Part shown: piece by piece, positions 1 through 64,000 of the stretch
Layout of the letters: the number at the start of each line of letters is the position of its first letter
Numbering within the stretch: the first letter of the stretch is position 1
Origin: an uncultured delta proteobacterium
GTDB lineage: Bacteria; Desulfobacterota; Binatia; UBA9968
DNA: 64,000 nt
Direction of reading: 5' to 3'
Assembly: GCA_963728565.1 (NCBI GenBank)
Contig: CAVSLC010000020.1
Coordinates: 1-64,000 of the forward strand
Position numbers and translations under genes: made by a program
Notes under the pieces: generated by a model
Databases searched by the model: none
Told to the model about the DNA's origin: nothing
The model's input: the letters and a program-made list of their open reading frames with translations, nothing else

Positions 1-130
1 CGGCGCTTATAAGCCCACGGGCTAGCTTTTAATCCCCGCGGCCGTCCGCGGTCAAGGGGGTGCATGTCAGGTCTAAAGCAAGTGGACACCCGCCCCGCAA
101 TTCGTTAAGAGTAGCTGTCAAGAGAATACC

Positions 131-1021
131 ATGCCCTACTGCTATCCACCGGATCCAAATACCAAAAAGCCGCACTTCACTCCGCCAGCCGAAGCCTGCG
201 ATACTCATTTCCACGTCTTTGGCCCGCCGGAAAAATTCCCGTTCGTTTCGACCCACGAGTACACTCCCCCGGCGGCGCCGTTGGAGCACTATCAAAAAAT
301 GGCCACGATCATCGGCATCGAGCGGGCCGTGGTCGTGCAACCAAGCGTGCACGGGCTCGACAACTCGGCGACACTTGATGCGATTGCCAACTCACGCGGA
401 CGCTTCCGCGGCGTTGGCCGTATCGACGACAAAACCTCCAAGGCCGAGTTGCAAAAGCTGCATGACGGCGGCATACGCGGGGTCCGTTTCAATTTGCTCG
501 ACCGTCCGCGCGGTAACGTAGACCTCGATGTCTTCGATCGCTGTGTGGAGCACATCGTCGCGTTGGGCTGGTCGGTGGATCTGCACATCGATACCAAGAA
601 CCTACTGGAACAGGAGAAGCGGATTCGCGCGCTGCCCTTGCCGGTTGTCATCGACCATATTGCGCGGATCAAACCGGCCGAAGGTTTGAATCAGCCGGCG
701 TTTCAGCTGCTGCTGGATCTATCGAGAGAGAAACACGTCTGGGTAAAAGTCAGCGGCGCCGACAAAATCTGCAATAGCCGAGTTCACGACTACTTCGGAC
801 TGCCGTTTGTCGAAGTGATTCCGTATGCGCGGGCGGTGATCGCGGTGGCGCCGGATCGTGTCATCTGGGGTACCGATTGGCCGCATTCCAACAATTTCGC
901 GCCGGGCCACACGCCCAATGATGGCGACCTGGTGGATCTGCTGGCAGAATTCGCACCGGATAAGCAAACGAGAAGAAAAATTCTTGTCGCGAATCCGGCA
1001 AAATTATACGGCTTCGATTAG
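131..1021 (+). CDS. Amidohydrolase, 2-pyrone-4,6-dicarboxylate lactonase (LigI)-like
   Basis: ACDTHFHVFGP, VVVQPSVHG, VIDHIAR and IWGTDWPH motifs typical of LigI-like amidohydrolases. Confidence 0.8.
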   Translation: MPYCYPPDPNTKKPHFTPPAEACDTHFHVFGPPEKFPFVSTHEYTPPAAPLEHYQKMATIIGIERAVVVQPSVHGLDNSATLDAIANSRGRFRGVGRIDDKTSKAELQKLHDGGIRGVRFNLLDRPRGNVDLDVFDRCVEHIVALGWSVDLHIDTKNLLEQEKRIRALPLPVVIDHIARIKPAEGLNQPAFQLLLDLSREKHVWVKVSGADKICNSRVHDYFGLPFVEVIPYARAVIAVAPDRVIWGTDWPHSNNFAPGHTPNDGDLVDLLAEFAPDKQTRRKILVANPAKLYGFD

Positions 1022-1058
1022 TTTTGAAAACGGCGGCCGTCTTCCAGGAGGAATCACC

Positions 1059-1481
1059 ATGATTAAAATCACCGATGACATGAAGGACCGAATCAACAAG
1101 GCCTTCGAGGAAAAAAAGTACTGCGTCTGGGCAACGACATCCAGCGATGGCTATCCCGATCTCAGTTTCCGAGGCAGCACTCATGTATTCGACGACGAGC
1201 ATATCGCCTTCTGGGATCGTTCATTGGGTACCAGCAGCACCAATCTCGAAAACAATCCTAATGTCTGCATGCTCTACTATGATTCCGCCGCGCGCACCGG
1301 CTGGCGTTTCTATGGCACCGCGACCGTCTATAAGGAAGGTGACTTGCGACAGCAGATCATGAAGCGTGTCGTCAAAGGCGAGATTGACAAGGATCCCGAG
1401 CGCAAAGGCTATGGCGTGCTCGTTCGCATCGACAAGATCCGCGGCTACAGCGGCTTCAACATCGTTCAAGAACGTGAATAA
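1059..1481 (+). CDS. Pyridoxamine 5'-phosphate oxidase-like FMN-binding protein
   Basis: ATxxxDGYPDLSFRGS and NLENNPNVCML motifs; AGGAGG RBS before ATG 1059 (the longer 858 start overlaps the upstream gene). Confidence 0.7.
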   Translation: MIKITDDMKDRINKAFEEKKYCVWATTSSDGYPDLSFRGSTHVFDDEHIAFWDRSLGTSSTNLENNPNVCMLYYDSAARTGWRFYGTATVYKEGDLRQQIMKRVVKGEIDKDPERKGYGVLVRIDKIRGYSGFNIVQERE

Positions 1482-1507
1482 CAACCAGGAGAGCAGCAAG
1501 CAAAAAG

Positions 1508-2521
1508 ATGAACTTTACGCCTGCCGGCGCCGCTGACGTACCGAGTCTCCTTGACCTTCTTGCGGCTAAGATATGCCTTTTAGCCTTGCTCGCCTCCGGC
1601 CTGGTGATTTCAGAAGCAGAAGCTCTCGACAAAGTTCGCATCGCGGTGTCGAACCCGAACATGCCGAACTTGACCGTCGCTATGGCGCGGCAAAACGGCT
1701 TCTTCAAAGACGAAAATATTGAGGCTGAAATTATCCGGATGAACCCCAATGTCGCCGTTACGGCGCTGGCCACCGGTGATGTCGACTACAGCCAGCTGTT
1801 CGGAGCGGTTGTCGGCGGGGCTATCGCCGGCTTGCCGATCAGAATCGTTGCCGGCTATTTGGACAACTGGCCAATGACACTGATCGCGCAGCCGGAATTC
1901 AGAACGCTTAAGGATATCAAGGGCAGGACGCTCGGCATCAGCAGCTTTGGCGCGACCCCGGACCTTGCGGCGCGCTTAATGCTCAAGCAAGTCGGGATTG
2001 ATCCGGAGAAAGAGATCAAGATTCTCGCATTGGGCTCCGACGCGGCAAGACTTACCGCGCTGAAACAGAGGGTAGTGGATGTCATCGTAATCTCGCCACC
2101 GGCGGACACCCAGATGGAAAAACAAGGCTATAAGATCATGGCGCGAGCTTACGAGCTATTTAGCTTTCCCTACCTCGGCCTCGGCACGCACACAAGAAAA
2201 ATAAAAGAGAGACCCGATGAGATCCGGCGGACCATCAAGGCAACCATTCGCGCCAATCGCTTCATCAGGGATAATCGGGATGAAGCGGTGCGCGTCCTGG
2301 TCGGGTGGGGCAAAGTCGAGCGTGATTTCGCCTATGCCTCGTATGATGCGTTGCGCAATCTTTTCAATGCCGACGGCGCCGTCCCGGAAGACGGACTCAA
2401 GCTCGTCATCGACCAAGCTCGGCGCAGCGCAAAGATCGCTCGTGAAGTCGCATCCGTCGACGTCGCTGACCTGACTTTCTTGCGAGAGGCGCAAAGCGAG
2501 CTCGGCATCAAAGGACGCTGA
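1508..2521 (+). CDS. ABC transporter substrate-binding protein, SsuA/NMT1/THI5 family
   Basis: Signal-like N-terminus, GFFKDENIE, ALATGDVD, LKDIKGRTLGIS, GIDPEKEI. Confidence 0.75.
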   Translation: MNFTPAGAADVPSLLDLLAAKICLLALLASGLVISEAEALDKVRIAVSNPNMPNLTVAMARQNGFFKDENIEAEIIRMNPNVAVTALATGDVDYSQLFGAVVGGAIAGLPIRIVAGYLDNWPMTLIAQPEFRTLKDIKGRTLGISSFGATPDLAARLMLKQVGIDPEKEIKILALGSDAARLTALKQRVVDVIVISPPADTQMEKQGYKIMARAYELFSFPYLGLGTHTRKIKERPDEIRRTIKATIRANRFIRDNRDEAVRVLVGWGKVERDFAYASYDALRNLFNADGAVPEDGLKLVIDQARRSAKIAREVASVDVADLTFLREAQSELGIKGR

Positions 2522-2704
2522 ATCCTACGGACAGGAGGCGTTGGCCGCTTAGGATCTGTTCCTGATGCGCGGTCATTCTAATTTACCGATCTCCAAATCC
2601 CTTCGTGACAGGCAAGCTCCGGGTTGGGTTGGCGAGCACTCGCGCCGATCTGAACCCAACACACGATATTTTAAACGCGTTTTGAGCTGCTTGCCGCACC
2701 TGAG

Positions 2705-2733
2705 TTGACAGTCTCCATGGCAGGGAATATGGT
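2705..2733 (+). promoter_or_regulatory. Putative sigma70 promoter for the CDGSH gene
   Basis: TTGACA (2705-2710), 17 nt spacer, TATGGT (2728-2733). Confidence 0.5.
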
Positions 2734-2766
2734 TCATCTCCTGCAAACATTCTGAAAGGAAACGTT

Positions 2767-3039
2767 ATGGCCCTGTCCTACGAGGATCTCATCGAACCGG
2801 CAATCGTCAAGCAAGTGTCCAAAGCCGTGGCCTATTGCCGCTGCACGAGGACCAAAACCCCGCCTTTCTGCGACGGTTCGCATGCCGCCACGAACATAAA
2901 ACCGCACATACTGGAATTCGCGGAGCCGACAACCATTGCCATCTGCCGCTGTTGGCGGTCAAAGGATCACCCGTATTGCGACGGCACACACGGCCGGCTG
3001 GTGAAACCCAAAGAACGTCCACAAAAGAGGCACGATTAA
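2767..3039 (+). CDS. Tandem CDGSH iron-sulfur (2Fe-2S) domain protein
   Basis: Two motifs, CRCTRTKTPPFCDGSH and CRCWRSKDHPYCDGTH. Confidence 0.85.
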   Translation: MALSYEDLIEPAIVKQVSKAVAYCRCTRTKTPPFCDGSHAATNIKPHILEFAEPTTIAICRCWRSKDHPYCDGTHGRLVKPKERPQKRHD

Positions 3040-3053
3040 AAACATTGTCGTAC

Positions 3054-3179
3054 GAGGTTGATCAAAACGTTTGCAGCTACCAGGGCGGGCAATGATCGAC
3101 CGAGCCGCGGCGTACTCGGCGTACGTTGGAGTGAATCGGATAAGCCAAACGAAGTAGATCGAGCGTTTCCATCGGTCTG
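3054..3179. repeat. Degenerate ~125-bp palindromic intergenic element (MITE/REP-like)
   Basis: Imperfect terminal inverted repeats AGGTTGATCAAAACG ... CGTTTCCATCGGTCT and central GGCGTAC/GTACGTT hairpin. Confidence 0.4.
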
Positions 3180-3200
3180 TAAATTTACGGGAGGGACGAT

Positions 3201-3586
3201 ATGGTCGAGATGAAAAATCTGGTTAAAGAAGCCGACGCAAACCCGGGATCAATCACCTGAGCCTATGGCGAACCGATCTGGCTTACTTCTGGGTAATCAA
3301 CTGCGAATCCAAAGTTCAAGACGACATGCACTATCATGAAAACGACGATCATATATTCATGGTCATCGAAGGCGAATGCACTGTGCGCACACCTCGTAAA
3401 GAGTTTGTCTTGAAACAATTCGATACAGTGCTGTTGAAATCCGGCGAATCTTATCAACTCTGCAACACCGGAACCGGCAGAATGCTTCTTCTGGGAGCAG
3501 GCAATGCCGGCGTCAACGGCCAACCGCGCACGCGCGTCCCGAAAATTCCAAGCCATGTCCCGCTGCGCGAACCCATCGTCGCATAA
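3201..3586 (+). CDS. Cupin domain protein, frameshifted near 3240
   Basis: GGAGG RBS then MVEMKNLVKEADA; one added A joins KPGINHLSLWRTDLAYFWVINCE... to cupin motif MHYHENDDHIFMVIEG. Confidence 0.65.
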
Positions 3587-3677
3587 ACGCTAGCGACTCT
3601 TCCCCTGCCCTCCGTTATCGAACGGAAAGGGAGCACTCCTGGTTCTTTTGACACCTCATGGCGCCGATGTGTCAGCA

Positions 3678-4973
3678 TCAGGGCTGAGGAGACCGGACAT
3701 TAGAGCCCGGCCCTCTGCGGGTGACGAACAGCAATGCGGATGCGGCGATCGCGCAGACGGCGCCGCAAACGCCAAAGCTCCAATTGACGCCGATCACCGA
3801 GGCGGCTGTACCGATAATAACACTGCCCAGAGACCACAAGCCGCGATCCATAAAGAACAAACTTAAGACTCGCCCCAGCAGATGCGGCGGCGTGGCAACT
3901 TGTATAGCCGTGTTGGACAGGGCGCGTTCGGCTATCTGGCTAAAACCTACCATCGCGAGAAAAATCAGTGACAAGACAAATGATCGAGAAAAGGCGAAAA
4001 GGATCAGGGAAAACGCAAACCCCAGAACACAGTAACAGATCGCGTGAACGCCAACGCGCAGTTTCTTCACCGTAGCAAGACTCAACGATGCTATGGTGGC
4101 GCCAAGTCCAGGCGCAGCCATCAGGAGACCGAATCCCGTCGGCCCGACTTGTAGTATATTGGTGGCAAACACCGGGACAAAGCGATTATATGGCGCACCG
4201 AACAGCGCCACTACATAAGAGATACCGACGATGTAGAGGATTCGGCGATTGTCCCTGACGTACCGGAATCCTTCTCCGATGTCCTCCAACAAGCTTTGCT
4301 TATCCCGGCGTTTCTCCCACGGCGGCAGATCCATCAGATAGAGATTGAACAGAAGCGCGACGAAGCTTAGCGCATTGATCAAAAAACAGCCGGCCACGCC
4401 GATGAACGCGATGATCACGCCTCCGACCGAGGGCCCTAAAATTTTGGAGAAATTGAAAACCGATGATTGCAGGCCGATGGCATTGAGCAACTCCTCCTTC
4501 GGCACCAGACTATTGACCAGCGACTGCCGCGCCGTCTGATTAATCGTATTGACCACTCCTAAAAAGAACGCCAGGCCTGCGATGTGCCAAAACTCAATGA
4601 ATTCGAACTTCACCGCGAGCCAGTAGATGATCGCCTGCATCATCGCCAGCGCTTGAGTAACTTGCAGGACCCGGCGACGATCGAAGCGGTCCGCAATCGC
4701 GCCACCGACCGCCCCAACCAGGAGGCGGGGAAGGGTATCAAAAAAAGCGATCACCCCGAGCGCGACCGGCGAACGCGTCAGCTCCCAGACGAGCCAGCTC
4801 TGGGCGATGTTCTGCATAAAATCTCCGGAACTCGAGATCAAGGCGCCTTCCATGAGCAGACGGAAGTTACGATGTCTGAGCGAGCGCAGCGTTCTAAAAT
4901 TCCAAAGGCGTTGCACGGTAAATCTTTCAGTAAAAAGTTTCACCAGTTTGACGCCTTCATGGATGTAATGCAA
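3678..4973 (-). CDS. MFS transporter (DHA3/EntS-like)
   Basis: SLRHRNFRL, GAIADRFDRRR motif A, about 12 hydrophobic segments; exact start uncertain. Confidence 0.85.
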   Translation of the reverse strand: MHYIHEGVKLVKLFTERFTVQRLWNFRTLRSLRHRNFRLLMEGALISSSGDFMQNIAQSWLVWELTRSPVALGVIAFFDTLPRLLVGAVGGAIADRFDRRRVLQVTQALAMMQAIIYWLAVKFEFIEFWHIAGLAFFLGVVNTINQTARQSLVNSLVPKEELLNAIGLQSSVFNFSKILGPSVGGVIIAFIGVAGCFLINALSFVALLFNLYLMDLPPWEKRRDKQSLLEDIGEGFRYVRDNRRILYIVGISYVVALFGAPYNRFVPVFATNILQVGPTGFGLLMAAPGLGATIASLSLATVKKLRVGVHAICYCVLGFAFSLILFAFSRSFVLSLIFLAMVGFSQIAERALSNTAIQVATPPHLLGRVLSLFFMDRGLWSLGSVIIGTAASVIGVNWSFGVCGAVCAIAASALLFVTRRGPGSNVRSPQP

Positions 4974-5104
4974 AGACTCGGTTCGAAATCTGCTTCATCC
5001 GCTTGCAGCACTCAACACCAGTCTGCCTGTATGCGATTGCAAATTGTATCAAGCCGGCGATAGGCCTATGATATCCTCTCGACCGCCGCCAAAGGAGAAC
5101 ACCT

Positions 5105-5617
5105 ATGGAGAAGATGCCGATTGTCAATTTACTCGAGCAGACCCGGCAGCTGTCGGAAAGCGGCCAACGAGTTCGAGTTCTTTGGCAGCATCCGGACACG
5201 TTGGTCTTCATCGCGCGGGGGCGGGAGTACCGCAGCGAGTTTCACATCAATCCGAGTGACGAAACAATGTACATGATCAAAGGTGAAATGCGATTACATT
5301 ACCGTACGCCGGAGGGCAAAGAAGAAGTTGCCGTGATCCCGGAAGGAGCGATGATCTATACTCCTGCCGGCACACCGCATTCTCCTCGGTTTGCCGCCGA
5401 TTCCTTTGCGTTGATTTCGGAACGGAAAAGGCGCGAGAGCGAGATTGACCGCTTTCATTGGTACTGCCAGCAATGCGATGCTTTGCTCCACGAAGAAACG
5501 TTCACCGTCAAGGACTATGTCGACGACCCGGTCTCCAAAGCGTACGATAAATTCTTTGGCAGCAAAGAATTTAGAACCTGCAGATGCGGCGAGGTGATGC
5601 CAGTACCGGCTCTTTAA
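5105..5617 (+). CDS. 3-hydroxyanthranilate 3,4-dioxygenase-like cupin
   Basis: FHINPSDE...PHSPR iron ligands and C-terminal CQQC...CRCG rubredoxin-like site. Confidence 0.75.
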   Translation: MEKMPIVNLLEQTRQLSESGQRVRVLWQHPDTLVFIARGREYRSEFHINPSDETMYMIKGEMRLHYRTPEGKEEVAVIPEGAMIYTPAGTPHSPRFAADSFALISERKRRESEIDRFHWYCQQCDALLHEETFTVKDYVDDPVSKAYDKFFGSKEFRTCRCGEVMPVPAL

Positions 5618-5627
5618 AAAAGACCGA

Positions 5628-5836
5628 GTTCAAGCCGTTCAAAACGTTCAAGTTGTTCAATTAGTCGGAAGCGAGAATTTGGCAGACCGAATCGTCAAGC
5701 GCAAACCGATTTTGGTTTTAAATTCTCGTTTTCCCAACTGCTTACTTGCGAGATGAAGAGGAACGGCACCCTCCGGCGAGTCAAAAGCTTCGGTCATCGG
5801 ACGATTTGAACGACTTGAACCACTTGACGTTTGAAC
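5628..5836. repeat. Inverted clusters of 9-bp-period GTTCAA/TTGAAC repeats
   Basis: GTTCAA at 5628, 5637, 5646, 5655; TTGAAC at 5806, 5815, 5831, with degenerate TTGAC at 5824. Confidence 0.7.
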
Positions 5837-5850
5837 GTGTTCACTTTCTT

Positions 5851-6840
5851 TCAGATGTTCAATTCTTTCGAGCGATCATAATCATGACGCGCGCCGCTAG
5901 CGGCGCCTTCTCGCGGGAACAGCTTGTCGATTTCAACTATTTCATCGGACGTTAATACGATCTCTGCCGCAGCAGCATTTTCTTCTAAATGCGCGATCCG
6001 GCGCGTTCCCGGAATCGGCACGACATTATCTCCCTGATGCAGAATCCATGCGAGAGATAGCTGTGCCAAGGTGCATTTCTTCGCATCGGCAATTTGTTGT
6101 AGACGACTGAGCAAGCGACCATTGTGCTGAAAATTCTCCTCCTGGAACCGCGGCGCTTTGCGCCGGCTATCTTTCCGGTCTAAGTCAGACACGCTCTTGA
6201 CTGCGCCAGCGAAAAAGCCCCGACCAAGTGCGTAGTACGAAACAAAACCGATGCCGAGCTCCTTGACGACTGGAATCGTGTCGGTCTCATAATCGCGAGT
6301 CCACAGAGAATACTCGCTTTGTAGGGCGGCAATTGGATGAACCGAATTGGCTCGGCGAATCGTTTGCGGTCCGGCTTCGCTCAGTCCTATGTGGCGAATC
6401 TTTCCTTGCTCGAGTAACCGAACCATGGCGCCGATGGTTTCTTCGATCGGAACCTGCGGATCGACGCGATGCAAATAGTAAAGATCAATGGTTTCCAACT
6501 GCAGCCGTCGCAAGGAGGCTTCACAGGCCATCGACACATACTCGGCCCCGGCGTTGACGTCGCGGCCTTTTGCCCACGGCTGCCCGCGCAAATTGCCGAA
6601 CTTCGACGCAAGCACGACCTGATCGCGCTTGCCCTTGAGGGCTTTGGCCAGGAGTCTTTCATTGTTGCCATTGTTGTGATCGGCTGTGTCGATAAAGTTG
6701 ATACCCAGATCGATAGCCCGATGGAGCACATCGATGTCTCGCCTTTCATCAACGGCGCTGAGCTTTCCTTGAAATGTTGGACAGCCATAACCGATGGCGG
6801 ATACTTTCAATCGCTTCTTGCCCAAATACCGATACTGCAT
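5851..6840 (-). CDS. Aldo/keto reductase
   Basis: VSAIGYGC, FIDTAD, SLRRLQLETIDLYYLHR, IGLSE, PIPGTRR; start MQYRYLG after AAGGAG. Confidence 0.9.
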   Translation of the reverse strand: MQYRYLGKKRLKVSAIGYGCPTFQGKLSAVDERRDIDVLHRAIDLGINFIDTADHNNGNNERLLAKALKGKRDQVVLASKFGNLRGQPWAKGRDVNAGAEYVSMACEASLRRLQLETIDLYYLHRVDPQVPIEETIGAMVRLLEQGKIRHIGLSEAGPQTIRRANSVHPIAALQSEYSLWTRDYETDTIPVVKELGIGFVSYYALGRGFFAGAVKSVSDLDRKDSRRKAPRFQEENFQHNGRLLSRLQQIADAKKCTLAQLSLAWILHQGDNVVPIPGTRRIAHLEENAAAAEIVLTSDEIVEIDKLFPREGAASGARHDYDRSKELNI

Positions 6841-6999
6841 GGGATGACGCTCCTTCCTTGCGCAACTATTGTCCCCGCCGGCGCTGCATGCAAGTTGCGG
6901 GAGGAAGAATATTTCTGCTAAGAATCCTAGACTGTGCGGACGCTTCCGAATTTTCACCGTAGGCCGATTGCGTCCATCGAAATGCACAAAGGAGATCTC

Positions 7000-8034
7000 A
7001 TGATCCACAGGCACGTTCTCTGGACCGCAATCTTGGCGACGTGGTTTGTCATATTTACACCGGCGACGTCAGCCACCGCGCAGGAGTCATTTTACCAAGG
7101 CAAGACAGTCAGAGTCATCGTCGGCGGCTCCGCCGGCGGCGGCTATGACACCTACACTCGCTTGATCGCGCGCCATCTCGGCAAGCACGTTCCCGGCAAT
7201 CCCAACTTTGTCGTTGAAAACATGACCGGCGCCGGAACTTTGATTTCGGCGAATCACGTATACAAAGTTGCCAAACCGGACGGTCTGACCATCGGCCATT
7301 TCATCGGCGGTTTGCTTCTCCAGCAGGTGCTGGGCAAGCCAGGCATCGAATTCGACGGGCAGAAATTCGAATATCTCGGTGTTCCGGCGCAAGACAACAC
7401 GGTGATCGGCATCAGCAAAGCGAGCGGCGTGACCAGCATCGAAAACTGGTTGACAACCAAGACCAGCCTCAAGTTCGGCGGCGTCGGGCCGGGATCGGCC
7501 ACCGATGACATCGCCAAGGTGGTGCGCGCCACAGTGGGTGTGCCGATGCAGTTAGTAAGCGGCTATAAAGGCACCGCCGATATCCGTTTGGCGATCAACA
7601 GCGGCGAGTTGCAAGGCGTCGCCAATTCCTGGGAATCGTTTAAATCCGGCTGGGTCCAGGAGATTCAGTCCGGCTCGGTCATGATTGTCTTGCAGATGAT
7701 ACCCGAGCGGCGCCATCCGGAGTTACCCAAGGTGCCCATGATTACCGATATCGTTAAGAGCGAAGATGCGCGAAAAATTATCCAAGCAGGAATTTACGAC
7801 TATGCTGCGATCGCTCGTCCCTACGTCTTTCCGCCGAACACGCCCAAGGACCGCGTGCTCATGCTTCGCAAAGGTCTGGCTGAAACTTATAAGGATCCGG
7901 AGTTTATCGCGGATGCGCAGAAGGCACGGCTGGACATGAGTCCGCTTAGCGGCGAAGAGTTGGAGAAAGTGGTCGCTCGCACTTATAAACTTGAGAAGTC
8001 GATTGTCGAGAAGCTAAAAGAAATCTTGAAGTAG
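7000..8034 (+). CDS. Bug/TctC tripartite tricarboxylate transporter substrate-binding protein
   Basis: GGSAGGGYD, VVENMTGAG, AKPDGLTI, GYKG motifs; signal peptide. Confidence 0.85.
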   Translation: MIHRHVLWTAILATWFVIFTPATSATAQESFYQGKTVRVIVGGSAGGGYDTYTRLIARHLGKHVPGNPNFVVENMTGAGTLISANHVYKVAKPDGLTIGHFIGGLLLQQVLGKPGIEFDGQKFEYLGVPAQDNTVIGISKASGVTSIENWLTTKTSLKFGGVGPGSATDDIAKVVRATVGVPMQLVSGYKGTADIRLAINSGELQGVANSWESFKSGWVQEIQSGSVMIVLQMIPERRHPELPKVPMITDIVKSEDARKIIQAGIYDYAAIARPYVFPPNTPKDRVLMLRKGLAETYKDPEFIADAQKARLDMSPLSGEELEKVVARTYKLEKSIVEKLKEILK

Positions 8035-8387
8035 TGTTCTTACGTGAAGCAGGCGCCGACAAGCGGCAGATTGCCTGGGAGAACCCACAGTGTGGGTTTC
8101 AAGCAGCGTGTTGAGTTCTATTCAGTGTTTTTGATCTGTTGTCCGAGACTCGAGAGTTCAGAAGCTCTGTGACCGCGGTATTGGGCGTCCTCCGGGAGAT
8201 GTTGGCGCCTTGATCAAAGTGAGGGGTATCTGACCGCGTCAATCAATCCCCAAAGGCGAGCGGGGGAGAATGAGCCTCGCCAAGCGTATTAAGTATAACC
8301 ACTTCGGTTTGAGGCGGTCTCTGGCACCATTACCTTGCACTGGCCAAACTATTCAGACGCGAGCTGGCTGCTGTCGCACAGGGAGCG

Positions 8388-9854
8388 CTACTTCAGCAGA
8401 TAGCCAAATTTCTCACGAGCCATCCTCACTACCTCCTGGCTCGGCGCGTTTACCATGGGAAACTTATCCTTCCATTCGTAGGGTCGGGTCGCATCGATTA
8501 CCATTCGGGAGTTGGTAAAGTCTCTTTTCTTGCGCTGTTCGGGAGTAAGTCGAGGATCGGCGGGAGTGCTGCGCATGCGGCGCAATATGTCTACCGACGT
8601 TTCCGGATCGTAGCGCGACAGCATTGCCCACATCAGCTGGTCCAAATTGGATACGTCGATATCATCGTCCACCACGATCACCATCTTGCAACCGTAAACG
8701 CTGGCGCCGCAACTTGCCGCCAAGGCGCCGACCTGTTTAGCGTGACCCGGATATCGCTGTTGAATGGCCAGCGCGATCAGCATTCGAGACGCGCCGATTT
8801 CATGGGCCCATACCTGCCTTACGTCGGGAACGCCGGCGCTCTGGAGTTGTTGTTTGAGCATGGCCGAGCGCATGATCGCGCGGTAGCGCGCCATTTCGTC
8901 CGAGCCGCCGCCGATCGGCGGCACACCGAGAATGATCGGATCGTTGCGGTGATAAACGGCTTCAATCTCCAGCACCGGCTGCGCGCTTTCATCCGATGCA
9001 TAATACCCGGTCCACTCCCCGAACGGGCCCTCGTTCTTGCGATTGTCGTTGTTTAAATATCCTTCGAACACAATTTCCGCAGTGGCGGGAAACGGCAAGC
9101 CGGTGAGCGGGCCGCGCACGACCTCTACCGGTTTGCCTCTCATTCCGCCGACGATGTCATACTCGCAGAGACCGTACGGATGTTCGGTGCCCGCCATGAA
9201 GAAAAACAGCGGATCGCCGCCAATAACCAACGCCAACGGCATCTTCTGACCGCGCTTGAAATATTTCTCGCGATGCATGTAGCCATGCTTGCCCGGCACC
9301 ATCAGCAGGCTGACGGTTTTTGCGTCCTGGATCATCGCCCGATAGCAACCGACGTTAATCCACTTCTCGTCCGGGTCCATGGTCACTGAGTAACAACCTG
9401 TGCCGATATACCGGCCGCCGTCATTCACATGCCATACCGGGGTAGGAAACTTCATGATATCGACATCGGCGCCCTTGGCGACGTTTTCGAAAATCGGCCC
9501 ATCCTTTACAAAGACAGGCGGCATATGATTGGGAGTTTTCTGAAAATGATCGAAATAGGCTTGGCTTAATTCCTGTTTGGACAATCCCTGGGGAAAGCCG
9601 AAGGTCATGGCGCGACGTTTGCCGGCAAAAGCGTTGATCAAGATGCGGAACCCTTTGGGACAGCCGGGCACCTCGTCGAAAACCACTGCAGGCCCATCGT
9701 CGGGAGGAACAACGACATCCGTGGCCAAGCCGATGTCCTTCTGCCAGGACGCGCCCAGAACGGTTTTCAACTCACCGAGCTTTTCAGCTTCGCGCATCCA
9801 TTCGCGCAGGTCGGTAAATGCAATATGCGGCTGAATCTTTGAGCTGTCGAACAT
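8388..9854 (-). CDS. UbiD-family (prFMN-dependent) decarboxylase
   Basis: DLREW, NVGCYR, EGPFGEWTGYY, IVVDDDID, MVIDAT. Confidence 0.9.
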   Translation of the reverse strand: MFDSSKIQPHIAFTDLREWMREAEKLGELKTVLGASWQKDIGLATDVVVPPDDGPAVVFDEVPGCPKGFRILINAFAGKRRAMTFGFPQGLSKQELSQAYFDHFQKTPNHMPPVFVKDGPIFENVAKGADVDIMKFPTPVWHVNDGGRYIGTGCYSVTMDPDEKWINVGCYRAMIQDAKTVSLLMVPGKHGYMHREKYFKRGQKMPLALVIGGDPLFFFMAGTEHPYGLCEYDIVGGMRGKPVEVVRGPLTGLPFPATAEIVFEGYLNNDNRKNEGPFGEWTGYYASDESAQPVLEIEAVYHRNDPIILGVPPIGGGSDEMARYRAIMRSAMLKQQLQSAGVPDVRQVWAHEIGASRMLIALAIQQRYPGHAKQVGALAASCGASVYGCKMVIVVDDDIDVSNLDQLMWAMLSRYDPETSVDILRRMRSTPADPRLTPEQRKKRDFTNSRMVIDATRPYEWKDKFPMVNAPSQEVVRMAREKFGYLLK

Positions 9855-10093
9855 AGTCGCTCCTTGCAAAGGTTTAAGTCACGGTCAATCTAACATAGTT
9901 GTCGTACGCAATGGAATCGGCTCTGCCGGAGAAACACCAGTGGTTTCGCAGTGTCCTGGTCCTACTGAAGGAATCGCCGTATTGCCTTCCTCACCATTCG
10001 AACTTTGATGACTTTCTTCCTGACGTTCAACCACGAACGAACGCGCTGCTTTGAGTATTGTTGAAGACTAACCGGCACTCGTGGAGCAAGAAA

Positions 10094-10921
10094 CTAGTGC
10101 CGGTCCAGCCAATTCCGGATGATCCTGTTAGTCTCCTCCGGCTTGTGCCAGAAAAAACCGTGGCCACAGCCCTCCACCACCGCGAATTCGGCGTTGCGAA
10201 TGTTATCGCGCAGATGTTCCGAGGTGACGACATGGTTGCCGGTGTCGGCATCGGCTTTATCTTCGCCGCCCACTAGAACCAGAGTCGGCGTGGTAATCTT
10301 GTTCAGTAACTCACCGGTCTCATGCTGGTTGCGGGCGATGACATGGCGTAAATAGGGATCGAGCCGGGGTCGATTGTCCCAGAAACTTTTAAATAACGTT
10401 TCTAATACTTCCGGATGCGCTTTCACGAACTCCGGCGGAAAGAAAAAACGGCTCTTGAAGTGGCTCAACATGTGTTCCTTGTAGCCCTTCTCGACCATGC
10501 TCTTCAGACTATCGACCGTCAGCCAGCGCGGGTACTCGGGATTGCCCATCGAACCTGAGCCGGACGCCGCTTGAATCATGCTGCGCACCTTGCGCGGATA
10601 ATCGATGGCAAGCCACTGGCATACTCGCCCGCCCATCGAGTGACCGATGATATGAGCCGGCTCATTGATGCCAAGCGCTTCGAGCAAGTTAGCCGCATCT
10701 TGAGCAAACTGCCGCGTCGAGTAATATCCCGCAGGCGCATCCGACTTTCCCACTCCACGATGGTCATAGACGATTACCTGATAACGATCTATGAACGCCG
10801 GCACTTGGTTAAGCTTCCACGGCTCACCCGGCCAACCAGTGCCGGAGACGAAAAGGAACGGCACTCCACGGCCGAAGCTTTCATAATACAAACGAACCTC
10901 ACCTGCTTGGGCATACGGCAT
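10094..10921 (-). CDS. Alpha/beta hydrolase
   Basis: DHRGVGKSD, GHSMGG nucleophile elbow, CGHGF. Confidence 0.85.
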   Translation of the reverse strand: MPYAQAGEVRLYYESFGRGVPFLFVSGTGWPGEPWKLNQVPAFIDRYQVIVYDHRGVGKSDAPAGYYSTRQFAQDAANLLEALGINEPAHIIGHSMGGRVCQWLAIDYPRKVRSMIQAASGSGSMGNPEYPRWLTVDSLKSMVEKGYKEHMLSHFKSRFFFPPEFVKAHPEVLETLFKSFWDNRPRLDPYLRHVIARNQHETGELLNKITTPTLVLVGGEDKADADTGNHVVTSEHLRDNIRNAEFAVVEGCGHGFFWHKPEETNRIIRNWLDRH

Positions 10922-11247
10922 CTAGGATCTCCATTGCATACGACGTGTCATTGGATTATCCGAAGGTTTCCGATGATTCAAACGGTTTATGACAAACTCG
11001 ATAATCAACCCGTTCGGACAGCGGCTATTCTGCGCTTATGGGTCGGTTTGCACATCTATAGAATCGGCTGGAGTCTAGTATCGATATTGCTTTGAGCCGA
11101 GCGCACGTCTTAGGTGCGAGCCTCTCTTGACGAGGCAGCTCAGGTTGATGTGACCGACCCCGATCAGTTAATCTCCGGCAGAATAGCGTATTGGCTGAAA
11201 TACGCGTCCAGAGGCTAATGATATGCAAAGAAAAGAGGACATGTGAA

Positions 11248-12258
11248 ATGAAGACCTTGAGTGTCGTGATTGCATTACTGCTGGGCTTCGCTGAGTTGGC
11301 GGTTGCCCAAGATTCGTTCTTCAAAGGCAAAACCGTGCGCATCGTGGTGCCGTTCGCGGCCGGGGGCGGCTACGATATCTATTCCCGGATTATGGGCCGG
11401 CACATGAGTAAATACATTCCCGGCAACCCGGTTTTCGTGGTTGAAAACATGACCGGCGCCGGCGGCCTGATCGGCATGAATCACGTCTATAAAGCCGCCA
11501 AACCGGACGGCCTCACCATCGGCACGCCGATTGGCACTATGTTCGTCGATCAACTCATCGGCAAACCGGGCATAGAATTCGACGGCCGCAAGTTCGAGTA
11601 TATCGGCGCGCCGGCGCAGGACACGCAGCTGCTGATCGTGCACAAGCGCACCGGCATCAACAGCGTCGAACAATGGTTATCACACCCAACGCCGGTGAAA
11701 TTCGGCAGCACCGGTCCGGGATCAGCCAACGAATCGATTCCGAAGATTGTCAAAGAGGCGCTAAACCTGCCGCTACAAGTTGTTTCAGGCTATAAAGGCA
11801 GCTCGGTCATCCGTCTGGCATTTACCGGCGGCGAGGTCGACGGCGTCGCCAACGCCTGGGAATCAATGGTTTCGACCTGGCCCCAGGAGCTTGAGAGCGG
11901 CGATGCAGTCATCTTGTTGCAGGCCTCCGGAAAACGCCATCCGGATTTAACCAAAGTTCCATTGGTTATGGATTATGCAAAAACGGAGATGGCTAAAAAG
12001 CTGGTGCGCGGCGTCATCAACAATTTCGGCGCAACCGCACGGCCCTATGTAGTGACGCCGGGCACACCGAAAGCGCGCGTGGAAATATTGCGCAAAGCGT
12101 TTATGGATACCATGAAAGATCCGGACTTTGGGGCTGAGCTTAAAAAGGCGAAATTGGATCTGAATCCACTCGACGGGGCAACCTTGGAGAACAATATCAA
12201 AGAGCTGTTCGCATTGGATCAGGCGCTCATCCCTAAGTTGACAGAGATCCTAAAATAA
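11248..12258 (+). CDS. Bug/TctC substrate-binding protein
   Basis: PFAAGGGYD, VVENMTGAGG, KPDGLTI; close paralog of 7000..8034. Confidence 0.85.
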   Translation: MKTLSVVIALLLGFAELAVAQDSFFKGKTVRIVVPFAAGGGYDIYSRIMGRHMSKYIPGNPVFVVENMTGAGGLIGMNHVYKAAKPDGLTIGTPIGTMFVDQLIGKPGIEFDGRKFEYIGAPAQDTQLLIVHKRTGINSVEQWLSHPTPVKFGSTGPGSANESIPKIVKEALNLPLQVVSGYKGSSVIRLAFTGGEVDGVANAWESMVSTWPQELESGDAVILLQASGKRHPDLTKVPLVMDYAKTEMAKKLVRGVINNFGATARPYVVTPGTPKARVEILRKAFMDTMKDPDFGAELKKAKLDLNPLDGATLENNIKELFALDQALIPKLTEILK

Positions 12259-12313
12259 GAAAGGATCGACGTCGGGTTTGCATCATTTGGAGCCACAGTA
12301 GAAGGAGCCAACC

Positions 12314-13381
12314 ATGATTGTCGATGCTGATGCCCATGTGGTCGAGACCGAACACACCTGGGATTATCTCGATGCTTCCGAAAAGAAATTCCGGCCTCAA
12401 CTGTTTCAATCGGCCGACAATCCCAATGCGCAGTATTGGTTCGTCGAGGGCAAATCGATCGGCTTTCGCCCCCCGACCTTGACCGAACAAGAGCTGATCG
12501 CGCTTTCCAAGTCTACCGGCCGCGAACTAAAAACAGCCCCGGAGGCCCGTGAGCTCCGCGATGTCGAGCTACGCTTGAACCACATGGACAAGCTGGGCAT
12601 CGATGTTCAGATCCTGTTCAACACCATGTGGATTGCCCGGGTTGCCGACAAGGCTGAAGCAGAGATTGCACTTTGCAAATCCTGGAATCATTGGATGGCC
12701 GATGTCTGGAAGCAAGGCAAAAATCGTTTGCGCTGGTCGTGCGTCGTCCCGGCAATGACCATCAACGAGGCGATCCAGCAGATGCGCTTTGCTAAAGAGA
12801 ACGGCGCGGTTGCGGTGAGCCTGCGCCCTTTCGAAGACGATAGGCACCTCGTCGATCCCTACTTCTATCCGATCTACGAGGAAGCGACCCGTTTGAATTT
12901 TGCGGTCGCGGTTCACATCGCCAATGGGAGCCCGCAGCTCCTGGACCAGTTTAAACCGCGTTATGACAGAATGGGCGGCTTCGCGCAATTTCGTATCCCT
13001 ACGGTAATCACCTGTTTGTCTTTGATGATGAGCGAACTGCCGCAGCAATTTCCGAAACTGCGCTGGGCTTTCGTCGAAGCCTCGGCTCAATGGGTGCCGT
13101 GGGTTGTCAAGGAAGCGATCCGTCGGACCGGCACCAAAGGATTTCCCGACCTGCCTTTCAAGGAATTCCGGATCTACGTCACCACAGAAACAAATGATGA
13201 TTTCGATTTCGTGTTGCGCTACGCCGGCGAAGACAACCTCGTCATAGGCACCGATTACGGCCATACCGATGCGTCGAGCGAAGTGGACGCCCTCGATATT
13301 TTCCGGGCAAATGATTCACTGCCGGAGACGATCAAGAAGAAGATCCTAGACGATAATCCGCGCGCGCTATACACGTTGTAG
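12314..13381 (+). CDS. Amidohydrolase_2 family protein (possible decarboxylase/hydratase)
   Basis: DADAH, AVAVH, FVEASAQW, GTDYGH. Confidence 0.8.
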   Translation: MIVDADAHVVETEHTWDYLDASEKKFRPQLFQSADNPNAQYWFVEGKSIGFRPPTLTEQELIALSKSTGRELKTAPEARELRDVELRLNHMDKLGIDVQILFNTMWIARVADKAEAEIALCKSWNHWMADVWKQGKNRLRWSCVVPAMTINEAIQQMRFAKENGAVAVSLRPFEDDRHLVDPYFYPIYEEATRLNFAVAVHIANGSPQLLDQFKPRYDRMGGFAQFRIPTVITCLSLMMSELPQQFPKLRWAFVEASAQWVPWVVKEAIRRTGTKGFPDLPFKEFRIYVTTETNDDFDFVLRYAGEDNLVIGTDYGHTDASSEVDALDIFRANDSLPETIKKKILDDNPRALYTL

Positions 13382-13429
13382 ATCTTTCGAAGCGTCCGCA
13401 GCGGCCATCGCGATTAACCACACCGATCG

Positions 13430-14800
13430 ATGCCCAAGGATCTACGCAGCTTTATCGCTGAACTAGACGCTACTTCACCCGAAGATGTAGCGCGGGTTAC
13501 CAAACCGGTCTCGCCGCGCTATGAGATGTCCGCGATTCTCACCCATCTGGAAAAGCGCAAACGCTTTCCACTGCTGTTTTTTAAAAATCCCAATAATGGA
13601 CAGGCGCCGGTTGTGATCAACGCTCAGGCTAGCCGCCGGCTCATGTCCATCGCCTTAGAATGTAAGCCGGAAGACTTAGCGCGCGCATTTAGCGAGCGAC
13701 AATCAAAACCTTTAGCGCCGGTGGAGATGATCAACGCGCCGGTGCACGAAATCTCCAGAACCGGCGATGAAATCGATTTAAACGAAGTGCCGCTGCTGAC
13801 CCACTATGACGTCAATGTCGCTCCTTACATCACCGCCGGTATCGTCGTGGCAGTCGATCCGGATACGGGAGTGCGCAATACGAGCTATAACCGGCTAATG
13901 ATGGCAGGCAAACGCGAGCTGAGAATCTTCATGGCCGTCGGCAGGCATCTGTGGACGCTGCACAACAAGCTTGAGCGCCGCAACCAACCGCTGCCCATCG
14001 CCATCATCATCGGTGTTCACCCTCTTTTTTCTCTGGGAGCACAAGCGCTCACGCCAGCGGATGAAGACGAGTACGCCGTCATCGGCGGCATGATGAACGA
14101 ACCGCTTCGTCTCGTACGAGCGAAAACGGTTCCGATTCTCGTGCCCGCGGATGCTGAGATGATTATAGAAGGCCAGATCATGCCGAACCTGCGTCGTCTC
14201 GAGGGACCATTTGGCGAGTTTACCGGTCATGCCGTGCCGCAGGACCAACGGCAAGTCATTGAAGTCACCGCTATTACCCACCGCGAGAATTACATTTTTC
14301 AGGACATTCATGCCGGGTATACCGAGCATAAATTGATGGGCGCGGTGCCGCGCGAAGCGGCTCTGTTGAAAGCGGTTCGCCTGACGGTTCCTACAGTCAC
14401 GAATGTGTGCATGCCGGTGTCGGGTAATTGCCGCTTTCACGCGTACATTTCGATCGCTAAACGAACGCCGGGTCAAGCCAAAAACGCCATATGCGCGGCC
14501 TTCGCCGCCGATATGCTGCTTAAACACGTGGTGGTGGTCGATGACGACATCGACGTCTTCGATGAGGAACGGGTTCTGTGGGCAATCTCCAATCGCTTTC
14601 AGGCGGATCGCGGGCTGGTGGTCATTGCAAATGCCCAGGGGAGCGAACTTGATCCCTCCGCTAGCCCCGGAGGTGTTAACGCCAAGATGGGTCTGGACGC
14701 AACCAAACCGCTTACTGGATTTCCGCCGGAACTCAGAGTGCCGGAAGAAGTTTTAGAAAAGATCAGCCTCGACGACTTCCTTCCTGATTTCGCAAAATGA
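13430..14800 (+). CDS. UbiD-family decarboxylase
   Basis: DLRSF, NTSYNR, EGPFGEFTGH, VVVDDDIDVF, KMGLDAT. Confidence 0.9.
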   Translation: MPKDLRSFIAELDATSPEDVARVTKPVSPRYEMSAILTHLEKRKRFPLLFFKNPNNGQAPVVINAQASRRLMSIALECKPEDLARAFSERQSKPLAPVEMINAPVHEISRTGDEIDLNEVPLLTHYDVNVAPYITAGIVVAVDPDTGVRNTSYNRLMMAGKRELRIFMAVGRHLWTLHNKLERRNQPLPIAIIIGVHPLFSLGAQALTPADEDEYAVIGGMMNEPLRLVRAKTVPILVPADAEMIIEGQIMPNLRRLEGPFGEFTGHAVPQDQRQVIEVTAITHRENYIFQDIHAGYTEHKLMGAVPREAALLKAVRLTVPTVTNVCMPVSGNCRFHAYISIAKRTPGQAKNAICAAFAADMLLKHVVVVDDDIDVFDEERVLWAISNRFQADRGLVVIANAQGSELDPSASPGGVNAKMGLDATKPLTGFPPELRVPEEVLEKISLDDFLPDFAK

Positions 14801-14910
14801 TGACTCCGCGATTGCTCTGTAGCTCATGAACTAACCCCGATTCGGCTGGGCTGAGATTTGATTTACCGCCTGCTATCCGTACGCCCTTCTACCCTCGCAG
14901 GCGCTGGCAT

Positions 14911-14940
14911 TTGACAGGGCGATTCATCATCGGCTAACCT
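14911..14940 (+). promoter_or_regulatory. Putative sigma70 promoter of the amidase/actin operon
   Basis: TTGACA (14911-14916), 18 nt spacer, TAACCT (14935-14940). Confidence 0.45.
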
Positions 14941-14991
14941 TGCACATCTTCGATCCTTTCTTTGAATGATCAGTCAATCTACCTCAGTCGA

Positions 14992-16002
14992 ATGGCCAGC
15001 ATAGAGCAGGACAAACTACGCCTCCTCAGGGGCGCAGTCCAAGACAACGTTGACCTGCTGCGCGGAATCCGAACCCATACCCGGAGGCGGCATCGAAAAA
15101 TCGAAGGACCCTGGATATGGAGTCCGTTTTTACTAGCCGTTCTCGCAATTCTCTGGCAGACTTCGCCGGTCATCTCGACCAGGCCCGCGGCTCCACCACA
15201 GGATCCCACAGCCGACACCAAACAGGTTCAAGCGATGGCGCAATTCGCTGCGCCGGAAGTTCAAATACCGGCACTCACGCCGCATCCGCTCGACCGCGCG
15301 GTTATTCCGCTCGAGATTAAGAGAATCGTCATCGATGCCGGTCACGGCGGCAAGCAGCCGGGGGCGATATCCGAATCCGGCATCTCCGAGAAGGACATCA
15401 CCTTGGACATTGCGCTCCGTGTGCACCGCCTCCTTGACAAGGCGCCATTCGAAGTCTTGATGACGCGGCAAGATGACCAAACCATGACGCTGGAGAAAAG
15501 AGTCGCGTTCGCTAACTCGAACCGAGCGGATCTTTTTATTTCAATCCATATCAACTGGACCGAACCGCGCGGGATTCGTCCGTTGGAAACCTACTTCGTC
15601 GGTCCCAGTGATGACCCGGCAACGAATAAATTGGCGAGCATGGAAAACCAGGAATCCGGCTATTCATTATCGGAGTATCGACGGGTGTTGGAAAAAATCT
15701 ATATCGATACGCGACGCGATGAATCTCGCAGTCTGGCCAAGAACATCCATGCAGAATTGTACCAAGCCCTCAAAGCAGTGAATCCGACGCTGGACAATCG
15801 GGGTGTTAGAACGGCGCCGTTTTTAGTTCTCGTCGGCACGCAAATGCCGGCGATACTCCTCGAAGTTTCAACCCTGTCAAACGAAGAAGAAGTAGAGTTG
15901 TTGATAGACCCCGATTACCGGGAAAAAATCGCGCTGGCGGTATCCAGAGGAATTGGCAGCTACGCGCGCAATCGTAATAGGTCAGCTGAGAAAGGTAGCT
16001 AA
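14992..16002 (+). CDS. Membrane-anchored N-acetylmuramoyl-L-alanine amidase (Amidase_3)
   Basis: IVIDAGHGG, EKDITL, LMTR, ADLFISIHIN, PAILLEV; basic N-terminus, one hydrophobic helix and Pro-rich linker; alternative start 14962. Confidence 0.88.
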   Translation: MASIEQDKLRLLRGAVQDNVDLLRGIRTHTRRRHRKIEGPWIWSPFLLAVLAILWQTSPVISTRPAAPPQDPTADTKQVQAMAQFAAPEVQIPALTPHPLDRAVIPLEIKRIVIDAGHGGKQPGAISESGISEKDITLDIALRVHRLLDKAPFEVLMTRQDDQTMTLEKRVAFANSNRADLFISIHINWTEPRGIRPLETYFVGPSDDPATNKLASMENQESGYSLSEYRRVLEKIYIDTRRDESRSLAKNIHAELYQALKAVNPTLDNRGVRTAPFLVLVGTQMPAILLEVSTLSNEEEVELLIDPDYREKIALAVSRGIGSYARNRNRSAEKGS

Positions 16003-16008
16003 ACAACA

Positions 16009-17040
16009 ATGGAAGAAACAAATGATACACTTTGTGTCGGTATCGACCTCGGCACCTCGCGGAGCTCCATTTCGGCATCCAATGGCGAGCGCCACGTAAT
16101 CGACAGTTATGTCGGTTGGCCGGTCGATATGGTCGCGCGCAAGCTGATTCAAAAACCGCTGCTTGTCGGTCGGGAAGCATTGGATAGTCGTTCGATGCTG
16201 GATCTTCGCCGCCCCATGGAGCGCGGGTTGATCAAGGATGGATCAAAAAAAGACGAAGAAGCCGTCCAGGAGATCCTGCGGCATTTGATCACGCAGACCG
16301 GCTTGAAACAGAAGAATAAGACACGGGCGAAGGTTCGCGCCGTGGTCGGCGTGCCGGCGGAGGCTTTCAGGAATAGCAAACAGCGCTTGCGCAGCGCCAT
16401 GGAGGGGGTGGCCGACAGCGTCATGTTGGTGTCAGAACCCTTCGCTGTAGCTTACGGATTGGAGGCTTTACTGCACGCCCTTATTATCGATATCGGCGCG
16501 GGAACGGCTGACTTTTGCGTGATGCAAGGGCGTTATCCGACCGAGGAAGACCAAAGAACCTTACCCAATGCCGGCGACTCGATTGACGAACAATTGCTGA
16601 AATTAGTGCGCGAGCATCATCCCGAAGCGCAAACTTCGATTCATATGATTCGTGAATGGAAGGAGAAATGGAGCTTTGTCGGTGAGGCGAAACAACCGGT
16701 TTTAGTTTCTGTTCCGGTCAAGGGGAAGGCCACCGAATTGGATATCACCGCGGAGATGCGCGCGGCCTGCGAAAGCATCTTAGCGCCCGTTTGTGAAACC
16801 ATGTTGGACCTGCTCACCAGAGTCGAGCCCGAATACCAAGCGACGGTTCGCAATAACGTTATTCTCGCCGGCGGCACTTCGCTCATCGTTGGACTGAGCC
16901 ATGCAATTGAGAACGCGTTGGCCGAGCTCGGTGGCGGCCACGCCACGGTTGTTAAGGATCCGGTTTTCGCAGGTTCGGATGGCGGCTTGGCGATCGCCCG
17001 GGATGCATCGAGCTCGGATTGGGAAAAGTTGTCACTATAG
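16009..17040 (+). CDS. MamK-like bacterial actin
   Basis: GIDLGTS phosphate-1, VSEPFAVAYG, DIGAGTAD phosphate-2, PEYQATVRNNVILAGG adenosine motif, VKDPVFAG; these match MamK-type rather than MreB-type signatures. Confidence 0.8.
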   Translation: MEETNDTLCVGIDLGTSRSSISASNGERHVIDSYVGWPVDMVARKLIQKPLLVGREALDSRSMLDLRRPMERGLIKDGSKKDEEAVQEILRHLITQTGLKQKNKTRAKVRAVVGVPAEAFRNSKQRLRSAMEGVADSVMLVSEPFAVAYGLEALLHALIIDIGAGTADFCVMQGRYPTEEDQRTLPNAGDSIDEQLLKLVREHHPEAQTSIHMIREWKEKWSFVGEAKQPVLVSVPVKGKATELDITAEMRAACESILAPVCETMLDLLTRVEPEYQATVRNNVILAGGTSLIVGLSHAIENALAELGGGHATVVKDPVFAGSDGGLAIARDASSSDWEKLSL

Positions 17041-17179
17041 ATAGTCCCGCCAGCTCCGATGCCGGCTCTTGAATGCATCACTTGCCGATTAAACACCTGA
17101 TGGAACGTCAGTGATGACTGCTCTTTAGGTTCTTCTCGAACCTCGCCGTTTTCTAGCAGGAGTGCTGAAAGCGAAAAAG

Positions 17180-17927
17180 CTAATCGCGAATTGCCAGCGC
17201 GCCACCGTCGACAGGCAGGTCGATGGCGTAGATGAACTCGGACTCATCTGAGGCAAGAAACACTACGGCTTTGGCGATATCCATCGGAACTCCGCGCCGG
17301 CCAGCCAAGTTTTTGACGAAGCGATTTTCCGGAACTTCTTCCTGACCAACAGGCGAGCCGATTCGATTCGGCGATACCGAATTTACGCGAATGCCTTCCG
17401 GCGCCAATTGCACCGCGATCGATCGGGTGAGATTAAGCACACCCGCTTTGGCGGTGGTGTAGGCCGTCGCTTCCTTACGTCCCCAATGGCCTGAGGTCGA
17501 AGCGATGTTGATGATCTTGCCTTTGCGCTTGTGATCGATCATGACCTTGGCAGCCGATCGCGTACAGTACCACACGCTCCTGAGGCACACGTTCATGACA
17601 CGGTCCCACTCTTCTTCGGTAATATCGAACAAGGTCTTGTGATCGGTCCAAGCGGCGTTGTTGACCAAGATGTCGATACGCGCCAAATTGCTTCACTACC
17701 GTCTGAACCATTTGATCTACCGAATCAGCCGATGCGACATCGCATACGACCGAGATAGCCGACCCTGGCTTGGTCGCATTGATTTCACTAGCCACACGGC
17801 TGCCTCTTCCCTGATCGAGATCGACTACCGCCACCTTGGCGCCTTCATGAGCAAAAAGCTTGGAGACGTCTTCACCGATATTGCGCCCTGCGCCGGTAAC
17901 CACCGCAACTTGATTCTGCAGTCTCAT
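17180..17927 (-). CDS. SDR-family oxidoreductase, frameshifted near 17680
   Basis: TGAGRNIG in the upstream frame; LVNNA, YTTAK and RVNSVSP in the downstream frame. Confidence 0.85.
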
Positions 17928-18030
17928 GGTTTCCTCCATAATCAATTTCTGCTGAATAACAGAACCTAGACTAAAGGTCCAGCTACGGGAGGGACTACCG
18001 ACCAAAGAAGAGCCAAGCGAGGGCATCGGG

Positions 18031-19053
18031 TTAAAGACTGACTTTCTCGACGTAGAGATCTTTTAAAAACTTGCTATTTTTGAGCTCCTCAAGGAAGCGC
18101 GGTTCGATGACGTCGTTCGGCTTTATCGATCCAGTACGCTTATCGACAACGGCGCCGACATCAACCAGCGCTTGAAGCGACTCGGAATTGAGCTCCGGGA
18201 GCGGTCGAAGCTGGGAAGAGAAACTATCGTACATCGCCTGAACAGATCCCGCCTGGGTATCCGGAAAATACTTCTTGATGATTGCCAGGCTCTCCTCACG
18301 ACGGGTCACCAGGTGATTAATCGCCGCGGCATAGCCCTTCATAAAGCGCCGGATCGTTTCCTCGTCTTTCTTGATGAAGGAGCGGGTCGTTACCAGCAAA
18401 TCTGTCACCACAGGCACCGCCTTTACTTCAAGGGTCTTGATGCCTAACTTTTTCGCTTCTGCGGCAAGTTCTTCGCTCAACGGCGCGCCTTGCACAAGGT
18501 TCTTGGAAATTGCCAAAGCTCGCGCAGGCGCGAGCCCGCCGGCGACGATTTCAACATCTTTTACCGGGTCCAGGCCGGCGCGCCTAAGAATCACCCGTGC
18601 AATCAGGTCCGATCTCGAACCTAGCGCAGAAACAGCAACCTTCTTACCCTTCAGATCCTTAACCGAACCGATGGATGACGCGACTCCCATCCCATAGTGG
18701 TCCAGTCTCACGTGAGAACCGATTACGGTAATATCGGCGCCGTTAGCCATCGGTTGAAGAATCGCCAATGGACTGCCGGAGCCTATCAGAAGGTCAACCC
18801 CCAGGAGCGCCTGTATTCCGGCAGACATGTTGTCCCTGATTGGAATTTCCTCGACCTCGATATCATATTTTTTGAAGAGCCCGGCATCCACCCCGACATA
18901 AGCAACGGCAGTCCCCAATTCCCATCCGGCATAGGCAAGGCGAATTTTCTTGGCGCCATCAGCGGCAAAAGCAAGGCCCGTCAGAGTAGTGACAGACCAA
19001 AAGACCACAACGAAACCCAACGCTTGTAAATTGAAAGACTTTCGCTTGCTCAT
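18031..19053 (-). CDS. ABC transporter substrate-binding protein, SsuA/NMT1 family
   Basis: Signal peptide, GLFKKYDIEVE, DLKGKKVAVS, GLDPVKDV. Confidence 0.75.
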   Translation of the reverse strand: MSKRKSFNLQALGFVVVFWSVTTLTGLAFAADGAKKIRLAYAGWELGTAVAYVGVDAGLFKKYDIEVEEIPIRDNMSAGIQALLGVDLLIGSGSPLAILQPMANGADITVIGSHVRLDHYGMGVASSIGSVKDLKGKKVAVSALGSRSDLIARVILRRAGLDPVKDVEIVAGGLAPARALAISKNLVQGAPLSEELAAEAKKLGIKTLEVKAVPVVTDLLVTTRSFIKKDEETIRRFMKGYAAAINHLVTRREESLAIIKKYFPDTQAGSVQAMYDSFSSQLRPLPELNSESLQALVDVGAVVDKRTGSIKPNDVIEPRFLEELKNSKFLKDLYVEKVSL

Positions 19054-19194
19054 GTTTTGACTATAGCTCACCGTTCCAGCGCTTCCAAGTGGAACGTAAC
19101 GGCCGCGCGTTCGGCTCTCCAAGCAATTGATGCCTCGATTTCAATTGATATCAGCTGATATCAGCCTAAGCCCATAGCGGTCTTGGAGGCGCCA

Positions 19195-19617
19195 ATGAGA
19201 TTTCTCCACACGAGGATTCGAGTTGATAATTTAGATGACCCGAAGGTTCTCCTGTGATCGCTTAGGTATGAAGCTGATTCGACAAAGAGATTGCCCGCCC
19301 GGCAGGTTCACCCTCGCTTTCGTGAGGTTCGGTGGTAAGGCACAAAAAACGGTGATCGAATTGACATACCATTGGGAGATTCATCAGTATGATCTCGGTA
19401 AGACCTTCGGACATCTGGCGCTGGGAGGAATGGAAGACATCTATAGAACCTGAGAACCTGCGATGCCCCACGGAGAAAAGGCGCAAGTATTGTTCGCGAA
19501 CCTGGTCCGATGAAGCATGGCGGAACCGAGATTGCGTTCATCGAAGATCTCAATGGATATAACATCGAGCTGATTGACCTCAGCCGGCGCGGGCAAGCCC
19601 AACCGGCGATGCGCTAA
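19195..19617 (+). pseudogene. gloA: Lactoylglutathione lyase (glyoxalase I) pseudogene
   Basis: MRFLHTRIRV..., LGMKLIR, FTLAFV, IELTYHW, FGHLAL, REPGPMKHG, IAFIEDLNGYNIELI spread over different frames with an in-frame TGA at 19451-19453. Confidence 0.7.
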
Positions 19618-19742
19618 GCAAAAGTGCGAGTCGGAGAGCTAGATTAATGCGGCGAGCAAGATTGCAACGGCGTTAGATTTAATTTACGATCATGTGATTT
19701 TCACTCCCAGTTAAACTCGCTACATCTAGGAGGATTGATGTC

Positions 19743-20567
19743 ATGGCTACGATGATTACTAATGAGTGTATCAACTGCGGCGCATGCGAGCCGGAGTGCC
19801 CCAATAACGCGATTTCACAGGGTGAAACCATCTTTGTCATCGATCCTCAGCTTTGCACCGAATGCGTCGGCTTCCATGATTTCGAAGCTTGCGCCGCGGT
19901 TTGCCCGGTTGATTGCTGTGTAACCGATCCGAATAACATCGAAACGGAAGAAGCGCTGATCGCACGCGCTCGCGCGATTCATCCTGAGACCGACATTGGC
20001 GACAACTTCGAATCCCGCTTCCGCAAAGGCCAAGGGAAATCAGCCGCTCCAACTGCGCAGAAACCCGCGCCAGCGGCAGCTTCGGCCAACTCAAGCGCCG
20101 CTGCAGCACCGCTTAGCACCGCAACCGCACCGCAGACTTCGGGGTACGCCGAACCGGCTGACAACTTCGTTTCTTTACCCCCGATTGACGCGTGGGAGAT
20201 TCCGCTTCGCTGCTTTAAATGCGGGCAAACCCATCCAGAGCCCGTGCGCAACTTCATGATCGGCAATGTCATCTTCTGCCCTCAATGCCACAAATCAATG
20301 GTCGTGCGCGACAATCTCAATTATCACATTCGAACACTGCTAACCGATTCTTACGACAAGTGGCAAAAGGAGCAAGAAGCCTACGTTAGCCGTAGAGAAA
20401 CCGAGCTGGCGGAGTTTATGGAGAAGCGCGCCAAAGACGCGCAAGCGTTCGAATCACATCAGCAGCGACAGCTAGAACACATTCGCGAGCGGTTAGCCGG
20501 GCTCGGAGAAAATTATGACGCGCCCGGGAAACCGATCAAGAAGGGCTCGCGTTTTGGTTGGGGATGA
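19743..20567 (+). CDS. YfhL-type 2[4Fe-4S] ferredoxin fused to a zinc-ribbon/coiled-coil domain
   Basis: CINCGACEPECP and CTECVGFHDFEACAAVCPVDCC; Ala/Pro linker; CFKC...CPQC; charged helical tail. Confidence 0.75.
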   Translation: MATMITNECINCGACEPECPNNAISQGETIFVIDPQLCTECVGFHDFEACAAVCPVDCCVTDPNNIETEEALIARARAIHPETDIGDNFESRFRKGQGKSAAPTAQKPAPAAASANSSAAAAPLSTATAPQTSGYAEPADNFVSLPPIDAWEIPLRCFKCGQTHPEPVRNFMIGNVIFCPQCHKSMVVRDNLNYHIRTLLTDSYDKWQKEQEAYVSRRETELAEFMEKRAKDAQAFESHQQRQLEHIRERLAGLGENYDAPGKPIKKGSRFGWG

Positions 20568-20579
20568 TTTCAGCCTGCT

Positions 20580-21062
20580 TTGACTCTGATGCTCAATTCG
20601 TGGCTTCACATTGTCGCTTTAGTTGCTTACCTCGGCGCCATTCTCGGTCTGGGGTTTATGCTTTTGCCTTCTTTGTCCGCCGTTGAAGAACACGAGGACA
20701 GGGTCCATTTCCTTGCCCGGGGTCTAAAGTTCTACAATCCTTTACAAGTAGGCGCGTTGGGTCTCGTGCTATTTAGCGGCGCATTCGAGTTAACCCATCT
20801 CAAAGAGATCTATCGTGAAATGTTTTTGAAGCAATTGGGCTACAATCTGGCAATGAAGCTCACGTTCGCTTTCCTGCTAGTCTTCTTCAGCGTCTACCAA
20901 GCCATGGGTATCGGTCACCGTTTCGTCAAACGTCGCGAGCTCGGCGAAAGCATCACGCCAACTGAGCTCGATTCGGTCGTGCGACGTCTGCGCGGGGCAA
21001 ACTGGCTCATCTTATCTCTTGCGCTCATTACCATTTGGCTTGGGCTGCGGCTCCAATCCTGA
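20580..21062 (+). CDS. 4-TM membrane protein, CopD-like
   Basis: WLHIVALVAYLG...GYNLAMKL pattern, four hydrophobic helices. Confidence 0.5.
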   Translation: MTLMLNSWLHIVALVAYLGAILGLGFMLLPSLSAVEEHEDRVHFLARGLKFYNPLQVGALGLVLFSGAFELTHLKEIYREMFLKQLGYNLAMKLTFAFLLVFFSVYQAMGIGHRFVKRRELGESITPTELDSVVRRLRGANWLILSLALITIWLGLRLQS

Positions 21063-21296
21063 GGAACGCAGCGTCCTTGATCGTGTCCGCCGCGCGGTAT
21101 GGCTCAGGCGGAATACCTACTTCGCAACACCAAAAGCAATCAACTAAGGTGGCGTTAATACCGGGAGAACGTTGAAATGTTCGGGAGGTTTTCGAGAGCT
21201 TGCGGCTGTGTGAATACGCGATCTTCCGGACGGAAATCGTCACACGTAGTCCCAAGCTGAGTGTCCCATCGACCACCGCTGTGACTGGCGGGCAAT

Positions 21297-21327
21297 AAAA
21301 AAAGGCGGAGTATCTCTACTCCGCCTT
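21297..21327 (-). terminator. Rho-independent terminator of the OmpA-family gene
   Basis: AAGGCGGAGTA-TCTC-TACTCCGCCTT hairpin with an adjacent A-tract (U-tract on minus strand). Confidence 0.75.
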
Positions 21328-21357
21328 CTGACGCGCACAGATAGTTCTTACTGCCTT

Positions 21358-22092
21358 TTACTTAAAGTCTCGGATTGCGGTGCCGGTGAATTCGCCTGAG
21401 GCATCGTTCGCTTCGGAAGTAATACCCTCGCGGTAGACCAGGATTTCAACGCGACGATTCTTGGCCCGGTTTTGTGCATTGTTGTTTTCCGTTAGCGGAG
21501 CGCTTTCTCCATAAGAAACGGACATAACTTTGAGCGGATCCATTTTCTTGTGCGTGATCAGATAACGGCTAACCGCGTCCGCCCGTCGCTTTCCGAGTTC
21601 ATAGTTGATGTCGTCGGTTCCGACATTATCCGTATGACCGGCAACAACAAAAACCGTGTTACCGGCGCCTGACGGATCGCCCTTGAGATCGCTGAGGAAG
21701 CCATCGATCTCTTTTTGAGCTTGATTGGGCAAATTCGATGAACCAAAGGCGAAGTTAGCCCCCTCTTTCATATCGATCACAAAGCGCCGCTCAAGTCTCA
21801 GGTTCGAGAGAGCGTTCAATGCCTTATCTGCTTTAGCATCGACCTGCCCCAGTCGCCCTTCGAATTGGCCGAGTTTGCCTTCGATTCCCGTGATCCGGTT
21901 GTCGATCGCGCCGATTTGCTTCTCACTCTGAGTCAACCGTCCTTCACCCTGTGTCAAACGGTTCTCGCTCTGCGATACCCGATTGGTTACTGGGTCCATT
22001 TGTTCCTTAACCCAGTCGCGAGTCGCGATACATCCCTGTGCTAACAGTAGAGAACCTAAGGCCCCCACACTCAAAATCGTATTAACTCTCAT
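21358..22092 (-). CDS. OmpA-family lipoprotein with N-terminal coiled coil
   Basis: Lipobox AQGC; heptad repeats; GHTDNVG...N..LG.RRA..V and NRRVEI OmpA_C motifs. Confidence 0.88.
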   Translation of the reverse strand: MRVNTILSVGALGSLLLAQGCIATRDWVKEQMDPVTNRVSQSENRLTQGEGRLTQSEKQIGAIDNRITGIEGKLGQFEGRLGQVDAKADKALNALSNLRLERRFVIDMKEGANFAFGSSNLPNQAQKEIDGFLSDLKGDPSGAGNTVFVVAGHTDNVGTDDINYELGKRRADAVSRYLITHKKMDPLKVMSVSYGESAPLTENNNAQNRAKNRRVEILVYREGITSEANDASGEFTGTAIRDFK

Positions 22093-22179
22093 GACCAATC
22101 CTCCTTCTTGACTACCACCTTGTTATTATATCAGTCCGTTTGTTTTAAAATCGTTCGAAATTCGCTACTTAGCCACCAA

Positions 22180-22194
22180 GCGAATCATGTGCCA
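22180..22194 (-). promoter_or_regulatory. Putative sigma54 promoter of the OmpA-family gene
   Basis: Minus strand TGGCACATGATTCGC (GG-N10-GC). Confidence 0.6.
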
Positions 22195-22317
22195 AAGGAA
22201 CGAGGCAATCTTTTCAGGAACTTGCAACTCTATTAATTTTGTTTGCAGGAAATTCCTACATCTTCTTTGTAGGCGTATGCGACGGTAAGCAATCTTGTGG
22301 CACAGCAACCGGTATTC

Positions 22318-22752
22318 CTATCGAGCATTCTTACACGATGTCATCGGCGGTCTTTGGCGCGGATTACCCTCGCGATCGTGATCACTCAACCAGCCATTCA
22401 TTGAGGCAAGCAAGTCGTTTCGCGAAAATGGCTTGTTTAACACCAGTGCCCCGTATTCTTTTCCTTCGCTTATAAGAACTTCCCGATACTGGCTGATTGC
22501 CCCGCTTATGTAGATTGCCTTAACGTCGGGGTTGATGGTTCGAATACAGCGGATCATTTCTATTCCGTCTAACTCAGGCATCTGTATATCTGTGAGAACG
22601 ATTTCCGGCTGCTGGTCCAAGTATCTCAGATAGCCATGCAAGCCGTCATCTGCTGTTTGCACTTCATAGCCCGCCGCTGTTAATGTTTCGGCGATGATTT
22701 GACCGAAGTTTTCATCGTCGTCGACAACCAAAACCCTGTGAGGAGCGGTCAT
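22318..22752 (-). CDS. Single-domain response regulator (receiver)
   Basis: VLVVDDD, LTDIQMP phospho-Asp, ISG, LNKPF. Confidence 0.85.
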   Translation of the reverse strand: MTAPHRVLVVDDDENFGQIIAETLTAAGYEVQTADDGLHGYLRYLDQQPEIVLTDIQMPELDGIEMIRCIRTINPDVKAIYISGAISQYREVLISEGKEYGALVLNKPFSRNDLLASMNGWLSDHDREGNPRQRPPMTSCKNAR

Positions 22753-22821
22753 AAGTTCTCCGAAGTTTGTTAGCTGCGGTTTGTTGATGATCCATTCGCC
22801 CGCTAATAATGCATAGCCAAC

Positions 22822-22836
22822 GCAAATCACATACCA
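22822..22836 (-). promoter_or_regulatory. Putative sigma54 promoter of the receiver gene
   Basis: Minus strand TGGTATGTGATTTGC (GG-N10-GC). Confidence 0.55.
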
Positions 22837-23049
22837 GCCACTCGGAAGAGCAGACCATTGGCCCAATTTGGTTTGTCGGTGAAGCTTTAGAGAAGGTTCT
22901 CGCAGGGATTCCCTACAATGAGGAGAGTCATACGCGTAGGGATTTCGGGGGATCTAGAATGTAGATGAAGACGGCGCTAGCTACATAGTGGCATAGAGCA
23001 ATCGCGGCCGAGTTTGAAATCTATCCTGCGCGAACGAATGAAGTCTGCT

Positions 23050-24481
23050 TTAGCTGGATGCGCTCGCGGCAGACTTGGTTTTTTTGAAATCGTCCGCTTT
23101 GAGGTCGTGCTTCTTCAGCAAGTCATAAAAATCGGCTCTGTATTTGCCGGCCAGCTTCGCGGCTTGACTTACGTTGCCATCGGTCATCGAAAGCACCTGC
23201 ACTAAATAGTCTCTTTCGAAGGCATCGCGGGCATCTTTTAAGGGCCTCAGCGTATCATCGGAGGCGGTTTGTTTATCATTGACGCCGGCCTGCGCACCGT
23301 CTGAGAAAGAGATCTTTCCTTGGAGGATATACTCCTCAGTAACAAACTCCTTCTGCGTCATGGCCACGCTATATTCGATTGTATTTTCCAGTTCGCGCAC
23401 GTTCCCCGGCCAATCGTGCAGCATCAGCTTGCGCAATGCCTCTGGGGTTATCCCTTTAACGTCCTTCTTCATTTGTTGACTGCACTTCTTCAAAAAATGC
23501 TCGACCAACGGAACGATGTCCTCTTTGTGGTCGCGTAAGGGCGGTAGATAAATGGGGATAACATGGATTCGGTAGAACAGGTCGTCCCGAAAAGTGCCTT
23601 TCTTCACGAGTTCTTCCAAATCTTTGTTGGTGGCGGCGATGACTCGGACATCGACCTCGATGGGGATCTTCGCTCCCGACCGGATAGAATTGCCGCTCTT
23701 GCAAGACACGCAACAGTTTGGACTGAGTCGAGAGCGGCATATCGCCGATCTCATCGAGAAAGAGTGTCCCGCCGTGAGCTTGGGTAAAAAGTCCCCTGGT
23801 GCTTTTAACAGCGCCGGTGAAAGCCCCTTTCTCATGGCCGAAAAGTTCGCTCTCCAGCAATGTTTCGGGTAATGCGGCGCAGTTCAAAGCAATAAACGGC
23901 TTATCTTTTCTATCACTGGCGAGATGGATGGCTTTGGCAATGAGTTCTTTTCCAGTGCCGCTTTCGCCGTGGATATGGACCGTCGAGTCGAGTCTCGCAA
24001 TGCGCATAACAACATCCAACACCGATCGCATCTTGGCGCTGCGGGCGATGATATTGGCGAAATCGAACTGCTCGTGCAAAAGCCCCTTGAGACGCTTGAT
24101 CTCGGAGTTGAGCTTGCGATTCTCCAAAGCTCTTTCGATCTGCAGCAACAGATCGCCTGGCTCGAACGGTTTGGTAAGATAGCTGTAGGCGCCGCGGCGC
24201 ATTGCCTCCACCGCATTTTGAATGCTGCCGTGCGCCGTCAGGATGATCGTCGGCACTTCAGGGTTGACTGCGCGGAACTCTTCCATCAGCGTTATGCCGT
24301 CACGGTTGGCGAGCATCAGATCGACGATGCAAAGATCGAAGTTCCCCGCCTTGAGCTCGACGACCGCATTATCCTCTTCACGCGCAGCAGTCACCTCGTA
24401 ATCCGCCGATTCCAGCCGCATTTTTATCAGCTCAAGGAGATTTGCGTCATCGTCGACGATCAATATTTTGCCTAACGACAT
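23050..24481 (-). CDS. Sigma54-dependent response regulator, GlrR/QseF-like, frameshifted near 23663
   Basis: Receiver, [23 protein letters not shown]-terminal [22 protein letters not shown] resembling GlrR; extra C in a homopolymer. Confidence 0.85.
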
Positions 24482-24493
24482 GGTGCCCGTTCT

Positions 24494-25106
24494 CTACTTC
24501 CCTCGGTCGCGCTTCTTTTGTTCGATTTCAAGGTCGATCTGGTTGGCTCTCTCCAGAGCTTGCCGAGATTTCTCCATCTCCTGCCTTGTTCTATCAACTT
24601 CCTGCTTGGATTTCTCAGCAGCCAACCTAAACTTTTCCGCTTCCTCTCGCGATTTTTCAACATCTTGTTTAGATTGTTCCATAGCTTCCCGGGTTCTTTC
24701 CGCTTCTTGCTTTGAAATTTCCACCTGCTGTAGCAGGCCCACCCACATTCTTGCCTGCTCCGCCCAAGAGGCTTTGCGCGTAGTCGCCGATCACCTTGTT
24801 GAACGCTTCGATCGCTTTGCGATGATCGCGTTTAGGATTGCTGGGATGCGCATAAATAAGGCCGATGTTGTAAACGGCGGCATCCCCGGGAGGATGATCC
24901 CCCGCCAACACTAAAGCCTCGCGATATTTAGCAAACGCTCCGTCGTAGTCGCCGTCAACAAACAAACTATGGCCCTGGAGCATCGAATCGCGAATCTGGC
25001 GCTGCTCGCGCCAATCTCTTAGAAGGCTACAGCCGGACGAAAATACAACTAATAGCGCAAGACAAATACAAAGGTGCTTCCCCGCCCTACCTGACTCTCT
25101 GCCCAT
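24494..25106 (-). CDS. TPR/coiled-coil lipoprotein, QseG/YfhG-like, frameshifted near 24767
   Basis: Lipobox SSGC, TPR-like AVYNIGLIYAHPSNP, heptad-repeat C-terminus; lies between kinase and regulator. Confidence 0.6.
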
Positions 25107-26491
25107 ATTTCTCCACCATGGGACTTGATGATGTTCTTGGCGATTGCCAAGCCTAAACCCGTGCCATTTCTGGTATGCGCGCCCTTGTGGCTCCCCTGAC
25201 TAAACTTTTCAAAAATGGTAGTCAAGCTCTCGGCCGGCACTCCAGGTCCAGAGTCTGTCACAGAAACTTGCAAGTTGCCATTTACAGATGCCGCAACAAC
25301 GCTAACCCGGCCGCCTTTGGGAGTAAACTTAACGGCATTACCGAGCAGATTGCGCAGCACTTGCAAAATTCTCTCAGGGTCCAACCTGAGCGCCGGCAGC
25401 GACGGATTCACGTTGGTCTCAAGTTCAATTTGTTTGGCCTCCACCAGCGGCGTGATCTCGGCAATGGCGCGGCGAATTAGCGGATCGATAGTGACCAGAT
25501 CGAATTCATAGCTCATCATACCGGCTTCCATTTTGGACAGGTCGAGCAGGGAATTAACAACAGCGATAAGACGATTGCTTTCCTCGGCGAGAATGGCCAG
25601 AAGTTTCCGTTGTTTGTCCGTGGTCTGGCCGCCGACCCCGTCGAGAAGCAGTCCTGTGCCCTCTTTGATGGAAGTCAAAGGCGTGCGCAGTTCGTGCGAC
25701 ATCGATGAAAAAAAGTCGGCCTTCATGCGCTCAAGCTCTTTCAATCGCTCGCACATCAAATTGAACGCTGCCGCCAACTCACCGAGTTCGGGCGGTGATT
25801 TGATGTTTAGCCCGCCTTCGAAACGGCCCTGCGCGATCTCTCGTGTCTTGGTCTTTAAGATCGCGATCGGTCGAGTAATACTGCGGGTTACGATCAGCGA
25901 CATCGCAACGATCGAGATCAGACACGCCACGGTGATGCTAACTGAAACCTCACGGGCGTGTTCGGCGGCTTCCGCCAGCTCTCTCACTTTAGTAGACATG
26001 GCATGTTGCTGATCGGCTCTGAGCTTTTCCAGTGAAACCAGTATTCGATCGACGATTTCGTCTTTTTCTTGCTTGAATCGCGCCTCAGGATAGCGCTTTT
26101 TCGCGCGCAGTAGCGCAGCTTCTTTTACCACCAACTCCTCGTAGTTGCGGTAATCCTGTTGAACTTTGCTTAAAATCGCTCCCGCCGCGCTGTCTCCGAT
26201 GCTAATGGCGGTTGCGAGTTGAAGGTTAAAGTCGCGCTTTAGACGGAGGAACTCGTTATAGAGCGCCTCATCTCTGCTGATGGCAAATTTCTGCTCATAA
26301 CGACTCTGAGACAGTAGCAGATCGGCGAGGATCTTTTCGTAATCGAGAATTCGGTTATCGACCTTGAGTACAGAATCGGTAAGCTCATCAAAACGATGAA
26401 GCTGGAAAACAGCGTACGCGCTCACCGCCGTCACCAGAAGGAAGATGGCGAGGTAGCCAAGAGCCAACCGCGAAAACAAACTTAACCGCAT
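25049..26491 (-). CDS. HAMP sensor histidine kinase, GlrK/QseE-like
   Basis: Two TMs, HAMP (ITRPI...ELGELAAAFNLM), SHELRTPL H-box, NLLGNAVKF, DSGPG, GTGLGL. Confidence 0.9.
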   Translation of the reverse strand: MRLSLFSRLALGYLAIFLLVTAVSAYAVFQLHRFDELTDSVLKVDNRILDYEKILADLLLSQSRYEQKFAISRDEALYNEFLRLKRDFNLQLATAISIGDSAAGAILSKVQQDYRNYEELVVKEAALLRAKKRYPEARFKQEKDEIVDRILVSLEKLRADQQHAMSTKVRELAEAAEHAREVSVSITVACLISIVAMSLIVTRSITRPIAILKTKTREIAQGRFEGGLNIKSPPELGELAAAFNLMCERLKELERMKADFFSSMSHELRTPLTSIKEGTGLLLDGVGGQTTDKQRKLLAILAEESNRLIAVVNSLLDLSKMEAGMMSYEFDLVTIDPLIRRAIAEITPLVEAKQIELETNVNPSLPALRLDPERILQVLRNLLGNAVKFTPKGGRVSVVAASVNGNLQVSVTDSGPGVPAESLTTIFEKFSQGSHKGAHTRNGTGLGLAIAKNIIKSHGGEIWAESQVGRGSTFVFVLRY

Positions 26492-26523
26492 GTCGAGACG
26501 TCGCCCCTGTAGAACCCAAACAG

Positions 26524-27651
26524 CTAGACAGGTTTTTGATCGCCCGGCCCAGTTTGCAACGATTCGCTCTGCCCGGCGTTGGCCGCCACCAGTTTCTGCC
26601 CCAACTGCTCGACCCGTTTCTCGGCACTTTGGTAGCTGGACTGCGCATGTCCTAGATGTTTGCCGAGCACAGCAAACTCGTCGCGAAGACGCGTAAAGTC
26701 GCCTTGCAACCGGCTCAAGCATTCGATGATTTCTTTCGCTCGCTGTTCTATTGTCATGCCTTTAAGGCCGAGCACAATCGCCTGCAGGTATGCGTAAAAG
26801 CAGTTAGGTGAAACCGGTACGACACGTTTGCTCATCGCATAAAAGCTTAGGCTTTTCTCTTCTGTGGAATCGTCTTTGATAATAATTTCGTAATAGACAT
26901 TCTCGGCCGGAATATACATAAGCGCGAAATCGTAGGTTCCTTCGTCGGGCAGAATGTATTTTGCCGCGATGGCGTCGATATGCTTCTTGACGTCCGCGGC
27001 AAACTGTCTCTTCACCCGCGCTCGATCCTCCTCGACAGTGGTGTCGATGATTCTTTTGAAATTCTCCAGCGGGAACTTGGAATCAACCGGCACCAGCGAG
27101 CTACCCAGCTTAATCACCGCGTCAACTTTCTCGCCGCTACGAAAACAGTATTGCGTCGCGAAGTGCTGTGGCGGCAGGATTTGCCCTAGCAAGTCCTCGA
27201 GAAAGAACTCGCCTAATCCGCCGCGCAGCTTGGGTGAGCGGAGAATTTCCTGCAGTGAAGCTATGTCCTTGCCGACTTCGTAAATCTTACGGTTGGCTTC
27301 CTCGAGTCCGCCGAGGCTTTTCTGCACATTGCCGACCACTCTGGCCGCGTTGTCCAGCCTTTGGCCAACGCTCTGATGTGTTTGCTGCAAAATTTCGGAA
27401 TTTTCGCGCAAACGCTCGTTGACGTGGCCGATCATTTGTCCCAGCTGTTGCTGGATCAGCTGTGTGCTGTTATCCAGCACCTGTCCGAACTGCAGGCGAA
27501 GTTGATCGATTTGTTGCTGCATTAATAACCAGGCCTGGTCGTTTTGTGTTGCTCGTAAAAGGGCGCGCATGCGCCAGAGAAAAAACCAGCCGAGAATCGC
27601 CAAGCCGGCAAGTAACAGCAAGACCAGCGGCAGGGACTTTGCGAGTTCCAC
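26524..27651 (-). CDS. rmuC: DNA recombination protein RmuC
   Basis: N-terminal TM and coiled coil, RGGLGE..LE, PVDSKFP, DFALMYIPAE, SPNCF. Confidence 0.88.
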   Translation of the reverse strand: MELAKSLPLVLLLLAGLAILGWFFLWRMRALLRATQNDQAWLLMQQQIDQLRLQFGQVLDNSTQLIQQQLGQMIGHVNERLRENSEILQQTHQSVGQRLDNAARVVGNVQKSLGGLEEANRKIYEVGKDIASLQEILRSPKLRGGLGEFFLEDLLGQILPPQHFATQYCFRSGEKVDAVIKLGSSLVPVDSKFPLENFKRIIDTTVEEDRARVKRQFAADVKKHIDAIAAKYILPDEGTYDFALMYIPAENVYYEIIIKDDSTEEKSLSFYAMSKRVVPVSPNCFYAYLQAIVLGLKGMTIEQRAKEIIECLSRLQGDFTRLRDEFAVLGKHLGHAQSSYQSAEKRVEQLGQKLVAANAGQSESLQTGPGDQKPV

Positions 27652-27667
27652 GGATCGAGGTGTGGAG

Positions 27668-27880
27668 TTAGAGAAGCCTCAGGGCGTATTCAAGAATCTC
27701 GCTGAGTTTGCGAATTTGCGTTGCTCTCATCGAACGCTCTTCGCGAGGCGAAGAGAAATAATCATCGAGGCTCTTTTTCAAGTTCCACTCGAGCAGCTCA
27801 ACGCACTGCTCCATGCTGACCTTTTCGGAACGACGACGTCGCGCCTGATGCAGGTCTCGGATTTGGATGAGTCGCCCCAT
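27668..27880 (-). CDS. Small hypothetical protein (70 aa)
   Basis: Fills the gap between co-directional genes with short spacings (7 and 16 nt); helical, charged. Confidence 0.55.
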   Translation of the reverse strand: MGRLIQIRDLHQARRRRSEKVSMEQCVELLEWNLKKSLDDYFSSPREERSMRATQIRKLSEILEYALRLL

Positions 27881-27887
27881 AGCAAAG

Positions 27888-28992
27888 CTAAGAATAAGTT
27901 CGGGATGAAGAAATTGTCAAGTCCTGGACGGAGGATCGCGGCTCTTGCTGCGTCACACAATGAATCGCGCCGAGACCTGCAACGACGTCGGTGCAACGAA
28001 TTCCGACGGCTTTTCGGCTCGGAAACAACTCACCTATAATTCCCAGCGCTTTTTGATCCCCAGGGTCGTCGAAAACAGGCACGAGAACTACTTCATTGGC
28101 GATATAGAAATTGGCATAGCTCGCAGGTAAGCGACATTCCTGGTAAAGGACAGGACGCGGCGACGGCAAAGTGACCAGATCGAACCTACTGCCAAGGGCA
28201 TCGCGTGCTCCCTGGAGACGTTCAAGATTCTCTTGCAGAGGAGCATAATTCGCATCTTTCGGGTGTTCTTCAACAGCGCAGACAATGGTCGTGGCGTCGA
28301 CGAAGCGGGCGATATCATCAATGTGGCCGTCGGTATCATCGCCCGCAACTCCCTCACCCAGCCAGATGATTTGACTGACCCCCAGCGAGTCTCGCAAAAA
28401 CTGCTCTAACTCAGCTCGGCCCAGATGCGGGTTACGATTCTTGTTGAGCAGACACTGCTCGGTGGTCAGACAAATCCCGGCGCCATTGACTTCTATGGCG
28501 CCACCTTCAAGGACAAGCGCGTGGGCAAACGCCGGCACACCGAGCAACTCGGCAATACTCTTGGCCACCTGATCGTCCTGTTCATAAGCTTTATACTTGC
28601 CGCCCCAGCCGTTGAAGATCCAATCGTTGAACGCCAGTGGGTCATCCGGTCCATTGCGCACTACGAACGTCGGGCCGTAATCGCGCATCCAAACATCCAT
28701 GGTGGGGATTTGGATGACCTTGACATTTTCAATCACCGCACCGGCCGTTTTTAGACGGAGGGTGACATCCCGTCGCATCGGATCATCATTGACCAGAAGA
28801 TAAACCTTCTCGTGCGGCGCCAACGCCAGAATCATTTGGATCCAGGCCTCCCTGACGCGCTCGAGTTGAATGGGCCAGGTTTCCAGGTTGTGCGGCCAGG
28901 ATAGCCAAGTGGCCCGAGTGCGGCGCCCATTCCGCGGGCATCGAATATCCCAGGTCGCGCGGCATCGGCGAGGGTTTATCTGGGTCGGCCAT
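27888..28992 (-). CDS. aguA: Agmatine deiminase, frameshifted near 28913
   Basis: MPAEWAPH, W.RDYGP, LEGGAIEVNG, DDTDGHID, GAIHCVTQQEP. Confidence 0.85.
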
Positions 28993-29017
28993 CAGAGTGA
29001 TTGAATACGAGCGATGA

Positions 29018-29991
29018 TTAGGTGCCGTCGGGCGAATCGATAAATCGCGACTGCAAAGAACTATAGGCATCGATTCGCCGGTCTCGAAAGAAGGGCCAGC
29101 TCTCGCGAATCTCATCGATCTTGCGCAGATCGCATTTGGCAATGAGAATCTCTTCACGGTCGCCCGCGGCGACGTTCAAGATTTCTCCAGATGGGCCGGC
29201 GACGAAAGAATGTCCCCAGAATTTTAAATTTCCTTCCCTGCCGACGCGATTGACAGAGGCCACAAAGACACCGTTGGCGATGGCGTGGGCTGCGCTGGAT
29301 CAGCTCCCAGGCGTCACGCTGTTTTTGCGCCACCGGGCGGGGTTCCTTGGGTATCCAGCCGATCGCCGTTGGATAGACCAGTATCTCCGCGCCGGACAAC
29401 GACGCTAGACGGGCGGCTTCTGGAAACCATTGATCCCAACAAACCAGAGCGCCGATTCTCGCATAACGGGTTTGAAAGCTTGGAAAGCCAAGATCACCCG
29501 GTGTGAAGTAAAACTTTTCGAAATAGAGGGGATCGTCCGGAATATGCATCTTGCGATATTTTCCGACGATCGAACCATCGGCATCGAGCACCACGGCAGT
29601 GTTGTGATAGATGCCCGCCGACCGCTTCTCGAATAGCGAGGCCACGATGACGATCTGCAGTTCGCGCGCTAGGGCGCCCAAACGATCCGTGCTTGGGCCG
29701 GGAATAGTTTCTGCCAGGTTGAAGCATCGCTGATCCTCGCTCTGGCAGAAATAGCGCGAGCGAAACAATTCCTGCAGGCAGACAATCTGGGCGCCTTTCC
29801 TCGCCCGCCTCGCGTATGCGCGCCTCAGCCTTTGAGAGGTTGGCTTCCGCGTCTTCGCTGGCGCTCATCTGCAGCAAGCCAAGAGTTACGATGTCTTTAT
29901 TTTTCTTCAATCGAAGTGCCGACGGGATTGATGGATTGCGACTTTCGATATTCAGCGCAGAAAGATCCGGACGTCCTCGCCGTTGGGCCAT
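29018..29991 (-). CDS. aguB: N-carbamoylputrescine amidase (nitrilase family), frameshifted near 29805 and 29289
   Basis: YRKMHIPDDP, EKFYFTPGD, CWDQWFPEAAR, YPTAIGW, WPFFRDRR; adjacent to aguA. Confidence 0.8.
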
Positions 29992-30002
29992 GTAGTTCTT
30001 TC

Positions 30003-30722
30003 CTACTTTAAATGTTGAGCAAAAAATGTTTTCAGTTTTTCCCACGAATCTTTCGCGGCGCTCTCATTATAGCTCGGCCGCTCATCGCAGAAGAACCCAT
30101 GCGTTGCCTCCGGATAAACCTTCATCGAGAAACTCACTTTTTTATGGGTTAGCTCAGTGTTGATCTGCCCGACTTGATCGATTGGGATCAACGGATCTTT
30201 GGCTCCGAAAAAGAGATAAATCGGGCAGGTGATTTCACCGGTGCGCGACAACGGGCTCGGATCTCCCATCGAAATGCCACCGCCATAGAAGCACACCGCC
30301 GCTTTGACGTCCTTGTTATGATGCGCCGCCGCAAGATAAGTATAACGGCCGCCCATACAAAAACCGGTGACGCCGATGGCGCCAGATTTGACGTTACTTT
30401 GCCCCTTCAAATGCGCGATGGCCGCGCCCACGTCATCCATCACTTTGGGATCCTGCAAGCGGTTCATAGTGCCGATTGCCTTTTTCATGTCACTGTACGG
30501 AATGATGCGCTCGGATTCTCGATGATAGAGATCCGGGGCAATCGCAACGTAGCCTTCTTGCGCAATCCGATCGGTCACTTTCTTGATGTGATCGTTAAGT
30601 CCGAAAGCTTCCATCAAAACAACGATGCCGGGATAGGACCCGCCATCTTTGGGCCGCGCTTCGAACGCATCCATGTTGCCATCGGCCGTACTCAATTGAA
30701 GAGTTGATGTGGTAACGTCCAT
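30003..30722 (-). CDS. Dienelactone hydrolase family protein
   Basis: EAFGL, APDLY, GFCMGG, HGF. Confidence 0.88.
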   Translation of the reverse strand: MDVTTSTLQLSTADGNMDAFEARPKDGGSYPGIVVLMEAFGLNDHIKKVTDRIAQEGYVAIAPDLYHRESERIIPYSDMKKAIGTMNRLQDPKVMDDVGAAIAHLKGQSNVKSGAIGVTGFCMGGRYTYLAAAHHNKDVKAAVCFYGGGISMGDPSPLSRTGEITCPIYLFFGAKDPLIPIDQVGQINTELTHKKVSFSMKVYPEATHGFFCDERPSYNESAAKDSWEKLKTFFAQHLK

Positions 30723-30839
30723 GACGAGCCTCCCTGCAAATATTTATCGTATGAAACCGGAGTCTTCCTACAAGATTTTCTATATCGGTCCATCCGCGCG
30801 AGGTCAAACTCCGAACCTATCGGACCGACTGTAACAGCC

Positions 30840-31688
30840 TCATGACAGTTGGCGGGAAAACTCGATGATTCTGTCGCAAACTTCACGGGTGGTCTGCTCC
30901 AACGGCGACACATTCCAAAAGCTCCCATTCGACAACAACTCTCGGAGATAATGCGCCGCAGAAGTGGCGTGGGACGCGTCGTCACCGGGAATGATGAGAG
31001 CCGGCGCGCTAATGCCAATAATCTCCTCGGGTGCCGCGCCGGTGGCGGTGTCGCGATCGAATAAGCCTCTGCCGCTGACAGCAACGAGTCCGAGGTAACG
31101 ATTCAAATCCTGACGGATAAAGTCCTCGGCGAATGATGGATCCCGAGCGATCACGGAAGCCCAGGGACCGGCTTCGGGATCCATCCAAAAGCTTTTGCCG
31201 ATTCTCGCGCGCTCGACAACACCGGGCAGACCATGGCTGGCGGCGAAGCGGTAATGGCGCTCAAATCGATCGCGACCGGTGGCTTTCCACCGAAAACCAC
31301 CGACCGGCCAGTGGAGCAAGAGCGCGCGGGTCGTCTCCGGGTAATCAACCGCGAATGCCAGTGCCACCGAACATCCCATGCACCCGCCCAGGACAAGCGC
31401 AGATTCAATCTTGAGCTGATCCAGTAACGCTTTTGCCTGTCGCGCATAGGTGCGCCAGCTGAGGTGTTCCACTCTTCCTCCGGATTGTCCGGATTCGCGC
31501 CGATCGTAGGCAATCACTTGAAATTGAGTTGCCAGCGCATCCAGGGCATCGATGCCGGTCCAGGCGCTGGCGGCGCGCCATTTCTCTATCGTTGCATCAA
31601 ATCCGCCGGGCGCAAACAATAACAGCGGAGCACCGGAGCCGAAGACTTGGTAACGAACCTCCAATCCATCGATGGTTGCAGTTGACAT
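30840..31688 (-). CDS. Alpha/beta hydrolase
   Basis: YDRRESGQS, GGCMG elbow (Cys at the nucleophile position); TTG start. Confidence 0.75.
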   Translation of the reverse strand: MSTATIDGLEVRYQVFGSGAPLLLFAPGGFDATIEKWRAASAWTGIDALDALATQFQVIAYDRRESGQSGGRVEHLSWRTYARQAKALLDQLKIESALVLGGCMGCSVALAFAVDYPETTRALLLHWPVGGFRWKATGRDRFERHYRFAASHGLPGVVERARIGKSFWMDPEAGPWASVIARDPSFAEDFIRQDLNRYLGLVAVSGRGLFDRDTATGAAPEEIIGISAPALIIPGDDASHATSAAHYLRELLSNGSFWNVSPLEQTTREVCDRIIEFSRQLS

Positions 31689-31822
31689 TGATTCACTCCT
31701 TCGATTAAGGCTCTATTTGTATCAACCCGGCATCGCCACCGGTATCATTGCTTAGCTACGTAAGATCTAACACGCTGCTTCAAGCAATAAAATTCGTGCC
31801 GCTGCGCTTCTACGGGGAGGCT

Positions 31823-32638
31823 ATGTCCGACCACAAAAAAGCTGGAGAAAAGTTTTCCGAGCTCTTGGAATTGATGGCCGAATTGCGCGGAGAGAACGGC
31901 TGCCCGTGGGATCGAGAGCAGACGCACCAAACATTGAAGTCGTTTTTGTTGGAAGAGACCCATGAGCTTCTCGATGCGCTTGCCGGCAACGATCCTGCCA
32001 GGATTGTCGAAGAATTATCCGACCTGCTGCATCAGATCGTCTTTCATTGTCAGATCGGCGCCGAAAACGGCACATTTACTGCCAATCAAGTGATTAGCAA
32101 CTTAGCGGCGAAGCTTATCCGGCGTCATCCGCACGTCTTCGGCGGTGACGCCTTGCCTGATGCGGACGCCGTGACAAAACAGTGGGCACAAATCAAGGCG
32201 CAAGAAAACCTTGGCGGCACGGCCAATTCAGCATTGGGCAGCCTGCCGAAATCCATGCCGGCGTTGGCACGTGCCCAAACCATTTCGGAGCGCGCCGCGC
32301 GGGTCGGTTTCGATTGGCCCAAGATAGAACCGGTGTGGCAAAAGGTGGAGGAGGAATTGAGTGAACTCAAAGCCGCCTGCGCCTCCGGCGATCATCAACG
32401 AACCGGAGAGGAATTGGGCGATGTGTTTTTCTCATTAGTTAATCTTGCGCGCTTTCTCGGGGTTCAGGCAGAAGAGGTTGCCAGTCAAACCACCGATAAA
32501 TTCATTGAGAGGTTCAATTACCTCGAAGATGAGCTGCGCCAAGCCGGGAAATCCCCAAATCAATCCAGCCTGGAAGAAATGGATCGGTTGTGGGATGAGG
32601 CAAAAGCGCTCGAGCGGCGCGGGCGGGTTCGACGATGA
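31823..32638 (+). CDS. mazG: Nucleoside triphosphate pyrophosphohydrolase MazG
   Basis: GCPWDREQT, EETHE, KLIRRHPHVF, GFDW, EELGD. Confidence 0.92.
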   Translation: MSDHKKAGEKFSELLELMAELRGENGCPWDREQTHQTLKSFLLEETHELLDALAGNDPARIVEELSDLLHQIVFHCQIGAENGTFTANQVISNLAAKLIRRHPHVFGGDALPDADAVTKQWAQIKAQENLGGTANSALGSLPKSMPALARAQTISERAARVGFDWPKIEPVWQKVEEELSELKAACASGDHQRTGEELGDVFFSLVNLARFLGVQAEEVASQTTDKFIERFNYLEDELRQAGKSPNQSSLEEMDRLWDEAKALERRGRVRR

Positions 32639-33606
32639 CCTTGCCCAAGATTGTGTTCCTCGATGCCGCCACGTTCGGCGATGTTTCACTGGAACGCTTC
32701 AGCGAGATCGGCGATTGCAAAATTTACCAAGTCACCAAGCCAAGCGAGACCATTGGTCGATTGGCCGGTCAAGACATAGTGGTTACCAACAAACAAGCCA
32801 TCTCTGAGGCGGCTCTCGCCGCGCCGGAGTCGCAGAACTTGTCGTTGATCGCAGTGGCCGCCACGGGTACCGACATTATCGATCACACGGCGGCCCGCAA
32901 ACGTAACATCAAGGTCTGCAATGTCCCGGGCTATGCCGCGCAGTCCGTGGCGCAGTTCACGATGGCGTTGATCTTAGAACTGGCTACTCACGCGGGCCGG
33001 TACGCCGCTGACGTCAAGGCCGGGATGTGGCAGAAAAGTCCCGTGTTCTCACTGCTGACGTATCCGAGTTTCGAGCTCAGCGGCAGGACGTTAGCTATCG
33101 TTGGCTACGGCAATATCGGCCGCGAGGTTGCCCGGATGGCACGGGGATTTGGCATGGAAGTGCTGGTGGCCACTCGTCCAGGAGCAGCGGAACCGCCTGC
33201 CTCGCACCGAGTTCCCTTAGAGCAATTGCTGCCGCAAGCTGACATTGTATCACTGCACTGCGCGCTAACGCCCCAGACAAAAAACTTGATCAATAATGAG
33301 ACGCTTAGGTTGATGAAACCATCGGCAATCCTGATCAATACCGCGCGCGGCGCTTTGGTTGAGGAAACAGCACTGATTCAGGCGCTGCGCGAGCAGCGTC
33401 TGGCCGGAGCTGCCTTGGATGTGATCACCGAGGAACCTCCGGCCGCGGATCACCCGATCATCGTGGCAGCGAGCACACTGGACAATCTGCTGGTGACCCC
33501 GCACACGGCGTGGAGCGCTCGTCAAGCGCGAGAGAGGCTGTTAAATGAGGTGGCCGAAAACATCTCGGCCTTTTTAGCCGGTAAAGATAGGAATCTGATC
33601 GGATAG
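32635..33606 (+). CDS. D-2-hydroxyacid (glycerate) dehydrogenase
   Basis: GYGNIG, SLHC.LT, INTARG, LDV, TPHTAW. Confidence 0.88.
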   Translation: MTLPKIVFLDAATFGDVSLERFSEIGDCKIYQVTKPSETIGRLAGQDIVVTNKQAISEAALAAPESQNLSLIAVAATGTDIIDHTAARKRNIKVCNVPGYAAQSVAQFTMALILELATHAGRYAADVKAGMWQKSPVFSLLTYPSFELSGRTLAIVGYGNIGREVARMARGFGMEVLVATRPGAAEPPASHRVPLEQLLPQADIVSLHCALTPQTKNLINNETLRLMKPSAILINTARGALVEETALIQALREQRLAGAALDVITEEPPAADHPIIVAASTLDNLLVTPHTAWSARQARERLLNEVAENISAFLAGKDRNLIG

Positions 33607-33616
33607 AGACGAATCC

Positions 33617-34042
33617 TCAAAACGGTATATCGTCATCGAAAGGCGGCTGTCCGCCGCCAGTTGATATTTCGTCGGTAACGCCGCCTTCGACCTCCGGCGC
33701 CATTCGCGTGCCACCGCCGCCGCCAAGAAATCTAATGCGTTGCGCAACGATCTCGGTCACATATCGCTTGGTACCGGTTTTATCGTCATAGCTCCGGCTG
33801 CGAATGCTGCCCTCGACAAAAACCTGCCTTCCTTTGGCGAGATATTGGCTGCAAGATTCACCCTGCTTACCCCATACAATGATATTATGCCACTCGGTTC
33901 TTTCCTGCTTGTTGCCGTCGCGGTCGTTCCAAACTTCGGAAGTAGCGATCGGAAAACGCGCTACCGCGCTCCCCGTTGAAGTGAAGCGAAGCTCGGGATC
34001 TTTACCTAGATTTCCAATGAGAATTACTTTGTTTACGGACAT
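33617..34042 (-). CDS. ssb: Single-stranded DNA-binding protein
   Basis: [21 protein letters not shown]-terminal DDDIPF. Confidence 0.97.
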
Positions 34043-34222
34043 GAAACACCTCCAGGCCGCTACATTGCGGCAGCAAACAGTGCAGCCAACTTAGCGCTCG
34101 CGATATTTATAGTCAATGATGGAATCGGCATGCAGCGGGGTCTCCGCTGAATTGCAATTTGATCATGCGTACACTAGACTAAGCTGGCGCATTTTCGCGG
34201 TTTTGCACTCGCCAAGCTTACT

Positions 34223-35014
34223 TTGATCTTGATGTTTTATCTGCTCAAGCTGTCGGTTTTTATGCTCATCACGGTACCGGCTGCGGTGCTGACAATCTTT
34301 CTTGGCCTATTCGATCGTCATGGCAAAGTCGCGTACCGTGCAAGCCAGATCTGGACGGCTTTGATCTTACGCATGGGCGGGGTTGTATTGCGAGTTAGCG
34401 GCGGCGAACATATCGATTCGCGAAAACAATATGTTTTCATGGTCAATCACCAAAGCAATCTCGATATCCCAGTTCTGGTGCACAGCCTGGTAAGTTTTCA
34501 GTTGCGCTGGATCGCTAAAAGAGAGCTTCTTTGGATTCCGTTTTTCGGCTGGGCGATGTGGGCTTCAAGGCATATTACAATCGATCGAGCGGACCGTCTC
34601 ACTGCCGTCAAAAGCTTAAAACGCGCGAAAGAGCGGATGGCAGCCGGTATTTCGATTGTTGTATTTCCGGAAGGGACGCGCAGCCGAGATGGAAAACTGC
34701 TGCGGTTTAAGAAAGGTGGATTTTTACTTGCCGCCCAGGCAAACCGACCGATTGTTCCAGTGACCATCAACGGCAGCCGGCAGATCCTGCCAGCCGGTGC
34801 ATGGCGCTTGAGGGGCGGAATTGTCGAGGTCATCATTAGTGAACCGATTGCGGTCGATGGTTTTGGTCCGGGCACGCTCCGCCATCTCTCGAACCGGGTA
34901 CGACAAGCAATCGAAAAACATCTGCGAAGCGAGCCCATGGATTCGGCCTCGGTCGCAGCAAACTCAGGCCATAGCATCATCAGTAATCGTCAGTTGGAGA
35001 AACGGAGCATTTAA
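34223..35014 (+). CDS. plsC: 1-acyl-sn-glycerol-3-phosphate acyltransferase
   Basis: NHQSNLD, FPEGTRS, FKKGGF; start may be 34232. Confidence 0.88.
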   Translation: MILMFYLLKLSVFMLITVPAAVLTIFLGLFDRHGKVAYRASQIWTALILRMGGVVLRVSGGEHIDSRKQYVFMVNHQSNLDIPVLVHSLVSFQLRWIAKRELLWIPFFGWAMWASRHITIDRADRLTAVKSLKRAKERMAAGISIVVFPEGTRSRDGKLLRFKKGGFLLAAQANRPIVPVTINGSRQILPAGAWRLRGGIVEVIISEPIAVDGFGPGTLRHLSNRVRQAIEKHLRSEPMDSASVAANSGHSIISNRQLEKRSI

Positions 35015-35020
35015 AACAGC

Positions 35021-36676
35021 ATGGAATCCGTAAGAATCATACCTTTAGGCGGTCTCGGTGAGTTTGGCCTCAACATGATGCTGGTCGAATACGGCGAAGC
35101 GGCCATAGCCATCGACTGCGGCCTGATGTTTCCCGGGGCCGATTTGCTCGGCATCGACCTGGTCATCCCCGATATCAGCTATCTCCTGGAAAACAAGCAC
35201 AAGCTCAAAGCGATTATTTTGACCCATGCGCATGAAGACCATATGGGGGCGCTTCCCTATGTTCTCGAGCGCCTCTCGGTGCCGATCTACGCCACCCGTT
35301 TGACGCTGGGTCTGCTCAGCAATCGAGTCAGAGAACATGGTCTGGAAGATATCGCCGATGTTCGCGAGATCACCGCCGGCAAACTGTGGGAGTTAGGCCC
35401 TTTCAAGCTCGAAGGGATTCGTGTCACGCATAGCCTGATGGACTGCCTGGCCTTGGCAATACAGACGCCCGTCGGTACGATCATCCATACCGGTGACTTC
35501 AAGATCGATAACACACCAATGGAAGGCGAGATGTTCGATTTTCAAAGATTCGCCGCCTACGGGGAAAAAGGCGTTCTTCTGCTCTTGTCCGACTCAACCA
35601 ACGTTGAACGGCGCGGCCACACCGGGTCTGAACGCGAAGTTGGAACGAACCTGGAGCAGATTTTTCGGCAATCAAGCGGCAGGGTGCTGGTTTCGACGTT
35701 TGCGTCGAGCATTCCAAGGATCCAACAAGTGCTGGAAATTTCCGAGCGTTGCGATCGCAGAGTCGTGCTCAGCGGCCGCAGCATGGTGCGCAACAGCCAG
35801 GTCGCAGCCGACCTCGGCTATCTCCGGCTTCCAAGAAGCTTCATGACCGAAAATGATCGTTGGCAAGATCTTGCCCCCGATCGCCTCACGTTTCTGACCA
35901 CCGGCAGCCAGGGTGAGCCGCTATCGGTCTTGCACCGGGTAGCTCTCAACGATCACAAGACAATCAAAATTCAACCCGGCGATAACGTTATTCTCTCTTC
36001 GAAGTTTATCCCCGGCAACGAGAAGATCATTTCGAACTTGATCAATCATCTCTACCGCCGCGGTGCAGAGGTTCACTACGAAAAGGTTTCCGAGATTCAC
36101 GTTTCCGGGCATGCCAGCCAAGAAGAATTGAAGATAATGCTGCAGCTGACTCGTCCGCGCTTTTTCGTGCCGATTCACGGCGAGTACCGCCACTTGGTGC
36201 GCCATCAGCGGTTGGCTCAAGAGGTTGGGGTCCCGGAGAGTAACTGTTTTATTCTCGAAGACGGCGACGTCTTGGAACTAACCGCCCAGGGCGCCCATAA
36301 GACAACTCCCGTTCAGGTGGGCAAAGTGTTCGTCGATGGCAAAGGTATCGGCGATGTCGGGCCGATTGTGATTCGCGATCGGCGCCATTTATCAGAAGAC
36401 GGAATGGTGCTCGCGGTACTGGCAATCCACCAGCAATCCGGCGAAATCGTCGCCGGACCGGATTTGATTTCTCGCGGATTCGTTCGTGATGAAGAAGGCG
36501 AAGAGATTTTCGAACAGGCTCGAAAGGTCGTCTTAGAAACCTTTAGCGGTATGAACCGGGAAACGCGCGCCGATCGAGCCGAGTTGCAGGAAGAGATTCG
36601 CATTGCGCTACGTCGTCATTTCCGCAAGAAACTAGAACGGCGGCCTGTAGTTTTGCCGTATATAGTTGAAACTTAA
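35021..36676 (+). CDS. rnj: Ribonuclease J
   Basis: PLGGLGEFG, THAHEDH, TGDFK, TGSQGEP, HVSGH, PIHGE. Confidence 0.95.
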   Translation: MESVRIIPLGGLGEFGLNMMLVEYGEAAIAIDCGLMFPGADLLGIDLVIPDISYLLENKHKLKAIILTHAHEDHMGALPYVLERLSVPIYATRLTLGLLSNRVREHGLEDIADVREITAGKLWELGPFKLEGIRVTHSLMDCLALAIQTPVGTIIHTGDFKIDNTPMEGEMFDFQRFAAYGEKGVLLLLSDSTNVERRGHTGSEREVGTNLEQIFRQSSGRVLVSTFASSIPRIQQVLEISERCDRRVVLSGRSMVRNSQVAADLGYLRLPRSFMTENDRWQDLAPDRLTFLTTGSQGEPLSVLHRVALNDHKTIKIQPGDNVILSSKFIPGNEKIISNLINHLYRRGAEVHYEKVSEIHVSGHASQEELKIMLQLTRPRFFVPIHGEYRHLVRHQRLAQEVGVPESNCFILEDGDVLELTAQGAHKTTPVQVGKVFVDGKGIGDVGPIVIRDRRHLSEDGMVLAVLAIHQQSGEIVAGPDLISRGFVRDEEGEEIFEQARKVVLETFSGMNRETRADRAELQEEIRIALRRHFRKKLERRPVVLPYIVET

Positions 36677-36691
36677 GGTTCGCTTACTGCC

Positions 36692-38937
36692 ATGGAAAAA
36701 GGCCGGCTCAACCGGGAAGTCTGGGGTGTGGTTATTAGCCTCACCGCTCTTCTGATCATTATTAGCTTAGTCTCGTATAGTCCAAATGACCGTTCGCTCA
36801 ATACGCCTTCTGGTTTGATCGCTCATAACTGGGGAGGCTTTGTCGGCGCTTTTCTAGCCGATCTCCTGTTGCAGGGCCTCGGCCTATCTGCCTACTTACT
36901 GCCGATTTTCCTCGGCCTCGCTGCCTATCACTTATTTCTCCCCGGTGTTCAAAGGACTTCGCGCTACCAAGGCAACCGGCTACGCAGTGCTTCTCGTCGG
37001 CATAGCAGTTCTTTTGAGCCTATGGATCGATTCTGAAGACGCGCGAGACTCCGGCGGCATCATCGGAGGCTTTCTTACGGAAAGCATTCTGGTGCCGTTG
37101 TTTGGACGCATCAGCGCAACGTTGATTATCCTGACGACGCGCGCTTCTGGCAATCATGACAGTTTCGCAAATATCGCTGGCGGATCTGCTTGATCGCAGC
37201 GGCAAACGACTGCTCCAGTTCAGGAAAACTATCATACCGAAGATCGGCTTGAGTTTAACCAAGCTCAAACAGCAGAAAGACAAAACCAAGGGAGAAAACA
37301 TCAAGAACGAACGGCGCGACTATGTGCCGCCGCCCATCGTTGTAAAGGCTGACCCTAAAGAAGAATTGATCAAGAAAGTCGTCAAGAAACCGATTGCCCC
37401 GCAAGAGCAGTTTAAACTCCCGGTAGTTGGAGAAGGGTACCGCTTGCCGCCTCTCGACCTCTTAGACCCACCCGATCCCAATCAGTTAATCAAAGTCGAC
37501 ACCAACGGCCTGCACGCCAACTCTCTCATCCTGCAAAAAAAACTGGCTGATTTCGGCGTCGACGGCGAAGTGGTCGCGGTCCGTCCCGGCCCGGTCATCA
37601 CCATGTATGAGTTTAAGCCGGCCGACGGCGTAAAGGTACGCCGCATCGTCATGCTGGCTGACGATCTCGCAATGGCGCTGCGCGCTGTCAGCGTGCGTAT
37701 TCTCGCGCCGATTCCGGGAGAATCGGTGGTGGGAATAGAAATCCCTAATCCCCGGCGCGAAACGGTTTATTTGAGAGAAATCATCGAGAGCGATAGCTAT
37801 CATTCCGTCGATTCAAAAATCACCTTAGCTCTAGGAAAGGATATTGGCGGAATACCGTTTGCCACTGATCTGGGGCGCATGCCTCATCTGCTGGTTGCCG
37901 GCGCCACAGGAACCGGCAAGTCGGTGTCGATCAACGCCATGATCCTGAGCATTCTCTTTAAAGCGACGCCGCAAGACGTGCGATTCATCATGGTGGATCC
38001 GAAAATGCTGGAGCTGACTGTTTACGAAGAAATTCCCCACCTTCTTGTGCCTGTGGTGACGGATCCAAAAAAAGCCGCCGCCGCGCTTTTCTGGGCCATG
38101 GACGAGATGGATCGACGTTATCGGCTCATGAGAGACAAAGGCGCGCGCAATATCGACAATTACAATCGAACACTGGAAAAAGAAGGCGCCGTAAAGAAAC
38201 CCGTTATTGAGCTGACGGAAGCGCAAGCGGACGAAGATCCGAATGCACCGGGTGGGAGCCTGGCAAAGGAAGCGCCGCTGGTGCATGAGCGTTTGCCGCG
38301 GATCGTTATTATCATCGATGAACTGGCCGATCTGATGATGACGGTTGGACGCGATATTGAAGAATACATCACCCGACTTGCGCAAAAGGCACGAGCCGCG
38401 GGTATTCACCTGATCCTTGCCACTCAGCGCCCTTCTGTGGATGTCATCACCGGTTTGATCAAAGCGAATTTTCCGGCGCGTATCTCATTTCAGGTGACCT
38501 CGCGAATCGATTCGCGCACAATACTGGACTCGATGGGCGGCGAGAAGCTTTTAGGCAACGGCGACTTGTTGTTCTTACCGCCGGGCACGGCACGACTGAC
38601 GCGCATCCATGGAGCCTTCGTATCGGATCAAGAAGTGCGCAAGGTGATGAAGTTTATCAAGCAGCAGGGACGACCACAGTACCGACCCGATGTTTTTGAC
38701 GTCAAAAAGGATATCGAGAACGCCGGCGCCGACGAAGAGTACGATGAAATGTATGATCAGGCGGTGGCGATTGTCACCGACACTCAGCAAGCTTCGATCT
38801 CTATGATTCAACGGAGATTGCGGGTAGGATACAACCGGGCTGCGCGGATGATTGAGCAGATGGAACGCGATGGCGTTATTGGTCCGGCAGACGGCGCCAA
38901 GCCGAGAGAAGTGTATGCGAGAAAACTTGAAGCTTAA
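36692..38937 (+). CDS. ftsK: DNA translocase FtsK, frameshifted near 36945 and 37140
   Basis: N-terminal TM region (NWGGFVGA), GATGTGKS, IIDELAD, ATQRPSVD, gamma domain QRRLRVGYNRAAR. Confidence 0.92.
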
Positions 38938-39589
38938 ACGACTGCTTGGGGCTCTGGTGATTGCCTTGTGCTTGACTGCGCAGGATTGGATTACCGCGGC
39001 GGAGCCGAAAAGCGCCGAGCAGGTCGTCGACGCGCTGCAGAAGAACTATGACGCTACCATCGATTTCATCGCTGATTTTCAGCAGGAAACCGAAGTCAAA
39101 ACTCTTAACCGCAGCTTGAAAGCGTGGGGGAAGTTGTCGTTCAAACGCCCGGGCAAAATGCTGTGGCGCTATGAAGAACCCAAGGGCCAGATCGTACTGA
39201 CAGATGGAAGCCACCTCTATTTTCTACAACCTGAACAGAACCAGGTGATTAAGAGTCCGTTGAAAAACGCCTTTCGCTCGGATATTCCGCTGTCTTTTCT
39301 ACTTGGGCTGGGCAACTTGAAAAAAGATTTTAATGCCGTGCTCAAGGCAACTGAAAAGGACGAATACATTCTCCGTCTAGAACCCAAGGGCGAAGCTGGA
39401 GGATTCAGCGAAATCCTTCTCGGAGTTAGTCGGAGCTCAGCCGATATCGTCTGGGTAAGCATTCGCGACGCCGCCAACAATCTGACAAGCTTGCGTTTTT
39501 CCAATATGAAGAAAGGCGTTGGGCTTAAGGATTCGCTGTTTCGAATAAACATTCCCCAGGGGGTCGACATAGTGGAGTTGGGCCAGTGA
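38915..39589 (+). CDS. lolA: Outer-membrane lipoprotein carrier LolA
   Basis: ADFQQ, KRPGKMLWRY, DG; downstream of ftsK. Confidence 0.85.
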   Translation: MRENLKLKRLLGALVIALCLTAQDWITAAEPKSAEQVVDALQKNYDATIDFIADFQQETEVKTLNRSLKAWGKLSFKRPGKMLWRYEEPKGQIVLTDGSHLYFLQPEQNQVIKSPLKNAFRSDIPLSFLLGLGNLKKDFNAVLKATEKDEYILRLEPKGEAGGFSEILLGVSRSSADIVWVSIRDAANNLTSLRFSNMKKGVGLKDSLFRINIPQGVDIVELGQ

Positions 39590-40929
39590 AGCAACCAAAG
39601 CAGAAGTTTAGCATCATCAGCTTAGGATGCGCCCGCAATCTGGTCGATTCGGAAGTGATGTCCGGACTGCTCGTCCAGGATCATTATGAAATGGTTCAGG
39701 AACCGGCCGAGGCGGATGTCGTGCTGATCAATACATGCGGCTTTATCGATGCCGCTAAAGCGGAGTCGATAGACACAATCGTCGAGATTTCCCGACTCAA
39801 GCAAGAAGGAACGCTGCGCAAGCTTGTGGTTGCGGGCTGTCTATCGCAACGGTACCCGCAAGAGTTAGCAACCGAGTTGCCTGAGGTCGATTTATTTATA
39901 GGCACAGGGGAAATTCCGCGTATAGTCAATATTCTTAGAGAACATGAACGAAATCAAAGCCGCAGACATTACGTCGGCATTCCCGAGTACCTATACGACC
40001 ATGTAACACCCCGGCTTCGCCATACTCCGTCCTACACTGCGTTTGTAAAGGTCTCTGAAGGATGCGACCACAAGTGCGCCTTCTGTATCATTCCTAAGTT
40101 ACGCGGCCCACATCGTAGCCGCAGCATTGAATCCGTAGTCAAAGAAGCCACTATGCTGGCCCAAAGCGGTGTCAAGGAGATTAATCTTATCGCCCAGGAT
40201 CTCACCGCGTACGGCAGAGATCGCAAAGACGGGACGACTCTCTACGGTCTGTTAAAAGAGCTGGTTCATGTGCCCGATCTCGTATGGATACGGCTACTCT
40301 ATGCTTATCCCAATTTTCTTGACTCGCCGCTGCTTGATCTGATCGATACGAGCGAAAAAATTTGCAAGTACATCGATATCCCTTTCCAGCATGTCAGCGC
40401 CGGTATCTTGAAGAGCATGCGCCGAGGCAAAAGCGGCAGTGCCGTACAGGCTACCGTAGAAAAGTTGCGTGAATCCATTTCCGGTTTGACCCTTCGAAGC
40501 TCGCTAATTGTCGGGTTTCCCGGAGAAACCGAAGAGGATTTTCAAGCGCTGCTCGATTTCGTTGAAAGGACCAGATTTGAACGTCTCGGCGTCTTCAAGT
40601 ATTCAATCGAAGAAGGCACCGCCGCAGCAAGTCTTGCCGATCACGTCGAGGAAGAAGAGAAAGAACGACGCTGGCAAGAGGTGATGGATCTGCAAGCAAG
40701 TATCTCGCGAAACAAGAATGAGGCCTTGATTGGGTCTATTCAGCGGGTTATCATCGATGGCATTGACGAAACCGGGCAGTTGATCGGACGCACACAGGGT
40801 CATGCGCCGGAAGTCGACGGCGCCGTATACTTGCAAAACCCAGCTTCCCTTGGAACCGGCGATTTTGCCGACGTAAAGATAATCGAAGCTCTTGAGTATG
40901 ACTTAATTGGTGAAATACAACATGTCTAA
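39586..40929 (+). CDS. rimO: Ribosomal protein S12 methylthiotransferase
   Basis: SLGCARNLVDSE, NTCGFI, CDHKCAFC radical SAM motif, APEVDG TRAM. Confidence 0.93.
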   Translation: MKQPKQKFSIISLGCARNLVDSEVMSGLLVQDHYEMVQEPAEADVVLINTCGFIDAAKAESIDTIVEISRLKQEGTLRKLVVAGCLSQRYPQELATELPEVDLFIGTGEIPRIVNILREHERNQSRRHYVGIPEYLYDHVTPRLRHTPSYTAFVKVSEGCDHKCAFCIIPKLRGPHRSRSIESVVKEATMLAQSGVKEINLIAQDLTAYGRDRKDGTTLYGLLKELVHVPDLVWIRLLYAYPNFLDSPLLDLIDTSEKICKYIDIPFQHVSAGILKSMRRGKSGSAVQATVEKLRESISGLTLRSSLIVGFPGETEEDFQALLDFVERTRFERLGVFKYSIEEGTAAASLADHVEEEEKERRWQEVMDLQASISRNKNEALIGSIQRVIIDGIDETGQLIGRTQGHAPEVDGAVYLQNPASLGTGDFADVKIIEALEYDLIGEIQHV

Positions 40930-41380
40930 ATCGGAAAATCTCAAAGACGCAAAAGCCAGAAAAGATTTCCTCAAAAGCGCGGCGGAAACTTTGCTGGAGA
41001 TGAAGAAGCAGCTTCATAGAGAAATGCAGGTTCGGGTCAAAGGCGAAACCGAAGGTGTTAAGGATGAAGGTCGCGACACCTATGATCTAGCGAGCGATGA
41101 AAGAGATCGGGAAATCAATTTTATTCTCAATGATCGAGAGCGGGAGAAACTGCACGCGATTGACGAAGCCCTGGAGCGCATCAAAGACAAAAGCTACGGC
41201 ATCTGCGAGAGTTGCGAAGGCGAGATCCAACTGGGACGCTTGAAAGTGCTGCCCTTCACGAGACTTTGCGTGAGGTGTCAGGAAGAGAACGAGAAGGAAA
41301 GCAAACGTCAGAAAACGCTCGAGGAAGAGCGAGGCTACCGCAAGCTTGTTCTGACTGACTTCGAAGAAGAAGGCTCCTAA
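40922..41380 (+). CDS. DksA/TraR C4 zinc-finger protein
   Basis: DTYDLA (DxxDxA) tip, YGICESC...RL...P.TRLCVRC. Confidence 0.85.
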   Translation: MSKSENLKDAKARKDFLKSAAETLLEMKKQLHREMQVRVKGETEGVKDEGRDTYDLASDERDREINFILNDREREKLHAIDEALERIKDKSYGICESCEGEIQLGRLKVLPFTRLCVRCQEENEKESKRQKTLEEERGYRKLVLTDFEEEGS

Positions 41381-41432
41381 CTGATCAGACCCGGTCCGGA
41401 TCAAACCCTGGCAGCGCCATTATCAGAGAGCC

Positions 41433-41472
41433 AAAAAAAGAGGGCATGGTTTGGAACCATGCCCTCTTTTTC
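41433..41472. terminator. Bidirectional Rho-independent terminator
   Basis: A7-GAGGGCATGGTT-loop-AACCATGCCCTC-T6 between convergent genes. Confidence 0.85.
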
Positions 41473-41488
41473 GTGGAAGGTTTGACGA

Positions 41489-41876
41489 TCAATCGCCGCC
41501 CTTCGCAGGGGTAAACTCGATCCCGCTAACGTAATTTTTTTCGCCTTTTTTGGTGTACTGCACGGTTGCCGATGACCCTAAACCGATATCGGCCATCTTT
41601 GCATCCTTAGCCTTCAGTTCGGTAACTTTTGTCTTCTGATCGAAATCAACTGTGACCAACTTGCCTTCCTTGGTGACCACGATCATATAGTTCTTTTCAG
41701 TATCCAATAAGCCTATATCGCCGGAAACTTTTTCCGCTTTGGCTTTCTCGGCCTTTTCACCTTCCGCTTTCTTTGCGCCTTCTGCCTTCTTCTCGCCTTC
41801 CTGCGCCAAAATTGGCGAGGCCAATGAGAGTGCGCACAGGATACTTAGAGCCCGCACTGCATTATTGTGTCTTCAT
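41489..41876 (-). CDS. Exported small beta-rich protein (KGGD family copy 1, signal peptide type)
   Basis: Signal ...SPILAQE, core GDIGLLDTEKNY...DIGLGSSATV...KGGD; RBS+ATG at 41876 is out of frame with the 41857 ORF, probable indel. Confidence 0.7.
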
Positions 41877-41929
41877 AAAATCGATCCTTTCCAATCATAT
41901 ATTACATAGACCGTAAGAGTTACCGCGGC

Positions 41930-42412
41930 TCAATCCCCACCCTTGGCTGGGGTGAATTCCACGCTTTTGGCGATATTTTTATCGCCCTGCTTGGTATATT
42001 CAACTGTTGCTGAAGAGCCGAGTCCAATATCCGCTATCTTGCTCGGAGTAGGATCGATTTGAGTCGCTTTCGTCTTGGCATCGTAATCCAGCGTGATCAG
42101 CTTACCTTCTTTGGTTACTAGAATCAGGTAATTTTTCTCGGTATCGAGTAATCCGATATCGCCTCGCGCCTTCTCTGCCTTCGCCTTGGCTTCACCCTTA
42201 GCGTCGCCTTTGGCTTCGCCCTTTGACTCGGCCTTTGCCGTCGTAGTTTCAGCTTTCGCCTTGGACTCAGCTTTTGCTTCAGCTTTAGCCGGCGCCGCCG
42301 CAGGTGCCGCCGCGGGCTTGGAAGCCATTTCGTCTTGTGTTGAACAAGAAGAGATAGCAAAAGCCACCGCAACCGCCGCCGCAGCACTACTGATCGAAAA
42401 CAAATCCTTCAT
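41930..42412 (-). CDS. Lipoprotein, KGGD family copy 2
   Basis: Lipobox ISSC, Ala/Lys/Glu/Pro linker, same conserved core ending KGGD. Confidence 0.75.
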   Translation of the reverse strand: MKDLFSISSAAAAVAVAFAISSCSTQDEMASKPAAAPAAAPAKAEAKAESKAKAETTTAKAESKGEAKGDAKGEAKAKAEKARGDIGLLDTEKNYLILVTKEGKLITLDYDAKTKATQIDPTPSKIADIGLGSSATVEYTKQGDKNIAKSVEFTPAKGGD

Positions 42413-42645
42413 TGTTGCCTCCCTAGAACATAGTTAACCGGTAAAAATAGACTCGATAATTATCGTGAGCGTTGATTCATCTCAATACGCTATAGGTATG
42501 GTTTTAGTCGCGCCGATCCGGCTCACTGGCGGTAAATTCAAACTATAGTCTTAGGACGACACGAGCAGGATTACCACGTTGGCATGTTAGTTTATTTCGT
42601 GTATTTTCGCTGGCGTAGGCAAATGTTCCCTAAGGAGCGAGTGCA

Positions 42646-43350
42646 ATGATGCCGATCAAAGTTGTGATTGCTGATGACCACGCGCTTTTCAGAGATGGAC
42701 TCAGACGGATTCTTTCGCTCGAGAAAGACATCCTTGTCGTTGGCGAGGCGGCCAACGGTGACGATGTGATCAAAGTCGTCGAGCGGACAAAGCCGGATAT
42801 CTTGCTCCTGGATCTGAAAATGCCCAAGGGGGATGTTGTTCAAAATTTGCTGGAAGTCGGCGCTAAATACCCGTCAACGCGGGTAATCATTTTGACCGCC
42901 TTCTCGGAGGAGGAAAGTGTTTTGAATGCGGCGAAAGGCGGCGCCAAAGGTTTCGTTCCAAAGGGCGTGCCCTCCACTACCTTGCTTCAAGCAATCAAGG
43001 CGGTGCACCAGGGCGCTTCTTGGACGGATAAGGAGATACCCTCATGGGAAACTTTCGAGGAGATTGCTCAGGGCCAGTCACTTGCCCGTGAAGCGCCGAC
43101 TCAGTTCGATGAGAGTATTAGAAGTCTTACTAAACGAGAAATGGAAATACTCCGGTTGGTGGCCGAAGGTCTTACTAATGAGGAGATCGGCAAGAAAATT
43201 TTTATTAGTGAGAAGACGGTGAAGACTCACCTGACCAATATCTTCGATAAGTTGAAAGTTAATAACCGCTTCAAGGCTGCTCTGATGCTGATGGGCCAGT
43301 CAGGTGAGACTAACACACCCAATTGGACTAGAAGCGGTCGAGGCCGTTAA
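42646..43350 (+). CDS. NarL/LuxR-family response regulator
   Basis: IADDH, LLDLKMP, LTKREMEIL...GLTNEEI...ISEKTVKTHLTNIF. Confidence 0.92.
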   Translation: MMPIKVVIADDHALFRDGLRRILSLEKDILVVGEAANGDDVIKVVERTKPDILLLDLKMPKGDVVQNLLEVGAKYPSTRVIILTAFSEEESVLNAAKGGAKGFVPKGVPSTTLLQAIKAVHQGASWTDKEIPSWETFEEIAQGQSLAREAPTQFDESIRSLTKREMEILRLVAEGLTNEEIGKKIFISEKTVKTHLTNIFDKLKVNNRFKAALMLMGQSGETNTPNWTRSGRGR

Positions 43351-44641
43351 CGATCTCGAACTTCAAAAGCAATGTCTCGCGCCACGCCCTCCACGAGGGA
43401 TACTGATTACTCCCGAGGAGGGATGGCTCTTACAACGAGAGAAACTTTTGGCTTGGCTCCGGGTGGCTTTCGCCATCGTTGCGGTAGTCGTCATACAGCT
43501 TAACCCTTCGCGCACGGCGCGCTTTCCGACGCTTTCAGTTTTTTCCCTGTGGTCCTTCTTAGCCTATAGCCTGTTTATTTTAGAGTTAGTTCGCCGGCAA
43601 AAGGTAGCCTCCAAGAAGATTGGGATCATTACCACTTGCTTTGATTCAATATGGATTTTTTTGATCGTGTTTTCCACCGGCGGTACCCGGACACCATTTT
43701 TTTTCTATTTCTCGTTCCCGATCCTTGCTGCGAGCCTACGCTGGGGAACCAAAGGAAGCGTCTTGGTCGCCTTGGTCGGGGTTACTCTCTATGGTTTGAT
43801 CCGCTTTAGTATGGCTGCGGAAAGCTTTGAGACGCCGATGGGCATCGACACCTTGCTCGTGCGCAGCTTATATCTCATTGTTCTGGCCTATATCTTCGGT
43901 TTTGTCAGCGAATTCGAGAAGAGGCAGAACCAAAGGCTGCTCGCGCTCTCCGACACAGCCGTCAAGGCTGCGGCAATCCAGGAGAGGCGCAGAATCACAT
44001 ACGAACTCCACGATGGCATTCTGCAATCTCTAGCGACGATCATCCTGAGACTTGAAAGCTGTCGCAGCCGGCTTATCGACTCTCAAAAGGACTTGCGCCA
44101 GGAAATCGAAGACATTGAAAATTTCACCAGAAATTCAATGACGGAAATCAGGAATTTTCTGGCCGGCAAAGAGACCCAGCCGTTAACGCCGGGAACGCTG
44201 ATAGAAAAGCTCCGAGACGAACTTAAGTTCCTGCAACAGAGCTTGGGATTGGAAGTAATCCTCGAGAGTAAACCGGATGACCCGAGCCTGCCGGATTACA
44301 TCGAGCGCGAAGTCTATTATGCCCTACGAGAAGCATTGACCAACGTCACCAAACACTCGCATGCCTCTCGGGTTGAGATTCAAATTACCCAGGCCCCGGA
44401 CCTGCTCGAGGCATCGCTCAAGGACAACGGTGTGGGATTTGATCAAGACAATCAGAAAAACCGCAGCCGACTGGGTTTGTCGGGCATGGGAGACAGAATA
44501 AAAAAGATCGGGGGACGACTAAACATAAAGTCATCCCCCGGTTTAGGGACTATGGTTATGTTAGCCATCCCCTTGGTTGAAACAAGAAAATCTATCCCAA
44601 TCGAAACATTGTCAGACAATCAAACGGGCGCGAACTCGTGA
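43304..44641 (+). CDS. Membrane sensor histidine kinase, HisKA_3 type
   Basis: About six TM helices, ERRRITYELHD, REALTNVTKH, DNGVGF, GLSGM; start uncertain. Confidence 0.88.
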   Translation: MRLTHPIGLEAVEAVNDLELQKQCLAPRPPRGILITPEEGWLLQREKLLAWLRVAFAIVAVVVIQLNPSRTARFPTLSVFSLWSFLAYSLFILELVRRQKVASKKIGIITTCFDSIWIFLIVFSTGGTRTPFFFYFSFPILAASLRWGTKGSVLVALVGVTLYGLIRFSMAAESFETPMGIDTLLVRSLYLIVLAYIFGFVSEFEKRQNQRLLALSDTAVKAAAIQERRRITYELHDGILQSLATIILRLESCRSRLIDSQKDLRQEIEDIENFTRNSMTEIRNFLAGKETQPLTPGTLIEKLRDELKFLQQSLGLEVILESKPDDPSLPDYIEREVYYALREALTNVTKHSHASRVEIQITQAPDLLEASLKDNGVGFDQDNQKNRSRLGLSGMGDRIKKIGGRLNIKSSPGLGTMVMLAIPLVETRKSIPIETLSDNQTGANS

Positions 44642-44700
44642 CTAACTTGGACTTGGGCAAGAGCTTATTCAAGCGAGTAACCAGCCATTTTTCTCGGTAC

Positions 44701-45066
44701 TTAATCGCCACCCTTCTTAACTACATATTCAATGCCGGTGAGATAGTTCTTGTCACCTTTTTTGGTGTATGCCACCGAAGCCGCCGAACCTAGGCCGATA
44801 TCCGCCATCTTCGCGGACTTCGGCACCAGCTGTGTAACCTTAGTCTTTTCGTTGAAGTCCACCGTCACCAACTTGCCGTCTTTGGTAACGACAATCATAT
44901 AGTTCTTCTCGGTATCCAATAGCCCGATATCGCCGGCAACCTTTTCCGCCTTGGCTTTTTCTGTCTTGCCTTTTTCTGCGTTCTTTTCCTGGGCCGCTAT
45001 GGGAGGCGCGACAAATAGCGCCATGAAAATTGCCCAACCAAACATGCTCTTCGATTCAAGTCTCAT
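44701..45066 (-). CDS. Exported small protein, KGGD family copy 3
   Basis: GAGGAGG RBS, signal ...PPIAAQE, conserved core ending KGGD. Confidence 0.75.
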   Translation of the reverse strand: MRLESKSMFGWAIFMALFVAPPIAAQEKNAEKGKTEKAKAEKVAGDIGLLDTEKNYMIVVTKDGKLVTVDFNEKTKVTQLVPKSAKMADIGLGSAASVAYTKKGDKNYLTGIEYVVKKGGD

Positions 45067-45100
45067 AAAATCCCTCCTCATTAGCTCGTTCACCTGATGA

Positions 45101-45535
45101 TTAATCGCCACCTTTGGCGGCTTTGAACTCGACTCCGCTGGCGATATTCTTGTCTTTCTGTTTTGTATACGTGACCGTCGCTGACGAGCCCAGACCTACA
45201 TCCGCGATCTTAGCCGGGGTTGGAGTCACTTGCGTCACTTTGGTTTTTTGATCGAAATCCAACGTGACCAGCTTGCCTTCTTTGGTCACGAGAATCAGAT
45301 AGTTCTTCTCGGTATCGATGAGGCCGATATCGCCTTTAGCTTTTTCGGCCTTAACTTTAGCCTCAGCCTTTGCCTCGGTCTTGGCTCCGGTTTCGGCCTT
45401 AGTTTCGGCTTTAGTTGCAGGTGTCGCGGGCGCTGCCGTGGGCTTACCTACCCGCTCTTCTTGAGTTGAACACGACGCCAAAGCTAGCAGCATAGCCCCG
45501 GCAATGACTCCAGTTCCCGGAAACGCACTTTTCAT
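45101..45535 (-). CDS. Lipoprotein, KGGD family copy 4
   Basis: Lipobox LASC, low-complexity linker, conserved core ending KGGD. Confidence 0.75.
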   Translation of the reverse strand: MKSAFPGTGVIAGAMLLALASCSTQEERVGKPTAAPATPATKAETKAETGAKTEAKAEAKVKAEKAKGDIGLIDTEKNYLILVTKEGKLVTLDFDQKTKVTQVTPTPAKIADVGLGSSATVTYTKQKDKNIASGVEFKAAKGGD

Positions 45536-45862
45536 CTTTCTATCCTCCCCGTTTGTCAGACTAAAGTCGAAGTTAGTAAACCATTAGTCGTATACTTTAC
45601 GCCGTGATGCCTTGTCAAGCGATTAAGATGAACTCAAAGGAATTTTCGCGACGTATGAACCGCGCCAGGCGCCGATCTGTGCTACGGCCGGAAATGGCGC
45701 CGGCTTACGTTTAAACCAGACGAATATAACGATGTCGATGGGCGATGAATGTTAAGTCGACAGTTTGACGACGGCACCGAAGTTTCCGCTTCTGGCGATC
45801 TGCTTTAAAGTTCGCTCATGAAACAATTAAAATGTGTGGCCGCCGGCATCTTTTTGAGACAC

Positions 45863-45899
45863 AAAAAAGGGGGGAGTCCATTCTGACTCCCCCCTTTTT
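45863..45899 (-). terminator. Rho-independent terminator after barrel gene 1
   Basis: AAAAAAGGGGGGAGTC-CATTCT-GACTCCCCCCTTTTT. Confidence 0.8.
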
Positions 45900-45921
45900 C
45901 GTTCGAGAGCGGTTACACGTC

Positions 45922-47449
45922 CTAGAACGTGTAGCGCCAGTTCAGAAACAGTGTATGCCAATCCCCGCCTTTGCCATTTCGGCATCCCGTAGCAGGGGTA
46001 ACATTCGGTGTATCGCAAACTCCGAGATTATGCGCTGCCTGGTTGGCCCCGTTGCGCAAGTTCGACGCATCGTACCAGAGCCAGTTGACACCAATGCTCA
46101 TGCGCGGCGCCAGAAAGTACCACAGATCCACCTCGCGCAGGAGTATCCGGTTGCGGTGGAATTGGTTCAGCATAGCATTTCCGCCCGCAGCCACGACGCT
46201 GGCGCAAGTGATCCCGGTGTTGCCGTTACAACCCACTTCCATATCAACCCGCTCGAAGTGGGTGCCGACGAGGATCGATCCCGGAGTGTTGGCAGAGCCT
46301 GTCAGAAAACCCTTGGGGCTCCACAGAAAAAGATCATGACCGATCAACCAACTGTCACCCTTCTTGCGGCCTGGCGTGCCGCCGCGATCTTCACTTCTCT
46401 GGCGATGAGCCATGGCGCGCAACGTATAGGGACCGATGTTCCAGATAAATCCTGGCGTAAGGGCGATATGAAGGCCATCACCAATGGAGTCGGCGCCGCT
46501 GTCAAACAAGGCCTGGCGACCGCCATCGCCATGATCCTGAATGCGGTAACGGGAGCAACCGTTATCTTGGGCGCGATTATCGGCATTACAGAACCATGCG
46601 CCCATTTCGAAAGCCAGTCCGCGGATCCACATGTTCTTGGTTTGCGAGAACGGCTGGAAATTGATGTAAGTATTGAAATCCTTGCGATCGGTAAAGCTGC
46701 TTAATCCGTCGTCACCCTCGGCAATATTTCCCATACCGATATTGAAACGGCTGATCCGGCCGGGAATGCCGATACCCGAAAGTGATCTGTCGTCCCAGAA
46801 TAACGAGATACCATTGCCGGTGCGGCCGGTATTGAAACCGTTGTTGCGCGTGTGCAGATCGTACTCAGCCTGCGAGCCCGTTGCGCTGGAACCCTGGCGC
46901 GCGGTGCTCATGCTGTTCTGCACTTCCATGCCCAGCTGCACCGTCGGCAAAAATGGATTCAGGTTTTCGAGATGGATGTTAAGAGCGCCGCGCTGCAGAA
47001 TCGAGCCGACACCCGTCGCCGTCGCGTTCTTCCCATTGCCGGTGCCGAAACCGTCTAGGTCGATAGTTGCCTCGAGCTCCCACAAGCAGTTGTTGATGCA
47101 GTAAAAGAACCCCGGCCGAAAACGGCGGCCCATGATCTCGCCGTTGGTGCGGCCGACTTGGTCCCGCCCTTCTTCGAAAAGCATCCGGTAAGTAAGTTTC
47201 CAATGTCGCGCGGAAAGACCATGACTTGTCCGCCGCTTCGATGTTGAGACCGTTACCCGGACGGTAGCTAAAACTCGGCATCGCCGCTGCCGCCTCAGTT
47301 GCCTCCTTCTTCAGCTCGATCTGCTGCTCTTTTAACTGCATCAGCTCTTGCTCAAGCGCCTGGATCTTTTGATCCACGTTTTGCGCAAGGGCCGGGGCAG
47401 CCAAAAGGAACGCAGATAGCATTCCCAATCCCAAAAACCTCTTCTTCAT
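45922..47449 (-). CDS. Outer-membrane beta-barrel/porin (OprO/P-like architecture), frameshifted near 47190
   Basis: Signal peptide, N-terminal coiled coil, amphipathic beta strands, C-terminal LNWRYTF; paralog of 54416..55894. Confidence 0.65.
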
Positions 47450-47507
47450 TTTGCCTCCTTTTGCCTCCTGGTTATTTTTGGTACATCGTTAGTACTACTG
47501 ACCGCGT

Positions 47508-47557
47508 CTTTTAACTTACTCGCCAAAACCTGTCAAGCCTAAAGTTGTACTTTAGCC
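47508..47557 (-). promoter_or_regulatory. Promoter with upstream operator boxes, barrel gene 1
   Basis: Minus strand TTGACA-N17-TAAAAG; plus-strand GCCTAAAGTT (47537) and TACTTTAGCC (47548) abut the -35. Confidence 0.6.
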
Positions 47558-47787
47558 AAAGGCTGCAGGTAAGTGATTAAGACATAGGTAGTTAATTGAC
47601 CGGTTGTGCGGCCGCGATAGCGGCTTGGAGTGAGGCGAAAGGTTTAGATATAGAGTCCTTTGCGTTGAGGCACCCGCCGAACAACCGATGCGAGGAAAGA
47701 AGAGGATCATGCTGGCACATGGTTATTGAACATCTATTAATTCAAGCGCGTTGAGATTTCGCTATCTGCCGGTTAGAGTCGGCTAGT

Positions 47788-48549
47788 ATGCTGGCGAAAA
47801 GAATCATCCCATGCTTGGATGTTAAGGAAGGAAGAGTTGTCAAAGGCGTGAACTTTTTGGAACTTCGCGACGCCGGCGATCCGGTTGAGATTGCCCGCCA
47901 GTATGACAAAGAAGGAGCCGATGAACTTTGTTTTCTCGATATAACGGCGTCGCATCAACAGCGAAGAATCATTCTCGATGTCGTCGCCCACACTGCCGAA
48001 CAGGTTTTCATGCCTCTCACCGTTGGCGGTGGAATCAACACCCTGGAAGATATTCGCAATTTGCTACATGCCGGCGCCGATAAAGTTTCGATCAACACGG
48101 GAGCGGTCAATCGTCCGGAATTTGTTCGAGAGGCGGCGGAAGTATTCGGCAGCCAGTGCATCGTCGTTGCCATTGATGCCAAGCGGGTTGATGATCATTG
48201 GGAGGTCTTCACTCATGGCGGAAGGAATCCCACAGGATTGGATGCCGGTGAGTGGGCCGAGCGGATGGAAAAATTCGGCGCAGGAGAGATTCTTCTTACC
48301 AGCATGGACCGCGACGGCACCAAAGCCGGTTACGATCTTGGCTTGACCCGGACGATTTCAGACCGTCTGTCGATTCCCGTGATCGCCTCGGGCGGCGTGG
48401 GAAACTTGGATCACATCTACCAGGGATTTGCCGTGGGAAATGCCAGCGCAGCGCTGGCCGCTTCTATCTTTCACTACCGCGAATACTCAGTAATAGAATG
48501 TAAAAATTATCTGCACGACCGCGGCATTCCCGTACGGCTGCCCAATTAA
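47788..48549 (+). CDS. hisF: Imidazole glycerol phosphate synthase subunit HisF
   Basis: [45 protein letters not shown]. Confidence 0.97.
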
Positions 48550-48618
48550 TCAAACGATAAACAAGATACTTGACTCACCTAAGCTGCTATGACGGCCGGC
48601 CTGACAGGGGAACCTAGG

Positions 48619-48795
48619 TTCAATGTCTTTTCGCATTCTTGGATTCTTCTCGGGGATTCCCAATGGCGGAGCGTCGATCGAGGATCTCTCTCGCCGTTGG
48701 CGGGGGAAGTTCTGCATCATCTTTCATGCATCTGGCGCATCCCGACCAAACACCAGAAGTACTAAGCGGCAATAGAAATAGTCCAGCGAGTATTT
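48619..48795 (-). pseudogene. Possible remnant of a SHOCT-domain membrane protein
   Basis: Minus strand reads ILAGLFLLPL...PTAREILDRRSAIG.PREE, and after a shift RMRKDIE; no intact start. Confidence 0.3.
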
Positions 48796-49008
48796 TTTTT
48801 CTGATGCTTTCTTCTCCGATACTTATTTACATCACGTTTGTCTCAAGCTCGTTGCGGGGAACGGCAAGCAGTCGCTTGTCAGATCCTCGAAGCCGTCAAA
48901 CCGTGATCGCGGATCAATTTTTGGGCGGTTTTGCCATTGTAGTTCTGATCCACATCGCAGCAAGCCACTCATCAAGAGAGATTAGGTACTGGGGCGATAG
49001 ATATGTTG

Positions 49009-49380
49009 CTAGTTCAGGCCAAAAATGAAATAGCCAATTATGACGATCCCAAACACTGCTACGAGCACATTAGTATACGCTCCTATGTTGACCCAGTAGC
49101 CCTCTGGAATTTCGACCGGCTTGAGAGTCTTAAGGACACTTCGGTACTGAAGCACGGAAAGCACGGCCACCACGACACCAAAAAGAATGAAAGAAGCGCC
49201 TACCCAGAATGATCCGTTCCGCCGCGCATGATCGCCTTGAGCTAAAAGGAACATGTGCAGAAAAAGCCCGAATCGCTCTATGGCAAATCCGAACGCCATT
49301 AACGCAACCGCCGTACGCGTCCAGGCCATTAGCGTTCGTTCAGCGGCGAAGAACACTCTCGGGTCATTTAAGTCGGACAT
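49009..49380 (-). CDS. DUF202 (YidH-like) membrane protein
   Basis: DPRVFFAAERTLMAWTRT..ALMAFGF. Confidence 0.85.
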   Translation of the reverse strand: MSDLNDPRVFFAAERTLMAWTRTAVALMAFGFAIERFGLFLHMFLLAQGDHARRNGSFWVGASFILFGVVVAVLSVLQYRSVLKTLKPVEIPEGYWVNIGAYTNVLVAVFGIVIIGYFIFGLN

Positions 49381-49403
49381 AATCTCGCATTTTATACCGC
49401 TTT

Positions 49404-50597
49404 TTAAAAAAGCATTTTTTTTCTCGGCGGGTCAAAAAAAGGCGGTTTGACTGTAGAAACTCTCACCTTTTTTCGCTCGTGCTCCACCGTCGTTTCCATC
49501 TGGAGCATGGTTCCGGGCTTTGCGTGTTCGCTCTTGATGGTGGCCAAGGCGATGTATTTTTTCACACTCGGCGACCACGCGCCTGTTGTCGCTTGTCCGA
49601 CCTGAAGATCGCCCTTGTAAAGCGGAATACCGCCTCTCCAAGCGGCTGCTGGGACATGCGGCGGAAGTCCCACCTTCTGATAGAGATTTTCGTAATCGCG
49701 CCAATCGACCTCTACTCCGGTAATCTGACGTGGCGCATCCTTGCCGTCCGAATGACGCAGCTGCTTGCTACCGACGAAAAAATCCTTCGCAAGATCCACC
49801 GTCCAGCCTAACCCAATCTCGAACGGAGAGTACTTCTGCGACTCAATCAGCGCCTTTTCCGCGCCGACATAGTCGACCTCGAGTAAAATGAAACCCGCTT
49901 CGAGACGAGCGACGTCGAGCGCAAGCATTCCCGCTGCTTTAAGGCCGTATGGCTTCCCCTTATCGGTGAGGACGTCCCATACACGCTCTGCATCAGCGGC
50001 AGGCAGCCATATTTCATATCCAAGGTCACCGGTGTAACCGGTGCGGGAAATGGTGACTGGAACTCCGGCGAAATCGGCTGGCGTTAAGCGGAAAAACTTT
50101 AACTTAGCCAAATCGGCATCGACAATCTCGGTTAAAATTTTCAAGGCATTGGGTCCCTGCAACGCAAGCGCCGCTATCCGCTCCGATACCTCTTCGATCG
50201 AGACCGACATCCCGCCGGCGTTGAGCTTCAGCCAACGCAGAGCCGGGTCGGCCAAGTGAAAACGAAACTGATCCTCACCCAACCGAAACACCGTGCCGTC
50301 CTGGATGACCTTCCCTTCGCCGTCACACAAGCAACCATAAACGGCCTGCCCTACGGCGCATTTGGCAACGTCTCGCGTGATCACCCGATTGACCAGCCGC
50401 AATGCATCTTTGCCCCGGACTTCGTATTTGAACAGCGGTGAGATATCTATCAGTCCAGCGGTGTTTCGTATCGCGTGATATTCGTAATCGTGCACCACAT
50501 CGTACGAGCTGGCCGCGAAGTATCCCGACCAGGTGCGCCAATTCTGACTGATGCAGAGCGCGGACGTCCGTGAGTGGAAAGCAGTTCCAATGGGCAT
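49404..50597 (-). CDS. GcvT-like aminomethyltransferase/folate-binding protein
   Basis: DISPL, ALQGP, SRTGYTGDLGYEIW, RLEAG, PFFDP. Confidence 0.85.
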   Translation of the reverse strand: MPIGTAFHSRTSALCISQNWRTWSGYFAASSYDVVHDYEYHAIRNTAGLIDISPLFKYEVRGKDALRLVNRVITRDVAKCAVGQAVYGCLCDGEGKVIQDGTVFRLGEDQFRFHLADPALRWLKLNAGGMSVSIEEVSERIAALALQGPNALKILTEIVDADLAKLKFFRLTPADFAGVPVTISRTGYTGDLGYEIWLPAADAERVWDVLTDKGKPYGLKAAGMLALDVARLEAGFILLEVDYVGAEKALIESQKYSPFEIGLGWTVDLAKDFFVGSKQLRHSDGKDAPRQITGVEVDWRDYENLYQKVGLPPHVPAAAWRGGIPLYKGDLQVGQATTGAWSPSVKKYIALATIKSEHAKPGTMLQMETTVEHERKKVRVSTVKPPFFDPPRKKMLF

Positions 50598-50791
50598 GGG
50601 ATGGAGGGACAGGTAATTGCGGCCGAGCAGGATAGTCGCTGATACGATCGCGCTTAACTCCGGGTGTGGTTAATCCAATCTGATCGATGTTACTTCGCCG
50701 ACTGCTCCGTCTCCAAGGCCTGTGAATTAAGTCGGCTCGTTGACTTCGTAGAGAAATTACCAAATATGTTCGTTTAAGCAAATCAATTAAA

Positions 50792-52382
50792 ATGACGACT
50801 TACGATGCGATTATCATTGGCGGCGGCCATAACGGTCTTGCTGCGGCCGCTTATCTTGCCAAAGCCGGAAAAAAAGTCCTGGTCTTGGAGCGCCGGCATG
50901 TCCTGGGTGGAGCCGCGGTTACCGAAGAACTCTATCCCGGTTTCAAATATTCCGTCTGTTCCTACGTAGTAAGCCTATTGCGGCCGGAGGTGATCCAGGA
51001 GCTCGAGCTGCCCAGATATGATCTCGAGATCATTCCTCTGGATAGCACGTTTACGCCGATGCCCAACGGCGACTATCTAGCCCGCTGGGGCGATCATGCC
51101 AGAACGCGTCGTGAGATCGCGCGTCATTCCGCCATCGATGCGGAAGCCTACGAAGAGTACGGCAAGCTCATGGTGCAGATGGCCATGGCGATCAAACCGA
51201 TGCTTGGCCTGATTCCTCCCGAGCCGACTTCGTGGAATCCGAAAGAGCTTTATGGACTCGCATCGCTGGGCAATCGTTTTCGCCGGCTCGGTGACAAACT
51301 AGTCTATGACCTGGCAAAGCTCATGACCATGAGCTCCGCCGATTTTCTCGACGAGTGGTTTGAGACCGAAGTGCTCAAGGCCACCATGTCCGCCAGCGGC
51401 ATCATCGGCACTTTCATGGGGCCAAGATCACCGGGCACGGCCTACGTACTGCTGCACCACTACATGGGTGAGCTCGACGGCGCGTTTCGATCCTGGGGTT
51501 TTGCCCGCGGCGGCACGGGTTCAATCAGCCGGGTGATCGCCGAGGCGGCGCGTCACTATGGCGCGGATATCAGAACTCAGGCTGCCGTCGATCAAGTGCT
51601 GATTAAAAACGGCCGAGCGGTCGGCGTAGCGCTCAGCACAGGCGAGGAGATCAAAGCTGCCGGTAATTGTCTCCAGCGTCGATCCCAAACGAACTTTCTT
51701 GAAGATGATCGATTCCGGTCATCTGGAGACAGAGTTTTTAACCAAGATAAACCAGTTTAAAATTCGCGGCTCATCGGCAAAGGTCAATCTCTCGCTTGAT
51801 GCGCTGCCAAATTTCACCAGCCTCCCTGGTGAAGGACCGCATCTGTCGGGCGCGATCTCGATCAGCCCCAGTATCGAGTACATCGAGCGCGCCTACGATG
51901 ATGCTAAGTACGGCGACTACTCACGACGTCCCTATATGGACATCATTATTCCGTCGACTCTGGATCCTTCGATGGCGCCGCCGGGTAAGCATGTCATGTC
52001 CGTGTTCGTGCAGTATGCCCCTTATCATTTAAAGAGTGGGACCTGGGCCGAGAAGCGCGAGCAATTCGGCGATACGGTGATAGACACGATTAGCGAATAC
52101 GCTCCCAATTTCAAAAATATCATCTTGCATCGCCAAATCGTCACGCCCTGGGATCTTGAAGAGGAATTCGGCCTCACCGAAGGAAACATCTTTCAGGGCG
52201 AGCTAACCCTCGACCAACTTTTCTTTCTAAGGCCGGTACCGGGTTGGAGCAAATACCGAACGCCGATTAAGAATCTTTACATGTGCGGCGCCTGTACGCA
52301 TCCGGGTGGAGGAGTGATGGCCGCATCGGGCCGCTTGGCAGCGCTGGAGATCTTAAAAGATGTAAAAAGGAGCTTCATCTAA
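50792..52382 (+). CDS. FAD-dependent oxidoreductase, phytoene desaturase/PYROXD2 family, frameshifted near 51660
   Basis: IGGGHNGL, LERR..LGG, TPWDLE...GNIFQG, YRTP..NLYMCG..THPGGGV. Confidence 0.85.
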
Positions 52383-52388
52383 ACCGCT

Positions 52389-53993
52389 GTGCAGCACTAT
52401 GACGCGATCCTCGTCGGCGCCGGCCATAACGGACTGGTTACGGCGGCTTATTTAGCCAGATCAGGTAAAAAGGTATTGGTTTTAGAGCGCCGATCCGTTA
52501 TCGGCGGTGTCGCCGCCACCGAAGAAATCTTTCCAGCTTTCAAGTGCTCTACCGGCGCTCATCTTGCCGGGTCATTTTCCCGCGAGATCAGCGCCGAACT
52601 GGAACTTCAGAAACATGGACTAAAGCTTCTCTCTCTCGGTCCACTGGTCTTCGCACCGCAATTGGACGGCGATTCGCTGCTGATTCCCCAAGATCCGGCG
52701 AAAACCGTCGAAGAAATCTCCCGATTTTCGCGCGCGGATGGCGAAAAATTTCCTTCATTCTGCTCGCTCATTGATAAACTCGCCGGCTTCCTGCGGGAGC
52801 TAAACGGGCTTCCGCTACCCGATGGCACAAGCGCCGGCAGTTTCAAGCTTTCGGAGCTGGTTAAAGTTGGTGTGAAATTTCATCGTCTCGGCAAGAAGGA
52901 GATGTATGAGTTCCTGCGCATTCTGCCCATGAGCATTGCCGACCTGCTGGGCGAATGGTTTGAGAACGAAACGCTAAAAGCAGCCATAGCCGGGAGCGCC
53001 ATTCTGAATTCTTTCGTCGGTCCGCGGGCGCAGGGAACCGCATACGTGCTTCTGCATTATTTGTCGCGATCATCCCACGCTGGCTTTCGCTGCGCCGGCT
53101 TCGTTGCCGGCGGCATCAATCAGTTGCCGCAGGCATTGGCGCGCGCGGCTAGGCAGCATGGCGCCGAAATTCGCACCGACGCCGAAGTCGCTCGTATCAT
53201 CACCCAAAATGGCGCCGCCAAGGGCGTGGTTCTCAAGAACGGCGATGACATTTCAGCAAGCGTGATCATCTCCAACGCCGATCCAAAGCGGACTCTGCTC
53301 CATCTGGTGGAACCGACCTATCTTGATCCGCACTTCTTACTGCAAGTTAAGAACATTCGCGCGCGCGGCACCGTCGCCAAAATCAATTTCGCATTGGATA
53401 CTTTGCCTCAGTTCAAGCGCAAGGCCGGTAATGCTTCGGCGGCAGAGCTAAGCGGCATCGTTCACATCGGCCCGACCGTTGAGTGTCTCGAGCGCGCCGC
53501 TGACGATGCGAAATATGGCAGATTTTCCAAGGATCCCTTTTTAGAAATAACCATCCCTTCCCTCGTCGATCCAACGCTGGCGCCGGCTGGAAAGCACGTT
53601 ATGTCGGTGTGGATGCAATCTGCGCCGTATCACCTCAAAGAAGGCAATTGGAATGATCAGAGCCAAGCGCTGGGTGACAGTGTGACCGATATAATAGAAA
53701 ACTATGCGCCCGGATTTAAAAATTCGATCTTGCACAGGCAGGTTCTAACGCCGCTGGATTTAGAACAAACATTCGGCGTTACTGGCGGTCATCTTGACCA
53801 CGCCGAACTCGCCCTCGATCAGATCTTTTTTATGCGCCCAATCCCGGGCTGGGCGGGATACCGCACGCCGATCGACAATCTCTACTTGTGTGGCTCCGGA
53901 ACGCATCCCGGCGGCGGAATCTCGGGCCTACCCGGCTATTACGCGGCAAAAAAAATCCTACAGAACTGGCCGCGACAAACCGACCGCCCTTAA
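52389..53993 (+). CDS. Second PYROXD2/phytoene desaturase-family oxidoreductase
   Basis: VGAGHNGL, TPLDLE, YRTPIDNLYLCGSGTHPGGG; tandem paralog. Confidence 0.85.
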   Translation: MQHYDAILVGAGHNGLVTAAYLARSGKKVLVLERRSVIGGVAATEEIFPAFKCSTGAHLAGSFSREISAELELQKHGLKLLSLGPLVFAPQLDGDSLLIPQDPAKTVEEISRFSRADGEKFPSFCSLIDKLAGFLRELNGLPLPDGTSAGSFKLSELVKVGVKFHRLGKKEMYEFLRILPMSIADLLGEWFENETLKAAIAGSAILNSFVGPRAQGTAYVLLHYLSRSSHAGFRCAGFVAGGINQLPQALARAARQHGAEIRTDAEVARIITQNGAAKGVVLKNGDDISASVIISNADPKRTLLHLVEPTYLDPHFLLQVKNIRARGTVAKINFALDTLPQFKRKAGNASAAELSGIVHIGPTVECLERAADDAKYGRFSKDPFLEITIPSLVDPTLAPAGKHVMSVWMQSAPYHLKEGNWNDQSQALGDSVTDIIENYAPGFKNSILHRQVLTPLDLEQTFGVTGGHLDHAELALDQIFFMRPIPGWAGYRTPIDNLYLCGSGTHPGGGISGLPGYYAAKKILQNWPRQTDRP

Positions 53994-54245
53994 AGATTCG
54001 CGCCGATACCTCCCCAGGGATAATTAGCTAGGTCGTTTTCATTTTTGACTGCCACATACATGTCGTAGGATAAATTCTTGTGGTTTTCCGCGGATGTTCG
54101 GGCACGGTCTCCTACGCAAACCGAGTGGAAATGCCATACCCGATTCTCGGTGTCGCGCATGCAACCCACTAGAACTCGATGTTTACATGTGCCGAATGAA
54201 AAACCGTAAATCGCCAGGGGTGGGAGTGACTTCAGCAGGTTAGCT

Positions 54246-54280
54246 GCTCTGAGCGGCTGGAGGCACAGCCGCTCCAGAGC
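54246..54280. repeat. Intergenic GC-rich hairpin
   Basis: GCTCTGAGCGGCTG-loop-CAGCCGCTCCAGAGC. Confidence 0.45.
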
Positions 54281-54368
54281 AATTGAGACAAGCCATACGA
54301 GCAGTAGATGGGAAGGAGTACCCTCGCCGCTCGCAGTTGTAATGGTCGTGTCTCCGGAAACGTAGGAC

Positions 54369-54405
54369 AATAAAGCCCAGGAGCTTTGATCTCCCGGGCT
54401 TTATT
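54369..54405 (-). terminator. Terminator after barrel gene 2
   Basis: AATAAAGCCCAGGAG-loop-CTCCCGGGCTTTATT. Confidence 0.65.
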
Positions 54406-54415
54406 AAAAATGAAA

Positions 54416-55894
54416 TCAGAATGTGTATCTCCAGTTCAGAAACATATCCCACCACTCCCCACCTCGTCCGGCTACACCATTGTTCCGGATATCGAGGTTC
54501 TGCTGTACCGTCGTCGTCAGATTTTTAGCGTCGTACCACAACCAGCTTGCGCCAATGCTCATTCGCGGCGCGATGAAGTACCAGAGATCCCACTCACGCA
54601 GTATGACACGATTGCGATGGTATTGGCCGCTATTGATACTAGCCGGACACCCATCACAGGACATATTGACTCTTTCAAAGTGTGTTCCGACGAGGACCGA
54701 GCCGGTCGTGGTTGCAGAACCAGTCAAGAAGCCCTTCGGGCTCCAAAGAAAGAGATCGTGACCAATCAGCCAGCTATTGGCTCGTTTTTTACCCGGTGTA
54801 GAGGTTCGACCGATCGCGCCAGCTCCGTCCTCGCTGCGCTGAAAGCTGCCCATGGCGCGCAGCCTGTAAGGGCCAATTTGCCAGCCGAACCCGGGGGTTA
54901 AAGCGATATGGAGACCCTCGCCGATGCTGTTTGCGCCGGTATCGAAAAGCGTCTGTCGGCCCGCCCTGGAGTTGTCTCGAATACGGTAACGGCTGCAGCC
55001 GTTTTCAAAGGCACGGTCGTCCACGTTACAGAACCAAGCGGCACCTTCGAAATGAAGCCCTCGTAGCCAAGTGTTCTTCAGCTGGGAGAACGGGTCGAGT
55101 CCAAGAAAGACATTGAAATCTTTGCGGTCAGTGCGGCTGCTCAAGCCATCGTCGCCCTCGGCGATGTTGGCCATCGATAATTGAAAACGGCTAATTCGTC
55201 CCGGTATCCCAATGCCGGATAAAGATCGGTCATCCCAATTTAGAACGAGTCCATTACCGGCTCGGCCTGTGTTGTTGCCGTTATTGGCAGTGTGAAGATC
55301 GTATTCCGCCTGCGAGCCCACTGCCCCGGAACCCTGGCGTACAGTGCTCGTCGATGCACCGGATATGTCCATGCCGATTGTGACTGTAGGCAGGAAAGGA
55401 TTTAAATTTTCCGCATGCCAGTGCAGAGCCGCGCGCTGCAAGATACTGCCGAAATCATCTCCTGTAGCGTTTTTACCGGTGCCGCCGCCGAACCCGTCGA
55501 GATCGATGGCCGCCTCGAGTTCCCACAAGCAGTTGTTGATGCAGTAGAAGAACGACGGTCTGAAGCGCCGGCCCTCAATCTCTCCGTTGGTACGACCTAT
55601 CGAATCTTTCCCGCTCAAAAAGTTCATGCGGAAATGCGATTCCAAACTTGCGCGAAAGGACCAAGCTTTATCTGCTGCTTCGACATTCAACCCGTTGCCC
55701 GGACGATAGCTAAAGCTCGGCATGGCGGCTGCCGCCTCGGTGGCTTCTTTCTTTAATTCGAGTTGCTGTGCTTCCAATTGCGAGAGTCTAGCCCGAAGTT
55801 CGCTAATCTCGTCATCCACGTTTTGTGCTAATACTGCTCCGCCAACGAACAAGAGGCTGAAAAACACCGTTAGCTTTAAAGCAATTTTTTCCAT
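54416..55894 (-). CDS. Outer-membrane beta-barrel/porin paralog 2
   Basis: Signal peptide AVLA-Q, coiled coil, long blocks identical to 45922..47449, C-terminal LNWRYTF. Confidence 0.7.
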   Translation of the reverse strand: MEKIALKLTVFFSLLFVGGAVLAQNVDDEISELRARLSQLEAQQLELKKEATEAAAAMPSFSYRPGNGLNVEAADKAWSFRASLESHFRMNFLSGKDSIGRTNGEIEGRRFRPSFFYCINNCLWELEAAIDLDGFGGGTGKNATGDDFGSILQRAALHWHAENLNPFLPTVTIGMDISGASTSTVRQGSGAVGSQAEYDLHTANNGNNTGRAGNGLVLNWDDRSLSGIGIPGRISRFQLSMANIAEGDDGLSSRTDRKDFNVFLGLDPFSQLKNTWLRGLHFEGAAWFCNVDDRAFENGCSRYRIRDNSRAGRQTLFDTGANSIGEGLHIALTPGFGWQIGPYRLRAMGSFQRSEDGAGAIGRTSTPGKKRANSWLIGHDLFLWSPKGFLTGSATTTGSVLVGTHFERVNMSCDGCPASINSGQYHRNRVILREWDLWYFIAPRMSIGASWLWYDAKNLTTTVQQNLDIRNNGVAGRGGEWWDMFLNWRYTF

Positions 55895-55955
55895 CTTCCC
55901 TCCTCTTACATCTATAGTCTTATCCTAGACCAGCTAAAAGTCGTATTAACATCGC

Positions 55956-56008
55956 CTTTTAGCCCCAGTATTGGTATATGTCAAGACTAAAGTTTTAAGA
56001 CTTTAGGC
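55956..56008 (-). promoter_or_regulatory. Promoter with upstream operator boxes, barrel gene 2
   Basis: Minus strand TTGACA-N17-TAAAAG; plus-strand GACTAAAGTT (55985) and GACTTTAGGC (55999) abut the -35. Confidence 0.6.
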
Positions 56009-56244
56009 CTGTTCCGGTGATTCGTTTACGGATTGCTGGAGCCTGGGGCTTTCCAGGGCTGCTTCTGGCTACTCGGTTTGTTGCGCGATTGGATGCTGTA
56101 AGAGAAAGCCTGAGACTGAAAGGCTTATTGATTACGCGACTCTAGGCGAGCTCAACAACAACTACTGAAGAGGAATTTGTGAATCAGTTAACCAACGGGC
56201 TATTGCGGTGAATCAGCATTGACTTACTAAGACTTTGGTATTAA

Positions 56245-57627
56245 ATGCCTCAGCATCAGCCTTCGAAGCTATTTATGTCTCGCATTCTGTTTATCGACAA
56301 GGAAGATCGCTCGCGAGCTCTACTGCAGTGTCGGCTCAAGGCTGACGTAAAAATTAACTTCGCCCCTTCTCTGGAAGCAGCATGGGAGAAGCTAAGCACT
56401 CGCAAGTTCGATCTGATCTTGTGGAACACAGTTAATGATCCGGCAGCAGAGATAAATCTCAGCGAGACTCTAAAGCTATTTTCAACCAAGGTTTGCGGCA
56501 GCAGGATTGTTGTCTTCAGTGACTCTGAGGCATTGCAGAGGCGGTTTCGCTGCGGCAATGTTCAAGTCGACAATCTGCCGACAAACGGAGAAGATTTACT
56601 AGCGCTAGTGCGGAGCAATCTTCCGCTCAAGGTGCCATCCGAGAGAAACAACTCCACCGCTGATAAGTTTGCCCTGCCAATAGAGTTTGAAGGGATTATA
56701 GCCGTGAGTCTGCCGATGGGAGCGGTGCTCCGGCGCGCGATCGAGGCGGCCAATGTCGATATGCCGGTTCTGATCACCGGCGAAACCGGCACAGGCAAAG
56801 ATCTTATCGCCGCAGCGATTCACAAACGAAGTCGACGCAAGGACAACCCTTACATCATTGTCAACACCGGTGCGATGTCGCCGCAGCTCATAGCCAGCGA
56901 GATCTTCGGTCACGAAAAAGGCGCGTTTACCGGGGCGGAGGACGCGCACCAGGGGATTTTCGAACAAGCTCAGGGAGGCACTGTTTTTCTCGATGAAATC
57001 GCCACTATGGACGAAAAGACTCAGGTGAGTTTGCTCCGAGTATTGGAAGAGAAAACATTTTATCGAGTCGGAGGAATCAAGAAATTCCGCGCCGACGTTC
57101 GCATCATCGCCGCCACGAACGAAGATCTGGAAAAGAAGGTCACTGAGAAACGCTTTCGCGAGGATCTCTTTTATCGGCTAAACGTTCTGCATATAAGCGT
57201 CCCGCCGTTGCGCGAGCGGCCCGGCGCCGTCACCGTGCTGACGGATCATTTTCTTTCGCACTTTGCCCCGATATTCGGAAAAGAGGTTGAGAGGGTCGCG
57301 CCGGAAACCTACCGGATGCTGCGACGCTACCGCTGGCCGGGGAACGTCCGCGAGCTTAAGAACGTTATTCAAGCAGCGCTCTTGATGCTCGATGGCAATG
57401 AACTAACACCGGAATGCATCCCGGAACGGATCCGGAATGCCGCTTTAGGAGGCGAAGAGCGTGGCGAACCGACTTGCTCATTTCGAGTCGGTACCTCGCT
57501 GCATACCGTAGAGAAGGAACTCATTCGGATGACACTCATCTTTGCCGGCGGAAACAAGAAGCTAGCGGCAAGCATTCTCGGGATCAGCCGGCGTGCTCTT
57601 TACAACAAGCTCAAGACTCATAATTAA
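56245..57627 (+). CDS. Sigma54-dependent activator with degenerate receiver domain
   Basis: [27 protein letters not shown], Fis HTH; receiver FDLILWN lacks the phospho-Asp; start may be 56275. Confidence 0.85.
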   Translation: MPQHQPSKLFMSRILFIDKEDRSRALLQCRLKADVKINFAPSLEAAWEKLSTRKFDLILWNTVNDPAAEINLSETLKLFSTKVCGSRIVVFSDSEALQRRFRCGNVQVDNLPTNGEDLLALVRSNLPLKVPSERNNSTADKFALPIEFEGIIAVSLPMGAVLRRAIEAANVDMPVLITGETGTGKDLIAAAIHKRSRRKDNPYIIVNTGAMSPQLIASEIFGHEKGAFTGAEDAHQGIFEQAQGGTVFLDEIATMDEKTQVSLLRVLEEKTFYRVGGIKKFRADVRIIAATNEDLEKKVTEKRFREDLFYRLNVLHISVPPLRERPGAVTVLTDHFLSHFAPIFGKEVERVAPETYRMLRRYRWPGNVRELKNVIQAALLMLDGNELTPECIPERIRNAALGGEERGEPTCSFRVGTSLHTVEKELIRMTLIFAGGNKKLAASILGISRRALYNKLKTHN

Positions 57628-57853
57628 TCCCGGGTGTGCAGATACTGCGCACAGGACTAATCGCCAAGAAGCCATAACATATCGGATTAAAAGACATCCT
57701 GCTCCTTCGGAATTCGCCAGAAACTCTGGTCGTGTAAAAAATCATCACACTGATTTATCTTCTATGTGTAGAAACTACCGCTTTTCGCAGATCAGCAGCC
57801 TACGGGTGGCGAAACCGGCCCGTAAGTTACCGCATACCCCCGGATTTCCGCGC

Positions 57854-57868
57854 TGGTTTCGATCTTGC
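57854..57868 (+). promoter_or_regulatory. Putative sigma54 promoter
   Basis: TGGTTTCGATCTTGC (GG-N10-GC) just upstream of the GGAGG RBS of 57895. Confidence 0.5.
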
Positions 57869-57894
57869 TCAAGAGCTTGAACCCGGAGGATTTA

Positions 57895-58317
57895 ATGAAT
57901 AGAGCCACGGCAACGATACAATCGAACCCGATCAACTCGTTCTTCGAGCCTGACATCCTTACTTCAGATCAGTATTTCAAACATTATCGCCACAAGGCAC
58001 ATTTCGATCCGGAAGAGAAACTTATGTTTGCGGTTCTGGCTGACGCAATCGAGTGCTTTCAAAAATATTATGGCGCCAACACCCACCGACGCCGCAGGCT
58101 CTTTACGGAAGCTGAAGCCTGGATCTCAACGCCAGACAACACCTGGCCCTATTCGTTTGAGAATATCTGCGAAGCATTAAATATCGATCCAAACTACCTG
58201 CGCCTGGGTTTGACGCGGTGGCGGATCCAGCACGAGGCGCAGAGAAACACCGGCTTATGCATCCGTAAGACGCTGCGCTACCAAAATACAGTAAAACAGA
58301 ATCGAGTGTGCATCTAA
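57895..58317 (+). CDS. Hypothetical protein, possibly with a C-terminal HTH-like segment
   Basis: Strong RBS; PEEKLMFAVLADAIECF...EAEAWI...FENICEALNIDPNYLR. Confidence 0.7.
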   Translation: MNRATATIQSNPINSFFEPDILTSDQYFKHYRHKAHFDPEEKLMFAVLADAIECFQKYYGANTHRRRRLFTEAEAWISTPDNTWPYSFENICEALNIDPNYLRLGLTRWRIQHEAQRNTGLCIRKTLRYQNTVKQNRVCI

Positions 58318-58444
58318 CAAAGAAAGCCGAGAGTTTCAGCGCCTCGTCGGGACTCTCCGTACGGTCTGCGCATCGTCAACTCCGGCCGGCAAATCGACGG
58401 ATGAGGCGTGAAACGGCGCTCCAAACGCTGACTAGGTAGATGGA

Positions 58445-58852
58445 ATGTCGTCGGAAACTCATGCCACCGGCATAGGCAATAAAGTTATGTTGGTGGGAAT
58501 CGACAACAACCGCGTCCTCGAGAAACGGTTACAAGCGGCAGGCTGTCAAGTGTTCAAAGTGACTGACGAAGAGGCGGCGCTCGATCACCTGCGTCATGAA
58601 ACCTTCGATAAGGCCGTTATGGTCTCGACAGGTTCTTTGATCGACACGGCTGAGATGATTTTCAGTCTGCGCGATCTCAACCGCTCGATGGAGATTATCA
58701 TTCTGGTCGACCGACCCGGCAAGCACACTAACCGACTGCTCCGCCAATTACTGCTCCATCCGATTGCCGGGACGCAAATTATGACGCGCCGGCAGCTGCA
58801 AAAAGCGTTGCACGGAACTCTACCGGCAGAGCGTGCCAGGAGAGCGCTTTGA
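58445..58852 (+). CDS. Degenerate receiver-like domain protein
   Basis: KVMLV...LQAAGCQV...EAALDHL...FDKAVMV; acidic active-site residues absent. Confidence 0.5.
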   Translation: MSSETHATGIGNKVMLVGIDNNRVLEKRLQAAGCQVFKVTDEEAALDHLRHETFDKAVMVSTGSLIDTAEMIFSLRDLNRSMEIIILVDRPGKHTNRLLRQLLLHPIAGTQIMTRRQLQKALHGTLPAERARRAL

Positions 58853-59064
58853 AAACTAATTCCTCGCTGCGAGCACGGACAGATTATGAATTTCCGCGGA
58901 GCATTAGGTTTTGCCTCACTAGATCGCAGTTTGGTACTGATGCTCATTCCAAACATTCTGTGTCTTGCCCATTTGGCGCGCGGACCTGCGCGTCGTTCGC
59001 TAAACAGTTCGTCTGTTCGACCGGCAAACCAGTCATTTTGTTAAGAGCGAGAGGAGGAAATCTT

Positions 59065-60112
59065 ATGACAACGGCGCGTGTGTTCCTGGTTAGTTGCGCG
59101 GCGCTGCTGTTGTCAGGTCAGTCGCTCGTTCACTCTCAGCAGGAACCGTTCTACCAAGGCAAAACTATCAAGGTCGTCGTTGGTTTTACCTCCGGCGGAT
59201 TTTACGATCGCTGGTCGCGATTGCTCGCCCGCTATGTGCCGAAATATCTTCCCGGCAATCCGGAGATGATCGTCCAGAATATGCCCGGCGCCGGCGGCCT
59301 GATTGCCGCCAATCACGTTTACAATGTGGCCAAGTCTGATGGTCTCACGATTGGCATGACAAATTACGGCATGTACTTGGACCAGATGGTCGGCCGCAAA
59401 GAAGTGCAGTACGACGTGCGCAAGTTTCACTGGATCGGCTCGCCGGAAAAAAAGCGAGATTCTGCTCTACATGCGCAGCGACGCGCCGTACAAATCCATC
59501 GAAGATATTCGGACGGCGAGCACGCCGCCCAAGTGCGGTTCCACCGGAACGGCCGGCACCGATTACATCCTGGCCCGCCTGCTCGAAGAAACACTCGGCG
59601 CCAAGATTGAGACCGTCCTGGGTTATCCGGGCGGGAGCGAAATCGATTTGGCGGTGGAGAAGGGCGAGGTTCAATGCCGCGGGCTTACCGCCGCGCCATT
59701 CTTCGGTCGGGAGCCGTTTATTTCCTGGCGCAAGAGAAACTTCGTCAACGTGCTGCTTTACGGCGGCTTGAAACGCGACCCGCGAATTCCCGACACGCCG
59801 ACGATTTACGAAATCTTCGACAAACTCAATACTCCAGAGGAGAGCCGGCAGGTTGCCGATGTCATCTTGCGCGGCGGCGATTTTGGCCGTCCATGGGTGA
59901 TGCCGCCGGATACGCCGACGGAGGTCGTCAAAACAATGCGCGCCGCCTACGCCAAATCCATGGCAGACAGCGCGTTATTGGACGAAGCCAAGCAAACGAA
60001 ACTGGACGTCGAGTATGTCCCGGGTGAAGAATTGCAAAAACTAGCCGAGAAGATGATGCGCCAGGCGCCGGGAGTGGTCATGCGGGTGAAGAAGCTGCTG
60101 GGTAAAAAGTAA
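59065..60112 (+). CDS. Bug/TctC substrate-binding protein, frameshifted near 59450
   Basis: GFTSGGFYD, VQNMPGAGG, GYPGG; extra A in an A7 run. Confidence 0.82.
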
Positions 60113-60148
60113 CAACCATTGGCACGAGAGAAAAGGAGGCAGACAGCT

Positions 60149-61189
60149 ATGATCCAACCATTGAGGAGCATAATCTGGGTAATGCTGGTGCTGGTTCTGT
60201 GGAGCTCGGCCGCTTTGGCGCAGACGCCGTATTACGCCGGTAAGACGATCACGATCGTTGCCGGCACCAAGGCCGGAGACGTCTATGATCTTTACGCGCG
60301 CATGTTCGCGCAGCATATGCCGAAATACATTCCGGGAACTCCCAATATCATCGTCCAAAACATGGCGGGCGCCGGTTCGATGATCGCCGCCAATTTCGTT
60401 TACAACGTGTCCAATCCGGACGGGCTAACGATCGGCGCGATATTTCCGGCGCTCTATTTTGATCAGGTCGTGCAGCGTCCGGAGGTGAAGTACGACTGGA
60501 GCAAGTTCGTTTGGCTGGGCAGCCCGGTGACATCAAATCATTTGCTCTACATGCGCGCCGATTCGCCCTATAAGACGATCCACGATGTGGTTAAAGCTTC
60601 CACCGCGCCGAAATGCGGCGCCACCGGCACCAGTTCGACCGCTTACTATGTGCCGAAGTTGCTCGACGAAGTCATCGGCACCAATTTTGAAATTGTCCTC
60701 GGCTATCAGGCGGGACAGGACATCGATCTCGCTGTTGAACGCAACGAAGTGGTCTGCCGCGCCTTCACTCTGACCGCGTTCTTCGCGCGCGAACCCTTTA
60801 CCACCTGGCGCAAGAAAAAATTCGTCAACGTGCTGGTGCAAACAGGAAGAAAGCGCGACAAGAGAATACCCGACGTTCCAACGATTTATGAATTGATGGA
60901 TCAATACAAGAGTTCACCGGCGGACCGAAGCCTGGCAACTTTGGTGCTTGCCGCCGGCGATTTCGGCCGTCCCTACGTAATGCCGCCGAACACACCGGCG
61001 GAACACGTCAAAACAATTCGCGAGGCGTTTGCGAAAACATTAAACGATGAGGAAGTCAAAGCCGACGCGGCGAAGAAGAAGCTTGAGCTTGACCCCTCGA
61101 GCGCCGACGAGCTCGAGAAGCTGGCGAAGGAAGTCACCGGCCAATCGCCCGATATCATCGCCAAGATGAAGACGCTTTTGACGAAATGA
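60149..61189 (+). CDS. Bug/TctC substrate-binding protein
   Basis: GTKAGDVYD, VQNMAGAG, PDGLTI; tandem paralog of the upstream gene. Confidence 0.85.
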   Translation: MIQPLRSIIWVMLVLVLWSSAALAQTPYYAGKTITIVAGTKAGDVYDLYARMFAQHMPKYIPGTPNIIVQNMAGAGSMIAANFVYNVSNPDGLTIGAIFPALYFDQVVQRPEVKYDWSKFVWLGSPVTSNHLLYMRADSPYKTIHDVVKASTAPKCGATGTSSTAYYVPKLLDEVIGTNFEIVLGYQAGQDIDLAVERNEVVCRAFTLTAFFAREPFTTWRKKKFVNVLVQTGRKRDKRIPDVPTIYELMDQYKSSPADRSLATLVLAAGDFGRPYVMPPNTPAEHVKTIREAFAKTLNDEEVKADAAKKKLELDPSSADELEKLAKEVTGQSPDIIAKMKTLLTK

Positions 61190-61715
61190 CCTGATTGTTG
61201 ATCCTCCGACTACGTTGTGGAGCGAAAATTTGAACACGCAAGGAATGGCTAAACGTGTGCGCATTGGCGCATACGTCCCACAACCCCGGCGCCGGTCTCG
61301 CCCGATCGTCGCATCCTAAGATATCCTGCCCAGGCGCTGCCGATTTGACTTAATCGTCGAGTCAGAGCTCAGCTCCCGGGCTTCGCAGCGCCCGCAAGCT
61401 TAAACCGGCCAATTACATTTGAGTCCTGACGGCTCCGGACTTAATGAATCGATCGCGAGTCCAAAAGGTTTGGCTAACCGAGGAAAAACTGTTTTCGGAA
61501 ACATCGGTGACTGGCATGCCGCGGATGGTGTCATTGATTTTTTCGCTAACATTCCAATGATAATGGCTAAATGGAAAATTTTTACGCCGGCGCGAGCCTC
61601 GGCCAGCTTCATCGGCTATGACTTGCCTTTCAACCAGACCCTCGGCAGACTTCCCTTGGTTGAGATAGCTAACGCAATCCAAGCAATATTTCGCATTCCG
61701 AAACGTCCAACCAGA

Positions 61716-62102
61716 ATGGATTATTTTCGCTTGGTCAGAGATTACCTCGGGATCCTAGCTCTCGTTCCTCTCCTGCTATTCGGAACTCAGTTTGCCGATG
61801 CCGCATCTTCATCTGCCGGTGAAACCAAAAAAATCGAGGCACTGATCCAGAATGTGAGAGATTTGAAAGACGCGACGTTTATCCGCAACGGCTCCGCGTA
61901 CAATTCCAAAAGCGCAGCCATCTTCCTGCGGCGCAAATGGCAAGCAAATCAATCCGAAGTAAAAACGGCCCGCGATTTTATTGATAAAGTCGCCAGTTTT
62001 TCCGGAACATCCGGGAAGCCTTACTTGATTCGTTTTAAAGATGGCAGAGAAGTCCACAGTCGCGACTTTCTGCTCGCTAGACTAAAATCCGCGGAGGGCT
62101 GA
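61716..62102 (+). CDS. Exported protein, DUF5329-like
   Basis: Signal-like N-terminus; FIRNG...LRRKW...TARDFIDKVASFS..SGKPY. Confidence 0.65.
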   Translation: MDYFRLVRDYLGILALVPLLLFGTQFADAASSSAGETKKIEALIQNVRDLKDATFIRNGSAYNSKSAAIFLRRKWQANQSEVKTARDFIDKVASFSGTSGKPYLIRFKDGREVHSRDFLLARLKSAEG

Positions 62103-62113
62103 TAATCTGAAGT

Positions 62114-62454
62114 ATGTCCGTCCTGGTGAAAACCACATTGCTGCTCGCAGCCTCGAATGTCTTTATGACTTTCGCTTGGTACGCCCACCTAAATAATCTA
62201 AATGATCGAAAGTGATACATTGCCGCCATAGCCCGCTGGGGATAGCCCCTCTTCGAATACCTGCTACAGGTGCCGGCAAACCGGATCGGCTACACTCAGT
62301 TAAGTCTGGCACGATCAAAATAACCCAGGAAGTGATCACCCTTGCGGTGTTTGTACCGTTTGCGGTGTTCTATATGCGCGAGCCGATCAAGCTCGATTAT
62401 CTATGATCGGGCCTATGCTTGTCAGGTGCGGTTTACTTCATCTTTCGGTCTTGA
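62114..62454 (+). pseudogene. DMT-family (DUF486-like) membrane protein pseudogene
   Basis: SNVFMTFAWYAHL, FEYLLQVPANRIG, QEVITL.VF; in-frame TGA at 62213 and 62404 plus frameshifts. Confidence 0.75.
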
Positions 62455-62459
62455 CGCGG

Positions 62460-63401
62460 TTAATTCTCTTGTGTGCCGAGAAATCTCTCCGCATCGATGG
62501 ATGCCATACAACCGGTGCCGGCGGCGGTAACGGCTTGGCGGTAAACATGATCCTGCACATCGCCGCACGCAAACACGCCAGGGATATTGGTCTGAGTGCC
62601 GTCATGAGTCAAGATATATCCGAGCGGATCTAGTTCCAGTTGCCCGGCAAACAGCTTTGAGTTGGGCTCGTGGCCGATTGCGATAAATACCCCGTCAACT
62701 TTGCGGTCCTCCGACTTACCGGTCTTGAGGTTCTTAAGCCTAACGCCCTTTACGCCACCGTTCTTAGGGTCGCCATAAATCTCATCGACAGCGCTATTCC
62801 AGGTAAATGATATTTTCGAATTCTTTTTAGCGCGGTCCTGCATGATTTTTGACGCGCGCAGAGCGTCGCGTCGATGTACGACGTTAACGCTTGACGCAAA
62901 CTTTGTCAGAAACGTTGCCTCTTCCATCGCTGTATCACCGCCGCCAACGACTACCAGGTCCTTGTCTTTAAAAAAGAACCCATCGCAGGTGGCGCACGCC
63001 GAGACGCCATGGCCCATCAGTTTGCTTTCAGATTCTAGTCCTAGCAATTTGGCGGTCGCGCCGGTGGCCACGATCAAAGCCTCGCATGTAAATGCGTTGT
63101 GACCGGCGAAGAGTTTGAACGGCCGTTGCTTGAGATCGACCGAGGTAACCTCGCCGAACATCACCTCCGTTCCGAAACGCACGGCTTGTTTCTTGAACGA
63201 TTCCATTAGCTCCGGGCCCATAATCCCATCCGGGAATCCGGGATAGTTTTCGACATCGGTCGTGATAGTGAGTTGGCCTCCAGGTTGAACCCCCTCAATA
63301 ACGAGCGGCTCGAGATTAGCGCGGGCGGCGTAGATCGCGGCAGTGAGACCGGCGGCGCCGGAGCCGAGAATGATCAGACGGTAGTGACTTTTTTTCTCCA
63401 T
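62460..63401 (-). CDS. trxB: Thioredoxin reductase
   Basis: [49 protein letters not shown]. Confidence 0.96.
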
Positions 63402-63447
63402 GCGGTTTCTGTAACATAAAAGCCCAAGGGGAGAAAGCAAACGGATC

Positions 63448-63933
63448 ATGAGAAAGTTAAGCCACTTAGACGAGCAGGGACGCGCCAGAATGGTCGATGT
63501 CAGCGACAAGGCGGTAAGCCGACGAATCGCTGTTGCCCGCGGAGCAATTAGAATGCGCCCGGAAACTCTGGCGCTTATACTGGAAGACAAAATTGAAAAA
63601 GGAGACGTCTTTTCCGTCGCCAGAGTGGCTGGCATCATGGCCGCAAAAAAGACTTCGGAATTAATCCCGATGTGCCATCCACTGAACATCACCTCGGTGA
63701 AGATCAACCTAGATCCACAGGAAAAACCAGCTCGTGTCGAAATTGAAGCTGCGGTCAGCGTCGACGGCAAGACCGGCGTCGAAATGGAGGCAATGACGGC
63801 AGTATGCGTGGCTGGGCTGACGATTTACGACATGTGCAAAGCCGTCGACCGCGAAATGTCGATTAGCGAAATTCGCCTGATAGAAAAAAGCGGCGGCAAA
63901 AGCGGCGTCTTTATTCGCGACGAACAGCCATAG
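63448..63933 (+). CDS. moaC: Cyclic pyranopterin monophosphate synthase
   Basis: [30 protein letters not shown]. Confidence 0.96.
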
Positions 63934-64000
63934 ACCAACTGTTACTTGGCGCAACCCCAGCAAAACCCAAATAGATCCTCCTGAATCTTGCCTTTTGTCT

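What the first reader, a model, noticed from the sequence alone, without database searches (positions are those of the whole stretch)
14911..17040. MamK-like actin in an operon with a peptidoglycan amidase, without magnetosome genes
Seen: a 343-aa actin-fold ATPase starts 6 nt after the stop of an Amidase_3 gene, behind a putative TTGACA promoter, with a convergent gene downstream, so this looks like a self-contained two-gene unit. Knowledge (from my recollection of family signatures): VSEPF.V.YG, DIGAGT.D, PEYQATV..N...AGG, VKDP.F.G and the W-containing C-terminus match magnetosome actin MamK, whereas MreB has GTANT, EEP.AAA.G and DIGGGT and normally sits with mreC/mreD. No mam or mreCD genes occur in the window. 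Inference: a MamK-type filament repurposed to position a cell-wall hydrolase, i.e. a minimal cytoskeleton-guided wall-remodelling module for shape, budding, appendages or cell separation.
Basis: partly seen in the sequence, partly recalled or inferred. Interest (0 to 1): 0.9.

Follow-up and report, generated by a model that had tools for sequence, protein, structure and literature searches.

The report
Actin-like filament paired with wall amidase
A bacterial actin related to the magnetosome protein MamK is encoded right behind a membrane-anchored cell-wall amidase in many non-magnetic bacteria and is predicted to grip that enzyme's cytoplasmic tail, which points to an undescribed way for an internal filament to steer cell-wall cutting.

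Summary
An Amidase_3 gene (probable start 14992, stop 16002) is followed after 6 nt by a 343-aa actin-fold gene (16009-17040). That protein's best matches are MamK: NCBIfam 371.9 bits against a cut-off of 400, and PDB 5jyg at 252 bits. MreB scores only 70 bits.

The genome (a Binatia MAG, 80.6% complete) has a separate mreB-mreC-mreD. No MamI, MamP or MamQ scored over cut-off.

The pair is strongly conserved:
- The amidase lies directly upstream in 17 of 18 places in relatives.
- It does so in 80 of 80 species genomes (Binatia, Acidobacteriota).
- It does so in 73 of 80 metagenome loci of a sister clade. The other 7 loci start 334 nt or less before the actin.
- Both genes occur together in 17 of 41 related genomes and never alone.

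The amidase has a conserved N-terminal cytoplasmic helix (Asn19 invariant), a membrane anchor, a linker and an AmiA/B/C-type catalytic domain. A complex prediction docks the helix on the actin with score 0.86, best control 0.00.

My reading is a cytoskeleton-coupled amidase module, analogous to bactofilin-LmdC. I found no description of it in the searched literature. Filament formation, binding and function remain untested. The TTGACA promoter is unsupported.

The parts
14911..14916 (+). It remains unverified.
   Evidence: The hexamer is in the sequence. The sigma-70 scan did not report it as a promoter-like site. RNA-library contigs of close relatives already cover 14892/14902 onward.
14992..16002 (+). 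Gene for a bitopic N-acetylmuramoyl-L-alanine amidase, 336 aa from the ATG. The longest ORF starts at a TTG at 14962.
   Evidence: ORF. Pfam Amidase_3 168.2 bits. Homologues align from this ATG. Best solved relatives are the AmiB catalytic domain 3ne8, AmiA 8c2o and AmiC 4bin, each aligned without a break across the insertion.
14995..15060 (+). Conserved N-terminal cytoplasmic helix of the amidase (residues 2-23), with motif K-x2-LLR-x-AV-x-[ED]-N. It is the predicted docking peptide for the actin.
   Evidence: AlphaFold2 helix at 2-23. Across 74 homologues K8 is 92% conserved, V16 85% and N19 100%. Predicted contact residues are 4, 7-8, 10-16, 18-20, 22-23 and 25.
15061..15156 (+). Arg/Lys-rich stretch (residues 24-42) followed by the hydrophobic membrane-anchor helix (residues 43-55 in the model).
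   Evidence: AlphaFold2 helix at 43-55. The best 19-aa hydropathy window has a median of 1.94, and 65 of 74 homologues reach 1.6 or more. The median is 6 K/R in the 15 aa before the anchor and 1 after. The strict twin-arginine motif occurs in 0 of 74.
15157..15321 (+). Low-confidence Pro/Ala-rich periplasmic linker (residues 56-110).
   Evidence: pLDDT is under 50 for 57-64 and 69-85, with no secondary structure. The region aligns poorly between homologues.
15322..15990 (+). Amidase_3 catalytic domain (residues 111-333), with the AmiA/B/C-type insertion at about residues 205-260.
   Evidence: pLDDT is above 90 over most of the domain. H118, E133, H186 and E291 are invariant in 74 homologues. 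The alignment to 3ne8 is continuous, whereas CwlV 1jwq aligns in two pieces that skip the insertion.
16003..16008 (+). 6-nt spacer between the amidase stop and the actin start. A purine-rich GAGAAAGG at 15988-15995 may serve as the ribosome-binding site.
   Evidence: Read directly from the sequence. In 80 species loci the ends of the two tblastn matches lie -9 to 205 nt apart.
16009..17040 (+). Gene for a MamK-family actin-like ATPase, 343 aa.
   Evidence: NCBIfam scores: MamK 371.9 bits (cut-off 400), BeeR 213.9, MreB 69.6. PDB scores: MamK 5jyg 252 bits over residues 6-341, BeeR 8r2n 141, MreB 4czf 43. E143 and D161 are invariant in 74 homologues.
17180..18026 (-). Convergent short-chain dehydrogenase gene that closes the unit. 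It is not part of the module.
   Evidence: Two overlapping ORFs in different frames. adh_short matches the 3' part. No flanking family is conserved across loci.

Best explanation
This is a two-gene module that couples a cytoplasmic actin-like polymer to a periplasmic peptidoglycan amidase.

The amidase sits in the inner membrane with its N-terminus inside the cell. It consists of a short conserved amphipathic helix (residues 2-23), a basic stretch, one membrane helix, a flexible linker, and an AmiA/B/C-type zinc amidase domain with the regulatory insertion.

The MamK-family ATPase binds that N-terminal helix in the hydrophobic cleft formed by the SEPF..Y helix, the neighbouring strand and the C-terminal helix. 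In this way the filament decides where, and perhaps when, the amidase strips peptides from the wall. The purpose could be cell separation, shape, or local wall opening.

Shown here: the gene pair, its conservation, its strict co-occurrence, the domain architecture, and conserved catalytic and ATPase residues.

Predicted only: the binding mode.

Inferred: polymerisation, the positioning role and the cellular outcome.
For: - Adjacency on the same strand: 17 of 18 places in 17 related genomes. 80 of 80 species-representative loci from Binatia and Acidobacteriota. 73 of 80 metagenome loci of the sister clade around P0124. The 7 loci without a hit start 334 nt or less upstream of the actin.
- Nothing else is conserved nearby. 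Over 81 loci the amidase and the actin each cluster in 80, and the next flanking family occurs in 12.
- Co-occurrence: the actin is in 17 of 41 related genomes. The full-length tail-bearing amidase is in exactly those 17. The other 24 have only a paralogue at 32-40% identity over the catalytic domain, or none.
- The module is an accessory. The genome has its own mreBCD and a second Amidase_3 gene on C19.
- The tail is conserved across phyla: N19 100%, K8 92%, V16 85% of 74. A related motif is present in the sister clade.
- Complex prediction of the actin with tail residues 1-41: score 0.86 in three runs, best of 3 controls 0.00, runs agree in at least 87% of contacts, partner pLDDT at least 66. 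The mark was reached by 58 of 80 solved complexes and 2 of 110 mismatched pairs. These counts hold only roughly, because my own alignments were used. The conserved tail positions are among the predicted contact residues.
- Architecture by AlphaFold2: helix 2-23, helix 43-55, disordered linker, confident catalytic domain.
- Catalytic and ATPase residues are invariant.
- The amidase-linked actins form one clade: A+B SH-aLRT 100, A 100, B 97.
Against: - No experiment exists. Filament formation, binding and amidase activity are all untested.
- The complex score is a model's own confidence. An amphipathic helix lying in an actin-fold cleft is a recurrent theme in solved structures, so part of the pass may reflect likeness.
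- The predicted interface is no more conserved than the rest of the protein within the amidase-linked clades (0.67 against 0.69).
- One actin copy (G010:C807) has an MFS-like gene upstream instead of an amidase.
- No RNA-library contig bridges the gene junction, and no promoter was identified.
- The window protein's own hydrophobic segment scores 1.51, under the usual 1.6 threshold.
- The tree holds no labelled magnetosome MamK, so the relation to true MamK is known only from HMM and PDB scores.
Confidence: 0.6

Rival explanations
1. The dependence runs the other way. The amidase serves mainly as a membrane and wall anchor, or as a ParR-like end-binding nucleator, for a filament whose real task is to position some other cargo. 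Wall hydrolysis would be secondary.
For: - The actin has only 8 residues before its first phosphate-binding motif and no obvious membrane-binding helix of its own, so it would need an anchor.
- The predicted docking site is the cleft that, by my recollection, ParR uses on ParM at the filament end (one search gives the site; the ParR comparison is recalled, not tested).
- MamK itself positions cargo (PMC11929497, whole text read).
Against: - No third conserved gene that could encode a cargo or adaptor lies nearby. The next family occurs in 12 of 81 loci.
- The zinc ligands and catalytic Glu of the amidase are invariant in 74 homologues, and the regulatory insertion is kept. This argues that catalysis is under selection.
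Confidence: 0.2
2. The N-terminal region is a long export signal, Tat-like as in E. coli AmiA/AmiC (recalled). The actin-fold ATPase would be a dedicated cytoplasmic chaperone or gatekeeper for the precursor rather than a cytoskeletal filament.
For: - The tail is Arg-rich just before the hydrophobic segment.
- A loose RR-x-hydrophobic-hydrophobic pattern occurs in 17 of 74 and A-x-A near the end of the segment in 14 of 74.
- The window protein's hydrophobic window scores only 1.51.
Against: - The strict twin-arginine motif occurs in 0 of 74.
- 65 of 74 hydrophobic segments reach transmembrane-level hydropathy.
- The charge bias fits an uncleaved N-in anchor.
- The protein is full-length alignable with filament-forming MamK and BeeR, and it lacks any Hsp70-type substrate-binding domain.
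Confidence: 0.07
3. The two genes are merely co-transcribed neighbours without physical or functional coupling. The actin would be a second MreB-like or plasmid-type actin with an unrelated job.
For: - Public records name it 'rod shape-determining protein'.
- One detached actin copy exists.
- The interface conservation test was neutral.
Against: - Adjacency in 17 of 18, 80 of 80 and 73 of 80 loci across phyla, with otherwise variable flanks.
- Strict co-occurrence: 17 genomes with both genes, 0 with one alone, among 41.
- A conserved tail with no other obvious purpose.
- The complex prediction passes its controls.
- MreB models score 70 bits or less.
Confidence: 0.08
4. It is a genuine magnetosome MamK, and the organism is an unrecognised magnetotactic bacterium.
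For: MamK is the best family and the best structure match.
Against: - The score is under NCBI's MamK cut-off (371.9 against 400).
- Best scores for other Mam families in this genome: MamP 27 bits against 300, MamQ 90 against 250, and no MamI match.
- 0 of 5 carrier genomes pass for MamP or MamQ; four are 96-98% complete and the fifth (G041) had no completeness figure.
- The weak matches are at the level seen in non-magnetic control genomes.
- The neighbour is an amidase in every clade member examined but one.
Confidence: 0.02

Closest known systems
MamK, the magnetosome actin of Magnetospirillum (PDB 5jyg, 5ljv, 5ljw)
   Same: - It is the best solved relative: 252 bits, aligned over residues 6-341 of 343.
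- It shares the SEPF, DIGAGT and PEYQATV motifs and the Trp-containing C-terminus.
- It shares E143 and D161 at the same numbering. Their role in ATP hydrolysis is recalled from MamK mutant work, not tested here.
   Different: - The score is under NCBI's family cut-off.
- No MamI, MamP or MamQ was found over cut-off, here or in 5 carrier genomes.
- The gene is paired with an amidase rather than lying in a mamAB-type cluster.
- Its carriers carry labels of groups (Binatia, Acidobacteriota) that, by my recollection, are not known to be magnetotactic.
BeeR, the three-stranded tubular actin of Verrucomicrobiota (PDB 8r2n; PMC11929497, whole text read)
   Same: Both are MamK-related actins in non-magnetotactic bacteria. 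The function of BeeR is stated to be unknown.
   Different: - The BeeR model scores only 213.9 bits against a cut-off of 530, and 8r2n scores 141 bits.
- BeeR carries a 30-50-aa disordered N-terminal extension. This protein has 8 residues before the core.
- The main text of the BeeR paper names no amidase partner. Its supplements could not be seen.
Bbp, the 'big bacteria protein' actin (PMC10580974, passages read)
   Same: It is another actin placed between MamK and MreB, and it occurs in addition to MreB in non-magnetic bacteria.
   Different: Bbp lies in a three-gene cluster with a hypothetical protein and a Kelch-domain protein. The word 'amidase' occurs 0 times in that paper. I did not test sequence relatedness to Bbp.
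Bactofilin BacA with the M23 endopeptidase LmdC (PMC10945521, passages read)
   Same: - This is the closest functional analogue.
- The genes are adjacent in many species.
[quoted passage not shown]
- The tail binds the polymer directly, and the polymer recruits the hydrolase.
   Different: - The polymer is a bactofilin, not an actin-fold ATPase.
- The enzyme is a DD-endopeptidase, not an amidase.
- The LmdC tail motif is a beta-hairpin, whereas here it is a helix.
Division amidases AmiA/AmiB/AmiC (PDB 8c2o, 3ne8, 4bin)
   Same: - The same Amidase_3 fold.
- A continuous alignment through the insertion that forms the regulatory, autoinhibitory element in those enzymes. The function of that element is taken from the abstract of PMC10268282 in a search listing and from recall.
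- The residues at the metal-binding and catalytic positions are invariant.
   Different: - Pfam reported no AMIN targeting domain; Amidase_3 was the only family found.
- No strict Tat motif.
- Instead it has an N-in membrane anchor with a conserved cytoplasmic helix.
- The genome keeps a separate longer Amidase_3 gene on C19.
MreB with RodZ, and ParM with ParR (both recalled, not tested here)
   Same: In each, an actin-fold polymer is linked to a partner through a short cytoplasmic element. For ParM-ParR, a helix lies in the cleft between subdomains IA and IIA, which is where the tail is predicted to sit here.
   Different: RodZ uses a helix-turn-helix domain and has no enzyme domain. ParR is a DNA-binding adaptor. 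Neither is a wall hydrolase.

Membership tests
MamK family (NCBIfam NF040964) | Whole-protein score at or above the curated cut-off of 400 bits | tested here: not met
   371.9 bits. Sister-clade member P0124 scores 425.2 and passes. P0121, 67% identical to this protein, scores 392.7 and does not.
MamK family (NCBIfam NF040964) | Closest solved structure is MamK, alignable end to end | tested here: met
   5jyg 252 bits over residues 6-341. The next best are BeeR at 141 bits and MreB at 43 bits.
MamK family (NCBIfam NF040964) | Encoded within, or together with, a magnetosome gene cluster (MamI, MamP, MamQ and others) | tested here: not met
   - MamI: no match, but that search had no positive control.
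- MamP: best 27.3 bits against a cut-off of 300.
- MamQ: best 90.3 bits against 250.
- 0 of 5 carrier genomes over cut-off.
- The genome is 80.6% complete, so absence is not proven.
- MamA, B, E, M and O were not searched.
MamK family (NCBIfam NF040964) | ATP-dependent polymerisation into filaments | not testable with these tools
   Only the conservation of E143 and D161 (invariant in 74) and of the nucleotide-binding motifs was seen.
MreB (PF06723, NF010539, TIGR00904) | Score over NCBIfam MreB cut-offs, and a place in an mreBCD operon | tested here: not met
   - NCBIfam: 69.6 bits against 293, and 56.5 against 365.75.
- The broad Pfam MreB_Mbl model does pass, at 79 bits against 27.
- The genome's canonical mreB (498.8 bits) with mreC and mreD is on C22.
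BeeR (NF053558) | Score over the cut-off of 530 bits, and a 30-50-aa disordered N-terminal extension | tested here: not met
   213.9 bits. Only 8 residues precede the conserved core. The extension is described in PMC11929497.
Amidase_3 (PF01520), AmiA/B/C type | Pfam score over cut-off, with metal-binding and catalytic residues conserved | tested here: met
   168.2 bits against 27. H118, E133, H186 and E291 are invariant in 74 homologues. Assigning these residues as zinc ligands and catalytic Glu is from recall.
Amidase_3 (PF01520), AmiA/B/C type | Regulatory insertion present, as in the division amidases | tested here: met
   The alignment across residues 205-260 is continuous with 3ne8, 8c2o and 4bin, while CwlV 1jwq splits around it. 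Model helices lie at 209-219 and 226-236. Whether the insertion blocks the active site was not examined.
Amidase_3 (PF01520), AmiA/B/C type | AMIN domain or Tat signal for septal targeting and export | tested here: not met
   Pfam reported no second domain. The strict twin-arginine motif occurs in 0 of 74.
Cytoskeleton-hydrolase module of the BacA-LmdC kind (works-like comparison) | Adjacent, co-conserved genes for a polymer and a bitopic wall hydrolase | tested here: met
Cytoskeleton-hydrolase module of the BacA-LmdC kind (works-like comparison) | Direct binding of the hydrolase's cytoplasmic tail to the polymer | tested here: inconclusive
   Prediction only: score 0.86, best of 3 controls 0.00. 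The mark was reached by 58 of 80 solved complexes and 2 of 110 mismatched pairs, and these counts hold only roughly here.

The most novel reading that the evidence does not exclude
The amidase tail is a ParR-like adaptor that docks in the barbed-end cleft of a dynamic MamK-type filament. Growth or treadmilling of a cytoplasmic actin would then physically move or space a periplasmic wall-cutting enzyme across the membrane, making a cytomotive 'hydrolase-positioning machine'. This machine would be ancestral to a large clade shared by Binatia, Acidobacteriota and Desulfobacterota-type bacteria. A corollary is that the same cleft may be the general adaptor-docking site of the whole MamK family, magnetosome MamK included.
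Probability: 0.2. Interest if true: 0.9.

Novelty: new variant of a known kind. Interest (0 to 1): 0.78.

Why it matters
How bacteria tell periplasmic wall hydrolases where to cut is a central open problem. Known answers rely on periplasmic targeting domains, on activators, or, in one recent case, on bactofilin.

Here an actin-fold ATPase of the MamK family appears to be hard-wired to an AmiA/B/C-type amidase through a conserved cytoplasmic peptide. I found this in at least 153 further loci from two sister clades, in abundant but little-studied soil and sediment phyla.

If the reading is right:
- It gives a function to a large set of 'MamK-like' or 'rod shape-determining' annotations in non-magnetic bacteria.
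- It adds a new actin-partner pair with a precise, mutable interface (N19, K8 and V16 on the tail; F145, Y149 and A333 on the actin).
- It suggests that magnetosome MamK is one specialisation of a broader family of adaptor-binding filaments.

The hypothesis can be tested directly with two purified proteins and one peptide.

Tried and rejected
- Alignment A1 (27 diverse family members) was too diverse for the search for related loci. The 8-row alignment A2 worked.
- An all-against-all BLAST of 5225 ORFs timed out.
- A first greedy ORF choice replaced real genes by antisense shadow ORFs, so the actin appeared in only 44 loci. I redid it with the two genes fixed.
- I tried to find which family representative stands for Magnetospirillum MamK by PDB searches of P0130, P0161 and P0139. 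They gave 262, 299 and 287 bits, and none is that cluster. The tree therefore has no labelled magnetosome MamK and cannot say whether the amidase-linked clade is sister to, or derived from, true MamK. In that tree P0121 and P0124 were put in groups A and B by similarity, not by seen context. P0163 falls inside A on a long branch.
- I guessed neighbouring NCBIfam accessions to find Mam models. NF040963, NF040965 and NF040966 are MamI, MamP and MamQ. NF040962 and NF040967 are unrelated families and say nothing here. MamA, B, E, M and O were not searched.
- The interface-conservation test was neutral.
- Promoter scan: the TTGACA site was not reported, and counts were at chance level.
- RNA evidence:
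  - 24 runs were listed, 15 of them on record as RNA, all RNA-labelled ones with small shares of 0.10-0.16.
  - Four were laid: X1, X4, X6 and X7, from four studies, all labelled soil metagenome.
  - Short contigs of 84-604 nt at 90-99% identity cover parts of both genes.
  - None bridges 16003-16008, several bins have no cover, and RNA libraries can hold DNA. Neither transcription nor co-transcription is shown.
- The N-terminal extensions of long (523-1232 aa) proteins with a C-terminal MamK-like domain have no Pfam domain. They give no Rosetta-stone link to an amidase.
- Rejected readings: MreB paralogue, magnetosome MamK, and plain neighbours. See the rival explanations.


Full report
**What is there.** The window holds an ORF at 14962-16002 (+) whose product matches Pfam Amidase_3 at 168.2 bits. 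Six nucleotides after its stop, a 343-aa ORF at 16009-17040 encodes an actin-fold protein. Homologous amidases align only from the in-frame ATG at 14992, so I take that as the start, giving 336 aa. Upstream lies a UbiD-family decarboxylase gene ending at 14800. Downstream lies a convergent, apparently frameshifted short-chain dehydrogenase gene. TTGACA is present at 14911, but the promoter scan did not report it, and the region's promoter-like sites are at chance level: 2 found, 1.5 expected.

**What the actin is.**
- NCBIfam ranks MamK first at 371.9 bits, just under the curated cut-off of 400. BeeR follows at 213.9 (cut-off 530) and the MreB models at 70 bits or less.
- Among solved structures, Magnetospirillum MamK is best: 5jyg, 252 bits, residues 6-341. 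BeeR 8r2n scores 141 and MreB 4czf scores 43.
- E143 and D161 are invariant in 74 homologues. From recollection of MamK mutant work, I take these to be the ATP-hydrolysis residues.
- Public records call the protein 'rod shape-determining protein' in Candidatus Binatia bacterium MAGs.

**It is neither the cell's MreB nor a magnetosome gene.**
- The window is contig C20 of a 4.53-Mb MAG that is 80.6% complete with 5.8% contamination.
- A canonical mreB (498.8 bits) followed by mreC and mreD lies on C22.
- The NCBIfam models for MamI, MamP and MamQ gave no match, 27 bits (cut-off 300) and 90 bits (cut-off 250). These levels are also seen in non-magnetic control genomes. The MamI search had no positive control.
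- In five carrier genomes, 0 of 5 passed for MamP or MamQ. Four of them are 96-98% complete. The fifth, G041, holds locus L046, whose record title calls it a chromosome, and the tool gave no completeness figure for it.
- MamA, B, E, M and O were not searched, and an incomplete MAG cannot prove absence.

**The pair is conserved.**
- Among 41 genomes of the same order (G000 included), the actin is in 17: 7 of 7 other genomes of the genus, 16 of 24 of the family, and 0 of 16 in two other families.
- The amidase lies directly upstream on the same strand in 17 of 18 places. The exception is a second actin copy in G010, preceded by an MFS-like gene.
In the best 80 loci the amidase is immediately upstream in 80 of 80, with the ends of the two tblastn matches -9 to 205 nt apart. 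By record label, 61 of these loci are Acidobacteriota and 7 Binatota, with 12 carrying other or no phylum labels.
- Over 81 loci, nothing else in the neighbourhood is conserved. The amidase and the actin each cluster in 80 loci, and the next family occurs in 12. The unit is therefore these two genes, set in variable surroundings.

**The link extends to a sister clade.**
- The nearest other representative, P0124, is 52% identical and passes the MamK cut-off at 425 bits.
- Its relatives are named 'MamK family actin-like protein' or 'rod shape-determining protein' in Desulfobulbaceae, Syntrophobacteraceae, Defluviicoccus and Hyphomicrobium MAGs.
- In 80 metagenome loci around P0124-like genes, an amidase is directly upstream in 73. 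The 7 without a hit begin 334 nt or less before the actin. These loci are not independent, and some are near-copies.
- In a 74-row tree (quick IQ-TREE, SH-aLRT support), the two amidase-linked groups are each one branch (100 and 97) and together form one clade (100). That clade is apart from 32 other family representatives and from a clade of long fusion proteins.

**The two genes co-occur strictly.** The full-length amidase orthologue, 48-96% identical with its N-terminus included, is found in exactly the 17 genomes that have the actin. The other 24 have only a paralogue that matches the catalytic domain at 32-40% identity, or nothing (G011, G013). The window's genome also has that second Amidase_3 gene, on C19. 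The module is therefore an accessory. It is neither the only actin nor the only amidase of the cell.

**Anatomy of the amidase.**
- AlphaFold2 with 74 homologues (mean pLDDT 80.4) gives a helix at residues 2-23, a disordered basic stretch, a helix at 43-55, a disordered linker to about residue 110, and a confident catalytic domain at 111-333.
- The hydrophobic segment reaches transmembrane hydropathy in 65 of 74 homologues. The median is 6 K/R in the 15 residues before it and 1 after. The strict twin-arginine motif is in 0 of 74. I read this as an uncleaved N-in anchor. The window protein's own segment scores 1.51, slightly under the threshold.
- The N-terminal helix is conserved across phyla: K8 92%, V16 85%, N19 100%, G25 73%. 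The sister clade carries a related motif.
- H118, E133, H186 and E291 are invariant.
- The domain aligns without a break with the AmiB (3ne8), AmiA (8c2o) and AmiC (4bin) catalytic domains, including the insertion that CwlV lacks. It is thus of the regulated, division-amidase type, but Pfam found no AMIN domain.

**Predicted binding.** I folded the actin (74-row alignment) with tail residues 1-41 (74-row alignment).
- The score was 0.86 in each of three runs, and the best of three controls scored 0.00.
- The runs agree in at least 87% of contacts, and the partner's pLDDT is at least 66.
- The mark was reached by 58 of 80 solved complexes and 2 of 110 mismatched pairs. These counts hold only roughly, because my own alignments were used.
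- The tail residues in contact (4, 7-8, 10-16, 18-20, 22-23, 25) include the conserved ones. N19 touches actin residues 138-141 and 340-341.
- The actin side comprises 121-128, 138-155, 174-176 and 329-341. That is the strand and helix of the SEPF..Y motif plus the C-terminal helix. From general knowledge of the actin fold, I take this to be the hydrophobic cleft between subdomains IA and IIA.
- The core cleft residues F145, Y149, L154 and G174 are conserved family-wide. The rim residues R121, Q125, R128, L155, R175, Y176, A333 and D337 are specific to the Binatia/Acidobacteriota group. Overall, the interface is not more conserved than the rest of the protein.
- This is a model's confidence, not a measurement. 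A helix in an actin-fold cleft resembles solved complexes, so part of the pass may be likeness.

**How it most likely works.** A cytoplasmic MamK-type polymer binds the amidase's N-terminal helix. Through the membrane anchor and flexible linker, this sets where the periplasmic enzyme acts on peptidoglycan. The actin has no membrane-binding element of its own that I can see, so the tail would also tether the filament to the membrane.
- Shown: gene pair, conservation, co-occurrence, architecture, conserved catalytic residues.
- Predicted: the interface.
- Inferred: polymerisation, recruitment, and the cellular purpose (separation, shape or local wall opening).
- The main rival keeps the physical link but reverses the logic, with the amidase acting as anchor or end-binding nucleator.
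- Lesser rivals are an export-chaperone role, mere co-transcription, and a true magnetosome role.

**Comparison with what is known.**
- MamK relatives in non-magnetic bacteria are already in print. BeeR has unknown function and a different clade and N-terminus (PMC11929497, whole text). Bbp lies in a cluster with a Kelch protein (PMC10580974, passages).
- The closest functional precedent is bactofilin BacA with the bitopic M23 endopeptidase LmdC. There the adjacent genes, the cytoplasmic tail-polymer binding and the recruitment were shown experimentally (PMC10945521, passages).
- I found no description of an actin-amidase pair. 'MamK' plus 'amidase' gave 2 unrelated papers. The other searches gave nothing relevant. 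The library lacks most subscription journals, and supplements were closed. Gene-neighbourhood tables of the BeeR, Bbp and LmdC papers could bear on this.

**Expression.** Contigs from four RNA libraries labelled soil metagenome, from four studies, cover parts of both genes at 90-99% identity. None bridges the junction, and DNA carry-over cannot be excluded. This is recorded as a weak hint only.

**Verdict.** The promoter is not supported. I rate it a new variant of a known kind (cytoskeletal polymer plus bitopic wall hydrolase), with interest 0.78.

**Unpublished genomes.** Counts include the unpublished genomes G012 and G018. L039 appears to be the G012 contig and is a row in A3 and A4. No conclusion depends on them.

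Noticed in passing
window 17180-18026 (- strand): The short-chain dehydrogenase gene downstream is split into two overlapping ORFs in different frames, 17475-18026 and 17180-17686. The first carries the N-terminal glycine-rich motif and the second matches adh_short positions 71-234. This is a frameshift, a pseudogene or an assembly error.
   Followed up: partly
proteins P0136-P0170, for example P0138, P0140, P0147: Many proteins of 523-1232 aa carry a MamK-like domain at the C-terminus, 38-41% identical to this actin, behind long N-terminal extensions with no Pfam domain. Five of them form their own clade with support 100.
   Followed up: partly
L019 = G010:C807 (actin at locus 1501-2532): G010 holds a second actin copy without an amidase. 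A 435-aa multi-pass, MFS-like ORF lies upstream instead. G010 has about 5% contamination and 830 contigs, so this may be a true detached copy or foreign DNA.
   Followed up: partly
L022/L024 = G001:C610: In G001 the actin gene is read in two overlapping pieces, residues 1-198 and 181-343, with one TGA inside the second. The gene may be broken or misassembled, although the amidase beside it is intact.
   Followed up: no
window 14892-14902: RNA-library contigs of close relatives (X6, X7) already cover the region from 14892/14902, upstream of the proposed TTGACA at 14911. If they derive from RNA, transcription starts further upstream. A weak terminator-like hairpin lies at 14841-14855 after the UbiD-like gene.
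   Followed up: no
G000:C19:149568-150203 (L113): The genome's other Amidase_3 gene lies in a 466-aa open frame, and its counterparts occur in nearly all related genomes. It is probably the housekeeping division amidase. Its N-terminal domains were not examined.
   Followed up: no
record labels of L025-L104: Loci 73-83% identical to the window's actin carry submitter labels as varied as Deltaproteobacteria, Rokubacteria, Udaeobacter, Methylomirabilota, Syntrophobacteraceae and Acidobacteria gp5. This probably reflects inconsistent MAG labelling rather than transfer.
   Followed up: no

Follow-up and report, generated by a model that had tools for sequence, protein, structure and literature searches.

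Why does a soil bacterium carry four related small exported proteins, encoded in two pairs with a signalling system between them? The locus that raises this question lies in a 64,000-nucleotide stretch of DNA from an uncultured soil bacterium of the class Binatia (the window, in what follows, is this whole stretch). The four minus-strand genes, designated A to D, form two operons in which a lipoprotein gene precedes the gene of a soluble form, flanking a divergent NarL-type response regulator and HisKA_3 histidine kinase (Table 1). Expression of the small exported pairs appears to be under the on/off control of this signalling system, which seems to govern porin genes as well. An initial reading of the letters alone (the sequence-only reading) had described the four related genes, their grouping into two pairs of a lipoprotein and a signal-peptide protein, and the oppositely oriented regulator and kinase; all were found as described, and the four open reading frames are confirmed at the positions it gave.

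Table 1. Features of the two-pair locus and of the second porin gene, in window coordinates
Feature	Position	Strand	Description
Two-way terminator	41435..41471		between gene A and converging DksA-like gene; perfect 17-nt inverted repeat, 3-nt loop, A/T runs both sides
Gene A, soluble paralog	41489..41857	-	122 aa; signal peptide ending ...SPILA/QE
Gene B, lipoprotein paralog	41930..42412	-	160 aa; lipobox AISSC/STQ
Promoter block of regulator-side pair	42456..42505	-	AAAAccATACCTAtAGCGTATTGAGATGA ... TCACGATAAT; conserved in 34 aligned upstream regions
Palindrome TCAAACTATAGTCTTA	42538..42553		2 mismatches to TAnGACTnnAGTCnTA; divergent regulator/gene-B intergenic region
Response regulator (NarL family)	42646..43350	+	receiver + GerE/LuxR helix-turn-helix; Pfam PF00072 1e-22, PF00196 6.7e-23
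Histidine kinase	43304..44641	+	HisKA_3 + HATPase_c; PF07730 5.6e-12, PF02518 2.4e-11
Terminator-like stem	44509..44540	-	inside 3' end of kinase gene; 12 pairs, 8 G-C, then T run
Gene C, soluble paralog	44701..45066	-	longest ORF 44701-45111; ends KKGGD
Gene D, lipoprotein paralog	45101..45535	-	144 aa; lipobox LALASC/STQ; ends AKGGD
Promoter/operator of kinase-side pair	45556..45618	-	conserved across 26 kinase-side upstream regions
Terminator after porin-like gene	45864..45899		perfect 15-nt inverted repeat with T/A runs
Porin-like outer-membrane barrel gene	45922..47449	-	signal peptide, coiled coil, barrel ending ...NWRYTF
Second porin paralog P0227	54416..55894	-	intact; 58% identical to L051 porin
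Second porin upstream region	55895..56011	-	TTGACA-N17-TAAAAG; palindrome matches 55907-55922, 55982-55997, 55996-56011

The regulator-side pair consists of gene B, whose product has its core between a long A/K/P/E linker and a KGGD end, followed by gene A, with a K/E-rich linker, an 85-residue DUF5666-like core and the same end; D and C are, in that order, the genes of the kinase-side pair. Gene C likely starts at the ATG at 45066, behind GAGGAGGG, which yields 121 residues (...PPIAA/QE). Lipoboxes, signal peptides, ribosome-binding sites and terminators are direct readings of the sequence; the stem within the kinase gene may be the end of the D-C transcript. (At its 5' end gene A is off by one base in register from the MKTQ(N/S)AVRAL... 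start of its close homologs.)

The 85-residue cores of A-D are 71-79% identical, with 48 invariant columns and KGGD at all four ends. With a DNA identity of 60-73% over 287 nt, this is old duplication under protein-level constraint, not chance. The family assembled around them comprises 151 near-full cores from 57 related loci and the window (83 soluble, 68 lipoprotein), the lipoproteins having linkers of 31-66 residues (median 42.5; A 35%, K 18%, P 14%, E 12%).

The core has no Pfam or NCBIfam match, and the Pfam DUF5666 model itself finds nothing at E ≤ 1 in the four proteins. In profile comparison, the 151 cores align with nine Pfam-delimited DUF5666 segments (hhalign) at 97.5% probability and E 7.9e-12 over 75 of 85 columns. 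The core-family profile, run against 1.84 billion representatives, picks up DUF5666 repeat proteins (E 1e-9 to 1e-4), and its best stretch coincides with the Pfam DUF5666 stretch in P0184, P0190, P0203, P0221 and P0225. By this homology the core is a divergent DUF5666 domain (PF18914). The family differs from DUF5666 repeat proteins in that its members have one domain each, preceded by a K/E or A/K/P/E linker and closed by K-G-(G)-[DE], and come as a fixed lipoprotein-plus-soluble pair. No function is described for DUF5666 in the available portions of the literature, where such proteins figure as table entries.

An OB-fold-like domain, resembling CusF or BOF, had been guessed. The CusF part of that guess stands at the level of sequence profiles: in addition to the DUF5666 alignment, CusF chains give a marginal whole-domain match to the core (E 0.007-0.01), distant multi-domain relatives carry weak CusF_Ec Pfam matches, and the AlphaFold core model (pLDDT 91.7) has five strands, β1-β2-β3-turn-β4-β5, in the strand order of CusF. 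The BOF part does not; no search matched BOF (YgiW) to the core. Structure prediction followed by Foldseek, which the sequence-only reading had proposed as a check, confirms no fold: against PDB the core model returns nothing significant (best E 0.7-0.9, TM ≤ 0.40), and CusF and CspA superimpose at TM ≤ 0.40 and rmsd ~16 Å, although the model is confident.

The KGGD end, taken at first to be invariant, is so only in the window's four copies; across the family 54 of 151 cores end in KGGD as against 78 in KGE, with KGGE in four, KGGN in two and other, mostly basic, ends in 13. Most cores (136/151) have a looser K-G-(G)-[DE] end, and KGGD is a lineage variant of it. The subtype-specific residues hold beyond the window, with NYMIV in 67 of 83 soluble forms and NY[LM]IL in 54 of 68 lipoproteins. 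On the core tree, one clade of 72 rows (SH-aLRT 99) contains soluble forms exclusively, and the lipoprotein/soluble label needs 8 changes as compared with 42 for the side label; judged by this tree, the anchored/free split is old.

The order lipoprotein then soluble recurs across loci, and P0121 is a natural lipoprotein with two such domains. Co-folding of a lipoprotein core with a soluble core is predicted at a score of 0.58 (best of three controls 0.00), with at least 99% of contacts agreeing between runs and partner pLDDT of at least 84. (Of 157 solved complexes 116 pass the mark that was applied, as do 2 of 215 mismatched pairs; a score no higher than 0.60 is found with only 18 of the 157 and with both mismatches that passed.) The prediction is weak support for pairing. 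The chains are 71% identical paralogs, so that a pass cannot separate a hetero-pair from a homo-dimer. Clade, two-domain lipoprotein and co-folding together favor the idea, put forward at the outset, of anchored plus free partners: a lipoprotein held by the membrane would act as a pair with its soluble form. The best sequence match to a solved structure is to an S-layer domain of Viridibacillus arvi (PDB 9FS9; marginal E 0.0056, and not returned by Foldseek against PDB), which is part of a large surface-layer protein of a Gram-positive host. That domain forms the four-fold axis of the lattice (available portion of PMC11410804), a lead, by analogy, that such barrels can oligomerise.

The kinase/regulator pair accompanies family genes in 46 of 57 loci, and 10 of the 11 loci without it end within about 265 nt of a family gene, on the pair's expected side; L043 keeps a protein pair without it. 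In 28 loci the kinase/regulator pair is flanked by family genes, and L048, L052, L053 and L056 have the lipoprotein first, then kinase, regulator and soluble form. This co-occurrence is not independent evidence, because the whole neighborhood (HisF ... DksA, MiaB-like, LolA, FtsK) is syntenic in every recovered locus, and all loci belong to one lineage. The expected linkage holds for the two-component system, and is extended by a shared palindrome; it holds less well for the barrel gene, which adjoins family genes in only 15 of the 29 loci in which this can be judged.

The 16-bp palindrome TAnGACTnnAGTCnTA is found upstream of both operons and of the second porin gene. It occurs seven times in the window (0.65 expected; none of 100 shuffles reached seven) and 111 times in 573,462 nt of related loci, as compared with a mean of 15.75 in 20 simple shuffles that kept base composition only. 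Of these 111, 98 sit in the stretch ahead of a family lipoprotein gene; the position of the sites is kept across 26 upstream regions on the kinase side and 34 on the regulator side. The palindrome fits the spacing T-N4-C-N4-G-N4-A, the consensus reported for Enterococcus faecalis LiaR in the available portion of PMC4482077. It is a candidate binding site of the locus's own regulator; it could instead belong to another one.

The two operons differ in where the palindrome lies. The regulator-side block combines a hexamer resembling TTGAGA (-35) with an A/T-rich one resembling a -10, and the promoter scan marks 42485 to 42456 of the minus strand as promoter-like. The single site upstream of this block, a candidate regulator-binding site, is about 33 nt upstream of a plus-strand promoter-like site, TTGGCA-17-TATTTT. 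In the kinase-side promoter TTGACA (45613-45618) is followed 13 nt further on by the conserved block TAAAGTATACGACT. Two sites lie at the -10 region or beyond it: a heptamer site (45577-45592) and the palindrome TTCGACTTTAGTCTGA (45556-45571). (The window's copy of the site adjoining the -10 of the D promoter has three right-half mismatches, the spacing of TTGACA to a good -10 is ambiguous, with TAAAGT at just 13 nt, and this promoter went unflagged in the promoter scan.)

The porin-like gene next to the kinase-side pair is split into two frames near 47185 in the window; its L051 homolog is intact. The barrel has no Pfam match, the Porin_O_P model included; a protein language model nevertheless leads from the porin paralogs to Porin_O_P (0.97; 26 of 30 hits are of that family). 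The palindromes ahead of P0227 make it a putative member of the same regulon as the pairs.

The N-terminal ~200 residues of the kinase, as translated, contain six hydrophobic segments joined by loops of at most 13 residues, and so no periplasmic sensor domain; by the same token the kinase would sense the state of the membrane or envelope. We give an even chance to an envelope regulon of the Lia type, with small β-barrel proteins in pairs and OprO/P-like porins as its outputs. Each operon would yield one lipid-anchored and one free periplasmic protein built on the same divergent DUF5666 domain, a small CusF-like five-stranded β-barrel, and an anchored-plus-free hetero-oligomer in the envelope would probably be the working form. 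The conserved pocket, as read from a marginal alignment with CusF, is lined by Lys and Glu in place of Met and His, and would suit an anionic or polar ligand better than a soft metal. Both pairs would be direct outputs of the kinase/regulator pair between them, along with the porin genes and probably the regulator's own operon, through binding of the NarL/LiaR-type regulator to TAnGACTnnAGTCnTA palindromes. Sites over or after the -10 of a perfect-TTGACA promoter suggest repressor geometry at D-C and the second porin, and one upstream site between divergent promoters suggests activator or autoregulation geometry at B-A. The outputs are thus possibly regulated in opposite directions, the signal switching which pair and porin are made; the direction is deduced from site geometry.

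LiaFSR and VraSR, which respond to cell-envelope stress in Firmicutes, resemble this system in more than the spacing of the palindrome: a HisKA_3 kinase with membrane segments only is combined with a NarL-family regulator, and the regulated neighbors are exported or membrane proteins, as LiaIH and LiaX are in Lia systems. In contrast, no gene resembling LiaF is found between the pairs or next to them, the regulator gene here precedes that of the kinase, and the host has porin-like outer-membrane barrel genes, the outputs being β-barrel domain pairs and porins. NCBIfam scores are far under cut-off for LiaS (87.5 vs 450; the UhpB, MctS and MacS rows for the kinase also fall short) and for MadR (166 vs 300), which with NarL, likewise under cut-off, heads the rows for the regulator.

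A different role for the lipoprotein would be that of accessory sensor, reporting an outer-membrane or lipoprotein-trafficking defect to the kinase, with the soluble paralog as decoy or feedback inhibitor. Kinases with only short extracytoplasmic loops usually depend on partner proteins; NlpE (for CpxA) and RcsF (for the Rcs relay) are lipoproteins of this kind, RcsF working with porins, and CpxP is a decoy or feedback inhibitor. The short loops of this kinase, a linker that could span the periplasm, family genes flanking the kinase/regulator pair, the porin adjacency and an operator at both pairs (frequent with autoregulated accessory proteins) all accord with such a sensor. Yet the same loops offer little surface to a periplasmic domain, two complete pairs under different promoters exceed a sensor's needs, and conservation near that of DksA and FtsK (median identity 71-78% for cores vs 79-80%) suits a structural or abundant protein at least equally; we regard this role as unlikely. 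Still less probable, at a slim chance, is that gene order is merely inherited, the envelope proteins being functionally unrelated to the kinase/regulator pair and the palindrome another regulator's site. Lineage-wide synteny and the retention in L043 of a pair on its own are what this would predict, but the palindrome lies in the regulator's own divergent promoter region in 34 aligned loci, has the spacing published for a NarL-family regulator (as far as the available text goes) and turns up again 9 kb off, at an unlinked porin paralog, and in the four rearranged loci the kinase/regulator pair is still flanked by family genes.

Two further explanations turn on what the barrel would bind. CusF, the E. 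coli periplasmic Cu(I)/Ag(I) chaperone (PF11604; PDB 1ZEQ, 2VB2), is likewise a small periplasmic β-barrel, its chains are the only named solved relatives by sequence, and its gene neighbors a two-component system and the gene of an outer-membrane channel. The free form might then be a carrier, induced by the two-component system, that hands a metal ion to its anchored partner or to the outer-membrane barrel. But CusR is an OmpR-type regulator, as against the NarL type here, and no RND pump, membrane-fusion protein, P-type ATPase or other efflux gene is recognized among the genes identified beside the pairs. The 151 cores (12,725 residues) hold four His, no Cys and no Trp, and Met is absent from the window's lipoprotein cores. 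In the marginal alignment (E ~0.007), the CusF metal ligands His36, Trp44, Met47 and Met49 (identities from the available portion of PMC9302797) fall on Glu27, Phe35 (Phe/Tyr in the family), Lys38 and Lys40, Met47-Thr-Met49 lying over an invariant Lys-Thr-Lys whose Lys38 is invariant in both subtypes. On this basis the family lacks a metal site of the CusF type; metal binding by the family appears unlikely and the chaperone role very improbable, a hard cation (Ca2+ or Mg2+) bound by Asp/Glu being the form of it still compatible with these data. The other explanation, in which an anionic solute (phosphate, polyphosphate or another oxyanion) enters through OprO/P-like porins, the free form shuttling it and the anchored form receiving it, would draw on the Porin_O_P lead, the palindrome common to porin and pairs, and the invariant lysines at CusF ligand positions. 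It is nonetheless distinctly doubtful: the Pfam Porin_O_P model is silent on these porins, porins adjoin family genes in only about half of the judgeable loci, the cores are nearly charge-neutral (14-15 K+R vs 11-13 D+E), and no ABC or other inner-membrane importer is recognized beside the pairs.

The proposed regulon of paired barrels and porins has counterparts in its parts. If the reciprocal switch is real, it would recall EnvZ/OmpR, which sets OmpF versus OmpC: one two-component system would set the ratio of paralogs through differently placed sites, here with another regulator family, periplasmic domain pairs and porins as targets, and reciprocity deduced from site geometry alone. In YgiW-QseBC (YgiW being an OB-fold protein), CpxP-CpxAR and ZraP-ZraSR the gene of a small periplasmic protein is divergent from its two-component system. 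BOF, CpxP and ZraP bear no relation to the family in any sequence search, and here there are two pairs, each with a lipid-anchored member; common to all is a small exported protein's gene facing the regulator gene across a shared control region.

The four related small exported proteins A-D share an 85-residue core domain that is 71-79% identical between them, with 48 invariant columns, while the DNA coding for it is only 60-73% identical; the duplications are therefore old and the proteins under constraint. The sequence-only reading had placed these paralogs in two pairs, each a lipoprotein gene followed by a gene for a soluble protein, around a two-component system, and the ORF map together with the sequence bears this arrangement out (see the table). 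The regulator gene is divergent from gene B, with 233 nt between them, and the kinase gene is convergent with gene C. B and D are predicted lipoproteins by their lipobox ([LVI][ASTVI][GAS]C). (The same test finds a lipobox in 68 of the 151 family members with near-full cores, collected from 57 related loci and the window; STQ is the commonest sequence after Cys, in 36 of these 68.) The linker from the lipidated Cys to strand β1 is 31-66 residues long (median 42.5) and consists largely of A (35%), K (18%), P (14%) and E (12%). Terminators were taken from repeat finding and direct reading, the promoter/terminator scan having missed both obvious ones.

Positions of the pairs, the two-component system, the porin genes and matches to the candidate operator in the window
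Feature	Position	Strand	Remarks
gene A	41489-41857	-	signal peptide ending ILA|QE; 72-nt gap after B
hairpin terminator	41435-41471		3' of gene A; perfect, 17-nt arms (repeat I2)
gene B	41930-42412	-	lipoprotein, lipobox AISSC|STQ; first gene of regulator-side pair
regulator	42646-43350	+	REC+GerE; between pairs
kinase	43304-44641	+	HisKA_3+HATPase_c; between pairs
gene C	best start ATG at 45066	-	behind GAGGAGGG; 121 aa, IAA|QE; after D
gene D	45101-45535	-	lipoprotein, LALASC|STQ; first gene of kinase-side pair
second hairpin terminator	45864-45899		repeat I9; upstream of D, before porin-like gene
porin-like gene (first porin)	45922-47449	-	upstream of D, beyond the second hairpin terminator
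second porin (P0227)	54416-55894		intact paralog; signal peptide, coiled coil, barrel ending NWRYTF
palindrome match	42538		regulator/B intergenic
palindrome match	45556		D promoter
palindrome matches, three	55907-56011		upstream of second porin
palindrome match	56228-56243		just before start of sigma-54 activator gene
palindrome match	63028		inside coding region; probably chance

Three details of the gene ends deserve mention. Close homologs of gene A begin MKTQ(N/S)AVRAL..., with the ATG behind a GGAAAGGA ribosome-binding site; at the 5' end of gene A (41857-41880) the frame of the corresponding ATG meets a stop after four codons, with one extra base, and the long frame is opened by GTG only, without an obvious ribosome-binding site. 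This frame break reflects either a sequencing error or a genuine lesion. Within the 3' end of the converging kinase gene (44509-44540, minus strand) lies a strong terminator-like hairpin that would serve the D-C transcript, and the two transcripts would then overlap by ~130 nt. If the kinase ORF is taken at its longest, from a GTG at 43304, its first 47 nt (43304-43350) are shared with the 3' end of the regulator gene; the true start of the kinase may lie further downstream.

Pfam and NCBIfam scans of A-D return only sub-threshold noise: the Pfam model of DUF5666 (PF18914) gives no row for A-D at E ≤ 1, short of its gathering score of 27 bits, and that of CusF_Ec (PF11604) gives no row for them at all. 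Relatives are numerous nonetheless. A word-indexed search retrieves 5,743 proteins (clusters at 90% identity) at E ≤ 0.001 from 5,798 candidates. The best 120 of these matches are all at least 62% identical, carry the name 'hypothetical protein' or, in JGI records, 'major membrane immunogen' (a label backed by none of the searches), and lead through their NCBI records to Candidatus Binatia. An exhaustive profile search of 1.84 billion representatives yields only 106 proteins at E ≤ 0.001, of which 53 reach ≤ 1e-10 and 13 reach ≤ 1e-30; the core family is compact. The weaker profile matches have multiple repeats that Pfam places in DUF5666, some of them with sub-threshold CusF_Ec matches, and in five proteins (P0184, P0190, P0203, P0221 and P0225) the family profile and the Pfam DUF5666 model mark the same residues. 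Alignment by hhalign of the 151 cores with nine DUF5666 segments, cut at Pfam's own coordinates, gives 97.5% probability and E 7.9e-12 over 75 columns. DUF5666 is also the lead of the protein-language-model atlas (0.92, with a cluster of 23% DUF5666 and 12% CusF_Ec at 0.91). By profile comparison, then, the core is a divergent DUF5666 domain. The assignment is new here and provides a first genomic context for that uncharacterised domain, on which a search of the DUF5666 literature found no functional study.

The sequence-only reading had also ventured a CusF-like fold, and sequence profiles favor the guess; structural superposition gives no clear match. A broader family profile (A4) finds five solved chains in the PDB at E 0.0056-0.01, namely 9FS9, the four-fold-axis domain of the Viridibacillus arvi S-layer, and four CusF chains that match over the whole domain, the CusF match being marginal (E 0.007-0.01). 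Against the PDB, the four-core profile finds nothing useful (methionine aminopeptidase, E 0.8), and P0188, a five-repeat DUF5666 protein, finds no solved relative. AlphaFold builds the core alone as five strands with a short β3-β4 turn (pLDDT 91.7, pTM 0.58). Foldseek against the PDB returns no match at E ≤ 0.001 for either this model or the full-length one (pLDDT 75); its top rows include CusF and cold-shock proteins, at TM ≤ 0.40 and rmsd ~16 Å, and the CusF rows for both models, in the PDB only, stand at E 0.7-0.9, TM 0.34-0.38 and rmsd ~16 Å. It is thus by sequence profiles, not by superposition, that the cores are tied to DUF5666 and CusF. One possibility is that the confidently modeled protomer superposes poorly because it is open or strand-swapped.

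The cores are predicted to be without a CusF-type metal site. The ligands of CusF are His36, Met47 and Met49, with Trp44 as cap, according to PMC9302797. In the HMMER alignment, which is marginal, these positions are Glu27 for His36, Lys38 and Lys40 for the two Met, and Phe35 for Trp44, so that the Met47-Thr48-Met49 of CusF faces Lys38-Thr39-Lys40 in the family. The 151 cores (12,725 residues) hold 4 His, no Cys and no Trp, and the two lipoprotein cores of the window hold no Met. Lys38 is invariant in both subtypes, and Lys40 is invariant in the soluble form and nearly so in the lipoproteins. If the marginal alignment is right, the pocket would be kept with a chemistry opposite to that of CusF.

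The C-terminal KGGD, taken as invariant from the four window proteins, does not hold up beyond the window: the near-full cores end in KGGD (54 of 151), KGE (78), KGGE (4), KGGN (2) or otherwise (13, mostly basic, e.g. YKTKK), and in the more distant relatives examined an end of the KGGD/KGE type is altogether absent. A K-G-(G)-acidic end is present in 136 of 151; a loose motif of this kind is thus typical, and KGGD is one version of it. The final block of five or six residues is modeled with low confidence (mean pLDDT 46 and 66 in the full-length and core models, respectively). A ...GGE end is a feature of Pup-like tags, and a Pup-like ligation tag was considered for the ...KGE/KGGD end; it is rejected because all members have export signals and pupylation is cytoplasmic. 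Three proteins of a distant branch (P0154, P0167 and P0185) have a conserved RPGGCPEG(R/Q)PCP, a two-Cys motif, and a basic tail in place of the KG(G)[DE] end.

That the lipoprotein and soluble forms are anchored and free partners, as first proposed from the sequence, finds support of several kinds. The order lipoprotein gene, soluble gene recurs throughout the related loci. In the maximum-likelihood tree of the 151 cores (85 columns, with most forks unresolved) 72 rows, all soluble, form one clade with an SH-aLRT of 99; the lipoprotein/soluble label requires 8 changes on this tree and the side label (kinase or regulator) 42, and the split between the two forms therefore predates duplication of the pair. 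(Some of the 8 changes are lipoproteins with N-termini cut by frame errors, e.g. L002_4313.) The pairs appear to have been duplicated or homogenized repeatedly; at locus L040 the upstream peptides of the two soluble genes are identical. One lipoprotein, P0121, carries a tandem of two such domains. Fold-together prediction of a lipoprotein core with a soluble core scores 0.58, with 0.00 for the best of 3 controls, at least 99% of contacts agreeing between runs and partner pLDDT of at least 84. This is weak support: the mark is reached by 116 of 157 solved complexes and by 2 of 215 mismatched pairs, and scores of 0.60 or below are those of 18 of the 157 and of both mismatches that passed. Because the two cores are paralogs, the score does not separate hetero- from homo-association. 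A paired architecture has not been described for DUF5666 or CusF and would be new for both.

Linkage of the family to the two-component system was a further claim made from the window, and it extends to 46 of the 57 loci found by a scan of species-representative genomes, all of one lineage. Family genes flank the kinase and regulator on both sides in 28 loci; L042 has a single pair with the system, and L048, L052, L053 and L056 have the order lipoprotein, kinase, regulator, soluble form. Ten of the 11 loci without kinase and regulator end within ~265 nt of a family gene on the relevant side, leaving L043 as the sole locus truly without them. Linkage to the barrel is looser, a porin adjoining in only 15 of the 29 loci where this can be judged. 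All 57 loci follow the order HisF, (porin), pair, kinase, regulator, pair, DksA-like, MiaB-like, LolA, FtsK. Since this neighborhood is syntenic within one lineage, co-occurrence by itself is weak evidence. Relative to the window, median identities are 71-78% (cores), 76% (regulator), 57% (kinase), 79% (DksA) and 80% (FtsK). Conservation like that of housekeeping neighbors suggests that many surfaces of the proteins are under constraint, as they would be in envelope proteins that are abundant or oligomeric; the core family is nameless in Pfam and NCBIfam, yet abundant and conserved on a par with DksA and FtsK. Binatia are a widespread uncultured lineage of soil; of the 10 papers listed by a literature search on Binatia/Binatota with two-component systems, lipoproteins and porins, none contains either taxon name. 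By title, the loci belong to Binatia, to 'delta proteobacterium' and to several further phyla. Seven loci (L007, L009, L012, L022, L025, L034 and L036) are titled Chloroflexota, Udaeobacter, Verrucomicrobia/Verrucomicrobiia, Eisenbacteria, Nitrospirota or Thermoleophilaceae; their gene order is that of the Binatia contigs and their proteins are 70-90% identical. These labels are probably artefacts of binning or naming and not gene transfer.

The regulator and kinase domains match Pfam above gathering scores, and the pair is of the NarL/LiaR type. The kinase resembles the membrane-sensing LiaS/MacS/UhpB group below the NCBIfam equivalog cut-offs (LiaS 87.5 vs 450; MacS 86.7 vs 300; likewise, for the regulator, MadR 166 vs 300), and the N-terminal 200 residues of the kinase, read from the translation, contain six hydrophobic segments joined by loops of at most 13 residues. 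The window ORF map has no LiaF-type partner between the pairs, the operon consisting of regulator and kinase only.

Alignment of the upstream regions of lipoprotein genes (26 kinase-side, 34 regulator-side) reveals two conserved architectures. Kinase-side regions have CGCTTGACAAg, 13 nt, TAAAGTATA(C/G)GACT and then heptamers TA(A/C/G)GACT, inverted or direct, followed after ~10-15 nt by a palindrome (e.g. TAAGACTTCAGTCTTA) and the ribosome-binding site. Regulator-side regions have one palindrome (e.g. TAGGACTCTAGTCGTA) ~45-55 nt upstream of a 30-nt block, AAAAtccTACctAAaGCGTATTGAGATGa ... tCAcGaTAA. With at most 2 mismatches, TAnGACTnnAGTCnTA has 7 matches in the 64-kb window where 0.65 would be expected, a count reached by none of 100 dinucleotide-preserving shuffles. 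The loci (573,462 nt) contain 111 matches, whereas 20 shuffles that preserved composition only averaged 15.75 and never exceeded 21. The stretch preceding a family lipoprotein gene accounts for 98 of the 111: 51 on the kinase side and 47 on the regulator side, 13 of the latter in the 5' extension of the stop-to-stop frame of the regulator. T1, C6, G11 and A16 of the palindrome are exactly T-N4-C-N4-G-N4-A, the consensus of E. faecalis LiaR; NarL-family sites vary widely among regulators (both in PMC4482077), so the fit shows shared geometry and not identity. Measured to the likely transcript starts, the regulator/B site is ~65-70 nt upstream for the regulator and ~95 nt upstream for gene B. 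In the D promoter TAAAGT is only 13 nt after TTGACA, which rules out TTGACA-N17-TAAAGT; its -10 element is ambiguous, and the promoter scan missed this promoter.

Both porin promoters have TTGACA-N17-TAAAAG; in that of the second porin, heptamer sites follow the -10, and further sites precede the -35. Its upstream region (55895-56011) shares operator motifs with the D-C operon, and the gene would belong to the same putative regulon as the pairs. It lies 9 kb away and is 58% identical to the intact L051 porin homolog. The Pfam model Porin_O_P (PF07396) matches neither window porin nor four intact homologs, and the atlas places P0227 beside Porin_O_P clusters (0.97, 206 shared features). The second porin is divergent from the sigma-54 activator gene (56245-57627). 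The first porin is split into two overlapping frames (47120-47230) by one extra base near 47185 relative to the intact L051 homolog and to L002; the near-identical L002 porin has a different one-base shift ~20 nt upstream. The splits could be independent decay of this copy or assembly errors.

In the mechanism that we consider most likely, the kinase would sense a membrane or envelope condition and the regulator would bind the palindromes. Repression would fit the sites that overlap or follow the -10 at the D-C operon and the second porin, and activation or autoregulation would fit the single site between divergent promoters; from this differing placement, D-C and B-A may be regulated in opposite directions. 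A fuller proposal, which we rate as improbable, is that a membrane-sensing kinase flips the cell between two alternative envelope sets, each comprising one anchored-plus-free pair of mini-barrels lined with Lys and an OprO/P-like porin of its own. In this proposal the pairs would act as a tether-and-shuttle relay that passes an anionic solute or envelope molecule between the outer membrane and other parts of the envelope, and a CusF-type fold would have been re-used with inverted ligand chemistry. Were the reciprocal switch true, it would be a compact case of Lia-type envelope remodeling in an outer-membrane bacterium. Also new here are a candidate regulator and a precise candidate operator, testable in vitro without culturing.

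Some relatives and loci depart from the window in composition. In L026 (1945-4201) and L040 (1193-4459) the kinase-side pair is separated from HisF or the porin by two genes that the window lacks: one for a lipoprotein (469-488 aa) whose two halves each contain GAPHG, the other for a Pal/OmpA-like lipoprotein. P0124, an amidohydrolase fragment joined to a core, was discarded as a fusion, looking like a chimeric or frameshifted prediction. In P0131, P0137 and P0145, further distant relatives, a signal peptide, a conserved helical module (…IE..L..G…RV..L….GV.F.VT.E…RL…GA…) and a long E/R/K coiled coil precede one or two of the domains.

What the first reader, a model, noticed from the sequence alone, without database searches (positions are those of the whole stretch)
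42541..56240. Shared GACTWWAGTC-like operator and identical promoter architecture link both barrels, the KGGD genes and the TCS into a candidate regulon
Seen: both barrel genes have minus-strand TTGACA-N17-TAAAAG (47508-47536; 55956-55984) with two boxes directly upstream of the -35 (GCCTAAAGTT/TACTTTAGCC; GACTAAAGTT/GACTTTAGGC). A perfect GACTAAAGTC lies at 45559-45568 upstream of KGGD pair B (TTGACA at 45613-45618). AACTATAGTC lies at 42541-42550 between pair A and the RR, and GACTTTGGTA at 56231 before the sigma54 activator. Knowledge: NarL-family regulators such as DosR/DevR and VraR recognise sites with an ACT-WW-AGT core and have an EKTVK-type recognition helix like this RR. Inference: the local RR controls the whole envelope module.
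Basis: partly seen in the sequence, partly recalled or inferred. Interest (0 to 1): 0.7.

Follow-up and report, generated by a model that had tools for sequence, protein, structure and literature searches.

The report
Binatia porin and lipoprotein regulon operator
A 16-base palindrome is conserved in front of porin, small secreted-protein and regulator genes across an uncultured soil bacterial family (Binatia), and the neighbouring two-component regulator likely binds it, probably switching some gene copies on and their near-twin copies off depending on where the site sits in the promoter.

Summary
The motif is real but wider than reported: TAnGACT-nn-AGTCnTA, a 16-bp 7-2-7 palindrome found de novo in other Binatia genera. 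A matrix trained without this genus places five module sites among the top six of the 4.5-Mb genome, including a third porin on another contig. It recurs in 40 of 43 held-out KGGD-A/RR regions and 17 of 19 KGGD-B promoters. The adjacent RR is the genome's only LuxR-type HTH over cut-off and carries LiaR's K-x-x-K-T contact residues; the box fits LiaR's published T(X)4C(X)4G(X)4A. Binding is inferred, not shown. Architecture is not identical: a distal box plus weak proximal box (KGGD-A, third porin; likely activation), boxes over the -10/start (KGGD-B; likely repression), a box in the spacer (sigma54 activator; likely repression), and a box overlapping -35 (both window porins; sign unclear). 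Corrections: barrel 1's second box is not a site, two boxes were missed, the centre is not always WW, and spacing ties site 42538 to KGGD-A, not RR autoregulation. Barrels are predicted OprO/OprP-like porins; signal and KGGD function are unknown. A new small regulon of a known kind. An earlier scan note covered the same KGGD genes.

The parts
42538..42553 (.). Strong 16-bp operator (TAAGACTATAGTTTGA read on minus), centre 60 bp upstream of the KGGD-A -35
   Evidence: score 16.6, rank 2 in genome; composite with proximal box is the top hit of the genome; 40 of 43 held-out orthologous regions score >=12
42486..42501 (-). Degenerate proximal box (E2; CCATACCTATAGCGTA, A-tract upstream) abutting the predicted weak -35 TTGAGA (42480-42485); predicted -10 TAATTA 42457-42462
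   Evidence: conserved in 52 distinct promoters; matrix mean -2.1 in this register versus -13 to -35 in ten others and -26 background; promoter hexamers inferred
41930..42412 (-). KGGD-A1: lipoprotein-type paralogue (SSC motif, Ala/Lys/Pro linker, about 80-aa beta domain)
   Evidence: no Pfam hit
41489..41876 (-). KGGD-A2: secreted paralogue (start inferred; ORF finder gives 41857)
   Evidence: a close strain's contig has one base fewer at 41862
42646..43350 (+). NarL/LiaR-type response regulator (REC + GerE HTH; D56; K190, K193, T194), predicted binder; own promoter TTGGCA-N17-TATTTT at 42579-42607
43304..44641 (+). HisKA_3 histidine kinase with an intramembrane sensor domain (5 hydropathy peaks; GG-x-x-T-PF loop)
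44701..45066 (-). KGGD-B2: secreted paralogue
   Evidence: 3908 homologues, no informative names
45101..45535 (-). KGGD-B1: lipoprotein-type paralogue
45556..45571 (.).
   Evidence: score 11.0; two-box layout in 24 of 29 orthologous promoters
45577..45592 (.).
   Evidence: score 10.4; a box 33-34 bp after TTGACA in 28 of 29 orthologous promoters
45922..47449 (-). Porin 1 (OprO/OprP-like by its paralogue's model), frame break near 47189 in this assembly
47534..47549 (.). Weak operator overlapping the -35 of porin 1 by 3 bp
   Evidence: score 8.5, rank 144; same register in 10 of 80 porin promoters
54416..55894 (-). Porin 2, predicted OprO/OprP-like beta-barrel with N-terminal coiled coil
   Evidence: AlphaFold pLDDT 76; Foldseek OprO E 5.4e-18, OprP E 1.2e-17, TM 0.61-0.63
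55907..55922 (.).
   Evidence: score 15.7, rank 3; 19.4 in the G004 orthologue
55982..56011 (.). Two overlapping operators (55982-55997 and 55996-56011); the first overlaps the -35 of porin 2 by 3 bp
   Evidence: scores 13.3 and 14.8
56228..56243 (.). Operator in the predicted -35/-10 spacer (TTGACT 56219, TAAATG 56242) of the sigma54-activator gene
   Evidence: score 15.1, rank 5; proximal box in 7 of the 12 closest orthologues; exact 16-mers before homologues in G082 and G083
56275..57627 (+). Sigma54-dependent activator (AAA+, Fis-type HTH); start codon inferred

Best explanation
The element is a conserved 16-bp 7-2-7 operator, TAnGACT-nn-AGTCnTA, likely bound by the phosphorylated dimer of the adjacent NarL/LiaR-type response regulator, which would run a small cell-envelope regulon of porins, KGGD secreted proteins and a sigma54 activator. 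Shown: the motif, its conservation and four fixed promoter geometries. Inferred (about 0.85): this RR is the binder. Inferred from position (about 0.65): RR~P activates promoters with a strong box 60 (or 50) bp upstream of a weak -35 plus a degenerate box abutting it (KGGD-A pair, third porin on contig C5). It represses promoters with a consensus -35 whose -10/start or spacer is covered (KGGD-B pair, sigma54 activator, some porins). One signal would thus swap paralogue sets, much as OmpR does with OmpC and OmpF. The sign at the two window porins (box overlapping TTGACA by 3 bp) is unresolved. The kinase most likely senses something within or at the inner membrane; the signal is unknown.
For: De novo: GAC-N4-GTC in 20 of 34 training regions versus 1.7 in shuffles; Gibbs consensus cTAaGACTatAGTCtTAg from non-own genera. 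Own-genome scan: ranks 1, 2, 3, 5, 6 are module promoters, rank 1 being the unlinked third porin; 6 of 9 intergenic sites >=13 in 664 kb lie in 1.7 kb of module DNA. Held out: 40 of 43, 17 of 19. Exact 16-mer: 32 sites in 25 of 90 family genomes versus 3 for the reversed control. Of the 27 sites inspected, 19 are at KGGD/RR, 2 at porins, 3 at sigma54 activators and 3 at other secreted proteins. The same 59-61 bp geometry occurs in non-homologous genes: 40 of 53 KGGD-A promoters and 24 of 80 porin promoters (57-62 bp window). Binder: only GerE HTH over cut-off in G000; helix identical in 54 of 58 orthologues. The best PDB hit is E. faecalis LiaR with KTVKTH aligned; its Lys174/Lys177/Thr178 read T(X)4C(X)4G(X)4A (PMC4482077 passages), and the consensus fits this. 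In a second family a 45-53% identical RR lies divergent to a porin homologue with the same layout in 15 of 27 loci. Two near-complete genomes without a related HTH keep the core porin promoter but lack the box. NarL activates from 7-2-7 sites abutting -35 plus an upstream site (PMC7419079 passages).
Against: No binding, start-site or expression data; promoter hexamers are inferred and most lack the final T of -10. With 1 mismatch the pattern is not enriched genome-wide over the reversed control (G000: 0 versus 2). 31 of 80 porin promoters fit no class and have no box >=11. 6 of 10 genomes where the RR was not found still have a porin box >=10, against 30 of 39 with the RR. All six are assemblies of 450-870 contigs, and one shows part of the RR at a contig end, but this test gives no support. 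The two RR-less genomes are one genus, so one event. G000 is 80.6% complete, so another HTH could be missing. E2 was located with a pattern containing TAC..GTA, which biases its score. Relatives are not independent. Boxes in the second family are degenerate (scores -23 to 12.5 at a fixed 60-bp offset).
Confidence: 0.8

Rival explanations
1. The RR binds the 16-bp box, but all promoters respond in the same direction, or the proximal element E2 is bound by a second factor or read by RNA polymerase, so there is no paralogue swap.
For: E2 departs from the box at 5-6 of 12 defined positions and has its own A-tract and TAC-N7-GTA symmetry; signs are inferred only from position; start sites are unmapped.
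Against: E2 scores as a box in exactly one register; one relative has a much better box in that register directly before TTGACA (score 11.5); LiaR and DosR use a strong site plus a dissimilar weak site; boxes over -10 and in the spacer are conserved in 28 of 29 and 7 of 12 orthologues.
Confidence: 0.25
2. A different transcription factor (for example an unlinked one, or the sigma54 activator) binds the palindrome and the TCS is only a neighbour.
For: No direct binding data; boxes persist in 6 of 10 fragmented genomes where the RR was not found; G000 is incomplete.
Against: 7-2-7 geometry and the T..C..G..A pattern match the NarL/LiaR fold; the RR stays adjacent to box-bearing targets in two families with different neighbours; the sigma54 activator was found in only 29 of 90 genomes versus 62 of 90 for the RR HTH.
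Confidence: 0.12
3. The matches are chance or leftovers of gene and promoter duplication with no shared regulator.
Against: Between the two barrel promoters the box plus -35 is 17 of 19 identical while the spacer is 2 of 17 and the upstream DNA 16 of 47; information content is 1.2-2.0 bits at most box columns and 0-0.6 in flanks; the same geometry serves non-homologous genes.
Confidence: 0.02

Closest known systems
Enterococcus faecalis LiaR (LiaFSR envelope-stress system; S. aureus VraR)
   Same: Best PDB sequence hit for the DNA-binding domain (E 4.6e-14); same K-x-x-K-T contact triad; box fits T(X)4C(X)4G(X)4A; strong site plus dissimilar secondary site; HisKA_3 kinase partner.
   Different: Diderm host; kinase has about 5-6 membrane helices and no LiaF-like gene lies next to it in the window; targets are porins and KGGD proteins, not LiaXYZ; the kinase scores 87 bits on NCBIfam LiaS against a cut-off of 450.
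E. coli NarL (7-2-7 sites; yeaR and ogt promoters)
   Same: 7-2-7 inverted repeat; a site abutting -35 plus an upstream site; acts as activator or repressor (PMC7419079).
   Different: Different heptamer; the distal site is about 52 or 42 bp from the proximal one rather than at -77.5/-44.5; kinase is not NarX/NarQ (matches only the cytoplasmic part).
Mycobacterial DosR/DevR and Streptomyces OsdR
   Same: NarL family; high-affinity plus vicinal low-affinity site; targets clustered round the TCS.
   Different: DosR's third contact is Asn183, here Thr194; sensor is not a heme kinase; the OsdR consensus AGGGCCGATCGGCCCT differs.
EnvZ/OmpR reciprocal control of OmpC and OmpF
   Same: One two-component system proposed to regulate paralogous porins in opposite directions (PMC10269588 passage).
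   Different: OmpR is a winged-helix regulator on direct repeats (recalled); here a NarL-type HTH on palindromes, with opposite control only inferred and extended to secreted-protein paralogues.
Streptomyces MacRS and proteobacterial RegB/RegA
   Same: The kinase matches MacS (residues 50-423, E 1.8e-24) and ActS/PrrB/RegB (48-398, E 8.8e-10) over its membrane domain; MacR targets are membrane proteins and lipoproteins (PMC9739842 passage).
   Different: Both scores are far below cut-off; RegB's GGXXNPF Asn is absent in all 48 orthologous loops read and no Gln lies seven residues after the helix-1 Arg.

Membership tests
NarL/FixJ-family response regulator | Receiver domain with phospho-Asp plus GerE/LuxR HTH | tested here: met
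   PF00072 and PF00196 over cut-off; D56
NarL/FixJ-family response regulator | Cognate HisKA_3 kinase adjacent | tested here: met
   PF07730 + PF02518; RR-HK order conserved
NarL-type operator | 7-2-7 inverted repeat | tested here: met
   de novo palindrome; column information; definition in PMC7419079
NarL-type operator | Bound by the phosphorylated regulator | not testable with these tools
   needs EMSA, footprint or DAP-seq
LiaR/VraR DNA recognition | Lys174/Lys177/Thr178 equivalents and T(X)4C(X)4G(X)4A site | tested here: met
   K190/K193/T194 align; 5 of 8 window boxes have all four bases and 8 of 8 have C6 and G11
LiaFSR/VraTSR system | LiaS-type kinase and liaF/vraT in the operon | tested here: not met
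   LiaS model 87 bits versus cut-off 450, cytoplasmic part only; only RR and HK between the KGGD pairs
DosR/DevR regulon | Lys179/Lys182/Asn183 triad | tested here: not met
   third residue is Thr in 57 of 58 orthologues and Ala in one; triad from PMC4082495
RegB/PrrB quinone-sensing kinase | GGXXNPF loop with R31 and Q38 in helix 1 | tested here: not met
   Thr (47) or Ala (1) in place of Asn in 48 loops; Arg conserved, no Gln seven residues on
OprO/OprP porin family (targets) | Porin beta-barrel fold | tested here: met
   Foldseek E 5.4e-18, TM 0.61-0.63, 14% identity
OprO/OprP porin family (targets) | Sequence family membership and phosphate selectivity (arginine ladder) | tested here: inconclusive
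   no Pfam porin hit for the window protein; 1 of 20 members weakly hits OMP_b-brl_2; ladder residues not examined
OB-fold periplasmic proteins (DUF5666/CusF-like; KGGD targets) | Five-stranded OB barrel | tested here: inconclusive
   model pLDDT 51 with five strands and one short helix; Foldseek best E 0.9, CusF/SilF/CspA rows at E 1.3-2.4; VIA best Z 4.1
Autoregulated TCS | Operator at a constrained position of the RR promoter | tested here: inconclusive
   distance to the RR -35 ranges 25-69 bp without phasing, against fixed 59-61 or 48-52 bp to the KGGD-A -35

The most novel reading that the evidence does not exclude
One NarL/LiaR-type regulator acts as a paralogue toggle for the Binatia envelope. 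It turns on one lipoprotein-plus-secreted KGGD pair and one porin class while turning off the near-identical pair on the other side of the TCS and other porin copies, with the sign set only by operator position. Porin copies change promoter class repeatedly, independent of protein ancestry (class A needs 14 changes among 17 rows, shuffled mean 15.0, quick tree; 8 genomes hold porins of class A plus another class). The KGGD proteins could themselves be the feedback input to the intramembrane kinase.
Probability: 0.3. Interest if true: 0.6.

Novelty: new member of a known kind. Interest (0 to 1): 0.42.

Why it matters
It gives a directly testable regulator-operator-target set in an abundant, uncultured soil lineage. 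I found no such regulon in print: searches listed none, and the Binatota genome survey PMC8262859 has 0 occurrences of porin, two-component, response regulator or regulon in its main text (supplements not read). It ties two uncharacterised families (KGGD proteins, 3908 homologues; OprO/P-like porins with no Pfam hit) to one envelope response. If the inferred signs hold, it is an independent OmpC/OmpF-like paralogue switch built on a different regulator fold. The mechanism type itself is textbook.

Tried and rejected
Whole-genome enrichment of the 1-mismatch pattern: none over the reversed control. The two other exact 10-mers of the genome (C5:281449, C10:64837) are not among the 42 best matrix hits. 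A composite scan for further class-A promoters in G000 found only KGGD-A and the C5 porin (49.9 and 48.0; next 14.4). Other high single hits (C19:58599, C6:69428, C10:45379) were read but not tested for conservation. RR presence versus box presence across MAGs: uninformative (the tabulation failed and was redone in 92). Promoter class as a porin clade: not seen (quick tree of 59 rows; proteins under 370 aa left out). Covariation of helix and box in the second family: suggestive (TACAAC half-sites with R/H/T at the first Lys) but too degenerate to call, and TACAAC also occurs in this family. KGGD fold: no significant match. ESM Atlas gave no answer. RegB-type quinone sensing: motif not met. Public RNA runs are contigs of related strains and cannot give start sites or levels; none of the three covered 47536-47772, which proves nothing. 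The E2 pattern was found in 7 of 10 family genomes and 1 of 140 others sampled in the class. The MacRS primary paper was not held. No complex prediction was run.
Full report
Observation. As a 10-mer the motif is weak: 3 exact copies in the 4.53-Mb genome, 177 with one mismatch, 3293 with two. Both barrel-1 boxes and the 56231 site need two mismatches. I therefore tested it by comparison across genomes.

Context. The window's RR has 95-99% identical relatives in records titled Candidatus Binatia. The layout KGGD pair A (minus), RR, kinase (plus), KGGD pair B (minus) is conserved across many genera of the family. The RR is REC plus GerE HTH and the kinase is HisKA_3 with a membrane sensor domain. 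The KGGD proteins are four paralogues, two lipoprotein-type and two secreted, with no Pfam hit. Porin 2 folds as a beta-barrel (pLDDT 76) whose best matches are OprO and OprP (E 5.4e-18 and 1.2e-17, TM 0.61-0.63). A third porin paralogue lies on contig C5.

The real motif. In 34 upstream regions from genomes outside the window's genus, the top spaced palindrome was GAC-N4-GTC (20 of 34, 1.7 in shuffles). Gibbs sampling on 32 of them (two dropped: one other-family porin, one RR paralogue) gave cTAaGACTatAGTCtTAg, i.e. TAnGACT-nn-AGTCnTA. I built a matrix from 30 of the 32 sites, leaving out two forced non-matches, and ran it over the window's genome. Rank 1 is the promoter of the unlinked C5 porin, then 42537 (2), 55906 (3), 56227 (5), 55995 (6), 55981 (12), 45555 (42), 45576 (62) and 47533 (144). 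Six of the 9 intergenic sites scoring 13 or more in 664 kb fall in 1.7 kb of module promoters.

Conservation outside the training set. Held-out regions (not training, not own genus, but related): 40 of 43 between KGGD-A and the RR score 12 or more, and 17 of 19 before KGGD-B. The exact 16-mer occurs 32 times in 25 of 90 family genomes, against 3 for the reversed control. Of the 27 sites inspected, 19 lie at KGGD/RR promoters, 2 at porins, 3 at sigma54-activator homologues and 3 before other secreted proteins. Against: with one mismatch the pattern is not enriched genome-wide, and 31 of 80 porin promoters fit no class and have no box of 11 or more (86 rows, 6 dropped as truncated). The regulon is small.

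Not duplication. Aligned on TTGACA, the two window porin promoters share 17 of 19 bases over box plus -35, but only 2 of 17 in the spacer and 16 of 47 upstream. The same long-range geometry also serves unrelated genes.

Four geometries (hexamers inferred). (A) A strong box centred 59-61 bp upstream of a weak -35 (40 of 53 KGGD-A promoters; 48-52 bp in 11), plus a conserved element abutting the -35. That element scores like a degenerate box only in that register (mean -2.1; other registers -13 to -35; background -26), though it was located with a pattern that biases this. Twenty-four of 80 porin promoters, including C5, have the same layout, and a composite scan finds only these two promoters in the genome. 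(B) A box overlapping consensus TTGACA by 3 bp: both window porins, 10 of 80 overall. (C) A box over the -10 and start (28 of 29 KGGD-B promoters), with a second one 20-25 bp downstream in 24 of 29; 5 of 80 porins have a similar layout. (D) A box in the spacer of the sigma54-activator promoter, with a proximal box in 7 of the 12 closest orthologues and 5 of 16 distant ones. The 42538 box lies 25-69 bp from the RR's own -35 with no phasing, so it belongs to KGGD-A; autoregulation is neither supported nor excluded.

Who binds. The RR is the only GerE-type HTH over cut-off in this 80.6% complete genome, and its helix is identical in 54 of 58 orthologues. Its best PDB match is the E. faecalis LiaR DNA-binding domain, KTVKTH aligned (entries 4WUL and 4WU4 are named LiaR in PMC4482077). 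In that paper (passages read) Lys174, Lys177 and Thr178 contact a T(X)4C(X)4G(X)4A site. The consensus here fits exactly, and all 8 window boxes keep C6 and G11. DosR has Asn183 at the third position (PMC4082495 passage). In a second family of the order, an RR of about 50% identity lies divergent to a porin homologue with layout A in 15 of 27 loci, with a more degenerate box. Two near-complete genomes of one genus lack a related HTH and keep the core porin promoter without the box. Against: 6 of 10 genomes where the RR was not found still have a porin box, versus 30 of 39 with it; all six are fragmented.

Mechanism. Inferred: the kinase phosphorylates D56, and the dimer binds 7-2-7 boxes. Layout A resembles NarL activation at ogt and yeaR (site abutting -35 plus an upstream site; PMC7419079 passages) and the strong-plus-weak site pairs of LiaR and DosR. 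Layouts C and D cover polymerase contacts and would repress (established principle, recalled). Layout B could go either way. So RR~P would raise pair A and class-A porins and lower pair B and the sigma54 activator. Eight genomes hold a class-A porin together with a class B or C one, and class does not follow the porin tree (quick tree). This parallels reciprocal OmpC/OmpF control (PMC10269588 passage). The kinase's membrane domain resembles MacS and RegB below cut-off but lacks RegB's Asn and Gln quinone residues, so the signal is open; an envelope or membrane cue is my best guess from the targets. RNA-run contigs of related strains cover the KGGD, RR, kinase and porin genes but cannot give starts or levels.

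Literature. Searches (listings only) showed no Binatia regulon paper; PMC8262859 has no main-text mention of porins, two-component systems or regulons (supplements not read). PMC5069765, PMC3000548 and PMC9739842 were read as passages.

Verdict. A real, conserved operator and a likely small envelope regulon of the adjacent NarL/LiaR-type system: a new member of a known kind, with an untested paralogue-toggle twist.

Noticed in passing
window 47189, 41862, 43369-43404, about 51660 and about 59450: Several genes have frame breaks or odd starts (porin 1, KGGD-A2, kinase start, phytoene-desaturase-like oxidoreductase, TctC). Contigs of related strains have one base fewer at 47189 (three RNA runs), 41862 and 43369/43404, so these are probably assembly indels; porin 1 is also split in G005.
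   Followed up: partly
G000:C5:284421-287574: Third porin paralogue (also frame-broken) with the genome's best box, followed by two TPR-type lipoprotein-like genes; similar genes follow the porin in G020 (Pfam TPR) and in the second family.
   Followed up: partly
L267:1138-1422, L191:2896-3171, L189:2247-3241, L187:2393-2845, L193:1549-1989: Strong boxes lie before other small Lys-rich secreted proteins, two with weak DUF5666/CusF hits, and before TctC and ABC substrate-binding proteins (L188, L192, L286), suggesting a wider periplasmic regulon in some genera.
   Followed up: partly
window 57865-58317: A 150-aa protein of no known family downstream of the sigma54 activator has at least 7 paralogous matches in the genome, one next to another sigma54 activator on C10.
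   Followed up: no
G000:C19:58599, C6:69428, C10:45379: Intergenic boxes scoring 13.9-15.6 before unrelated genes (a four-gene cluster after a sigma54 activator; an NADH-dehydrogenase-like gene; a DUF883-like protein by my reading); conservation untested.
   Followed up: no
promoters at 45589, 47508, 55956, 56242 and orthologues: Most predicted -10 hexamers in this regulon (TATACG, TAAAAG, TAAATG, TACAAC) lack the final T, whereas the RR promoter has it; CarD-type dependence is a recalled possibility, not tested.
   Followed up: no
L175, L176, L177 (G028, G035, G037): In part of the second family an unrelated ORF of 330-390 aa (integrase-like by my reading, not scanned) separates the RR from a divergent pair of porins, and one porin of each pair keeps the class-A promoter.
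   Followed up: partly
G000:C1:80242-80934: A paralogue of the kinase's cytoplasmic part (38% identity) with no adjacent NarL-type regulator found.
   Followed up: no
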